A stretch of 64,000 bases of DNA from Raillietiella orientalis (Eukaryota): the NCBI GenBank assembly GCA_036172245.1, contig JAYWIR010000004.1, positions 2,232,001-2,296,000 of the forward strand, given 5' to 3'. Position numbers and translations under genes: made by a program. Below, one piece after another: positions 1 through 64,000 of the stretch; the first letter of the stretch is position 1; each line of letters starts with the position of its first letter. Under the pieces are notes generated by a model. That model was not told where the DNA came from, searched no databases, and saw nothing but the letters and a program-made list of their open reading frames with translations.

Positions 1-1914
1 TCCTGGCTGTGATTCGAAGCTTTCGCAACAGAATTCTGCCTTCCCGTATGTGCAGTGGTCATTTCGTGCGACCCGTGTTTTCAACTTTCCCGGGATACGC
101 GAATGAGAGACCCACTACGCGTTTCCCTGGCTCGGTTCGTTGCCATCCATCATTCAAGCATTCGATCTGTTGGTTCGACTCAAGAAATCCACTAAAGGGG
201 AGTTTCACCTTTCTCTAGTTATAGCAGATACCAGGATCAATACATCATCACCCCAGGATTCATTTCTCCTTCGACTGTTCCAGGATCCTAGGTAGAGGTA
301 CCAAGGTAGGCTTCAGATCCTCCTCAAGCCATGCACACTCATTCTCACATCTTCCTGACGCTGCATGCAACGGATATCCGAATGATACTACCCCCAGGTC
401 GCATCACAAGGATTGCTTCCTCCACTTTCCTGATTCTTCTCAAATTCGTTTCACCGAATCAAGGAGCTCCTGTAATTCTTCTTCGAGTCAGTACCACACC
501 TCCCCCTGCTGAATAAATGCTCCCGGGGCTTTATGAGCTGCCAACACTTTCCCAAGCCTTAGTTAATCTTCAATCTCCTGTGTGTCCACAGGGCAGTGGC
601 GAGCAATCCTCCAGGCGAACCATCCATTCAGATGAGTTTACTCGTTTCTTCCGAGATCTTTTCTTTAAAGGTCAGGAGGTAGGTGTTTCCATTGAAAATT
701 CCTTCCTAGGCGTCCTGCGAGCAAATCATTCTTTGAGCCTCATCCGAACCTTCCTCCAGAGAAAGGTGTTTCTTCTAAGCAATCCTTTATCTCAACATCT
801 TCTTTTGTGCATCACTGAGATGTTGCCTCGTACACGCTGCGCCCCCTTTTGGCTTTGGACGGTCCACGGGGAGGTTTTGGCTTTCCGTCCGAATTCCTTT
901 TCCCTATAAATTCACGCAACTAGTGAGATGTCCAGATTCCTAAGGCGAGGTTCTCTTGGGGAGATTCGGTCTCGACAGCTGCAGGTTGGAACCTAGATAT
1001 CGGCCAGCACCTTCGGAACTAACCCATACCAGGATAGTCACAGGCGGAGTCAACAGCCCCATTTCTTTTTCATGAATTCTTTTGGCTTCAAATCTTCCGT
1101 CGCAGAACGCCGCAGATCCCTTGACCTCATTCCAGAACGGGACTGCACACGAGGTCACGCAAGACCCGAAGAGTTCAAATCTCCATTGAGCACCAGAGCC
1201 GGTGGGAAGTGTGGGCATCCTTGATTCGTTATGTCCGAGAGTCTGGGGAGTACCTACACCACCTCACACAAACGCGGATGCACACGTGACCTCCAGCCTT
1301 AGGAAGCGTGTCTCACCTTGTCGGGTAGACTTCTGAAGAGTCCACAGCAAGATTCGGGCTTCATGGGGAGCATCGAAATGGGTTTCCGGATGTCACTATG
1401 TGATTTCATCCTCTGCGAGTCAACAGAGAACGCTTCCACGCGACAGCCTTCTATCCCAAGGACTCCGAAGACACACGGACCCCATACAAAGGTGGGAACT
1501 CCGTGAGAACCAGGAAGCGGAAGCAGCAGAGGATCATTAGCCAAAAAAAAAAGATGACGATCCCAGAGCATGTGCAACGAGGCCTGGAGGCATACTTCCA
1601 GGACATCCTTTCAGGGTTTTTCCAGCGAGACAGCGCCTGCAAACCTGAATGATCTTCAGTAGAAGAGCACCGATCCATCAATGCCCCCTATATTCAGTTG
1701 TCTTCCGTCTCTTTCGTTTGTTCATTGCAAGTCACCCTCTGCTGTTTTCATCTCTGCGGGCAAGCTGTGATTCATCACAAAGCACTCTGCTGACTCATTG
1801 CCGAGGTTGTCGTAAATCAAAGCATGAACGGCTGTGGACTCCTCCTGACAATGCTGTGGTTCTCGGAGTCACTTCATCAAAGACGGTAGCCCAACTGATG
1901 CCTCCAGTGTGTGT

Positions 1915-2375
1915 TCACAGGTTGTGGATGTTAGAGTACACTATTTCTTTTTTGACGTATTCCTCCTGACCCCTAGGGATCTGCAGCTCTTTCATTACTT
2001 CGTTGTCTATCGAATCCCATGTCCCAAGCACAATCGTTCTTACTGACGCCAGTACTCCTTTGGAAACGGAAGGAAGAGTCAATCCTTGATACTTGCTCTC
2101 CTTCGCTGTCTTGCTCTCTCTGGTGCCGCCATTGAGCCTTTGGAGCGCAGGCGGCGTCCAGTGCAATCTTTCGTCCTCCGCTCTGAAGCAGAGTCAGGTT
2201 GAAGTTTGGCGACAGCCATCCGAGGGATTGGCTGACTACAAGCCGCCAGCTCCCTTCCAATCTTTCTGGGTGTCGCTTTTGATCTGAGATGCCCGTTCAT
2301 TTCGTTTCTACCCATGATCCTAGCTGAGCTGCTTACGCAGTAGCTGAGGATGTGTTTGAAGGGTTCTTTTCATGC
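1915..2375 (-). mobile_element. Degenerate 3' end of an RLE-type (R2/NeSL-like) non-LTR retrotransposon, intronic in NCX
   Basis: In order, across frameshifts: EPFKHILSYC (zinc-knuckle end), GRNE (RHN-like), LQPD..IALDAAC (PD..D), KESKY, IVLGTWD..N. Confidence 0.55.
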
Positions 2376-3899
2376 CCCAAAGTGCTCGTTACCAGGATCA
2401 CATCCGCCAGGAACGCCCGTTCAGCTAAGTGAGGATGCTCAAAAGCTTCTGCACACGATCTTTGGTCCAAAACCTCACCTTAGAGCCGACACTTGACACA
2501 TGAACTCGAGTACAAATTTGAAGATTCTGAGCGCTGGCGTACTTTCATTTCCTCTTCTTTTTTTCCCTTCCTATATGAGAACGGAGACGAAAATGTTGAT
2601 GGTTTGCTGGTTTTCTATCTACTTTCAGTCAGAAAGTAAATGCATATCTGAAATGTGTCGGATACGGGGAGAGATGAGGCCACTCATGCGATTTTCAAAT
2701 GGCTACGCGTTGCATGGCTCCCCCTTCTCTTTCACCCTCTACCGGTGTTGCTCTAAAGATATCCGTAAAGACAGGCAATCGACTTTGAAGTGGATCTCCG
2801 AATATTTGGACGGTTGCTACGCTTTCTATCGTACCTGTCTTATAGTTTACATTCGAAGGATAGGCTGGGTGGACGAGGAAGAACGGCATCCAGGGCGCCT
2901 GACGTTCAAGCTGAGAATTCTTGTATCGTTAAGGCACGGAGGCGCTCAATACAATTTTCTAAAAGGCGTGCTCCGATTCTTGATGACATCATAGGTACCA
3001 ATGGGCCAATGCGTGGCAAAACTACCGCCTGAGCTGACCCACACATCATATAGGGGAAACACGGAACCTATTCGCGATTCTTGAAATACATCCATGCACC
3101 AGCGGGTCCACAGCCCCCTGCCAAACTGGTGCGTTTACCCATCGATCGCGGCCGATGCAGGCGGTCGATCAACGAAGGTGTCTTGAGAAGATGTGCATGC
3201 AAAGTTAAGATGCGCACGCGGCAAGAATATATCCACAGCACGCAGCTGGACCTGCACTGAGCGAGTGCATTGCACGTGCTCAATCCACTGGCTTCCAGCC
3301 TTCCAGGTCTTTAGAGGAACGTGGAAGTCTAGTAGCTGGTGTAGAGGGGATGGGTGGGGTGGAGTACGTGTGCCACCGGCTCCGCCGTCAGTTACGTTTG
3401 CTCATGCGCACCAGGCTGAGGGAGAGGTTGCTGGCCGTCGACGGAACCCGTCCGCGTTCCGGCTTCCGCTCGCCTTCCTTCCCTCTCTCCCGCGTTCGCT
3501 GGTGGGATTGACCACCCCACCCTCTTCCTCGAAAAGTTGCCCCTATGGGGAGCGTCCACCCGAGCGGAGACCTCCGGTGGCTCCTGAGTTCGGTCTCGCG
3601 AGTCAGGAAAGGTCCTCCTCCGGCCTCTTCTGGTGCGCAGTCACGAGATTCCCCTCCTTCTTTCAACAAGGATTACGAGGGATAGAGCTGAATCAAAAGG
3701 TGACCGAATTCCTCCTCCCCATTCTTACACCCTATAGAGTCATTACGCCGCGACACGTGACCTGCTGCCTTTCGGCGGGCCTCGTTCCAACCACCAAGTG
3801 TTGCTTACTCTCAGCGAGCACGTCGGTGAGCATTCCCTAGGGGTCAGGTGTGTCCCGCTTGACGGAAATCCGGAGGAAAGGAAGGTGGATCTATATTAC

Positions 3900-4063
3900 C
3901 TGACAGATACTGCAGCATTCATTTTTCCGGAGCGGCGAACCGACACGAAGAAGACGCCGATGTTTTCCGGCACAGAGCAGAGCACGTTCTGGAACTCCAC
4001 CACGGAGTGCTCCTCCGTCTTGCTAGAAGTCCTTCCGTCAGAAGTGTCCTTCTCCCTAACCAC
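3900..4063 (-). CDS. NCX coding exon 5 (start of Calx-beta/CBD1)
   Basis: ctgtttcag|GTG; VVEFQNVLCSVPENIGVFFVSVRRSGKMNAAVSV; donor AG|GTAATA. Confidence 0.88.
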
Positions 4064-7000
4064 CTGAAACAGGAGAACATCGATTGGGATAAAATCACGG
4101 AGATGCGGGAAGCGGAGGGACGAGCGGGGAAAAGACCGAATTTTCGGAGTGGGGTTCCCGCTCGCAGCTCGACGGGGACGAGAGGTGACGAACACACCCA
4201 GGTTCCCCTGCTATTGTCGCCTCCTTCGGTTCTCCGTGGATCTCCCACCCGGTTTCCATGATGCTGGCAGTGAAGTCCGAAAAGATTCGACAAACGGTGC
4301 GAGAAAGAGGACGAGGAAGTCGTTCTAGATATGAGCCGACGATGGCTTCGTGCATCTCGGAAAAAGTTCCCGCCATCCCTGTTCGTCTCGCGGGAAGACC
4401 AAGACAGTCCTCTACCTGCGATGAGAAAGGGTGAAGATTCCTTCCTATGGAGCAAAGGGAGAAAATGCCCACCACCTGGCACGGATATGATTCTCAAGAT
4501 GTGTGGCTTGCTTGCTCTCTGGTTCCTGTGTCTTATCAGCGGTACCGGAAGTCAGAGGGCAGAGAGAGGAGAGGCACTGATACTTCCTATGAGAGGAGTT
4601 CAGATACATGACCTCTACTCTCATCATCGAAGGTTCTCCAAGGGACGCCTACAGCTTTTCGGCTCGGATCGCCAATCGACACCCCTGACTAGAGAGCGTT
4701 CCGCAGTCCCGCTGATGAAACTGGGAGCTTTTTCAAAGTGAGGAGAGTACGTTTCGAGGTTTCCGGGAACTATTCGGTTAGGAAGATGTCCAAACGGAAG
4801 TGAGGATAAAGCTCCACGTCCTGTTCCATCGACTTCCCCTCCCCTCTTTCCGTCCTGACTTTCCATTCTCTGAGAAGCTCTCCTCTCACCCTCTCATCAA
4901 ATCAGCACTCCTCCGGAAGGAAGAGTTCATCTTGCGTGTGAACGGGCGACGGCTGGAAGCAGTGCCTTCCCTTCCTCCTCATCCTTTTCCACAGGAGAGA
5001 GGGGGTTTCTGACGAAAGAGAGCGGATGGAAAACGGTCTGAGACAGGATGCCGGAGCAACTGGGTTCGTTGGCGGACGAGACGCAAGAACGCGAGATCTC
5101 CGGAGGTCCAGCACCAGTCTTGTAAGACGCTTGGGTGTTCCATCAGGGTGGAGCAGTCCATGAGGAGCCCATCCGCGTCCACCAGCTTTCATGCCTGCAT
5201 TCCAGTACCCAACAGCCACTGCCTCAAATCCTGGGTCACCACTCCCACTACGCAAGAGGCGCACTCCATGACCACGATGACCTTTCCAAGGAACGGCGGT
5301 CCTTCGAGAAAGTGAAGGATCGTGTGGAATAAGGCCATTTCCAAAGTCAACTCGACGTTGCCTGGAAGCCTCATTCCTCCATTCCTGGTCAAAGTCACTC
5401 CCACCTTTTAATCTTCTGAGAAGTATTTTTTTTTTTAGTTATAAAGTGATGCGTTTTTGAAATCCCGAAACAACGCCTTTGAAGCCTCATCTATCACTAT
5501 GAGTTTGAACGCAGGGTTTCTTCGACTTTTCTAAGTGATCTGTCGAAGAGCAAACGGTCGTCCTCACGCGTTCTCCTGTCTCGTGAAAAGCCTTGGAAGC
5601 AACAGTGCCAGCTGCACTCTCCATTATCAGAGAGTTTCCGATCACGGACACATTCATTTCTCAAGAGTCCCGAGGGGTACGAAACGGCTGCAGATGGACC
5701 AGACTCCCACGAAACGAACTGCAGCTTCTGCGTGTAGGTCACCTGATTATGATTCTAGACTGACTCCAGAAACCAGAAGTACTAACAGTCGTTTTTTTTT
5801 TTTTTTTTACATTCCATAATCCTTTTACAAATGGCTGGAACGGAAAAAAGTCTCATAACAAAGTAAAAAATAAAACTAAAGAAAGTCTCATAACCAAAAG
5901 GTTTCCGACCATCTCAAAGAATATTTTCAAGAAATCTGGCCAATAGTAGCCGAAGGCGGACCTCAAGAGAGCATCCAGCTATGCCTGTGTCGCATCCGGT
6001 ACTCCTACTCATGCAAAAAGCGACGGTACTCCTGGCGAGCCGTTAACGTTAGAGGGTAGGGGGTAGTTCACAGGTGCCCGGAAGCCGTTGGGCATCTTAC
6101 GGCATTGGCGCTCCTTTCGACAGATTTGTCTCACCCTTTTACGGAAGCTTGCGCGTGCAGCGATATCCTCGAATATTGAGATGGAAAAGCCACGAAGATC
6201 GACTGACGCCAATCGAGTTTATCGAGAGGAAAGATCCCTTACCTTTAAAGAAATATCCGACGGTCGTGGGAGCAGCTTGCGCGACCCGGTCATTTCGCGC
6301 GTCGCATTGATCCGATACCAATTTCGGCTATGTGGTGTGCTCCAAATAATCCTTAAAAATAAAATGCATTTTTGCTGACTAGCGAAACGATCCGGATATA
6401 TATATTTCTTTAGATATATGTGCGCGAACATATGCGCGAGCATTTTCTTATGAACATGTGGTTTACCATAAACGCATGTTTCTAGGCCAAGTCCTAAATG
6501 TTAGGGGGTTGCCTTCGCGCTACCAAAACCAGTTTCATTCTTCTGAGAATGGACGAAAATATGAGCCCAACGACTGCACATTTATCTTCCTACGTTGTCC
6601 TTGAGCACGGAAGTAAGACTTCTCTCGTGGCAAGGCACCTATATTACAAGGTAGTCTCAAGATGCCCACCTTGTGTAGTGAACTATGAAGCCGCTGTGAA
6701 AATCATTGAAAAGTGTAAATCTTTTCGCGAGTTCAGTGACTTCAATGGCTTCCAGTGAAAGGAGTTCAGGCGTCTGGTATGGCTGGCCATGCACAGCGCT
6801 TAAGAAGAGTCTGCGCTTCCATTCTATCCAGGAAAGGACAAGTGTGCTTATCACTATGATGGTTTAAGTATACGGTTCAGAGATATCGTTGATGACCACA
6901 GAGAGTCCATATTATGACTCAAATCCTTTTCCTGTGAGGCAATATCCGGTTACTTGAACAGTCAGGAAAAGAACTTTAAGCTGCGTTGACGCTTTCGAGG

Positions 7001-10000
7001 GAATGCTCTTTAGATCCAGAAATCTGGCTGGATCCTTTCGGCACCGTAGATTCGAAAAATGCAGTGGAAGGCAACTTTATCCTTTGGCCAGACATTCGCA
7101 CAAAGATGAATTGCTTGCTTTCAACAGGGAGACTGGTACTCACATGCAGCTCTCCTTTCTCTGATCGATCATTAGCACAAAGAACAGCTCCAAAGGAGGC
7201 ATAGGTATAGACTTATGGCATTTGACCTTTTCCTGCCAGAGAGCAGCTGAGGTCGAATCCTCTGGTACTATTCGTTTTTGCAAAGAAAAAGAAAACAATC
7301 GTGAAGCTCTCCATAAAGCCTCTTTGAACTAATAAAAATGAATCTTTGCGGTAAATCTCTATTCTCCAAACATTAAATGCTTTTTTCCTCTTTCTGTTGA
7401 ATCTTTCGATTGTTCTGGTGTAATCTGACTAGTGAGGGGGCTTTTCTTGTCCTTGTACAAGCATGGCAAATATACTGAACTCAGTGCATGTCGCTTTTTC
7501 TTTTACGGTCTACAAAGAATAAATTGAAAACCACACCTATGGTTCTACTTTTTCACAGCAGCTTGCAATAAAGACCTATTTCTTCCTTCTATAGTCCAAC
7601 CGAGCAAACCTGAAGAGAATAAAGCGTCGCGATCGAATACCATGTTTTCTCCATTACCGTATCAAATCAGACAAATCAACTCCAAAGAAGTCTTGTCCCG
7701 GTGAAGTCATTATAGCTGACCCCAGAATTGCATACATCTTTCTGCCACTAGAGAGATCGTATCCCATCTGTTCACGTTATGCCAGAACCCATCCAACAGA
7801 GAAAGACTTGTCTTCTCTTGAAGCAGAACACCTTACTTCTGGATGACCTTGAGATTTTGCTTTCCTTTCCATCGTTGTCAAACTAACTGCATTACTCAGG
7901 AAGATAAGTCATCTTTGATTTGATGGCTGTGATGTATTTTTTCTAGTATGACTTCTGAATTCTTCCAGGCTTTCCATTTCATTCCTTGGATCGAGAGACC
8001 CCTCAAAAATGTTGACAAATATTTCCGAAAGTCTCTCTTGGAAAGTTTTCATCCCCAAGAGACAATCTGCCCTGAGAGCTTGCTCCGCTACTAACTACAG
8101 AATCTCATGAGAGAAGGGAAAGGAATCGTAAGACACAATCGAGACAGGTAGTTTCTCAAGAAACTGTAGCAACATCTACTTCAGGTCCCAAATCTTTCCC
8201 AGATATCTCGATATCCTTTCCAAAATATCGCAGGTTTCATTCTTCATGCTTGTCTCTATCTACTGCTTCACTTCATGATTTCGCCTGGGGGAGATCCGCT
8301 TCGATTATGTCTCCCAATTTTCGGATAAAACATCCGTACCTCGAATTGTGTATGTTTTAGTGGTTTGGAAAACAGTGGGACTGCATCCACATGGTCTTGA
8401 ACTTCGGGATTCTACATCTCCTCAAGGAGAGCTCTCAGAACGAAAGGGAAACAGCCACGATTCTGTATTTTACCAATTTCTCACCAAGTTGGTAACACGT
8501 GTATGCTGCAGGCATTGGATACTGCAGAGCGAATAATATCAGTCTCCAGTTCTCTCGAAGCTGGTGTCTCCTTTCCTTAGGACATAGACCCTCTTCAAAA
8601 TGCATGTGATCCCAGTTGCTCCCCTCAACTCCCGAATGGTTCTCCTGCGTGTGCATATGAGTAAAGAAACCTGGTTTCCTGGTCGAAATGCACGCGTTTG
8701 CTACTCAAAGCTGTATGGAACTGTCCTTTTCCAGAGGTGAAGCTTTGCAGTCAGAAATGCAAAAGACAATACCCACATCCGTTTCCTTCCATCCATGCCA
8801 GTTTTTCTTCTTCCACAACTTTGGATAAGATTGAATATGTGTTCGTAATTCTCTTTGTCTTGATCATTGAGTACGGAAGAAGTTAGGAAACCTTCCACCG
8901 AAAAGTAGGGCAAGAAAGTTTCGGTACTTGTCAGCATAATGTAAAGTTACAATATCTTGAAATTAACACGAATGTATTTATGGATGTGTGCACTATACAC
9001 TAGAATATGAAAATGTGCCAAATGTCCGGTTTGTTTCAGACGTAACTTTCCAATCCTGAGTTTAAACACTGAGACATCCTGTCGCCTCCAGAAAAGTGCT
9101 GTTTTGCTTCATCAGGAACAATGAACAAACAGAGCGCCTTTTGAAAGTGTTTTGTACATTCCGTTTCTACGGTTGTACGGAAAATTGAGTCTCAACTAGA
9201 GAATACAGCAAAACGTAATGCCAAGGTCCACACTCAAGCGAGTCTGATTGAATAATCTCATGGCGTCTTACGTTGCAGTGAGATTCTTCCTGAGATGCTG
9301 TTGGCCATGTGGCTTTTTTACGTGGCTCGATCAACATCCAACCCGGAGTTTTCCTCATATGGATGTGGAAGATCAGCTGCGAAGAGTCGCTAACTTCCGA
9401 CAACATCTTCAGAATACACGCAAGCGAGTTTCCTGAGAGAAGAAGGAATCCCGGAATCTGTGAAAGCCACTAACACTGGTGGAAGGATGAGAAATCAAGC
9501 GCTATACAAAGCTGCCAAGGTTTCTGGAAAATATCCACGAACCTGATATGGCAAATGGCTGCCAGAGAGAAAACCTGCCTTGAGAACAGGGGGAAAAAAA
9601 AAAGGACTCTTCGAAATAGAATGATGATAATGTTGCAAAAAATCCCAATGAAAACTAGAATGTTAACAAATTGTGTCTTTAACTGCGAAGGCGAGAATCA
9701 TAATCACTGGTAGCTTCTTCATGCACTCTTAAGAGATAGCAATCCATGTCTCTTATTGCCATCTCTAGCAATTCTGTTGATTGAAAGCATCCAACTCTCT
9801 AGAACGTGAACGTACTGATACATTTTTGGTGCGTAACGATACTGAAAAATTTCCTTGCCATAAGCTTATTTTCCTCAGCACACACACACACAAACACAAA
9901 ATCGAAAAAGACACCCCTACTATCATCTGAATGCCAAATGCTACCAGATTATAACCTGGTTCGATTTCTACGGTTGACACAGCCACATAGTCGTAACTGA

Positions 10001-13000
10001 TCATTGCAACGGGAGGTTTATGGAGAATTCAGGTTACACAAAAACTTTGCTCTCGGAAAATTAGATGAAAGAATACTCAACAGATGACATAAAGACCTCC
10101 ATGTACAACCAATCGTATTTTGAACAATTTTTCAACATTCAGCTGACTTACTTGGCAGCCGCTAACATGGCAGCATCCTCGTCCGTTAAATCTGGGTTCT
10201 TTTTGATTTCTCGAAAGAATCGGATTAAAGGTTTATGGTCTAAGGAGCCAATGTTTAAAAGCTCTCCTTCCTGGAAACATTCTATAGAAAATGAGACTGA
10301 TTAGATTTCTGCTTATTTGAATCTCCCTTAAGCGATTGATTATTTATTACATTTTTTTTTCTTTTTCCAGATACTCTTTCAGCAGCACTATTTCTTTAGA
10401 GCCGAGGCGATCGCCCTGCTTTCCGATAATGGTTCTTTCATTTTACTGATAGGAGAGCTTCCGGGATGAAAAACGCCAACTTTTAAACGTACAAATGAAT
10501 AAGAAGGGATTCAGTAGAGTCCCCTCAAACGGGTGATTTCGGTTGTTTTCGAAAACAGGACTGATGAATACATAAAGCATGAAGAAATGACTCAGTCATC
10601 TCAGAGGAACGTGACAACAAAGATTCTTGTGCTGGCACATTCGAAGACAGACAAGATAATTATCAATCCTTCAGAATCTCAAACGCAATGATCGAAGTGC
10701 AATGATTCGTTATGTCAAGATGCGGATGACATTACCACTGTACCATTCTCGGAGCCTGGTATTCAAACGAGAGGTAAACACTCGACTTTCTTATCATCTA
10801 GGGGATGCTCAGTTATTCATCGCTGGGTATAAGGATGTGCACATCAGGATGCTTACTTTTTGCTCTTCAGGTGCACTCCTGTATACAAGCGAAGAGCGTA
10901 TTCGTGATTATATCGCGAGCACTTAGATGTGTAGCTCTTGTATATTCGGTGCAAGAATACACATCTTGCACCGAGTATGGAGCATTAACTCCACAAAAAA
11001 AGAATCGTTTCTCTTAGACCACCCTCGTAAGAGACCCCCTCAAGCTGACATAGACCCTGGCTGCTGGACTTCAAGACATCCTGCAGGTGTTTGGGAAAAA
11101 AAGGTGATGGAAAACCTGGTATGTTCGATGCTATCCCGTCCAGCTCTATCTGTTTCTCTTCCTTGTCGCCTCCATCCTTCCAGCAAACGTTTTTGTCCAT
11201 CACGAAAGCAAAGATGACCAGAATCGGAAAGAAGAGGAACGTTGTGGCTGCTTCCCAGATTTCCACAACGTCGGGGGACGTTCCACTCAGGATGAACAGC
11301 AGCCAGAGGTAGGCGAAGATGCTAAACGAACTCGTCACTATGAACACTTTGAATGCTGGAAAGACATGAGACAAGACGTAAGGATGGCATGCATTCTTTG
11401 GAGTCGGCGTGAAATGGGAACGTGTTCAACCGAGTGACTGAAGAAAGCCCAGAGCCCTGCATCCCATACGCAAAGCGTTCATCCTGTCGGGGGTGTTCCG
11501 CTCTCCCACGATCAAAAAAGGAACCACAGTGGGTTTCGAGTCCTTCCTAGAACTAATCCTGCCCCCCTGAGCAGAACGCATCTTTTGCGCTATTGCATGT
11601 AGCTTCCAAGTCCGGGGCCGTCAGAGCATTTTTGCATGCAGACCCTCATGCACGGATGAGAGTATTCCGTTTCTCATTCTAAAGGACGGAAAATGGGAAA
11701 GACGGCGGTACTTCCTAGAAATGCATGGGTTTCAGAGAAGTTCCAGGATCGAAGTCAACGTCAAGGGCGATCATTTCGCTTGCACACCCGCATGCACCTC
11801 GATCACGAAAGCGATGCAGATCGACTCGGATCTTTGCTTTCACGTCCTTTTTCTTTCCACCCCACCCTATTTCAAGAAATCATACAGAGCTGTTTTCTCG
11901 AAACTGTCCGTCGCCCACGGAATCTTCCGGCCAGCCATTCCAGAATACTTTCTTATGGCTTTATCAGCCTTAGAGTAACGCCCTCGACAAAGCGCAGCAG
12001 CAGCCTCAAAGTCGTTCTGTCGCTTTGTGGTCGACTCTCCCCATCCTCGAGGCTCCGTCGGTGGGCGTCTTCCTCCGATGCGAGAAGCGTGCCTTCTCTG
12101 CTCCGAGTTGCCCTCGGCAGCGAGCAGCTTTGCTTTTCCGTGACATCTTTTCATGATATTCAGTTCCGAGGCAAAATTCACACAAGTGCTTGATTTAAAT
12201 GAAATGAATGCATATGCTTTTTTTAATGAAATGTACTTATAATAATTTCAGGCATCTGATAGGACATTTGTAATTCTATCTCAGGAAGAGAAAATTCCAA
12301 CATTCTTCGATTTGCACATACGAGAATGTGTAAAGTATGAGTCAAACATATGTAATACTCTTTAATGCAATGAGGGTGGATGAGTTGCTATTCAACAGAA
12401 ATTCACTCTATAGGAATTCAAAACTCAGAAAACCAATGATTGAGATTTCTAGATTTCTGGCCTTACGTCATGTTTGAATAATTGAAAGCGAAAATGAATA
12501 GAGTGTTGCAGATTGTGAGTCTGATTCTTCGCACAGAGTTTCCTTCGATCAACTGGCAACGCCCGCCGTGACAAGTCGGGATTTACTTTCGTTCCTAGTG
12601 AGGGATGCAATAGCCAGGAGAGGCCTTCCCCCAAAGGATTACCCCTACTGCTGTGAGCAAGCAGCAGTCTGAGCCCTTGAACGCTGTCCGAAGCTGGAAA
12701 GTTCTTGTGTCATTCGGCAAACAGGAGCAGTCGTGGGACAGGTTGCGAAGAGGAGAGCGTTCGAGGTACTTTGCGATGAGGTGCTCCAGCTTCCAGTTCA
12801 TGATTTTCCTGATGTTTTATAAGGGCTTTGCGATTTTCAGACGGCTTCACCTGCCGAAGAGAGCAGGACTCACATACCGTGTGATTAGGAACGCATGTGT
12901 GCAAAAAATCGAGACTCAACCTCCTAGCCGCAGGCCGCTTGTGATTCATGAGAACCCACGCGCACTCTGGATATTCGTATGCAAACCTCTTTGTCTTTGG

Positions 13001-16000
13001 ATAGAGGATGAGCTTGCGGCACAGATCGGCTGCTATGCCGAGACCTGGCGCGATATCACCTTCGCGCCATTTTTTGGTTAGAATACAGGCAGGAATAGAA
13101 TCACAACGACGCGATAGTAATCTTCCCACGGGAATCTTTGAAGTCAAACGATGCTGTTTCAAGGGGTTCGCGTCCTGCGTTTCCTTGGGGAGAATTTGCG
13201 TTCCTACCATCTGGTTCTCTTAAAAGGAGCGTGGGTTCTTTAGAAATTTCACTTTCATTGTCTGGCGTCTCACTTGAGTCGGTTTCCTCCTTCCTCCCGA
13301 AACAGCGTGTCGTTCGCGGTTTGAAGCGTGGCAGTCTGCATGATCCCTGGCAACGCAGTAGACGTAAGAAGCCGTGGTGATTCGACCCTCACTTCTACAT
13401 CACGCATGCATAAGGACAAAGACATGCATTATTTATAGGTAGGGATGTACTCATAGGAAAGTGGGAGATGCAAGGCAGATGACCGACTTCCAATGTTTTC
13501 GGGGTGTATTTTCCAGGGCAGCGGCCTAGGAACTGAGATGTGAGGTCAGTCAACGCTTATAGTGAGAAGTGAGAAGTCGTCTACAGAAGGATGCCAAAAT
13601 GCTCCCTGGAAAATTTATGTGGTGGTCAGGGATTCTTGAAAGGTGAACGTGTCTGCTCAGACAGTTGTGGGAAAAACGGTGCCCGACATCTGTAAGAATC
13701 GACCCAGAATATTACAACAGGATATAAATTGGAACAGAATACCATCTCAACCTTTGAATACAAACTTGCGATCGATAAATACATTCATGTAAATGGTCCA
13801 CTGTTTTCGAAACCTTTGCAAGAGAAATCTAGAAGGGTTACGAACCCAGTTCATTTGCAGCGACGAGAAAATTGCAACATTCGTTAAACTTAGTGGATGA
13901 CAGTCCTCGGTTTCTGATTCTGAGGCTGTCATAAAGAACAGATACACATGAAGTACTAGAGTATACCAAACACTGAAGAATACATTATGCCCATAAGGGA
14001 CCATGTTTTGGGTCAGTCGTGGAATCTCAGTATTGGTTTGTAGGTAGGGAAACTAACATCACTGAGTAAGTGCGGGTGAAGGCATGGTCCGAAGTCATGA
14101 ACTGTATGCAAAGCACCTTCTCGGACCAAGGAGAATGTAGAGCCAGCAGGGTAAAGAAAAGAAATAAAAAACGATCAATAGGTGGCCAGTACTGATTCTG
14201 CCATCTTACATCCAAGTCTAACTGTTCTCTTTAGATGTGCAGCGTTCCAACTCTAAAAAAGTATCGTTTTGGAAACAAGGCGACGACAAGTTGAGAGCGC
14301 TCAATTTCGTGAATCAAGTGGCAAAGATTACGAGTGCAAGAGACAGGTCCAATGTGCTGTTAAAGAACTCGCGTGAGGACTAGCTCAGAGTACCAATCTT
14401 TAGAGTGGTGATTATTCCCGTTTCGGATAAGCTCCAAAATTTGTGCTTTCCTCACTGAATTAGAAACTATTCCCGTCGATCAGTAAACAGAAGAGTATTG
14501 CAGCAAAGGGAGCAAGGAACCAGAGGGGAAAAGTCGAAATCCAAAAAATGGTAGAAAAGCAACAAAAAAAAAGAAAAAAGAAAAGAAAAAATCCTTTTTA
14601 AATGCTCGCAAAGCACCGAAAGATGCAACCACTGATACACAAAACCGTGAAGGCGACAACATTAAGTAGGTCAATGAAGATCAGTGTCACTAACCAGCTT
14701 TGGTAGAAGGAGGGTAGCGAATTCCGCAGGAACAGAAGGAAGGAACAATTTCTCAATCATAAGAAAGCCTCGTTTCTTTCAGGAAAACAAATTTCTTTCT
14801 ACAAGGTTCCTTGTGATGGAACTCAACAACGGTTTTCCTTCTCTCTGCTGAGATACACACTAAAGGCACGAAACGAGTGACAAGGCAACCTTGTGCATGG
14901 AATACCTTACTCGTAGGAAGCTGATGGAAATAAGAGATCAGCTGAGAAAAGTGGCAGCCTAATTCGAAATGATACATCGAATGAACTGATCAGAATCCCT
15001 GTGTAATGGTCTCAAATGAAACGAATAAATATATATATATATATATATACACATGTATATATCAGTTTTAGCATCTATTGGTGGAATATAAGATTTGGAA
15101 TCATTTGCTTAGTATCCATTGTTTCAGAATGCAAATCCTTTAAAGACAAATTCTTGAGAGACACCATTCACAAAAATCACATGATGGCCGGATGGTAGGA
15201 ATCAAGAAAGTGTCCTAATTACAGGGGATGGGGAAAGGACTAGATGATCACCGTAAATCATGTGTTGACTGCTGAATCTTCGAAGGGCGACTTTCAACAC
15301 ATGGAACTTGTTTATTTAGCAACGTTGCTCAAAAATGCTCAGTATTCCTGATTATTCTTCCGTTAGTATTTAACACCTGCATTGCTATGCTTGAATCTCC
15401 CCTTTTTTTTTTTTTAATAGGCCCTTCTCCTAACAAAGACATCCGAGGCGAAAACTGCACTTGGTTCCGAGAGTTTGTCGACGAGCACTTCAGATTTCCG
15501 CAAATCCTTTGACTGCCCACCGATGTGCACCTTCATCGGAAAGTTCAAACGCTCCCGAATGTCCCCGGCTTCCGAAAACTACAAATCCAGTTTTAAATCC
15601 TCGACAACGCAACTCGGGAACCGATGAAAGCATGGAGCACTGAAGATCAAGGCTAAAAACAAATGAAGCGTATGGGGTAAAACATTCGTACACGGTCCAG
15701 TGCAGTATAAGCAGGTGCCTAGCAGTGCCTTCATGTGCTTCGGACTAACTAAAGTCTTTTGCTACTTGAGAATTCCTTTTTACTCGCGAGTGAGGTAAGG
15801 GTTCACCAAAAATCATGAGGGGAAAGGATGGTGAAACGATGAAGCGCGCAGATTTGGCAATTTCTGTGGTCATCATCTATAGCTGAAAGAACTCCGGAAG
15901 AACTCTTTTTTCTTGTCTCAAAAACCTTTTGCTTCATCGCTGGAGAAATCTAACACACACTCCGATAGTGGGCTGGTTCGGGACGCAACCAGCCCACTTG

Positions 16001-16888
16001 TAGCATCCCCCCGTTTCTCCTGGTCTTCTGACCGGAATTCACCGCTCAGGGATCCGATTCAGTCACATACTACGCCTGGACACATCAAGGCCTACGATGC
16101 TTTTTCTCTGCATGAGATGCATCATATAGAATATGCGCAACCAACACGAGTGAACTCTGGCAGTGTCAGTTGATGAGCTGGATTCACCGTTTTAGAGAGA
16201 AGAGCGCAACCGAATTGCGGCTCTGGAATCAGGTTGCAGCTCTTCATTCATGCCACCGGGGCACGACACACACGACTCCGTGGTGCGAAACAGTTTCGAA
16301 AAACGGAAAGAAAGGGATCCAAAAGAGAACTGGAAACGCGGTTTCAAATATCCTGAAACCGGAGTGCGTGTTGCGTGGTCATACCGACCTCAGAGTGCAG
16401 TGAACACAAATGGCCTCACCTTGGATATTTTTCGTTTCCCCACATGGAAGTGATACGACGCAAACAGCTGATATGCACAAAAGATTAAATGCTGCGGATC
16501 CTACAATAGTTCCTGGTCCAAGATCTCCAGCTTCAAAATTATTTCCAATAATTTCTATAACTGATAAAAGAATTTCTGGAGCCGAAGAACCCAATGCCAT
16601 CAAGGTCAAGTTAGCAACCGTTTCATTCCATATCCTCACTTCCAAAACTTCTGGCCGATCCTCAGCCACATCACTTAACACGATTGTTTTTGTCACACTG
16701 GTTATTCTTTCAATGGAACTCATGAAGATGTCAGCAACTATAGATATTCCGAAGAAACAGTACAGGAGGCCAACAAGATAAAGGAATGCCCGTATATGGA
16801 CAGACCAAGTAAATTCATTGCATACCGGCAGGAGTAACCCCGCTTTTGAACATGTGTAGTTTTCGAATGTTCCTTGTGTGAGAATCAT
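3900..16888 (-). CDS. Sodium/calcium exchanger (NCX/Calx, SLC8 family), 5' part of a multi-exon gene; continues beyond the left edge of the window
   Basis: Exons 16888-16420, 11355-11116, 10270(or 10266)-10152, 6351-6243, 4063-3900. They encode the alpha-1 repeat (NETVANLTLMALGSSAPEILLS..GPGTIVGSAAFN), TM4/5, the HSRNWYRINATR segment and the start of Calx-beta domain 1. GT-AG ends and phases agree, except that the exon 2/3 junction is ambiguous. Confidence 0.93.
6243..6351 (-). CDS. NCX coding exon 4
   Basis: tttttaag|G ATT..; IIWSTPHSRNWYRINATREMTGSRKLLPRPSDISLK resembles the NCX KSRAFYRIQATRLMTG motif; donor AAG|GTAAGG. Confidence 0.88.
10152..10270 (-). CDS. NCX coding exon 3 (start of cytoplasmic loop)
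   Basis: EGELLNIGSLDHKPLIRFFREIKKNPDLTDEDAAMLAAAK; donor AA|GTAAGT, phase 2, matches the next exon. Confidence 0.8.
11116..11355 (-). CDS. NCX coding exon 2 (TM4-TM5)
   Basis: Acceptor tctttccag|CA restores the phase; FKVFIVTSSFSIFAYLWLLFILSGTSPDVVEIWEAATTFLFFPILVIFAFVMDK; the 3' boundary (CCAG|GTTTTC) is less certain. Confidence 0.9.
15029..15049. repeat. (AT)n microsatellite
   Basis: atatatatatatatatatata. Confidence 0.85.
16420..16888 (-). CDS. NCX coding exon 1 (TM1-TM3, alpha-1 repeat)
   Basis: ORF 16379-16888 contains RAFLYLVGLLYCFFGISIVADIFMSSIERITS and LMALGSSAPEILLS; donor CAAG|GTGAGG (phase 1); in-frame stop upstream of the ATG. Confidence 0.95.
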
Positions 16889-19800
16889 TCCTACTGTTCT
16901 CCAGCACTACGCGTCATTTGCAATGTTTCCGGAAAGCCATTGAACGCGAGATCACGGCATCGAAATCTTCACTTGTGCGAACTGGGCTACGCACTACTGA
17001 TGCGTAAGTGGGAAACCAAACACTTTCAAGTCATCAGAACGGTACTCTCTCCGTGCAGTCACTTCGGGTTGAAGATCACGGAGCCGTAAGCGCTCTGCGC
17101 GCACACAGGACGGCGTGCCGACTTACACTGCAACATTCGCCCGCGGGCTCGAGGACGAGATTCCCCCTTGCGTAACAGCGAGTAGCACAAAGATCACAAT
17201 TTGTTCGGCTGGCGATGCAGAAAAAAATGCGAGGGCGTTAAAAAGGGTTCCTCCTGTGTGTGGCTTAGAAAAAACAACTCTATCCCAACCAACAGGATGG
17301 CTGGTGGCGGAGGGCCATCAAATCTTGAAAAGACAGAAGACTCCGCGAAAAATTTCAATCCGCTTTTGGGGCAAAAGAGACGGCAGGGGATATGAGTTAT
17401 CATTTTACTTCGGAGTCGAAAAAGAGCTGCAATTTCGCCGATAGTACAATCCGATTCGAAGAGCGATTCTCCAGAATCATCGTACCGCAGATCCAGAGAA
17501 AAGCACAAGAAACTAAACTAAACTAAACACAGAAAACTAACAGATTCAGAAGCGAACAGCATCCATTTCATTTCGTCCACAAGTTCCCGTTTCCCACCTA
17601 GTCCAGTTCATGCTCTGGTAAGAGTTGTCAACGCACCATTGTCCAAGAAAGAAATGGAATCCGAATGAGCTCTGCCCAAGGAAGTAGAGATAATATCTTT
17701 CTCCTCATTTGCACAATTCTGAGATTAGGTTGATTCGAGCTGCTGCATTATTCCTGAAATCAAAGCGTGACTTTCTGAAAATACTTTTACATCGGCCATT
17801 AAAAAATGCATTTTTATAGAGTTTTTTAACAGATAGGTCTGTAACCGATAGGTCCAAGTAAAGTGGACTTCTCACCTACTCGTAAAAGCCTGCTTTTTCC
17901 CCTCTCATGCTAGATTATCTTCCCCAGTAGGAGACTTAGATTTGACAAGAGACGTTCGGTGTGTTCTGGTTTTTGACGAGGAGTGCAAGTTGGAAATGGA
18001 TTGCGGATGAGACACCAGAAGCATGTAGCAGGAAAGTTCTTCAAAACTAACGTGGAGGAAAGATTTTAAAGAAGGAGAAAGTATTCGTTGCATTTACAGG
18101 CCGCATCCAACAACTCCGAAGAAAAGTAGTGAAAATCATAGTCCCAGAACTGTCCCAAAATTCCCAAATAGTAAAGTACAGGGTCTACAGCGCCCCCAAC
18201 TGATGATATTGGTGTATTCAGATCTGCAACAAGGTGTGCGTCCGGAAAATTTCAAGAGTCTCGAGGCTTCCAACTTTACGCGTGTAAAGTGAATGCTTGC
18301 TCTCTAGGAATCAATGGACTCCACCGAACAAGCATCTTGCAGAACGTTTGTCAAATCATTTCACTGCACATCCATAATTCAGTTGATGGGAAGAAAAAAT
18401 TAAACAAGAGTGTTAGTGAACATTGGGTAAGACAGCAAGAAAAAAAGCAAAGATTCCGGAGGGGGGAGGGGGGGGGGGGAACGTACAAATAAAAAATAAG
18501 ACTAATAAGAAAACACAAGAATAATGAAACTATCAATAAAAAATAGGACTATTCGGGATTGCCAACAAGAATAATTCGTGACTTCAGAAGGCAAGAATAC
18601 CAAAAAGGAATCAAGATGGCCATTAGATTTGCAAGTAGCTGCCTCCTAAAAATCCACAATAGATAGAGACCCTTTTAGTTCGATCTAATTAGTTTCCCTA
18701 GCTGATTAATAGAAAACCTTTCCTTTAGAGAGTTCTTTCATATGATAGCACTGATTTAGTTATTAGTGCAATTAACGAAGAAAATAATTGTTTGCGGCAA
18801 TCGACGATTTAATGTAATCTGAAAAGGAAGAAACAGTCGAGCGAATTTGACTTCATGAATGTAAGATTACAGAGCTGGGATGGATGCAAGAAATGCAACC
18901 TTAGAAGTAAACATGCATGAAGGAATCCTTTCCTACAAGTTCAGACGCAAGACATTTAAGGGAAGACCTCGCAGTTTCCGTGAACCTGAGAAGAGAACAT
19001 CCTAAGGATACTGAATTTTTCATGAGATAGATAAGAGCACGAATGATAATGAGCTAGAATAAGAGATTAAAGTATTCCTGAAATTTAGATCTATAAAACG
19101 ATAAAGGTAATGGATTTTAATCGCTATAAATAGGTTGTTTTTTAGTTACGGAACAAGATGTTGATTACAGTCAATCCATTACTTTTCAGTTGCATTTTGG
19201 AACCTTTAGGAGTTGCAAGAATGCAAACAGACATTAAACAACATGGGCTAGACATTTCTTACTATATAATTCTGAATGTTTCTAAACATTACTGAATTTT
19301 TCCGTCCATAATGTTGACCGTTCTGCATTGTTGTAAGTGATAAGAATTGTCATCAAAGTTTACAACAGTTTTATGCTTGATTTATGATAGCTACTTTCTA
19401 TTCTACGAGGATTATTCTTCTTATCATCTCAATCTTCGTTGTTGGAGGAGTTTCGTGATAATCATACTTATCAAAGATCCTGACGAAGTATGCTTTCATC
19501 AGGATCCCTTTTGATTCGAATCCCAAGAAATTCTCATGTTAAAATGACACTATATCAATACGAGTTCAGTAGACTGATCGCTCCGGAGTTGTATCGAGAA
19601 AATTTCCATTTATTTATTCTTCAATTCCTAAATCGTTTTTTTCTTTCTTTCCTTCTTTTTTCCAATGCACTGGTTCTATTCAATTCACAATCCTGATGAT
19701 TTCTAATCACTGAAAAATCTTTGTCGAGTGATGGCTTTTTGTACCCTATTTTTGTTTGAGAAACAATTCTCCGATGCTGAGAACAGGTCAATGATTCGTT

Positions 19801-20499
19801 TGTGAACAGACATTCCAATTAAATGGAAAGGATGCAGTAAATATGTTACTTTCGGCTCCATGCAACTTGCAATGATTGTACCACAGAATCGGAACCCTAA
19901 AACTGAGGGTGCCCCCAAGCATTTGCAGCTATACTATAAGAGAAAGAAGCATTCACTTACAACCGTAAATAGCAAAAACAGAGTTTTCTAAAATCAATTT
20001 CGTGTTTTTAACTAGAAAGTTTCTCGTACTACTTAATAAGAACTGAATGTAAGTAAAAACGAATTCGTAATTTGAATTTTACTAAAGAAAAAGCACTGCG
20101 GGAATCGGCTATTTTCTTTTTATTGAAGATGGCTCATTCATTCAGAACAAATGAAGAAAGCTTAGAAGAAGGTATCATACTGTCTGGTGTGGATCTATGA
20201 GGAAAGGAAAGATCTGTCTACCTTCGTGGTGAGCACTAATTGGGGGGATTGTAGGGTGAAGACGGAGAGCAAGTAGATAAATAAATAAATAAGGAAGAGG
20301 ATGAATGAGCTACCTCTTCGGTAATAATTACCGAGGGTCTGAGTTCTTCATTCGGTCAGGCCGGGGCACTATAGATATTAGGAATCAAGCTCATAATTGA
20401 ATCCTACAATGGTACGAAGGACACTTGATCAGAGGGTGAGGTCTGAAATCACAACGAGATGAGAAGTAAATAAACAAACATAAATAAATAATGAGGAAG

Positions 20500-21000
20500 C
20501 GTCACTGGGCTTTATTCCTCTTGGCCTTTAGTCCTTATGAGATGCAAGGCCTGTTCTTCCTTGTTGGAATCACATCAGGCCAGATGGTTGCCTTCCATAG
20601 TATGGAGATGACTAGGAGGATAGCCTGGATCCGCTGCATGCGTAGTTTCATCGCAAGACAAGCTGTTTCAGTGCTTTGGATATAGACCAAGATGGTGATT
20701 ACTGACACCATGTTGGACGAAAAACCATAACACGAGTTCTTTCCGACTGTTGACATCCAAGGAACAGGGAACTCGTGCCACGCGCTTTCAGCAAAAAGAG
20801 ATCCTCAGTCTTGTAGGGGGTGCGAAATACATCCTCCTGATCCTTACTTTCCACAATTCGGGTATCCCTCTTTCCGTCAAGCGATCAGGAGTCTGCTGCA
20901 CAGCATTGCCCAGTGCAATTAGGGCGCCGTCATCTGTTGCAAACGAAGAAGAGGTATACGGCTGTCCATAGACAAAAGAAAGGCAAAGGTCTCCGCTACG
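20500..21000 (-). mobile_element. Degenerate LINE (Jockey/I-like) RT remnant
   Basis: TDDGALIA..VQQTPDRL..WKVRI resembles YADDTAI..LQ..LD.L..W.I.IN; boundaries approximate. Confidence 0.35.
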
Positions 21001-22740
21001 GCGGCAAGTCTGGAAGGGAGGGGAGACATGGTCCTTTCAAAAAAAATGATCTTTAATTTTGTTAAGAAACTAGGAAGTAGAATAGACGAAATTGATAAAG
21101 ATTCAATTTATAGCAGCTGATTCCAGAGTTCCAAGTAAGCTTTGCTCTCCCTGCTTTTACCTATGAGATCCAATGAAGGTCGTCTATTGGAGATGCAATA
21201 CTTCTGATGTTGACTGTTATTTTTCATGTACCTTGTAGCATTTCTGATTATCAACTTCACCAAACTTCGAACAGAAAAGAAAAAAAAGGATTACAAGAAA
21301 GAACAAATAATCTAAGAAAACCTCAAGATCGAATTAGTAATTCGAACAAATAATTCTAATTCCGATTATCATCTGGTGAGGAAAATTTGACTTTTTCCCC
21401 CCCCGCTTTTAAGCAACCGAAGAAAAAAGAAACTTAATACCAAGTAGCTCACTTTACTGATTCTTGTTTCTATTGATGATTTTAATATGATCTTTCCAAT
21501 AATTTTTGCTCACTACGATAGGTTTTTTTTAGAACTCTAACAATTGGGGGCTTAGTACTCCCTCACTCAGCTCGTATACTCTAAGCATGGAGAAAATCTC
21601 TATATGAGATTTTCCCATTAAAAATACATTGAACCCCCCCCCCCTTCTCATACAACCCCGGAGGGCTTATTCTAATGAATTCATATTAATACAGTGCCAT
21701 TTTAACATGAGAATTTATTGGGATTTGAATGGGGAAAATCTCTCTATAGGATTTTTAAACGAACAGTAAAACTTGTGGATTCGAATCTCCACACTTCATG
21801 TTTTAGAATTCCACATATTATTTACTTCACGGAATAGAAACAATAAGAGGAAACAAAAATCCTCGCTAAAGTTTTCCTAGAAAATCTGAAATTGTTTTAA
21901 TATATATTCAGTCTTCACTTGGATCTATGAAATGCTTCATAGGATAGATTTGTCTTTGAAATAATCCTTGTAATCCTTGGTATTTTATGATCTGTTTTCT
22001 AAACGAAGCAAGTCTCGTAAAATGACATTTTTGTTATCCATATGTGAACACTGAATCTATTACCTAAATTTATATCGTATCACGTACATTTCTGGTATTA
22101 CCAGCATGCCAAAGTTAAAAGAAATGGTATTCCTAAGGGTAATTTAAATGCTAATGTTTTCGTCTTATTAATTTAGAGGACATTTTCTGTTATTAAATCC
22201 CGGCTGAACCCTTTTATCATCTTTTCGTCAAAATGCTGTTCAGTGTTGTAACATACGTCTTTGAAGGCTTATGAATTTATTATATTCTTTTTTCTATTTG
22301 TTCTTTTTTTTACATTCATTTCGAAAAATAGAGGAAGTAATTTGAAAAAAACACTCTTTCATTCTGTAGTGACACGTGATTAACTAATTTCGCTGCTTTG
22401 TTGTGCTGTTATGGATGAGGTTAGCACATTACCAAAGCAAGTTAATAATCCTAACTTTTGGAGTTAAAATCATGTACCAAATGGAATGATAAGCAATGCA
22501 CACAATTATGTTTCTGTTTTCACAAATTTCAATACTGACTGTTCCTTGGAATGGAGGTTTCCCCCCAGTTGAATACCGCCAGCCTCGTCGAAACTTGGAA
22601 AGCAGATCGAAAATATCAAATTAATGAAATGCTTAGTTTTCATTGAGAGACTAAGTGTATTATCAAGAACTTGATTGCCATGTTAGGTTATTAAGGTGGA
22701 ATCAGAATTTGTTTCACGTTTTGTTTATTAACTAAGTTTT

Positions 22741-23072
22741 ATGTGGAAACAAACAGTCACGTTTTTTATTCAACAGATATCTGTTACTAATAATATCAGA
22801 CACCATCGGAATGTTCATCTTAATGGTGTTTTAAGAACTGATTCTTTGGTTAGTCTGTTATTAAGTTGTTCAATTGATGGGATGGACAGTGAGAGGAAGG
22901 ACACTTATTTCAAAAAAAGAAAACTGGAAGAAGTGAATTGGTTAAGAAACCAAAGAAAAATAAGAAAGAATGATACAACACAATACATGTCTTCAAGTAT
23001 ATCTGCCCAGATTATAGGGAATGGTAAATTAGGTGCTCCTACATCCTTATATGTTTTCACTGATAATGAAAA
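22741..23072 (+). CDS. ELAC2: ELAC2 exon 1
   Basis: QIIGNGKLGAPTSLYVFTD motif; donor AA|GTATGT. Confidence 0.9.
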
Positions 23073-26000
23073 GTATGTATATAGTTTGTAATTCTTAAAT
23101 AATTATTAAGTGATTCGTAAACACGAAAGGTTTGCTTTTCATGTTTATGTTTTTGTCCTAATTTTGGATTTTTAAGAATTACCATTTTCAAGAGACAAGG
23201 GTGACTGTTGCGTTTGTTTGATTTCATAAGAAATTGTTATTACTCTTGAATATTTGGTCATAAACGATCGTGTGTGGTTTTAAAAGTTCATCTGTTTCAA
23301 ATTTGATCTGTCAGATTTCAAGCAGATGTCTCAATGATCAATGATCACTTCTGTATGAACTTGATGAATGATTTCAAGTATAAATAAGTTTTGTTTTTGT
23401 GTATGCATAGGTATTTGTTTAATTGTGGTGAAGGAACTCAAAGATTGTGCTCAGAATACAAAGCAAAATTATCATCCGTAGAGCACATCTTCATTACGAA
23501 TAATTCATGGAAAAATTTGGGAGGACTTCCAGGATTAGTGCTTACTGTGTATGATATGGGGGTTCCAGAATTAACAGTACATTCGCCTCCAGGAATTGTG
23601 AGTGTCTTTTATTCTTATTTCCGTATTAAAAATCTGTGTTCATGTTAATTTGTTCATATTCATAAAATATATGCAAGCTATGCCTGGTTTCTTGAAAACT
23701 CCAGTTAAGGCATAACAAGAAACACTTTATTAGGAATTCTGTAATTTACATGCATTTACATATTTGTTACATTTCTCAGTATCTTATGCATACAAAAGGT
23801 GGATATGCTACTTTATCAAGATATTTAGTTCTGTACTTATCTTAAAATTTCAAGCAGGAATATTTCTTTTTTTTTTCCATTGATAATGCTTATTTGTTAA
23901 TGTGTTTTTGATGAACTATTAGTAAGCAAATTTTTTATGTAGAGATTCTAGGTATGTGCATTCTTTCTGAAGGTTTGGAATATGCAGAAATCTTTTCCAG
24001 TAGGACTTGCTTTTAAAATTCAGATGTATGTTCATTGGTTTTGTTTGCAGGTATGCTAGCACAACAAAGCTGCAATATTTGTACATGAGAAAGAGAATGC
24101 TGTGAAACTGAGGCAGTCAGAAGTGATCATGTAATTAAATCACAAAAACTATAAATATTTGATTGCCTGCAAGCATTTTGAGTATCAATCAGTCAGAATG
24201 AATGTGTGATGCATAGAGTATTATTTTATGAAGTTGATTTAAATCACTACAGAAATCGGAAATCCAGGGTATTGAATAAAGGTGTATATTTCATATTTCA
24301 CATTATTTTGTGATTTCAACATTTTTGTGTCCCTGTTTATTTCAGACATTTTTGAGGTTACACTTTTACCTTTCAGGTTTGAGAGAGTGCATTTTCATCA
24401 TAAATGGTCTTACCTGAACTTAAATTCTATTTTAAAGATCTTGTAAACTATTCTTTGTTTCTTTTATATAGAATGAAATGAAAGATAGGGAAATAATAGA
24501 AGGAATTTAAAAGTTGAAGTACAGTAGATATAGTTTTTAGTCATATTTTCTACAGAATTTCATTTAACATTGTTTCGAGTCAGGTATCAATAACAATTAT
24601 ATAAATTTGAAATTATTTGGTGTTAGTTATGCAGAATTACAAGGAAAAGTCACCTTTTCATAGTTTTGTACCAATGTTTGTTTTAAATGAGTTTCTGTTA
24701 CGAAAATCTAGTCTGTTTTTATTTCTGAAAGAAAAAAATGCTCTATTTATAGGAAAATATGTTTGACAAAATCAGGCATTTTGCACCAATTGAAGGTATG
24801 CAAATCAATCATCAGAATTCATTGAAAGATACTTTTAATGATGGATTGCTCAAAGTTGAAAGTGTGCCATTGACATCAGGAACATCTACGATTTCATGTT
24901 AGTTTTGATTGTCTTTTTTTTATGATTTAAATGATTTATTGATTAATTGATTGAAATAATACAATGTAGTGCTTTTATTATGGTAATAAGTTTCAACCTA
25001 TAATGCCCTTAGTGTTTGTATCAAAAAACAGATCATGATATGAATTTATTATTCCAGTCTGTGAGAAGCAGTTGTCCAGGTATTTGTTTAATTGTGGCGA
25101 AGTATGTACATTTCTTTGTTATGGAAAAGTTTTTAGAATCTGCACATGAAGTTGTATGATTTTTGTATTTTTTTTTTTTTACGGTGAATAATGATTCTTT
25201 TTCCATTATTGACCAAAGTGGCCTGATTTCTTCACTTAGTGATCTTCTGATACTTGGATGATTTTCACATTACATACCTCATGCTTACATTTCCTCATAC
25301 TCTTGAAGCATAAATGTAGAACTTCGATAAATAAAAATAGCTTTTGCAACAGTTACTGTAGTGTTAATTCATGTAACCCATTTGCAGGGTGCTGTAAACA
25401 AAAATTGCCTATTATGTGAGAGCTTAATATTTGAATACTGGATGATATGGTACAATGCTCTCTATTTACTGTGCAACTAAAGAAACTTAAGTTTGACTTT
25501 TGCATGCTGATGTGGTATTTTAACTTTTCAATTGCCAGCATACATTGGTTGCAAGATTCAATATTAACCAGAAACGTAGTTGATGTTTTTTTGTTCAAAA
25601 TGCAGTAATTTTATTATATTTTCACAAACTGTATTTTGAGATTACCTCGTATGATTACCTTATAAAATTATATAATTCTTTCATTATGATCAAAGTAACA
25701 GTCAATAATTGCGAGGATGGGTACAAACTTAAGGTTGAAATTTCTGTAAAAAAATAAAATAAAATAAAATAAAAATATTTTAAGCACTAATTTAGTAAGA
25801 TGGCTGTTTTTTAATTTTCATATATAAATTCATTAAGCTTGGAGATACTAATGTCTTGACAATTGCAAGAGTAAAGCAGGCAACAGTTTATATTGTGTTA
25901 AGTTTGTAGAATAGAACTGAAGGGGAACATTTATTTAGCCCCATTTATTTAATAAAAGATTTTTTTGATTGGGTTTTACTGGTTGTTTGGTTTACTGTAT

Positions 26001-28738
26001 AGTATATAAAAGAAAAAAAATAAACGGAAAACTTTGTTCAAAAGTGTGTATAAATGATGAAACAAAAACAAATTCAATTTGTAGTATTCTCTTATGGGGA
26101 ATTTTTCAGTTAATTGTTTCTTACCATTTAAAAAATGCTCTTCTGAAGTTTAGACACTCCTAATTCTTTCCAAATTTAAACAGGTGTATTAGTGTATCAC
26201 TTCAAAATTAGCTTTTTAAATCTTGCAGAAATGAACGTGCATTTGAACTGAGTGGGTAATGGGGAATATAGCAGAAAGTACAAAAGTTTTGAATAACTGA
26301 TAACAATAAAAATACTACGATGGACAAGATTAGTATGTAATTTTTTCATTTGGATGCTATGAAGTACCATTGCGATTACATGTTTATGCCATTACATAGT
26401 TTGTATTATATTATTCATACATGTTTTTTCAATTTTTAATACAGAAGTATAGTTATAATAATTGCGATATGCATGTCAAGTGAATGTAGATGGTTTGCTT
26501 CAGCTTTTGTCTGTATGCTGCCAGCAAAAAAAGGTGCTTTGTTGCCAGAGAAGTGTGCTGAATTGGGATTAAATCCAGGGCCTGAATTTGCAAAATTGAA
26601 AGCAGGACAGTCCGTAGTTTTGAGCGATGGCACTTTAATACAGCATGCAGATGTATGTGAACCAGATCAACCAGAATATTTTTTCATTGGTAAAATATGA
26701 TGATTTCTGTTTTTATGTGAAAATGTAGTTTTTCTCTTAATTCATTAAAGAGATGTAATTTAATTTAGAATACTTTTTCATATTATATTGCTAATTTAAT
26801 TTATTAAATATAACTCTATTATTTTGAGTCCATAGTTTGTTAATTTTTTTATAATTAAAAAGTCTTAAATTAATTTCCTTGGCATCAAATTAGTATTTTG
26901 AGATTTATTTCATTTTATTATCCTATGTGAACTAAGAATATTTTTAAAATGAAATTTTTGTTCTAGTTTTGGAATGTCCGAATAAGGACTATTTACCATC
27001 ACTTTTGAAGTCTTCACAATTCTTAGAAATTATGGACAAATCTCCTGAACATCAGAAATTATTATTTGTTGCTCATTTTAGTTCTGTAGAAGCAATGAAT
27101 GATTCACGATATCAAGAATGGATGAAGAAATTTCCCACTGACACAAAACATCTAATTTTGAATGATTTATGTAATGATAGTGGCTCAAATGCAATTCATA
27201 GAATGCAGTATAAACTCAATATGATTGATGAAAATATCTTTCCTGCATTGAAGACTCTTTCAATTAAGGCTCATGGTGAAGTGAATGGAGATACAAATGT
27301 TATTCTTGGAGAAACAATGATGACACATGTGATATGGCCACATGTTGAATTACGCAGGTGATATAAGATTGAAGAATAGTCATTTTTTCTCCTCTTCATT
27401 TATTTCTCTTTACTGGATAAGGTGTAGCCATTTGTATTTCATTCAAGTGATAGGTGTTTTTCTCCATAAGATCTGAACAGCCATTTGATATCAATTTTGA
27501 TGAATGTCGAAATCAGCTGGAAGAAATTTCCGGACTGGAGGAAGCCTTGACAGTTAGTAAACAGAAACTCAATTCGATAGAAGATGACAGATCTCGCAAA
27601 AAGTTTCCTAAAGTTTTGTTTCTGGGAACTGGTTCTTCTATTCCAAGTAAAGCTCGAAATACAAGTGGAATTCTTGTGCAGATCAGGTGTGTATAATTAA
27701 GAATTTCGAGAATTGGTAGTTTTGAGATATAATTATTGAAATAAAACAAAACTGCTATCTTGAATATTTACACAGTTTCTAATTCAACAATTTTGATTTA
27801 TTTGATAGCAATGATGTAGCAATGCTGTTGGACTGTGGAGAAGGCACACTGAACCAAATGTATCACTTTTATGGAAATGATGAATTTTATAATATGCTTG
27901 CAATTCTCAAGGCTGTATATATATCTCACATGCATGCTGATCATCATATTGGCGTAATAAGTTTTCTTCTAGAACGTGCGAAAATGTTTGCATTACAAAA
28001 CAAACCAATTGAACATTTAATACTATTTGTTCCCAAAACAATCATTCCTTGGTTAAAGTATTTTGATGAAATTGAACCACTTCTTCAAAATGTCACTCTA
28101 ATAACAAATTGTCAACTAATGAATGAAAGATCTTCAGATGTAGTCTTGCAATCTTTGAGTTTGAAGCAAATACAGACTACCTATGTGCATCACTGTTATC
28201 AAGCATTTGGTGTTTCTTTGGTAACTAATGATGATTTTAAATTAGTGTATTCTGGTGACTGTACTCCAGATAGTAGACTTGTTAAACTAGGTAAGTCGCA
28301 CAAGTTCTGAAGGTATGCTATTTCTCTAGATTACAGGAAGCAACTGTAACTTGCTTATCCATGAGGCAACAATGGAAAATGGCTTGGAATCTGAAGCAAA
28401 ATGCAAAATGCATTGTACCCTTTCACAAGCCATCCGTATTGGAAAAGAAATGAATGCTGAATTTATTCTTCTTACACATTTTAGTCAGAGATATGCTCGA
28501 ATACCTATGATTGGTGATCTTGATGAAAATGTCAATGTAGGTGTTGCTTATGATTTCATGATTGTAAGTCAGATGAAAATAATCGAGATTCATGTTCATG
28601 TGTGACCTTATGAAGGTATCCCCAGAAACCATTTACAGATTGCCATATTATCATGCTGTTCTTATGAAAATGTTTAGTGCATATTATGAAGTGATGCAGG
28701 ATCGGACAGAGAGGAAAAGAATTTGTACTGGAAAATAA
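22741..28738 (+). CDS. ELAC2: Ribonuclease Z long form (tRNase ZL, zinc phosphodiesterase ELAC protein 2), complete 9-exon gene, 762 aa
   Basis: Exons 22741-23072, 23411-23597, 24753-24897, 26504-26689, 26967-27357, 27471-27686, 27809-28290, 28337-28563, 28616-28738 (2289 nt, in frame). Motifs: YLFNCGEGTQR, GP flexible arm (GLNPGPEFAKLKAG), FLGTGSSIPSKARN, LLDCGEGT, ISHMHADHH, YSGD, HEAT, LTHFSQRY. Confidence 0.97.
23411..23597 (+). CDS. ELAC2: ELAC2 exon 2
   Basis: YLFNCGEGTQRL..HIFITNNSWKNLGGLPGL; catag| and |GTGAGT boundaries. Confidence 0.95.
24753..24897 (+). CDS. ELAC2: ELAC2 exon 3
   Basis: ENMFDKIRHFAP..DTFNDGLLKVESVPL; tttatag| and T|GTTAGT boundaries; phases fit. Confidence 0.8.
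26504..26689 (+). CDS. ELAC2: ELAC2 exon 4 (flexible arm/exosite)
   Basis: FVCMLPAKKGALLPEKCAELGLNPGPEFAKLKAGQSVVLSDG; phase-1 acceptor gcttcag|CT. Confidence 0.9.
26967..27357 (+). CDS. ELAC2: ELAC2 exon 5
   Basis: VLECPNKDYLPSL..VAHFS..YQEWMKKFPTDTKHLILN..QYKLNMIDENIFP. Confidence 0.93.
27471..27686 (+). CDS. ELAC2: ELAC2 exon 6
   Basis: FPKVLFLGTGSSIPSKARNTSGILV (PxKxRN loop). Confidence 0.95.
27809..28290 (+). CDS. ELAC2: ELAC2 exon 7 (catalytic His motif)
   Basis: MLLDCGEGT, ISHMHADHHIG, VHHCYQAFG, KLVYSGD. Confidence 0.97.
28337..28563 (+). CDS. ELAC2: ELAC2 exon 8
   Basis: LLIHEATME..HCTLSQAI..LLTHFSQRYARIP..AYDFM. Confidence 0.96.
28616..28738 (+). CDS. ELAC2: ELAC2 terminal exon
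   Basis: VSPETIYRLPYYHAVLMKMFSAYYEVMQDRTERKRICTGK*; AATAAA overlaps the stop codon. Confidence 0.85.
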   Translation, partial: VSPETIYRLPYYHAVLMKMFSAYYEVMQDRTERKRICTGK

Positions 28739-30080
28739 AGCTATGCATAATTCACATTTTTTTAATATCACAAATGTTTAGTTTTTTCAAGTGATTTCAC
28801 CCCGTACGTGCAGTTTGAAAGTATAAATGGTAAGCATTAGCATTGCTGCTGCACTTTGCTACATCACATAAAAAATTTTTACTCAAACGGATGTATCTAT
28901 ATCTGCCCTTTGGTTTATAGTTGTTGGTTCATATAGTCATTAGAACAGAACAGAGTAGGGATTTCATTTCATTAGAGTGTTTCTGTACTTCATAGTGAGA
29001 TCCAGAAGGAAGGCTGTAGTAAGGGGTAAGTTTGGTAGCATCCGATAAACTAGAGATTAAGGAATATGAAGCCCAAAGAGCATTGGGCAAAGCATTGTAT
29101 GAAAGGTAAATCTCCTTATAACAGGGAACAATGCATAAGCTTCCATGCAGAAGAGTGGAATGCTGCCAGCACCAGCCGAGTACGAAAGAAAAAGAAATTG
29201 AGAAGCGTCATAACGTCTGGTGTGCTTTATTAATGTGATAGAAGCGTCGCGATAAAACAAATCAGGAGACCACTATTTTCTGGACAGAGCTGAGACTTCA
29301 GCAATGAGTTTGGGTTCATTTCAGTATGCCGTTTCGTAGTATTTTATCATTTCGTATAAGAATCGTAGGGATTGGGCAGTGACCTGAATAGAGTACGAGG
29401 AATGGGTGGATCTCGTGCAAGGTCAGTCATTCAGAAATGTCGCCTCTTGTAAGCGTCGTGATCGAGTTATTAGTTCGCTTCCTAATGATTTGTTTTCTTT
29501 TCTGTGGGGACGCCATGTGCTGTATTCGTGCACACTTGAGTTGAGCGTTACACGAGACTGGTTTGAGACTGTTGCGTTCGGACCCTTGCATGGTGCCGTG
29601 TCCATTGGTGTAGTGCACACATGTTCTCCGAAAGTTGCAGGCTAGGCACGGCCTTGTTGCATCGAAAAGTGGAGCACCAAATGAAAGAAATGTTTAAATG
29701 CAATGCATTTCATGCAGAACATTTAAAAGGAAAAGTTGACGGAATGGGAAAGAAACGGAACCTTTGCCAACCAAGATAAAGAAGCTGGACATCAACCCAG
29801 TTAGTACCTGCGAAGACGGTAAGGAATCTTTGACCTATGGAGTCACCACATGGCTATCCACATGCTTCTTCGCTTATGAGCTGCTTTGGTAATCATAAAC
29901 ATCTTACATGTGTCACACTGCATGATGGTTTGTTTGTATAAGTGGAACAACCTACGCCATTACTCAACTTAGACCGTTTTGAAATGCAGTTCTTTTCTAG
30001 TTTTTCATATTTATTTTGTATTGCATCTCCATATCGTATTATTATTTACTCCTGATCCCGATGCCCATTACGTGAATTGA

Positions 30081-30947
30081 CCCTTTGCACTCCCCTGGGC
30101 TCTGCTGAGGGGACATTCAAAATGGCACCAAAGATCCACTGGCTCCGCTGAGGGGACATGCGTTGCGTTAATGCGTTAGAATGGGACCACAGTTATGCAT
30201 TCTTTACATTGCAGACCAAAAATATGCAACCTTTCGTCGGCATGCAAAGTGAGTGCGAACAAGAGCCGTGATCGCTCGCAGTTCCCTGTTACAGGTCGCT
30301 TCTCTGCAAACATTACACTCTGTACGGTGGCAACCATGATTTCTTAAAGTTTGATCGTTTTCGAACAGGTCCACGACTTTTCTATAAAAGTTGCTCCCTA
30401 ATTGCCATCAGTCAGCTGCAAAGCAAGTTTATAGTAAAGGCGGATAAAGAGGAAAGGGATTATGAAAATTTCGAATGGAGTGATAGTGAAGAAGAACTTC
30501 ATTCATACCTAGTTGATGACAGTTCAACTGATATCGCATCCGAAGATAGTGCTAGTGATGATGATTCTGGAATTCGTTCTAGTGATGGCGCAATTATTGC
30601 GGAACGGCGACGGAGAATCGGAATTATTGAGAGTGAAAACTCTTTCGGAGAAGATGAATGGGCCGATGGAACGGATGGCAAAGGGATTCCCAAGAGGATT
30701 AATTTTACAGTGTCGCCCAGGGTCACTGGACCACGGATTGCATGCAATGCTGTGGAACCAATAGAATGTTTCTAGTTATTTTTCACAGAAGAGCTTGTGA
30801 AGGGGATTATCGAAGAAACCAACAGCTTTGCAAAACATCTGACGAATGAACATTTTTAATTTTTTTTTCTTTCACATTTTTGACCCTTTCGAAAGTGTGC
30901 TGGAGTTGCTGGTCGGTCGTGTCAACAAACACTTGGAGAGCAAAGGG
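30081..30947 (+). mobile_element. Non-autonomous (internally deleted) piggyBac DNA transposon, copy 1, 867 bp
   Basis: Ends CCCTTTGCACTCC ... GGAGAGCAAAGGG (12/13 inverted match), flanked by TTGA and TTAA; subterminal direct repeat CTGAGGGGACAT x2; carries a transposase N-terminal relic. Confidence 0.85.
30437..30858 (+). pseudogene. piggyBac transposase N-terminal fragment
   Basis: Acidic N-terminus, then W..P...FT...G....PIECF*LFFTEELVKGIIEETNSFA, typical of piggyBac transposases; no ATG, one internal TAG, catalytic domain deleted. Confidence 0.75.
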
Positions 30948-32568
30948 TTAAATTGCTTCCGAGTGATGCCGCTACATGCAGCAACAACATGCAAAGTCTC
31001 GCAATGTTCGGTTTCGTCAGCGGAATAGCGTCAATCTCGTCAAACGTTAGTGGACCTCAGGACGTTACGGTTTGGCGTTAGACGTAGTGATTACATTCAG
31101 CATGCATTAAAGATTTCTAAAACCTATTATGGGCATACAAACTGCTGTGACATGTGTGTGCCTCATACTGAGCTGAACCCACTTCATAATATTCGCAGTA
31201 AAAACTGTGTAGTCATACGAACTGATTTCTGTCGAATACAATTTCATATTCATTATGTTGTGATCTTGAAGTGATTACGACGGTGATGGCTTGAGAATAT
31301 GAAGGCCTTGACTTTACAAGATGTTCTTGAGCTTCCTGAAATTATGAAATGATTCGAGAAAAAAAAAAAACATGTAGAGGGGATCAGCTTTGCAAAGCGA
31401 ATGTAATTTCCGGTTCCTAAAGCCAATGATGATTCTCCGTTGAATCCCCGATTTGAGATAGGTAGTGCCCATCAGGTGTACTTTGCTTGATGTAATGTTT
31501 AATTTTCAAATTCGTTTCCCTTTAGCCAGGCGTTTTTGGCGGATCAATTATTGCAAGCAACAAAAGAAATGATGCACTAAAGATGAAGCTCTCGAAGTGA
31601 TCAGCTGTACCAAAAGTTGAAGAATGTCAAACCAGTGTTGCAGGTTCCATTTCATATCAGATGCACTGACTGACTAGGAAGCTGCGTTGATGCTGTTGCC
31701 GAGTACTTGCGTCGTGATCCGTTCTACGTGGATGATGTGTTGCAGGTTTATGATCCAAACTATTGAAAATCGATTTCGTATTTTTCGATAGATGGCATAG
31801 ACGTGTCCTTTGATCACCGTTATTTTTATTTCTTCCATAAACAGCTACTGGATTGCTCAACTACAAAAGCTTATAAAAACTCATAGGATAACGGATACTC
31901 TTGTATTCTATTTCAGTATTATGGAGTCTGAGCAAATAAACGATAATAAGTTTGTATCTGTATACTGATTGTTATCTGAGGACCACAGAAGGGTAGAAAT
32001 CTTTAGATACTGTAATGGAAGTGGCGATAGGGGAAAAAAAAATTTTTTTCCCTCAATTCTTAAAGGATGCATTTAACATGGTGATTTTTCTCGATGCTGC
32101 TAGCGTTCCACCTTTCTTGCTTTTTCTTAACCCTTATTTATAAAGATGGATCATATTGCACGTTGAAAAAGCAGTGAAAAATGCGTAATTCTGTGAAGTT
32201 AGCAAGCAATGTCCGAGCTGGGAATCGAAATGAAAATCCTTTCAGTCACACTCTGGTTTGAGATTATGGATCATATCCTCTTCTGCGTCAAAATCAATTT
32301 TCGTGATCATCAGTATTAAAGTAAAATTTACGAAATTCCAGGAAAAATGTCTTGAATAGCAGATGATTCTTTTCTTCTCACATTCCTTCTAAACATGCGC
32401 GGCTTCAATTGCACTGTTGGTCAGTACGGTCAGGATGGTACGAAAGGTCTTAGGTTCTTTCCAAACTGGATAAGCTGTTTGGATAATTTCAACAATCTCA
32501 TTCAATTCAACTTTTCTCAGTATCTCATTCTGTTTTTTACGGCTTTGATTTTTGAATATATTCTTCAA

Positions 32569-33415
32569 CCCTTTGCTCTCCAAGCGTTTGTTGACACGAC
32601 CGACCAGCAACTCCAGCACACTTTCGAAAGGGTCAAAAATGTGAAAGAAAAAAAAATTAAAAATGTTCATTCGTCAGATGTTTTGCAAAGCTGTTGGTTT
32701 CTTCGATAATCCCCTTCACAAGCTCTTCTGTGAAAAATAACTAGAAACATTCTATTGGTTCCACAGCATTGCATGCAATCCGTGGTCCAGTGACCCTGGG
32801 CGACACTGTAAAATTAATCCTCTTGGGAATCCCTTTGCCATCCGTTCCATCGGCCCATTCATCTTCTCCGAAAGAGTTTTCACTCTCAATAATTCCGATT
32901 CTCCGTCGCCGTTCCGCAATAATTGCGCCATCACTAGAACGAATTCCAGAATCATCATCACTAGCACTATCTTCGGATGCGATATCAGTTGAACTGTCAT
33001 CAACTAGGTATGAATGAAGTTCTTCTTCACTATCACTCCATTCGAAATTTTCATAATCCCTTTCCTCTTTATCCGCCTTTACTATAAACTTGCTTTGCAG
33101 CTGACTGATGGCAATTAGGGAGCAACTTTTATAGAAAAGTCGTGGACCTGTTCGAAAACGATCAAACTTTAAGAAATCATGGTTGCCACCGTACAGAGTG
33201 TAATGTTTGCAGAGAAGCGACCTGTAACAGGGAACTGCGAGCGATCACGGCTCTTGTTCGCACTCACTTTGCATGCCGACGAAAGGTTGCATATTTTTGG
33301 TCTGCAATGTAAAGAATGCATAACTGTGGTCCCATTCTAACGCATTAACGCAACGCATGTCCCCTCAGCGGAGCCAGTGGATCTTTGGTGCCATTTTGAA
33401 TGTCCCCTCAGCAGA
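32569..33415 (-). mobile_element. Non-autonomous piggyBac copy 2, inverted, lacking the first 20 nt (left TIR)
   Basis: Reverse complement of 30101-30947. The ORF-track translations of the two arms are identical, and I saw one substitution near the right end. The right end GGG is flanked by TTGA. Confidence 0.9.
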
Positions 33416-34699
33416 CACAGCATAATGAATATGAAATTTCTATTTCACTAATTGCTTCATCTTGTAAAGCCAGTGTTTTCATCATAGGGTAAAAAAAAAA
33501 AAAAAGACGGTATACCAAGTGGTCATTATTCACCGGGAGGCAGTGCCTTAATTCGAGTTAGTTTAAAGCAGAAAATGGTTTGATGCTTTCAGTGTCTTCA
33601 GTGAGTTTGAAAACAGGTACAGATACAAAATAGAAAAATGATCTCGTTTGCTTACAATGAAGAAGTGATTGCAGAATACATGAGCTCTTTAGTGTACCAA
33701 AAAACATTCACAGGATATTCTTTTTGGTAACTTTAGGACAAAAAATATTTTGTTATGTTTTATGTTACGCATTTTTTTCTATTTTTCCTGCTTTCATTTA
33801 TCCATTAATATCCTTTTTTATATGCACCCGTGTGCCTCTTTCCTTTTGTCAGAGATAATTCGTCCACTTATTCATTCGGAAATGGAGAACAGATACGGGA
33901 AAACGAAATGATTTCGGGAATCAAGCCATAGAAAAGAAGACTACGAAGAAGCACATCTCGTATCTCTTAGTCTGGGAGAGTTCACGTGTTCAAACGCATA
34001 GATCTGTATCATGGAGCCAAAGAAAATCCTCTGTAAACATGCAGCGGTAATCGCCCAGAAATTACATTTCTGTGTCAGAAACCATGGAAACACACAGAAG
34101 GCACTTCTTTGGATGACAAATTGTAATAGGCAAATGGCCCTCTGTAGTTGGTACTTCTCGATTCCATGCACTGTACACGATCCGCGGGAAGCTCATTTCC
34201 CGGAAAGTACATTCCCCTTCTCACCGAGAAAGTCACGCAAATAAACGGAAGGCACCTGCCAACTATGCAAACAATTTTCTAGCTTCTTGCTCCACTCGCC
34301 GTCTACGTTGTCTCAGTTTTGGGATATCATGATTTCTCTCCTTATTCATCTCTTTTTTTCTTAATGGAGAGGAACGAAACATGGTTCCTATATGCGTCTA
34401 ATTATTAGTCTGCATTGGGTTATTCCCGATAAAGTTATGAAGTCCTTACAGATGGCATGGTTTCAGATTGCAATCAACACGATTCTTCCGAGAGATTTTG
34501 AGAGAGAGAGGGAGAAAAAAAAAGTCTGGATTATTTTAGAAGAGCTTTCAGGATTTCGGAAGATATCATTCCTCATGCAGGGACTGGAGGTTATAAGGAG
34601 TACTGAAGAATGCTTTGTGCAAGAAATACAGAATGCTTGAAGGATACATGGTTTGAGTAATACTGATTAGTCCTTGAGGAGGGTAAGCAGCAACTGTGT

Positions 34700-37600
34700 T
34701 TTTAGAACGATGATGCCGAGTGGGTATCCAGCAGATGGAGAAACGAGAATAAGGTACGAAGGTCAATAAGATACGATACGTTCGAGACGAAGTTATGTCA
34801 AATGAGATACAGACTTGCGCCAGAGACTGACTGCTAAGCTTAAGTAAAGTGTAGATTTAATTAGAACTGCAGCTCTAAATACGAAAGAACTACAAGAATT
34901 GTTAGGAAACACAGCGACGGTATCGGCAAATGAAAGACGTTGAAAAAGAAAAGACAGAAGTGAAAAAATTTGTGGAAAAGTTCGCAGCCATAGGAATAGA
35001 CACAAGAAATAATGGGGTGGATTCCATAGGAACAGATCTCCCAAAGAAGCTTACACATCTGCCAGACAAGTTTTTTTATCAGTATCTTTCTCTGAAGATT
35101 TGGGTAGACCAGAATTGACTTAGACAATAGAAGAGACTTCTCTAATAGAAGCAAACATGCTTTATCTTCTGAACAAGAACTTGACAACTGCCGTCAGGAG
35201 ACTCGAAGATTGCTTGGGGAAGGGATGGGGAAAAGGAGTCCATATTATAAGATTAAGAGTTTATTAAAAGTTTTACTATTATTAAAAGCTTATTATAAGA
35301 TCCTTTATTATAAGATTTCTTCGATTCAGACTAGCCATCAACATTACAGCAAATGAGCGAAAAATTAAGTTTTCAAATCAGAACATACAAGAGGAATGAT
35401 GAGGTCTAGAGCTAAGTTTAGGCAGCTGATTAGCGTGGACAGAGATATGATATTCTGATGTCTTGAAAGAACTTAACCACTTCAGGAGAGCTGGAGAAAT
35501 ATGCTGATTACAACTTTGATATTGGAGAAATCTAGGTTTGGTAGCAAAGAAGGTGCACATGAAGTATTGAGAATGTTCCGAGCTGACTGATGATTATGAC
35601 TCTAGAATTAAGTTCTCTATTCCAAATCAACCAAAAGCAATATTCTGTAGAATGGAAGGTCGAAGAAAGTACAGGTTTAATAAACTAAGAATCCAGACAA
35701 GCATGCTGGACCAGAGATCTATTATTGAAATTGCCATTCATAGGAAACTTTGGAATTTATGTTATAATAACCTAGGAATTCTAGTAGCAGACACCAAAAC
35801 TGAAAACCAGAAAAGATTACTCCTCTGAAAAGATCCAGCGTGCGAGAATCTGCAGCCTTGAAGAGGAAAGATACCTGATACAACTGGATTGATATATGGC
35901 ATTATTGATAAATTCAACTGCTGCTCATAACAAGCTGAAGATGCTCATAAACTTCACATAAAAAGTGTTTGTCCAAATAGTGGTGCTGTGCACTCACTAC
36001 TAAATAGGTACCAAGTCAATAGGCTGATAAAACATAAAGGGATTTGGATTCTGGATTATTCGAAAGAAGCTATCCAAGAGGGACTCGATGAACTGAATAA
36101 ACTGTATAAAGCCAGGAAAGGCAGGCTTGGATATGCCCACCTCCAGTCCTCTTTTCGTTGTAAGGTAGTTTGGGGGCTGAATCCAATAAAGAAAAAGTAA
36201 ATGACTGTACGGATGCGTTTGAACAGCTAAAAAATGAAAGGGCATCGATCAATCTGAAGCTAAAACTGCTTAGAGAGCAAAGTGCATATTGAAAAAGCAA
36301 TTTCGACTTTGTTATGATGAAAGCCTACAACGGTTATTTACTCATTTTTATCAGTCAGAATTGTTTGGTGTTGAGAGTGAACAGCCTTGGCGATAAGATC
36401 GCGAGTATGGTTTGTGTACTATACACATCTAACACGATTAAATGCATTCCATGAAAGTCTCAAACAACGTGCTATAAGACCGAAGCTGCAAATAGGGTTT
36501 AAATTCCAAGTTGCCGAAGAAGGCTTTGAGGACCACCATCGTAAAACTGTATTGCAGTCAAGTGCATAAAGTATCCAGTGTAGAAGTGTAAACTTATTCT
36601 TTCAAGCGTTCTTTTAATATAAATATATGTTTTTTAATATAAATATTTTTTCATGCATTTTTGTTTGGGAATTATTCCATACAAAAATACACTTCAGTGC
36701 TCAGATATTAACCTAAAATTCTACGCGAAAAGATGACTCGAATCACATTGCAGCAATACCAAATTCTTTCATCATATGCATAGTGTATTTTACAAGTATT
36801 TTGCAGTTTTTTTGTGGAACCTGGTCTATTTTTGGCATGTTCGTGCTCTAAAAGTACTTGCAAGACTTTGAAAGACTTTTAGTGAAAGACCTTCCAATGC
36901 TATCACAATTTCCTTAAGCTTCTTCGGTGCTGCTGGTGGAGTTACACAATGGCTTTCCATATAGCAAAGAAAATGGTAAAGATGCACTCTAGTAAGCTAA
37001 TAATTTTTGTTATAAAAATACAAGACATATTAATGACTCACTTTGATAGCGGCGTGCATGAAAAATGATGAAAGAATTAAGGAGTTCTATGAAGAGACAA
37101 ACCATAATAAAGGTTTTCTAAACATGCTAGCTGTAAAAGTTCATTAGGCAGATGTACACTGAAAAGATTAATGGGGTGTCGAGGAGCAGGATTCGTTTGT
37201 AACAAGCCACCAGGAGCAGTTATCCTTTTAGAAACTGTAGATGAAGTCTTAGATAAGGAACAGAGATTTATTACAGAGAACGGGTTATATCTTGAAGACA
37301 AAGTGAGCACCTAAATGAAAGAAATATGCTAACTCTAAGTGAATTCATTATCTGATGAAGTCTCGAACAATGATCTGTGAGATGGCACAGTGTTATAACG
37401 AACAGAATTTACTGAATTATCTAAAAGAACATTGTCTTATGGAAAAGGAGCAAATAGAACCTATTGGTGTAAATGAAGACTTTGTGCGAAATTTCATTTA
37501 TTGGTCGCTGAATGCAGAGGATCAGTTCGGGAATAGCATTGATGGAGGAGTTTATAAAGACATTCATAAATTCGAAACAAGAACGAGGTTATCTAAAAGA

Positions 37601-38700
37601 CACGACGCTGCAAAACTTGCTGGACGTACATAAGCATAAGCATGCGAGTCCATGCAAACTTTATAGGGAGATGTAGTCACATGCATAGGAACCTTTTTTT
37701 CCCCTGCCGATCATCCGGTTGCTAGCGTGGTCTTAGTAACTCTATTAAATACTGGGGAAAAAACACTTAGGAGAAAATCTATGACTACAAATATGGCGCA
37801 GAAAATATCCACTATGCTGTTACTAAGCAATTACACAAAGGAGCAACATCCGCTGGTCACACAAAAAACTGATAATATTATAAGGAAAGAAGAATTAGAA
37901 CTGCTATTAGTTGTCATCAAACCTAATAGCACATCACAAAACACATTTATGATTAATATTTGGGACAGAAGTAAAAGAAACTCAGCTGCACTTCCGTCCA
38001 ATGATGGGTTTTGCTCTGGTGGATGCAGACAGATATATATCCAAATTTACTCTAGATGAGATGTCAAAGGCTATGCAAAACACAGTATCTGTTTTCGTCA
38101 TAAATTTAAAGCAATTACATCAGATACATTAAGAAAAAATCCAAAGGAGTCTAAAGAAGTAAGCAAGAAAGCATCGATGTTACAAGAGTGGTTGAATTGA
38201 AAGTGCAATGTTAACCATAAGGTAGAGTTTCCAGATCCAGCATCGCAGTTTCTGGGTTGGATATGAACGGCTTGTTCCAGAAACTAACTAATCCTAAATC
38301 ATGTTGATGCTAGTTCATGGGAACAAAACAAGGAAATTTGAATGAGGAGAAGGCAGAATTTAATTTGGTGATTGTCGTAAAAATAGTTAATTCCTGCTAC
38401 AGTAGATAGCACCTGGAGGAAAACCTGTAATTAAAGCATTTCAGGTTCCAGATAGAGATTTTCATGATTTAACAAAAGATTGGTATGGTGTGGAACAGCA
38501 TCATCACATTTAAGTAAGTTGGATTTAAATAGATATCAGCATCTGACCTTTTCAGTAGTGAAAATGCTACAATGAAAGGCCATCCAGTTTCTGGTGCTTT
38601 ACCTCTAACAGTTAGAGTACAGAGAAGCTATTGCAAAGTATAAACCAGTGTAGCTTATCAGTCAACAACATAGAAACTTCTAGACATGTTCCCTATTTAC
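34700..38700 (+). pseudogene. Decayed intronless coding-like tract, possible endogenous viral element (reovirus-like RdRp fragments)
   Basis: Same-strand A-rich protein-like segments broken by stops and frameshifts; SR-x-APGGKPVIKAFQVP at 38401-38450 resembles reovirus polymerase motif F; no GDD motif seen. Confidence 0.3.
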
Positions 38701-41700
38701 AGAGGTATATGCAGTTATTAAATTCGCTCTGTTTCAATTTTAAGAAAAATTGAAAAATGCCATCTCGCAATGGACCATCCTTTATAGCTCGAAGCGTAAC
38801 CAACACCATTGGGTATACGGTATTCTGCAGTGCAGTCCACTCCCAGACCAGAAGACCTACGTCATGTTATACATCAACAAGAGACATTCAGGGTGTTCTC
38901 TAAAAATATACTAGATTTATGCAGAAAACATGAATTTTATTAAACAGAATGTACTTGTTAAAGTCAAAATAATCACCATTCGAACACCACGAAAGGACTC
39001 TTCCTAAAACAGTGGCCAGCAGCAAGACCTGAACATTATCTCCAAACTCTCGGAAGCTGGTACCATTATCTTGCTACCTTGAGATCTTTGAAAAACAAAA
39101 TGCAGCACACCTATGTGACTGCGAAAAAATAATGACTATAGTTTCATTCGAGAGCAGGAGTCCGTATAACATTCCTTCATGGAGCCAGCTGTACCATAGA
39201 AGTTTTAGAAGATCCGAGTCAGCATGATTTCGAGGTGCATGAGAGATAGAGCCTGCAGCCACCTGAACATGCACAGAGACAATTAGGTGTGGAAGAGGTA
39301 GAAGTCAATGCAGCAGTTGGCAGTGGATCTCACATTTATTAACAGAAATGGATAATATTAAGTGATGTTAAAAAATGAATTTGAGCCCGAAACTAATTAA
39401 CCCAAAATTAGGTTTGTAAAACCATTCCACCCTGAATAGGATGGTGAGTGCATACCTCCATACAAAAAATTCCGAACTTCTAATATGAATCGACTTGTTG
39501 TCATGGATGATCTACTTTTTTCATAAAATTTTGTCTTTACTACAGCCAGATTTCTCAAGATCACATTGCAGCTGTAAATCTTTGCTCCTTAGTAACGAAC
39601 GAGAATGCCCAACCAATTCAGACATTTTTTTTTGTTTTTTTCTTGTTTATTTCTAAAAATTGGGTATGCAACCTCTGATATTTGGACTGGATATGGCATA
39701 CAGTATTTCAGGCACTTTAGCACAGCAAATTTGCATCTCACGAGAGGATCGTTTTTGGATGTTACTTTCGTGATTTGTTGTTTCTGGTTACTAGACGAGT
39801 CCAAACTGGGTTCTTAGAGCATAATTTAGATCCAACTGTTTACATAGTTACTCACAGCAATCCATTTAGTGATCCCTTTGTTCTTATGGTTCGCATTCGT
39901 TGTTCACCTAAGCAAGGCGTGGCATTCGGTTCCCAAATAAGAAGGAATATGGCAAATCACATCAATGAAATGCAACTGTAAAAAAAAAAATATAGTAGAT
40001 TGTATAATTTCATCAGTGTTGTATCTAATTTAGTTTGTTTACATAAATGTAATATGTACTCGAATGTACATAAAGTGGGCAGACTGCAGATAAATGCAAA
40101 ATATACACGTATTATACAGAAAATTTCCATTCTTTACTTCGCAGTTTGTCTGAAAGTTGGACCGAGTATGCCTCAGCCAAAATTAAAGGAGTAGGCATCA
40201 GGCTGCTGATGTGTTTACGATAGAGCTACATTTGCTATTTATGCAAGGTCCCACCAACCATCAGAACAACCCGAAAGGCTTATATATTCGGATATTCCCC
40301 CCCCCCCTCCAATTATTGGTCCATTTTGGCCGCTTTTCAAGATACTTTTGACTTGAATAAATGGAGAAGTACAGATCGATAGCGCCGTTGTGTGTCAGTC
40401 AAAGTCATTATGGCACAGATGACTCGGTAGATAGTCGGATTACCTGTATTCTTCCATTCATCAAAGTGGTAGTTGGGCAAACTCCTTCAGTGGACCGTAT
40501 TTATACTTTGCTCCGAATGTCCAAATATCTATATTTATGGCATCAAGACCGTTAGCATCATATTATGGATTTGAAAGCATCCTCATTACCTGATGTTTTT
40601 CGACTTACAGCTTCTACGGTCGCAATTCCTTTTCGCGTGTTCATTTGGATACAGTGGTGCTCATAGGAACAAAACTGTTCTACTAAACGGATGCCAACAT
40701 TCGATCTTGATAAAGATAATATTGGACTATTTTTAAACTTATTGCCAAAATCCGGAAGCGTTTTCATGCTAAGGCTTGCGTCGTGTAGAGATTCCATGCT
40801 TCCAGTCGAATATAGGGAAATTGTAGCTATTATGCATCATACATCTACTTTTTACAACATCTATTGCGCTAATTGGTGCCTCCATTAGAGTCCACCCATC
40901 AAACATTAAGTCTGATACTGCATTCGCCACCGCAACTGTAACTCCTGACACAATCAGGGAAGTAATACCTTCTGCTGAGGAACAAACTCTGATGTTTCGG
41001 AGTTGCCCACTGTCAAACTACACTCTCATCGACTTTGGAATGTGATGGAAATAAACTCTCTAGCAACAACTTCCGGAATGCCAATTATTGCATCTCATCT
41101 ACGCCGGGATTTTGAATTCTGGACAGATTAGAGATCTGTTATGGGCTTGGGTTGTATTGGCTGTTTCCTCCACTTGTAGTAGGAGATGTATAGCAAGAGG
41201 CTTTGCAGCTACGAGCTCAAAAGTGTGGCGGACACTGGTATGCGCTCATCTGGAATGCATTGCAGGCAAAGGCATCGAGTAATGGATACAGAGGCAAAGC
41301 ATAAAGAAAGGAGGCCTTCGAGTAGGAAAATAGTAAGACGAGTACCATGGCAGCTAACAGTAGAGAGTCGAGAAGAATATCGCGTGGGGTAAGGAATATC
41401 TCGTAGCAAACGGAATGGAAACGCACTTTCGAAAGGGGGAATGAAGAATTTTGTCACATTCCGTTCCACAATCGCTAATGTTTCAGCATGTGTTTTCCAC
41501 TAATAAGAGAACTCTGGTTCTGCAAGAAATGAAGATTCCGGAGTCTGTTTGCATTTCAGGATTACCAGCTGACTACTTGGCTTGCTTGGTCGAAACCGTC
41601 TCCTTTCATGCTTAATGAAACAAGATCTCATATTGAACGTTTGGTGCTAAATGTCGGAGCCTAATATTACGAACCTCAGAGGGCTCGTGATATTAGCAAG

Positions 41701-41899
41701 GTGCTTGTAAACTCTGTGAGGCAAGTCATCAATTCAGTCTGCGCTTAGAGGACTTCTGGACTTGAGAGCATCAAAGGTAGCAAAAACAATTTCATGGAAA
41801 CGCTTGTTGTCAGAATGGCAGTGGTCTCATGGATAAGATTTTGAGCAGGATAGTGACTTGTCAGAAGTTTACGAGGGCAATCCTAATTGCGAAATCGTC

Positions 41900-42500
41900 T
41901 TCAGCTTAGGACAAAAGTCATCGGATGTGAGCAGTGTCAGTTGACTGCAAAGGTGATGGGCCTCTTCCGAAGTCTGCGAGAGTGGACTATCGACAAAGTC
42001 ATCTCCTGCAGCGAAAGAGGTTCTTACCATGCGATGGAGTCCTCAAGAAAAATTTCCTTCTGAAACGCAGGCTGGATGACCGTAACATATGTGTATGTTG
42101 TTCATGGACCTAACAGGCGCATAGTTCCACATGAACTGCTGCATGGAGTTCGAGGCAGCATGAGGCAGGAGAAGTCTTCGAAGGTATCAAGAAGACTTGT
42201 GCACAGGTCGCAAGTTGGCACGTACGGGATCATGATCCACAAGGGATTTGCAGAGTGGAGAAATGATTCCCTCTCAGTTTCCTGCTATTCAATCTGCCAC
42301 TGAGGTCATTCTTCTTAGGATAAGAGGAACTAGGAGATACTCCTACTATTCTGTGCTGATGATCTTGTCTTGATATAGGAATCTGTAATGAACTCCATGA
42401 ACGCCTTCACTTGCTGTATGATTCATGTCCAAAAGTTAGGCTATCCATTAGTCCGAGCAAACACTAGTTGCTGCTCTTTGGGAGCAAGACATCGAGAGGA
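41900..42500 (+). mobile_element. Degenerate reverse transcriptase of an R2/NeSL-like non-LTR retrotransposon
   Basis: Frameshifted motifs in RT order: KRFLPCDGVLKKNFLL, LFMDLTGA/VPHELL, KG..SLS..LLFNL, LLFCADDLVLI, LSISPSK. Confidence 0.7.
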
Positions 42501-45500
42501 GTAGGAACTGTTGTGATCAGCGAAAGTGCAGAATCATTTTGAGACAGCCATCGATGTTATCACATGAGCTAACTAACATGAAACCCTTCTTTCATACGCT
42601 CTGTTGGAACAAACGATGGAAGAGATGTGCTCTGGTTTTGAATCTAGAGGAAAGTTCCTCTATGACAGAAAGGGAACTAATTGTCACCAGTAGCAGCCAT
42701 GAAGAAGTGTAAGAAAGGGAACGATGGAAGCCTGGGATGCTTCCACATTCTTCAGAACCGATCCAAACACGCAGTTCTAAGGAAGATGGCTCCTGGTTCT
42801 TAAGGTGATACTTGACAGAGATGCTCCAATAATAAATTTGCACCATTGGAATTTCTAATAGGCAAGAAGGATACCATAATCAACTGCGACCCGCCGTTTG
42901 GCTGAATGTCGAAGTTACATAGAGCGAAAGAGTTAATGTCTGGAGCAAACTGAACAGAGAACTGCATTAGATCGGAGTGAGTATATCAAAAAGTTCAGGG
43001 ATACTGACGAAGAGCTGGCTGAGGAAAAAAAATCTTGCTGCGTCATAGCTGAGTATTATAGCTCACAGATTGTAACAGGGATTGTCTGAAACGGTCAGTT
43101 CCAATCTCGGAAGAGTATCGAAAAGGGTGGAATACATTGATTGGGAGTGTCCAGCGGGCGTTTCTTAGAGCATTGTATCAAGGGGAATACAGCAATTGTG
43201 GAAGCTCCACATTCGCTGAGGATCTGTTCTTTCCAGAGTGCTTCTCTGAAACTGGGTTTCCAGCCTCAGTTGCGAGTTGCCCTAGTGTTGTATTCTCTAA
43301 AGCGCCTGCAACAGTTTCTTGACGTTTGTATCACTGCTAGCTGCTGGTCCTTCTCCAGCTTCCAACAAATTAATCTGGAAAGTTTCTGCAGCCCTCTTTT
43401 CCAGGTATCTCATTTCCTGATGGAGATGGGACACCAAGTCCCACGGAAGTTTAAATAGTCATGGAGGCTCTGCTCATAAGCCAGAAGGCTGCTCAGAGAG
43501 ATCCGTTTGGGGAAAAGGGGGAGGAGAACAAGTATGGACCAAAAACTAAATAAATATCTACGTGTGAAGGAAGGACTTTGGGGAAGGATCAACAATAATC
43601 CCTGTACACCCTCTACATCCTGTTCCTAACAGTGTTCATATTTAGTGTCCCTTGTGGAACCAACTCGTCGTCCTCTCCAGAAAGGAGTTCATTATGGGAA
43701 TAGCGCTCCTATCGTGCTTCGTCATCTGGAGACGCTGGCCTGCTTATTAAACAATTACATAAACATACAGTAATACAAAAGAGAGAGAGGAGGCTGGCCG
43801 CGGTCCAAACCAAGTAAATGTTCGGGGTGGAGGGACAGAGAGAGGGAGGATGGTACTGATGAAGAAAAATAAAACTTACTTGAAAGAGGTATGAAATGGG
43901 GAGAAATCACTAGTGTCTGTCAGTCAACAACCTGATGTTGCGAAGAGTCCTGGCAATGCCAAGTACCGTCTGAGGATCTAGGCGTGACCATTGCACTCAC
44001 TGTTCCATGGAGCTGAAGGAGTTCTACTGGAAGGGTGAATGGCTGCACACCCACCCTGTCTTGGTTTCAAGACCTATCGTTCCAGGATTATCCAACAGAT
44101 GGAACGGTATTGGTTTCGCTGCAGCGGAATGGAGGCCATTAACCTGGAAGAATCTCCGCGGTAGTCCTTGGGGCAGTCTTGGGAGTATGCCGAAGATACT
44201 TGTTTTTTTTTTCGGGATCAAACCCTAAAAGGATGGCTCAGCGTCCCAGTCCTTTCACCCAAATGCATGATGTTGCATGGGTCACCTTAATTCTAGTTGT
44301 CCATTTCCTCAGGAATTCTGAGTTGTACATGATGACTCATATCACTACTCGGTGTGCCACTTATATGCTGTCTTCCCAATCGCCTAACAAAATAGAAAAG
44401 AGAGAGCTACAGGCATAAGTCTGGAAAGCCTTGCAGGCTCTCTAGTCTCCGAGTGATCTAACCAATCTGCAGGTAGTCTCCATATGCTTCCCTGTGGGTC
44501 TTTCTTTCTGGGAAGCAGTTTGATCTCAATTCTCGGATCGTAGAGAAGAAACGACCGTTCGGCCCCTTACACGAGTGCAGCTGACCTCCAAGGATAGCAT
44601 GGCCAGTTACGTTCCCGTTGTGCTGTTTTTCCTCAGCGTTTTGCGCCGCAACTATGCTGCAGAGGCAGTAGAGAAGTGCGATCGCCGCGGATGACAGCAT
44701 TGCACTGAACATGGAAGGGCACATTAGAACTTCTCTGGACTTGACCACCGGAAATAGAAGGGCTTTCTCGAGACCTTTCCAACCGCATCGGAGGGCACAA
44801 CAATCCTTCAGAGGATGCAGTAGGGATTCGACAGAAAGGTCTTCGACTTTCTCGCATCAGAGACAGTTTGGGACTACACTTTCACGCATCCGATGGACCT
44901 CGTTGTCCACCGGAAGCAGCGGCCATCAGGATCCGCATAACGCTCAATTGCGCAGCGTTGATACGTCGCGTGCATCGTCCTAGGAGCAGTTTTCCTGGAG
45001 GAAATGGAAAGGAACAAGAAAAAGCCATAGCCACTCCCTCTAGTCACATCACTGTGTTTCCTATGGTTTCCAACCGGAAGGGTGGGTGATGTCATGTTAT
45101 GCAGAAGGAGAGACGAAACTGTGAGCCAGTGGAAGAAGGGCCAGGTGGCTGGCGCGGAGACACCTACTACTGAGAGCTGCTTCGCTGGGCAGAATACCTG
45201 CAGGTTCCACCGTAAGGGAATTGCGAACCTTCCCCTCTGTCTGGACAGCTCTGTGCTCCTCATCCTTAGGTGCCAGCACGAAGAGACTTTGCTATTCGTG
45301 CACTGGGGCTTCCCGTGCAACAAGAGACGTCATCTCTGGACGAGGGAGAGCGTCTCCGCGAACGGCGCCAGCTTCCGGGAGATGGAAGTTTGCTGTTGGA
45401 CTGCGATGAACTTCGGAACGTGTGGAAACGCTTCGAAACCGCCCTGCTTCGGCCCGAAGACATTCCGAAAGGGATTCTGCGGTGCTGCTTCGCTCGGGTT

Positions 45501-46139
45501 GGGCTTCCTCCTGTTCTCTCGATCGCCCAATCCTGTGTTGCTCCAGGTGGATCGTGGCGTCCCGGAACACTAAGGAGGCGCGACAACAAGAAGGAGTACA
45601 TGCCTCCTTTCCTCAATAATGAAAAATGTCATAAAATGGTCTTCTACGAATAGTAGTCAAAGATGACGCTTTCTGCATCGCATGCAGGTTACAGAAGACG
45701 CGTTGAGTGGGATCGGTGGCCCCTGTCCATCTCCCTTTTTCAAATTTCTTTATTGTCCCTTCCCCTACATCTTCCCTGACCTTCTGTGTAGCTGGTCTGC
45801 TTGTCGCTGGTTCCCCTTTTTCTTTTTTCTCCTCCCTGACTTTTTTCATAGACTAGTAGATTTACTAATGCACATGGCCTGTTTACTTTTTCTTGTTGAG
45901 AAAACAGACTCCTTGGCATAACCAGGTAAAAATGGACCCCGTTGTACTTTGAAAAGATTCTGCTATTAAAGATGGAGCTGTAATTCTACTTTACAATTAT
46001 GGCCTTGATAGCTGAAAAGTGGATGAAAAACTTGTTCTGCTGAGTTCGACATCCTATACCGTGCAGTCGTTTGTGGGGGGCTGTCGTCCCGGTTACTTCG
46101 CAACCGAGACCACATGAAACTTCTTGGTCTCACACTGAG

Positions 46140-46199
46140 TCAGATTGCCACCCTTTTGGAAGAATCCCTGAGGATTCTTTCAAAAGGGTGGCAATCTGA
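46140..46199. repeat. Near-perfect 28-bp inverted repeat with a 4-nt loop
   Basis: TCAGATTGCCACCCTTTTGGAAGAATCC-ctga-GGATTCTTTCAAAAGGGTGGCAATCTGA, 27/28 complementary. Confidence 0.9.
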
Positions 46200-48329
46200 G
46201 GATCTCCTGCCATGCCCTAAACTACAACGCATAAAGGCAGGAGGCAGTGGGCATCTGGGTGTGCTCCACAGGCACCTATCCAACCTTGATTCTCACCGTG
46301 TACAACCTGGGAAAATCTCCTTGGATGACTTGTAACAGGACCCAAGAAATGGGTCTAGTCACCGCTATCCCCTTAACTGCAGAGCTGTTCTCCCTGTGAG
46401 ATAAGAACGTGAAATACAATTGCCAACCGGTAGGGTAAGAGTTTTACCGTTCTGAGTAACGAGATAGCTAGGCGAATAATTAAAGGATCAGGTAACTGAC
46501 ACAGAAACACTTAATGCCTACACTAAAGGACTGCTCATCCAGGCGCATCTTCTGAGCATACCACCTCGTAACTGGTGATGTCTTCTCTCTGTTTGGATAA
46601 CTCCGTGCTGTCTCTCAAGTGGAAGCACGCAGCTTTGCTCTTCGTACATTGGATTTATCATGAAAGGAGCGTCAGCATGACTAGATAAGAAGAGCATCTC
46701 CCCAAATGTGCTGGAAAGTGAAAACATTCTTATGAAATTTGATATGGCGCTCATAGAATTTGTTGGAATTCTGCTTTTGGAGGCATTTTGGCCTGAGCAT
46801 GTTCGTTTTTTCCAGGGTATCTACTCATTGGGAGATTTTTCGGTGTCAGAAAAAAACAATTTCGTGCCCACACCTGTGGAAAAGTATTGATTTCCTTCTA
46901 CCTTTTTGCTCGAAATTCCCTGTTCCCAGACAGTATGCACTTTTCTCAGCTTCATTTCTTATTAATAAAATCCGGATTTTCCTCACGGAAGCAAACTACT
47001 AAGCGTTCTCACGCTGAATTTTTTGGTCTGCTCTTAATTATTCGTTTCCTTTTTGGAGAACTGATTGAAGAAAGAGTTCCTCTGTGTGCTCTTGTCTTTA
47101 ATATTTATACAGCTGACTCTTCTCACAGGGGTTTAAGCGGTTTTTCTGAGATGTTTTTGTACAGTGGCTACACCTGCACCATGCACTGCTTCGACTCAAT
47201 ATTGTGTCCTATTATTTTCTCATCCATTTTCCAGAATTCCTGCAGCATGACATTTCTCGCGCTAATCCTATGTATGGATACTGCATTACTTCAAAGAGAA
47301 ATATCAGTCCTCTCGTTTGATGATCTCCTTTCGAGCCAGTTTCGAAGACTTATAGTTATTCATAACTGCAGGCTGTTAATTTCTTTTGGCTTTAGGCCAG
47401 TTCCTTGAACTTCCAGAAATTCCAAGTACTCGAATACTGAGATCGTTTCATCTTTCTGGTAAAAGACTCACCAGTAAGAACCTATTCGAGAATTCCACCT
47501 GAGAATGGGAATCAAATCACTGAAAAAGTCACTGTCGGCAGCAAATTAGCCTCTAGTTATGTTCTTGCTATCCCGAAATAGTGTTGAAATCTTAAGAATT
47601 TGAAAGAGGTTAAGGTTCCACAAGCTTTTTTCATGGATGTATGGTCGTTTCTGAATCACAAGATATCTTCACACAACGAAGATTTTAGTCACATTAATTG
47701 AAAAGTAACAAAAACTATTACACATAAACTGTAAACTGCATTCTACTTCTGACTATCATATTATTTTGAACCAGGCAACTATAGAATGATTTCGAATTAT
47801 TTCACTTATTTTTAATTGTTTCTCATCCTTTTATTTCTTTATTTACAGCAAACAACTTTTATTTTTATATTATTTAGTTAATTACCGTTCTAATTAACAA
47901 TAAAACGAAACCACGTGAATAAAAGGTCAATGTAGCATTTGAAAGTTCATGAGGAAACACTAATGCTTGAAGGGTTTTGAAATTATTGATACATAATTAA
48001 ATTTATTCATAATAGGAAAGTTACTTCCATCAAATTAAAAAACCTTATAAATTTTCCGATTTTTTAAAAATCACCTTAAGAATACAGAATACTTTAGTAT
48101 TTAAACTATGTAATTATGTCCATATTAAACAAAATAAGAAGAAATGATCATTGTTGCTTATTATAAAAAAACAGTTGAAACAAACAGGAGTTAGTCTTGG
48201 ATTTGTTATCTGTAGATAAATTTAGTTGCCTTCCCAGACATATAATATGAAAATCGTAAAAATAATTCTTGGTTTGATGGAAACTGTAACACTGGTTTGC
48301 GACAGTAACAACATTAGCCGTGATATGGT

Positions 48330-48434
48330 ATGGCGATGTGTGGTGAAGGCAAACGTTTAGTGTTAGAAGGAATGCCTTGTAAGGCAGGTGTAGATCACCT
48401 TTCTGAAGGCGATTTAGAGGATGCAAGTAATGAG
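48330..48434 (+). CDS. Raf: Raf probable first coding exon
   Basis: ATG-initiated 35 open codons ending ..LEDASNE|GTTGCA, phase 0 into the BRS exon; the donor is weak. Confidence 0.6.
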
Positions 48435-51400
48435 GTTGCAATATAACTTTATTTTCAGATACTTTTACATATTATAAGAATAATAAAATCTAATCAAGTA
48501 TTTATTATAATATTTTTTAACTTATTGTGAATATATGAATGATGTTTGTAATTTGCAGTATTTTATTTCCAACTGTGAATATTTCAGCTTCTTAACATCA
48601 GGAATATAATCAGACTTACGAAAGAAAATCTTGATGCCCTGAATGCAAAGTTTGCAGGATTTCCGAATCCACCATCGTTATACATATCGGTATGCATCGT
48701 GATTGTAACTAGAATGAGCTTCTTAAACATAATGCTGTTTTTGTGATAGCGCAATCTTTGATTTCAGGAATACGATGAACTTACGAATAAATTGCACGAG
48801 TTTGAAAAACAAGAACAGAAACTTTTAGACCAGGTCTGTGTACATCATACATCAATGAAATATGAGAAATCTAATTTATCAGAAAGTTCGAATACCCTAC
48901 CTTTTCGACATGATATTTCATTGTTAGAATCATCAGGGAAATCAAATGGTAATTTTCTTTCTGTATTTGAATTAAAGTTCATTTAGCCCCCAATTTCCTT
49001 TTCCTATATGTTTCTTGAGGCACAGATTCTCCCTCTGTACGTTTTCGTAATCTGCATTTCTTAAAGCTAATTTTTTTCGTTCATATCTTCAGAATTAAAT
49101 TGCTAAATTTCTGGCATTCATGAAATCTTTCAAAGATTGAGCTACATTTTTCATGATGTATAAACATATAAACATTCTACATGAGCAGCTTCATTGTGAT
49201 AAAGAACAAAGTTGTTTTCTTTTAGTATGCGTAATTGTCTTCCTATACTAATCCTTCATGTATGACAGCATCAATTCTTTAAAGTTATTTTTATATTCTC
49301 CAGGATTTAGTATGAAATGACAAGTTATGATACAAGCAAAATCAAATACTTCACAATTACTTTCCATGATTGTTTAATTAACTTTCCATGAATTGTAGAA
49401 TTGCTTTAATTTGCTTCATTTTCGACTATTGGTGCCTTTATTTATCTTCTGAACAACTTTCATTGTATTTATTTGAATGTCCATTAACTTAGCATTGTGA
49501 AAAGTCTCCCCATATAGTAGTCAGATATGAATAATGAAACAGTCAAACTATAATTTGAATTAATTGACACCAGTTGCTTGTGAATTGTAGTTTTGAAAAC
49601 AAAAGTATATTTGGTTTTGTGTGTCATTGAACTTCATTGTTCATATATATATAGGGTATGGGTATCAAGTGTATTATTGTTGAGCACAGAAAAGTGACAG
49701 GATGGTGAAGAGTGGAAGTAGTTTTGGTGTTAGCCTAGAAAATTGCTCTTATAATAGTGGAAATAAGAATTTCTTTTAAAATTACCCTTTTTATGTTGTA
49801 CTTATTATGACATTTCAAATTAGTTTCTAAGATATATGTATTTATGGAACTGGCCAAGCTGTGAGTAAGATGTAAATAATTTTCTAAGACAATTTATTTA
49901 AAAAATCTGATGATTTTTTTCCTTTTCAATGTACATTTAGCAATTATAAAACGTTTAAATTCAACAATAAGTCAACTTGATCGATTTGTTTTTAAGTTTT
50001 CAAACATTTTTGGATGTATGTCTTAAAGGTTGATTCGTGTATCTCAAGTATAAGTATGGTGCTACAAGTTCAGTGTTAACGTATGTAACTTGGGTTATAT
50101 ACAAATGTTGATTGCATTTAATAAATAGAGTATTAAGTGTTCTGGGTATATGGAACTCATGCTCAAGCATTTTCGGAAGCATATTGCTGATTTTTAGTAA
50201 GTAGTTATGCTCATTGTTTACCTTGAAACAACAAATATTGGAAGATTCCTTCATTATCCATCGAGATGTAGGCCGTACCACTGCATAAATGTATTATATT
50301 GATATATTTCAGCCTTATTTTGCTGTTTATCAAATTAAATTTTAGTTTTTAATGGCTCCAGTGATGATGACTTATTGTTGAAATCTTGCAAATCACCACT
50401 AAAGTCAGTGATTAGAGCTTATCTTCCCAACCAGCAAAGAACAGTATTGCAAGTTAAAAATGGGCAAACGCTGAGAGAAGCATTGTCAAAGGCACTTAAA
50501 AACCGAACTCTTAGACCAGAACATTGTCTTGTTTATAAACATACTGATAGAGTAAGTATTTATTTCTTTATAAGTTTGAGCCTGATTTTGTTGTGAAACT
50601 ATATAAATATTAGTTATATATATGAAAACTTTTGAATTGCAGTAGATAAAAATCCATAATTTCATCATTAATGCTATCGTTGGATTCATTTTTCTATAAT
50701 TGTTCATTGCACAATTAATGCTGTAATTATTGTAGTGCATCATTGTGTTTTATGATGTTACATGGTTGTTCTGAATTAGTGTCTTCAGTTCATGTTCCCC
50801 TTTTAATCAGAATGGTAATGGTTGTTTAAAATGAATAGCTATGATTACTTTGATACTATGCTGTAAACATAAGAACAGAATAAGGTGGAAAGTAAAAAGT
50901 AGTTAGGAATTATATGTATAAAAGTATTCGTGAATTCTGTGTAGGTGACTTGGTTCTGTGTATTTGAGCATGTGGTATTCAGGCACTTTAAATAATCTCA
51001 TAAGCTTCATCAACTTTGTAATTTTGTTTCTAATTTTCTGTTTAAATCCAGCTCTTTGTTTCCATACAGGTGAAGCCATTCATTTTATGCAGTTTCGTAT
51101 GGATAATTTAAATGAAACAAACATGATAATTAAAAACATTAATGCTTTGCTTTATTCCATTTCCAGTGTGATTGGATATTTTTGCAAGTTCATGATTAAA
51201 TTCTGATATGAGTCATTTTTAGAGATACATTTTTGAATAATACTGTATCATACTCAATAAGTGTACAAATATTTATATAGGAAGGACGCCTTTGCAGATG
51301 TTTGACTGAGTTTGAGTTGGATTTTTGCATGATATGTGGTTGTATGATGCTATGTAATCGATATGTAATTTGCTTTATTCTGTATTCATAGGTTCCTTTA

Positions 51401-54400
51401 TCTTGGGATACAGATGTTTCAAGTTTGGAAGGCAAGGATATAATTGTGGAACTCAAAAGAATCAGAATCCCCTCTCTCCCTACCCATGATTTGGTAACAA
51501 CCTTAAAATAATTGATTAAGTGCTTGGTTTCATATGAAATTTAATTTTTAATGCAAGTTTCATAAATAGAATTCCGATGTGTTTTAATTTGTGTTAATGA
51601 AAATGCTGGTAGTTACCAGAAGAACATATTATTGGTTAATGACTTAAATGTTAAATAACTTAACAAAATATATAATTACAATAGTTAGCATCTGTTAACA
51701 GATGTGGGAACTGTTATGCATCTGTACATGTGCCCATACCAATTATATTTAACCTATTATGCCTATAAACAAATTATTGAAAAAAATGATCAAAATCAAT
51801 TTCGGTGCTAGTAGGTTTGCAGATGCAAAATTTTGCAAGGTAGTATTGCGAGTGAATTATGGGAAATTCTCAACTGTGTTTTTGATATTTTAAAAAAATG
51901 AGTCTGCATCATTCTTAAATATGAAAGCATGCAAACACGAGATCGCTTTTTTCATTTTGGTGAATATTTAAAAAATTTTAAAATCTTCACCATGTCCTTT
52001 TTCAGATTCGTAAGACATTTTTCTCTTTGGCCTATTGTGAATCTTGCCATCGGCTGATTTTTCATGGGTGCTATTGTAGAATATGTGGTTCAAAATTTCA
52101 CCATCGATGTATTAATATTAAAAATAACCTATGCCAGTATCCAAGAATGGATTTCTTAAATAAATCGTAAGTATTTGTTTTGGTGCTTTGTTCACTAGGT
52201 GTTTGCATTTTAGTATGTTAACAATAAACCATAAGTTTATAAGTTTTACTTAAGAAGCATGGTTGTAAATTCAATTAGTTTATTTATTATGTCAATGAAC
52301 AGTGAAAACAGTTATTGTCAAATTATGCTGAATGTATGAAAAAAATCATTTTGTTGGTCATTTTTCATTTAATGAATTATTTATGATCGTTAAAACAGCC
52401 TAAACATTAAACACACATTAAATCACTCTGATGAATAGAATAAAAACCCACTTGAGAGTATATATAACTTCTGCAAATTGGTAACTTGAATGAATTTTAA
52501 ACATCATAAACTTAATTTCATGTACTTTTGCATTTGCATTTGATTTTAAATAATTAGTGAAAGTAGGTGAAAATGAATACACTCTTGTTGTATGAATACA
52601 CTTAAGCAGGTTCACACAAACTGACGAATATTCAGCCGTGTTTATCTTTGTTTTGAAACATGTAATCGTCAATACAATGTTCTCTGACGATTACATGTTT
52701 CAAAACAGAGTGAATTCTCATCAATGAAACATGAGATTTGGAATGATTGTTGAGTAAAAGTAGAATTGCATTAATGATGCAAAAAGTTCTATATTATTTA
52801 TACTAAATAAAATATGGTGGAATCCCAATAATATATCTTATTATGTGATACATCAGTTATTGTCTGCACACGTTTCAAAAATTAAAGTCATGAATGATTT
52901 TTTGCTTAGTATCATTTGTTTGCCCCAAATACCCATGTTTGTGAAGATTTTACTATCAAGATGAATGCTTCTCATTCAAGTACATGATTTCTGATTTGAA
53001 AGTCTTTAACCAAGTTTATTTAATTTACTTTTTATATTTTTCAAAAAGAAGTTCCTTTGGAGAAATGTTTCATTTCTGGATTATGGTTTCTTGATAAACA
53101 TATTACTTTTGAGTCTAAACTCCAAACTGAATTGCATATAAAATAACTTAGCTTTAAATTAAAAATGACAGAATTCTTTTTTATATAACAATATCGATTT
53201 AAATGTTGGAATTTTCATAAGTACTTTATTGTGTATGTATTTTATTTTACCAATAAGGTATTAAAATGTGAAACCCTATCTTGATCGCAATTTTAGAATT
53301 GGACACCAAAGTATTCTCTAAAAAGATGAATTACTTATGTCCCTGTAGGATTTTAGATATCTAATTTTAAACATTAATTCGGAAAGCATGATTTTTAGCA
53401 TGTAATGTACATCAAATTTTTCAAATAGATTGATATTTCTTCAATTTACTTTTATCAGTATAGGATTGGGGATCTTTGTCATCAACTTCCTCCTTCTGGC
53501 ATGTTTCATTAAGTCCCATTTCATCTCATGCGATTTCCGGATCATTATCTGTTCAGTGTAAACGGACCATTGAGGATTTATTATTGGGATTTCACTATAT
53601 TTTTCGTAAGTAACAAGCACTTAAGCAATTCTGCGTATGAAAGATTACTAAAAATGATGTTTTCATACAATAATTTAATGATTTAATTAAATGATTTAAT
53701 TAAATGAGGACAGTAATATAAATTAAAGGAATTATCTTTTATGTATTATTTGAGGGGTGGGTAGAAGCATAGATGAGTCAAATAAGCTACTAATCATGCA
53801 ATAATCTTTACAGATTTTTAATTGCATTCTTTCATGTGATCAGTATGCGAAATTTTTCATTCATTAATTGTACATAATTATTACCATTTTGCACATGGTT
53901 TTTCAAACTTTGTAATAGATTATTAGAACAGGAGGACCTGTACATTAAAATACACATCAGCATTTACTAAAATGTTCATAATATAGTGAAATTATCTTTC
54001 AGTTCTAGATGTAGTCAAAAATTTCAAGCCATGCTACCATCATTTCAATCAAACATACTGTTGCCTAGAACTGTACATGCCCCTCTTAGTCATAGGGAAA
54101 GATCAACATCAGCTCCAAACGTTTGCTGTAATTTAATTTCTATGGATGAAACTATTATTGAGGAGATGCATAGAACTGCAAAAGGTTCTTTTCATTATAT
54201 ATCAAATTATTAAATGTTTGTAAACACAAAACTATCAGTCATTAAATGTATTTGCTGTAAGAATTATCTCCTATATTCCCTGGATCATCAGGTAGCAATA
54301 ATGATTGCTTATAAATACTATAGAGTGATATGTAATAAATTATTGAGTATATTTTGTTTTGATGATTTGTATTAACACTGCTTATTGACTTTTTTGTCAT

Positions 54401-55764
54401 TTTTCTTTTGTAAGACAATGGTGGAGTACACAGACCTGCTGATGACCATCATAACCATGTAGATGTATCCACTCAGTCATCACACAATTACAGTCAAAGT
54501 GCACAAGCATCTCCAACCAACACTTTACGTTCTTGGAGACCACGTGCAAGGAGTGCTGATGAAAGCAGCAAGAAAGACAAGTTATCGTCTGCTAGAGAAT
54601 CAGAAATTGAAGACTGGGAAATTCCTATAGAGGAAATTTTAATTGGTCCTAGAATAGGATCAGGATCTTTTGGAACTGTATATAGAGGCCACTGGCATGG
54701 TCCAGTAGCCGTAAAAACTCTCAAAGTAACTGATCCTACACCTGCACAACTACAAGCATTTAAAAATGAAGTTGCAGTATTACGTAAAACAAGGCAAGTA
54801 AGGTGTTTGTTACACACTAAATCCATTATTCTTTGCTTTAGACATGTTAATATACTATTATTTATGGGCTGTGTGAGTAAACCTCAGTGGGCCATTGTAA
54901 CTCAGTGGTGTGAAGGATCCAGTCTATATAAGCATATTCATGTTTTAGAAACCAAATTCGAGTTGCTTACCTTAATTGAGATTGCTCGTCAGACTGCACA
55001 GGGCATGGAGTAAGAGTCTAAATGATATAAAAATCATTACTTTTCATAGTTATCTTCATGCCAAGATGATAATTCATCGAGACTTGAAGAGCAATAATAT
55101 TTTTCTTCATGACGATATCACAGTCAAGATAGGTGATTTTGGATTGGCTACTGTGAAGACACGCTGGTCAGGATCTCATCAGTTTCAGCAACCCAATGGG
55201 TCAATTTTATGGATGGCACCAGAAGTTATCCGAATGATCGATTCAAATCCTTATAGTTTTCAGTCAGATGTCTATGCATTTGGAATTGTTCTTTATGAAT
55301 TATTCAGTGATCAGTTACCATATGCACATATTAATAATAAAGATCAGGTGAGAGTTTGAAGATTGCATATTCTATTTGTCCTTTGGTTTCTTCTCCAGAT
55401 TCTTTTTATGGTGGGAAGAGGTTATCTAAGTCTAGATCTCAGCAAACTTCATTCAGATACACCACTGGATGTGATCCAGCTAATTGAGAATTGTACTAAT
55501 TTTATACGAGAAGAACGTTATTTGTTTCCTCAGGTAAGCAGCCTTTGCAACTATGAAGGTAATGTGAATCCTTTGTAGATTTTATCAAAACTGGAATCCC
55601 TGATACGATTTTTACCACGAATTAAGAAGTGTTTCTCGGAACCAATTCTAAATTCATCTCACTTGCAGAATGATGATTTTTTGTATGCATGCATTTCTCC
55701 CAAAACCCCCATAAATAATCAGTATGGCGCCTTTCCCTTTTTTACAATAGGTCATATTCTTTGA
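48330..55764 (+). CDS. Raf: Raf serine/threonine kinase (B-Raf/D-Raf type), complete multi-exon gene, 734 aa (744 with micro-exon)
   Basis: Exons 48330-48434, 48588-48689, 48768-48948, 50346-50551, 51392-51493, 52006-52166, 54003-54184, (54262-54291), 54415-54793, 54842-55009, 55050-55347, 55399-55533, 55579-55764. Domains: BRS helices, RBD ([11 protein letters not shown]), C1, CR2 (RSTSAPNV) and kinase ([38 protein letters not shown]). Confidence 0.97.
48588..48689 (+). CDS. Raf: Raf exon 2 (BRAF-specific region)
   Basis: [34 protein letters not shown]. Confidence 0.92.
48768..48948 (+). CDS. Raf: Raf exon 3
   Basis: [19 protein letters not shown]; ttcag| and G|GTAATT boundaries. Confidence 0.88.
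50346..50551 (+). CDS. Raf: Raf exon 4 (Ras-binding domain)
   Basis: [43 protein letters not shown]. Confidence 0.95.
51392..51493 (+). CDS. Raf: Raf exon 5 (end of RBD)
   Basis: [24 protein letters not shown]. Confidence 0.93.
52006..52166 (+). CDS. Raf: Raf exon 6 (C1 cysteine-rich domain)
   Basis: [37 protein letters not shown]. Confidence 0.95.
54003..54184 (+). CDS. Raf: Raf exon 7 (CR2 14-3-3 site)
   Basis: [10 protein letters not shown]; exact boundaries somewhat uncertain. Confidence 0.85.
54415..54793 (+). CDS. Raf: Raf exon 8 (kinase N-lobe start)
   Basis: [64 protein letters not shown]. Confidence 0.96.
54842..55009 (+). CDS. Raf: Raf exon 9
   Basis: [42 protein letters not shown]. 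Confidence 0.97.
55050..55347 (+). CDS. Raf: Raf exon 10 (catalytic loop, activation segment)
   Basis: [55 protein letters not shown]. Confidence 0.98.
55399..55533 (+). CDS. Raf: Raf exon 11
   Basis: [24 protein letters not shown]. Confidence 0.95.
55579..55764 (+). CDS. Raf: Raf terminal exon
   Basis: [40 protein letters not shown] at 55833 and 56052. Confidence 0.92.
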   Translation: MLSKLESLIRFLPRIKKCFSEPILNSSHLQNDDFLYACISPKTPINNQYGAFPFFTIGHIL

Positions 55765-56069
55765 CAGCCAGGGAAGATAGATGCTTTATTGTAAGAATGT
55801 TTATGATGGTTATATGATTCTATTTGTGGTTGAATAAATCTATAGTAGAAGGCTACCTGGTTTTTTGTAATGTACCCAAGATTTTTAATTTCAGTCCAGA
55901 AGTGCTTATTGTGTTGCGAATTGGAATTTGTATTCTTGTTGTCATTGCTGATATGTTTGCTTTATTAATTGTAGTTCATCCGCTTCTTTTTTTCATAAAT
56001 CCATTTATTAGCTACTCTACAAAAAAGACAGCTTTTGTATGAAATGTTAAAAATAAAAAGACATGCTAT

Positions 56070-57739
56070 TTCTATCCATAGCTCCAGCAGCAAGCTTAAC
56101 ACAAATAGCACTTTGATCAGCATCTACAAACTGCTCACTATCTGTAGAAACATTCATTAACCATCACCACTGGGATAATGAACAGAAGACACTTATGCAG
56201 GTGGCTCACTTTTTGCTTTTCTATGTCCAAAGAAAAAAAATTTAGGGGCAGATGGTTTTTCATGGCTTTTCACAACAACCTACAGGAGCACTTGCACTTG
56301 AAGACATTGAATAACATCCTGGTTTTTCATCACCTCGATCAAGAGACTTTTTAGGTGACATCTTCATTCAAAGCCAACCTTTTTGACACAAAACACCACT
56401 CCTATGCTCCTTTTCCAGAGATTGATTACTAGGTTCCTGTATATTTTTAGCAAGTGCCAGTAACTGTGGCCTATTAGGTTTCTCCTCCAGAGATCCACCA
56501 CAGGCCCCCTGCATATTTTCATCAATATCTGATCTTCCACTCATTCTGGGAGCATCTAACAGGTTTCTTGCATTCATTTGCAACATAGAAAACCTTGCCA
56601 CCAACTTGGCCCTGGGAGACCCCTTCTGCGCTGATACTTCATCCAATAACTGACTAGGAAGCTCAAAATCAATCTCTATTTGACCACTACTCATTGATTA
56701 CAGAGTTTTCTATAATCGCAGGAATTAAAAGCACAATTTGTCTATCGGAAAAAGCATATACACCACCAAATCCACCTGACTGTGTGGCTTCAGTTTGACC
56801 TCTAACATTAGGCAAAAGATCATGACGAAACTGGGCATTAATATTATCTGACTCCATGCAATACATGTACCTAAAACTACTACCATCCCTGACCATAGGT
56901 ATAAAAGCAAAGTGATCTCCTTAACTTACTCCATCTTTATCAATAAACTCATCATAGTAATATCCATAAATTGGTATTCCAGTTAAAAATCAGATTAGCT
57001 GGCACATGGCATTTTTGTAGCTTTCAACTTTTAAATCAACATTGCTTGGAAAGTTAAAGTTATACCGTCTCCTTTTTAAAAACCTCTGTTACACTTCTCA
57101 CAAAACCAATATCTTTAAAACACATCTTTAATATCTTTAAACCAATATCTTTAATGCCATCAATATGATAGAAATCTAAATAATTATAACCATACTCTTG
57201 CACTTTTGCTCGAAGTACTTCTACAAAATACGCTGCACATTTGGACTATCAAACAACAAATATTGTATATAATGAGACGACCCGCTTATTGACACTGGTC
57301 TTATACTTTTGTTTAACATCTCTTCAATAAGTTTTTTATCCACATGAGTTTTTTCATTAATTTTTGTAATTACCAGTCTTTTTATAGTAATTCTGAATTC
57401 CTCAGCGAAGTGCAATTTGAGATTAAAGATTATTCCAGAGACCCTAGGAACTGTAAGCTGAGCTGCTACTTTGCTATGCGTCCACCTTTCTTCATCGGAA
57501 TTAAACGGAAAAGATGCAAGATGGAAAGTGACGAGCTACAGACTCATACGAAAAATATTCCCTACCAAGTCTCTTGCCATCTGTGATAAATAACTCTGTG
57601 CAGCGCGCCTATCACACTTAAAATTAACGACTATATTGTTGCCCTCCACAACAAAATTAGTACTGGTTTCGGAACAGTAATTACTGATGTTAAATCCAGT
57701 AACTAGCTGCTTAAGAAAACCCAAATTATATCCACTCAT
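56070..57739 (-). pseudogene. Intronless disrupted ORF, putative Wolbachia-like (endosymbiont-derived) hypothetical protein gene
   Basis: Adjacent ORF-track pieces 57536-57739, 57221-57415, 56687-56896 and 56368-56694 join into one protein-like reading through isolated stops and about 3 frameshifts. The taxonomic origin is my recollection-level inference. Confidence 0.5.
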
Positions 57740-59641
57740 AACTAGGAAGCGATGCTTGATGAGAGATATTAGCTCAAAGTTCGTACACCAAGTCAGCGCA
57801 TATCAAGGATATGTACGAGGGTTGCCAATGCAGTATATTTGTATTGATTTCAGATTTTTACAATTGTTTACTAAATGCAGTGTCCGTGTTCCAATTCTAA
57901 ATGATACAATTTGTTCCGCGGTTATCAACAGGTTTCCCGACACTTTGCCAGAAATGAGTGATATTCCCGATGAAACAGTTTTATTGTTGTGGAATGGCTG
58001 TTATTTCTTACGTCTGACGTAGTCTAGTTTTAGAATATATAATATTCTGTATACTAAGTGCTTCATGACTTTTAGGTGTCAGTCGACCCTATGCGTTCAT
58101 TCATCCAATGGAAATAACGGGGTTACGTGCGCGCTTGCCGCTTTTGTTGTTTACGTTCCCAAATGGTTTCATGTTGCATGTCGATGCTTCTTGCATCTTC
58201 CAACGGAAAACATCATTAATGAGGGTGCGTTCAAGGTGGAAGCTTGGTTTGGAATCATTAGATCATGAAAATGTTTCTGATCATCCTTATTTGAATTTCG
58301 AAGCACAAGAAGAGACAAGATTTTTGAGCATGTGAAGTATTAGTTCTTTGGTTGTATCTATCTTTTTTTCACTTGTGTCCCCTCTCCATAAGTTTCATTA
58401 TGATGTGTGTCATCAATGAAGAAGCACTCGGGAGTATAATGAGCATAGGGGTGCGAACATACGGTATTTCGAAACAGATCTAACAAGCCCACACGTTTGC
58501 CATTTTGAGCATGCTCTTCCCTGCTCACGGCATTCATCTGCTCAGTCTCGAAACAGATACCGACTTGTGTTTAAAAAAAAACAAAAGAAACAAATTCCGC
58601 ACCCTCAATAGACGGAAACGTTTCTGTAGAATGAATCCCTTGAAATGGGAAGATAAGATAAAATTGCAAACTGGAGCTTCGAATATTCCGAGATTGAAGA
58701 TGACCAGAACGATGGCATGTGAATATTTTCGGTACAGTTTACACCAAACTTGCGTGTTTTCTCTTGATGATCCCCTCTGATTGCCATTCCTTTTCTCGTA
58801 TCTGAACTCTGTAATTTAGATACGTGTTGCAATAATGCACTTAAATTGCAGCAGTGGTCCCCAGACTGCTTGCGAAGCAGAGCCGTGCAACCTTCGAACC
58901 TGAAGACGATGCAATTTAATGTTGGTAAACGACATGATCTTCCTGTTTTCCAGTCTAGTAAACGTTTTTTTTCTTCTTCTGACATCACCCTTCACTCACT
59001 TCTGTATTAAATATTTGCCGGATAAGCCTTGGAATTCAGACACATGGTCCTTACAACATGCGTTTCGACCTGCTTGATGGTAATACTTGTTATGGTGAAT
59101 GCTTTAGTCAGTGTACAGCTTTCTCTTCTCGTACTCTGAGTCAAGGCTCATAAACGCTGAAAAAATTGTGTGAGTCTCAAATTTCATAAAATTCTATAAG
59201 TGACTCCCAACATAAGTTTCCCTGGTCACATTTAACATCCGTTCTTCTACGCAACATTAAATAAAATGTATCCATCAAATTGGAGAGTTAGAGTATATAA
59301 CTAACTTTCTGATCCTTTTTAGATCCAACATAGATCCAATCCTTTTTAATTTAGAAATCCATATGCACTTATGGGATTATTCGATAATAACCATTACCGT
59401 CAATGTAGTAAAAAACAAACATTTGAACCATTTATGCCGGAAGTGATGTCATGATATGATTACTTCTGTGTAGCACTTCCAAAAATATAGAATCTTTAAA
59501 ACACTATCAAAAAATAAGTAGGTTATAGCAATCAATCCCTTTTTTTTGTTTGTTTGTTTTACTTCAACAAATGTTGAAAGCTAAGAGTATTCAAGAATAG
59601 TATCTGATTTCATCATATGAATATTTCTTCTGCTATGCATG

Positions 59642-59660
59642 CACACACACACACACACAC
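59642..59660. repeat. (CA)n microsatellite
   Basis: cacacacacacacacacac. Confidence 0.85.
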
Positions 59661-62600
59661 CCAAAGCAGTAGCATACAGTAAAAGATTACAAAGTCATCA
59701 ACTAAAATGTAGTGGCGATTTTACCACAGTATTCCAATTTGAACTGCAGTGTGTCTTAAGAAATGAAACATCTTGCACTTCATCTTGCAGCTTTTCTATC
59801 ATTTAGGGCTCACAATCAGAAATCTGGTATCGCCCAGGTGTGATGCAAAAAGCATTCTGGACGGAAATTATCCAGCGAAAGTTTATTTTACAATCTGGAA
59901 AGGGTCAAAAATAAGCATGATTGATTAATAATATGATTTCATACAGTCTCTATTATAGTCGTTTTAATTGACTGAATTTTCATCTTTGCATCAACCACAA
60001 TAAGGGTCCGTGGAGAATCCTACACATTCCCAGAATCCTAAAGATTTTCCATAGATCTTAACATATCGCTCAAAATAGAGAATCGGTTTTCAACCTCATG
60101 GAAATGTTCCGTGCAGAAAATAATATGACAGAGCAAAAAAAAAATCCACAGGAAAGAAATAAACGGAAATGAGTCTGAGCGGGTCCATTTAAATGCGAGC
60201 AGCATACAACGAATATGGCACAGCTAAGTGTTGAAACACTTATTTAGAATGCTCCAAAAGTAGAAGAGGAATTCCATAAAACATATAGAGCACACGTCGC
60301 GTTTCCCACTATAAATATAAGTTCAATAAAGAAAAGTTGTTTCTGATCCGTATCTGAGTTCCTTCTGCAAAAGATCTACGAAATCAAAACTGTGCATAGT
60401 GATGCTCCATAGTGATGCCTTAGTCTTCAGAGTTATATGGAACTCCTTTTGCGGTAGTTCTTATGTACGTGATTGAAAGTATTCAGATCACAGAATTTCT
60501 ACGGGAGCAGGGGTTCATATGATCTCTTTTTGTTGTGTACATTTGAGGGATCAGTATGCTGCTTGTCACTTGTCATTATAAAATGATCATGTATGTTGAT
60601 AAAATGATTGCTGCCTCAGGAGAAAATCAGCAAGTTCTAGACACTTTTAATTTTTCTTTTACATTGGATGGGAAGTTATTCATCCTTAAAGAATCATCTT
60701 TGAATTCCGAAGAAAGAATACATTTCGAGGACAGTACTTGAAGGGGGGCACTTATAATTTCATAATTTCAAACAAATACAAGGTATCGATAATATGGTGA
60801 GAGTTATCATGATATGATTTTTGTCATTTCCACGGAGTAGGCCTCGTGCTTCATAATTGATGTTAACTGTTCACAGAAATGTGTTAAAGAGATGCAATGC
60901 AAATCTGATCGGTTTATTTTGAAAAATCTAGTTCATCGATTTGTATTTCCTGCAACTTTGACAGTAGCAATAAACGAAAGAATGAAAATTTAAATTTTTG
61001 AAATTTGATTGCAACTCTTTCACGTGGCTGCTACACCTCGCCTCACCCCAAGTCTAGGCAAACAGTGTAGCAGAAAAATTAAGATAGGACAGAACTGCCA
61101 AATTCTTTGATAGTCGTTCAAATTAACAGACATAACTGTTGCTTCACAATAATTCCGTTCTTAGCTCTTATTTATATAAACGCAATTACCACCGAGTTTT
61201 TGTATCTTATTTTGATTTCGATTTTGCAGCTGCAACTGTTCGAAGTAGTTTGTCAGATCAAGATGGAAGGGTAAAGGTCAAGCATTCCTGAAGATATTAA
61301 AGAGCAATGTCTTACTTCAACCTCATACTCCTTAATGTAAGTGATCAGGGGGTTCAAGTGTTTTGAATGTGCAGATCTTCTAAGCAATTGTGTTTAATTC
61401 AAAAGAAACCTGTACTGATTTTTGGATGGCAGTTTTCACTGTAAATCTGATACTGTTAGAAATCATTCAGCCAACAACGGTACAATCATTATGATCGGAC
61501 TGATGTCGACGTTTTTGATTAGTGGCTTCAGTATTTGATACAACCCTTCAGGATTTTCGTATGGACGATTACTCCAATAGTTGTGGAGAGGCAGTGTGGA
61601 ATTTCCAACCTACCAACAGCAATAATCGAGTGATCTATAGGGGATAGTGTCAAGATTACTTCTTCTGAATCTTTGCTTGATTTTATCTTTCTTAGAGCTT
61701 GATATGCAGTTCATACCTAAAGATGAAATCAATTCTAACCTCCAAACTTTTTGAAACTTATCAAATCCTACTAATCTTATTTATCTTCCCATATATTGAA
61801 TTCAATCCAGGACAGCTTCTTAGGAATACCTGAATAGATGTCTCAGTCTTTGAAATTGCTAATTTGATGATCTCATTTATCTTCCGAAAAAACCTCACTG
61901 AATCCCTGCTTCCAAAGTGCTGCAACTGATGTACACCACGAATCAATCCGTGGAACACATTGTGGACAGCTTAATTTTAAAGGGATCTGTCCACATATAC
62001 CGTTTCCTTGAAGACTTTTTGTGACACAAAGGTAATAGAACATCCATAGTGGCTTACATCAAGTTATTCCAAACATAGCTTGCACTGAAGACCCACGATT
62101 ATCCAACGTATATTATAAAGGCATTGGAGAGAAGTATTTCTTAAGGATGCCAGCGTCTTCTCTATTTTTCTCCAACAATCCTCTTGACTTTCACAGCAAC
62201 GAGATTTCTTATCTTTGCACGTGTCCCAGATATTGGAGATTCTTAATCAAAGCCTGACAATTTGTAGAACCAACTTGCAGTTCTGTACAAAGCTTACAAA
62301 AACTACAACTTGGTTCAACCCACTTTGTATGCGGTGTCACTGAATTTGTCGTTGTGGTATCTGATAAACCAACGAAAGTGGAGCATCAAAGGTAGCACCT
62401 AACTTTCATCGCCCAGAAGAAATAATGTGTATGAAACTTTATTGGATGAGCTCAATTCCTTTTCAGTACGTTTCTTTGTATTCACATAGGCGTATTCATG
62501 TAAGTCGATAGGATGAAGGTCGAGTTGCTACCGCCAAAGTGTCAGTGGCATTCCCGTCTTCTAAATGTCAGTAGCACACGCAAGGCTATCAAAAACAGAT

Positions 62601-63149
62601 TCTGTTGTTGTTGTTCCCTCCGCTACTTGCTGTTGGTTCTTGGTATTAGTTTGATTCTGCTTCCTTGATAAGCCACGCCTTCGATGCATGCATTTTCTGG
62701 TATTCGTTTTTGTATCTAAAACTTATCTTTATAACTCATGTTGGTACGTTGGAAGTTTATGCTTACGCAGCTGTTTGCGGGAAGGTGGGGAATTTTGGAT
62801 GGAAATCACCTTTTGTCTGCAGATGGGTAAGTTGCTAACGACACTTATCCTTTTGGATAAGTGTCGTTTTTTCAGCTGGGCTTTAAGTAGTTCCGGCACT
62901 CTTTCACAATAGAACCGACTGTTTCTTTATGATGAATCGATCACATTGCCTTTTCCTTCCGTAAACCCCATCGATCAGTCTACCCACAGCCTCATCACTA
63001 ACAAACTACATTGAACAGTTCGATATAATGAAAACACTAAAACAAACGCTTTGTGTTTTCTTCATTTTCAGGCTATTGATTCGGAGACTGAAGTAGAGTT
63101 GGTATCATTATAGAGTTGACATGACCCAGTTTTCCTTACTAACTCTAAC

Positions 63150-63500
63150 CAAACCAGTTGTGCCAGTTTGCTTTTCCCTTTACACGGAAGAGAACTGACT
63201 TATTTTTATTACCATTTAGAACCCGAAAACTAGGGTCCGAAATCGATTCAAAAGTTCTTTCACCGGGGTGTGAATGAGAGCGTTCTCGAGCACCGTGGAG
63301 CATGAAAGCATAGGCATGAAGTGGCGACACGCAGCTCCACTGTATCCGTTGGCATGGTGCTACCGCTCCAGCACAGCAATTCCCATCTCTGGTCTTACTG
63401 CTCTAATAATATGATGCTCAAAGATCATTTCCGAGATCTTCAGGAGTAAAAGGGCGACAACATCTCTCAGAATTGTTGGTCTCTTAGGTGAAATAGGGAA
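63150..63500 (-). mobile_element. Degenerate LINE RT remnant
   Basis: RPTIL..KISEMIF, QWSCVSPL (QGSVLSPL-like) and LNGNKNKSVLF in RT order; heavily decayed. Confidence 0.3.
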
Positions 63501-64000
63501 GAGAATGTGCTGTTGCCTAGTGTCCAGCGATGTGCAAAACCGTTTCGGAAATGTACACTGACGAATCGGATCTGATCGGTTGCAAACGGACTCAACATAA
63601 ATGTGAAAGGTCATATCGGCAACACTTCCTACATGAAGCGGAGTAAAAGCATTGTAAAGTGGACTGATCGGAATAGCGAGCCCAGTTCCAGTTTGGTTGC
63701 AACGATCGGAACGATTTTGCACCAAAAAAATGAATGTGCGATTGTAAAGCAATCCCAGTCACTCACTGTATACATAGGAAAGATTTTTGGCCTAGTGTGA
63801 GCTGCATGAACACTCAATGATTAAAAAAAACGACGGATGACATTACGTAATTCTATTCACTCCTCCCTAGACACAAAAGAAGTCTGGGAATGTGTAGAGA
63901 TCCCAAAATAAATAATAATTTGAAATAAATAAGCAACAGGGGAGAAAGTGTGAACTGGTATTTGAGCTCGCAAGAGGCAACGAGAGACCAATCTCCATCT

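Follow-up and report, generated by a model that had tools for sequence, protein, structure and literature searches.

Results

The Raf locus and its surroundings

The window analysed here, a 64-kb stretch of DNA in which all positions below are counted, is eukaryotic. Its plus strand carries the last exons of a host Raf kinase gene (54414-55764), recognised by matches to arthropod Raf proteins and by Pfam kinase domains: the open frame at 54414-55013 (+) matches arthropod Raf proteins with E-values down to 1e-112 and with 66-80% identity among the best-scoring matches, which include Daphnia, crickets, termites and damselflies; the open frame that follows it carries the Pfam protein-kinase domains. 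Raf ends at a TGA stop codon (55762-55764), and two AATAAA signals lie 3' of the coding sequence, at 55833-55838 and 56052-56057. Downstream of Raf is a decayed copy of a Wolbachia gene (hereafter the fossil), about 1.6 kb long and running from 57739 to about 56160 on the minus strand, and between the two lies a shorter Wolbachia-type intergenic repeat stretch (55969-56089, no strand assigned). The Raf coding sequence ends at 55764 on the plus strand and the fossil occupies the minus strand; the arrangement is therefore tail to tail, with 400-600 bp between the fossil and the Raf stop codon. An earlier note on this DNA had described the neighbour as Raf, inserted against in just this orientation, and the exons, the stop codon and both AATAAA signals (55833 and 56052) bear it out.

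On either side of the fossil the DNA runs for kilobases without bacterial character, Raf being on one side. On the other, no dense (bacterial-type) open frames and no Pfam matches were found between 57800 and 64000, nor any recognisable host gene between 57744 and 64000; the sole ground on which we label this far flank (57744-64000) host DNA is that it is without bacterial features. Comparison of the flanks (55400-60500) with the rest of the window revealed no repeats, a search of 55500-58500 against Rfam gave no match, and Pfam searches with seven fragments of the window returned sub-threshold noise only. Base composition does not separate insert from host: the GC-content of the insert (0.34-0.37) overlaps both that of the flanks (0.31-0.38) and that of the Wolbachia orthologues (0.31-0.35).

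The window has other features of its own. Host exons occur at 16379-16906 (-), with a sodium/calcium-exchanger domain (Pfam E-value 4e-16), and at 27783-28310 (+), with a weak match to the beta-lactamase fold (E-value 9e-4, below the cut-off) that possibly marks a tRNase Z-like gene. The segments 30101-30952 and 32564-33415 are inverted copies of each other (99.8% identity over 852 nt), and both contain the same 167-codon, acidic and serine-rich frame with no Pfam match; this may be a transposon-derived gene in two copies, or a fold-back of the assembly. The first 6,000 positions have a GC-content of 0.48-0.57, compared to 0.27-0.46 in the rest of the window, and many overlapping open frames on both strands.

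Extent and parts of the fossil

Homology to Wolbachia begins four nucleotides before the ATG, at 57743, in both blastn searches and the DNA alignment. Upstream of this point no similarity was found, either at the DNA level against 60 Wolbachia-genus genomes or with two translated frames of 57744-58022 against the same genomes. The first part of the fossil (56690-57739, minus strand) corresponds to about 350 codons of a conserved N-terminal domain and is recognised by tblastn, blastn, codon-level DNA alignment and tree. The second part (56160-56689, minus strand) is the remnant of a variable, probably disordered C-terminal tail, recognised by collinear matches to the tails of Wolbachia proteins. 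Its frame differs from that of the N-terminal domain and switches again below 56370. Within it, 56685-56611 matches the Wolbachia family proteins P0129, P0250 and P0133; 56571-56374 matches residues 578-647 of P0008 (E-value 0.002); 56261-56160 weakly matches residues 585-620 of P0005; and two further segments, 56184-56222 and 56283-56315, align collinearly with family-gene tails from two other Wolbachia genomes (G013 and G058). Solid homology thus reaches to about 56374 and weaker collinear homology to about 56160, the tail below 56374 containing at least one further stop and frame change.

The peptides quoted in the earlier note (MSGYNLGFLKQLVTGF..NIFRMSL and LVTFHLASFPF.., followed after shifts by KCAAYFVEVLRAKVQEYGYNYLDFYHIDG, DLKVESYKNAMCQLI and DFELPSQLLDEVSAQKG) are present where it placed them. 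Also confirmed is the Wolbachia-like nature of the stretch around its PSxxLDEVS motif (GQIEIDFELPSQLLDEVS against GQIEIDPGLPRTLLTEPS), which matches the start of the variable tail in three Wolbachia proteins. The relic of more than 450 codons that the note had drawn as far as 56070 is real as a gene copy; its collinear homology ends near 56160 and does not demonstrably extend to 56070.

Lesions in the gene copy

Lesions were read from a nucleotide alignment of the fossil with four Wolbachia orthologues. In the fossil the frame is shifted by five indels; the copy also has an insertion of 15 nt and two or more in-frame stops. None of these lesions occurs in the four orthologues. The first two indels, which remove 1 nt near 57563 and 2 nt near 57525, enclose a stretch of about 38 nt, or some 12 codons (57525-57563, minus strand), that matches the orthologues only when read in the shifted frame. 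It is in this stretch that the TAG at 57536-57538 sits. The earlier note took this codon for a stop in an otherwise continuous frame; the TAG is there, but it is a product of the shifted frame and not a nonsense substitution. A second out-of-frame stretch, of about 56 codons (57066-57234, minus strand), is similarly bounded by the loss of 1 nt near 57234 and of 2 nt near 57066. It carries 15 extra nucleotides (11 + 4) tied to a 16-nt direct repeat, the two units of which (57103-57118 and 57139-57154) are the only occurrences of this 16-mer in the window; none was expected in 100 shuffles. These units account for the small internal duplication at 57103-57155 that the note had seen. Two in-frame stops follow on the minus strand, a TGA at 56990-56992 and a TAA at 56921-56923, both quoted correctly in the note and both occupying positions that hold a sense codon in each of the four orthologues. 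The fifth indel is a 1-nt insertion at 56687-56689 (minus strand) that creates a TAG together with a frameshift at the boundary between N-terminal domain and tail.

The longest stretches that remain open are 104 and 109 codons in length, the frame being broken so repeatedly that no intact open reading frame survives. Judged from its sequence, the Wolbachia gene copy is dead: it has at least eight breaks and would not be able to make the family protein.

The manner of decay was approached through the distribution of changes. Changes at first, second and third codon positions number 30, 22 and 36 in the fossil, 16, 19 and 16 in the orthologous locus L004, and 21, 18 and 17 in L003; a bias toward third positions is apparent only in the close pair L001 and L002. 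Since the long Wolbachia branches are as flat as that of the fossil, the test is uninformative with respect to relaxed constraint. Over 1,057 aligned columns the fossil lineage carries 88 private changes, compared to 51 and 56 in the two nearest DNA comparators, a surplus that fits extra neutral change and gives no date. We also considered the possibility that the two compensating pairs of deletions (-1/-2) reflect selection for the reading frame, and rejected it: pairing of this kind arises by chance about 1 time in 4, and each shifted stretch contains stops.

Similarity to Wolbachia

For protein searches the query was 56687-57088 translated straight through, the two stops being written as X. 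It returned six matches, all of them bacterial, with E-values of 1e-48 to 3e-38 and 57-71% identity: three are from Wolbachia, one is from a metagenome-assembled genome of the Rickettsiales, and two are without a source name. In the genus search the Rickettsiales genome (G039) grouped with Wolbachia. Conversely, tblastn of Wolbachia proteins against the window gives a single high-scoring pair that runs from 57739 or 57727 to 56690 (E-values 1e-80 to 5e-104). The fossil is matched at an E-value of 1e-3 or better by 73 of 110 family proteins tested, the best of which cover residues 1-350. At the DNA level, 57743-56646 is 71-76% identical over 1083-1113 nt to four Wolbachia loci (L001-L004), the only long DNA matches among the 60 Wolbachia-genus genomes. 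Identity between the N-terminal domain of the fossil and the Wolbachia family is 46-53% by single-frame tblastn; after frame correction, with X at the breaks, the nearest family protein is 64% identical. A tblastn search of a phage collection with the N-terminal read-through translation gave no match.

To place the fossil, the frame-corrected translation was combined with 33 of the 110 family proteins (first 400 residues each) in a maximum likelihood tree of 34 rows (quick search, SH-aLRT support only). The fossil falls inside a starred, well-supported clade of 10 rows comprised of Wolbachia proteins and Logan/JGI sequences without a source name. Its nearest rows are proteins of Wolbachia group A, with which it groups at a support of 86, a grouping drawn open. 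Its end branch is long (0.44, compared to a median of 0.21), and the donor Wolbachia lineage is one that has not been closely sampled. The origin in Wolbachia or Anaplasmataceae suggested by the earlier note thus holds: all six read-through matches are bacterial and the fossil lies within the Wolbachia clade.

The position of the fossil within the Wolbachia tree, taken together with the distribution of the family, indicates a transfer from Wolbachia to host. The opposite, in which a host or transposon gene was acquired by Wolbachia and the window holds the eukaryotic original, would require the window copy to stand outside the diversity of the Wolbachia sequences; in fact it nests inside. Moreover, the family is present in 51 of 60 Wolbachia genomes, there is no eukaryotic name among 20 clusters looked up, and the copy in the window is intronless and broken. 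Nothing was found that favours the reverse direction, and we regard it as having a negligible probability.

The parent family

A profile built from six members detects 106 representatives (at 50% identity) among 1.84 billion proteins. Twenty of the clusters were looked up; 15 have a source name, which in every case is Wolbachia, and none is eukaryotic. In profile searches 51 of 60 Wolbachia-genus genomes contained the family, often in several copies; of the remaining 38 genomes from the bacterial family to which Wolbachia belongs, three gave matches, all of them weak and N-terminal. The gene family is thus nearly Wolbachia-specific, and it is fast-evolving. Members include WP_265040591.1 (group A, from Ectemnius continuus), WP_236514407.1 (from Delia radicum), WP_015589226.1 and GOY07_02420 (wLsig). 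Tails and flanking regions differ greatly between Wolbachia strains; in one filarial Wolbachia the gene stands among the housekeeping genes for cytochrome b and c1, uvrB and rpoD. Searches of a literature library by six member accessions or locus tags found no printed study of the family in it.

Pfam and NCBIfam contain no match for the parent family, the ESM Atlas no usable one, and the family profile meets PDB sequences only at E-values of 0.022 or above, in the tail. An AlphaFold2 model of a 439-residue member, built from 61 aligned sequences, has a mean pLDDT of 85; values exceed 90 for most positions from 1 to 350, and the tail comes out as disordered. On this model the intact family protein is predicted to have a confident fold over an N-terminal domain of about 360 residues, followed by a tail that is long and variable. 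Foldseek comparison of the model to PDB and BFVD gave nothing at an E-value of 0.001 or better. LAGLIDADG endonucleases top both lists weakly (PDB: E-value 0.064, TM-scores 0.13-0.25; BFVD: E-value 0.0056, TM-scores 0.13-0.17), and these homing endonucleases, with their alpha-beta-beta-alpha-beta-beta-alpha core, are absent from the rows returned by VIA-align. A wide VIA-align search of 48,161 chains reached a best Z-score of 5.8 over 67-87 residues, below the noise level of the tool (7-8); the rows tied at this score include domains of Legionella lpg1496. Because a domain with a disordered tail, rapid evolution and restriction to a genus occur together, our guess is that the family protein could be secreted and interact with the host.

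Some variation in copy arrangement was noted among living Wolbachia. Three genomes (G047, G053 and G056) carry identical family genes as inverted pairs, with about 5-7 kb from one start to the other. Several genomes have an N-terminal module of about 150 residues repeated directly downstream of the family gene, and one protein (P0007) has such a module at its C-terminal end.

The short repeat and the limits of the transferred piece

The stretch at 55969-56089 has DNA matches to seven of the 60 Wolbachia-genus genomes, at 70-85% identity over 40-128 nt (E-values 1e-8 to 4e-4); six of the seven Wolbachia loci were fetched and re-aligned. The sequence that it resembles is an intergenic repeat of about 100 nt, present in one to four copies in four of five Wolbachia genomes searched. 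The six Wolbachia loci that carry it match no Rfam family. Among the repeat loci (L009-L018), one case adjoins ankyrin-repeat genes. Window positions 55969-56089 appear, from these alignments, to be a diverged copy of this Wolbachia repeat, within which the second AATAAA signal of Raf (56052) falls. Elsewhere in the window, the fossil apart, no similarity to Wolbachia was found at an E-value of 1e-5 or better; this includes positions 1-50000, for which scoring covered five candidates per genome. Likewise, the flanks of the four Wolbachia loci carrying the family gene, two of which are 22 kb long, have no further match in the window.

The repeat may be the 3' flank of the gene in the donor, carried over as part of the transferred piece, or it may be a separate shard. 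If the latter, then the insert would be a mosaic of at least two Wolbachia fragments, the gene and the repeat, joined at integration; this is a variant of the nuclear transfer set out below. In none of the Wolbachia genomes checked does the repeat adjoin the family gene, the nearest case being some 7 kb off (in G030), and between 56160 and 56089 no homology to Wolbachia was detected: both facts are as a mosaic would have it. Against this, the gene itself is collinear with Wolbachia over about 1.6 kb. In addition, family tails and flanks vary greatly between strains, and the donor may therefore have carried the repeat right after the gene. We consider a mosaic possible, though on balance unlikely.

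Contiguity with the host chromosome in the assembly

At the level of the assembly the fossil has host nuclear DNA to either side of it, with Raf at one end and the non-bacterial far flank at the other. One DNA sequencing run provided three identical 151-nt contigs, two inside the fossil (56524-56674 and 56681-56831) and one beyond it (59475-59528). They bridge neither junction, and the contiguity of Raf and fossil accordingly rests on the assembly.

Wolbachia reads are common in arthropod sequencing projects, and with no junction spanned by the contigs of this one run it is conceivable that a stretch of living Wolbachia was wrongly joined to host contigs. Several features of the insert speak against such a chimera or contamination. 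All four orthologues are open over the 1.05 kb in which the fossil contains five frameshifts and at least two in-frame stops. The insert is a single gene cut four nucleotides before the ATG, and comparison to 22-kb Wolbachia loci revealed none of the neighbouring genes. The nearest known protein is only 64% identical, and kilobases of non-bacterial DNA lie on both sides, with Raf on one. The earlier note had held that disruptions and host flank together argue against contamination, and it was right to do so: the lesions are missing from four orthologues, Raf is close by, and searches of the far side detected no bacterial similarity. An assembly artefact is in our estimation highly improbable.

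Discussion

Origin and fate of the fossil

The stretch beside Raf is of bacterial origin, nests within Wolbachia, is damaged by lesions and has a host gene as its neighbour. By far the most probable explanation is that it represents a nuclear Wolbachia transfer (NUWT), a defunct gene copy that in the assembly is contiguous with the host. Some 1.6-1.8 kb of Wolbachia chromosome would have been joined into the germ-line DNA of an arthropod. The piece would have comprised approximately one gene, from four nucleotides before the start codon through the variable tail, and would have come to lie on the strand opposite to Raf, a few hundred bases past the end of that gene. Integration would have occurred by non-homologous end joining during the repair of a chromosome break, which is the generally assumed route for transfers of this kind. 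Thereafter the copy would have decayed neutrally and free of constraint, and it is probably a fossil without present function.

It might be asked whether the host has nonetheless put the fossil to use, as a source of antisense or small RNA that overlaps the 3' end of Raf, or of a short peptide. The tail-to-tail arrangement, the position of the AATAAA at 56052, inside the Wolbachia-like repeat stretch, and the remaining open frames of 104 and 109 codons would suit such a use; lesions, however, are spread along the whole length of the fossil, and we think any such use very unlikely. A more specific form of the idea is that the fossil, which extends toward the distal polyadenylation region of Raf, is transcribed with, or antisense to, the 3' end of that gene, and that small RNAs made from it target Raf itself or the corresponding gene in a resident Wolbachia, so that the host would keep a 'memory' of a symbiont protein. 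The suggestion stems from the geometry, and we would give it very little credence.

Read as a nuclear transfer, the fossil is the scar of a past or present Wolbachia infection in the arthropod lineage, and it could help to reconstruct which Wolbachia lineages infected the host, and when. For annotation a caution follows: the stretch beside Raf should not be called a host gene. Nor should it be discarded as contamination, since the Raf locus would be broken if it were. The parent family occurs almost throughout Wolbachia, and its domain, predicted with confidence, matches no solved structure; the family is therefore a reasonable target for work in the living bacterium.

Comparison to known systems

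Transfers from Wolbachia to host are reported from arthropod and nematode genomes, among them those of Glossina (PMC3998919), Drosophila ananassae (PMC4558871) and filariae that are free of Wolbachia (PMC2882956). Most NUWTs, according to PMC12693587, are non-functional and evolve neutrally with small indels; the mean sizes given there are 434 bp for Onchocerca and 2,038 bp for Brugia. The fossil resembles them in being Wolbachia DNA in a host chromosome, in its probable lack of function and in its small insertions and deletions, and at about 1.6 kb it is inside the size range reported there. It is set apart by consisting of one collinear and almost complete gene, which begins very nearly at the ATG, and by its parent, which is not a housekeeping gene but an uncharacterised Wolbachia-specific family. 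With the hypothetical proteins of that family it has in common the N-terminal domain and the start of the tail; unlike them, it carries no fewer than eight breaks. Insects may also retain acquired bacterial genes in working order, as in aphids, where they are reported to be intact and expressed (PMC2687425 and PMC2829048). The fossil shares with these functional genes a bacterial origin and a nuclear location, but unlike them it is not intact. NUWTs are a well-described kind, to which the stretch beside Raf adds one ordinary case of symbiont DNA lodged in the chromosome of its host.
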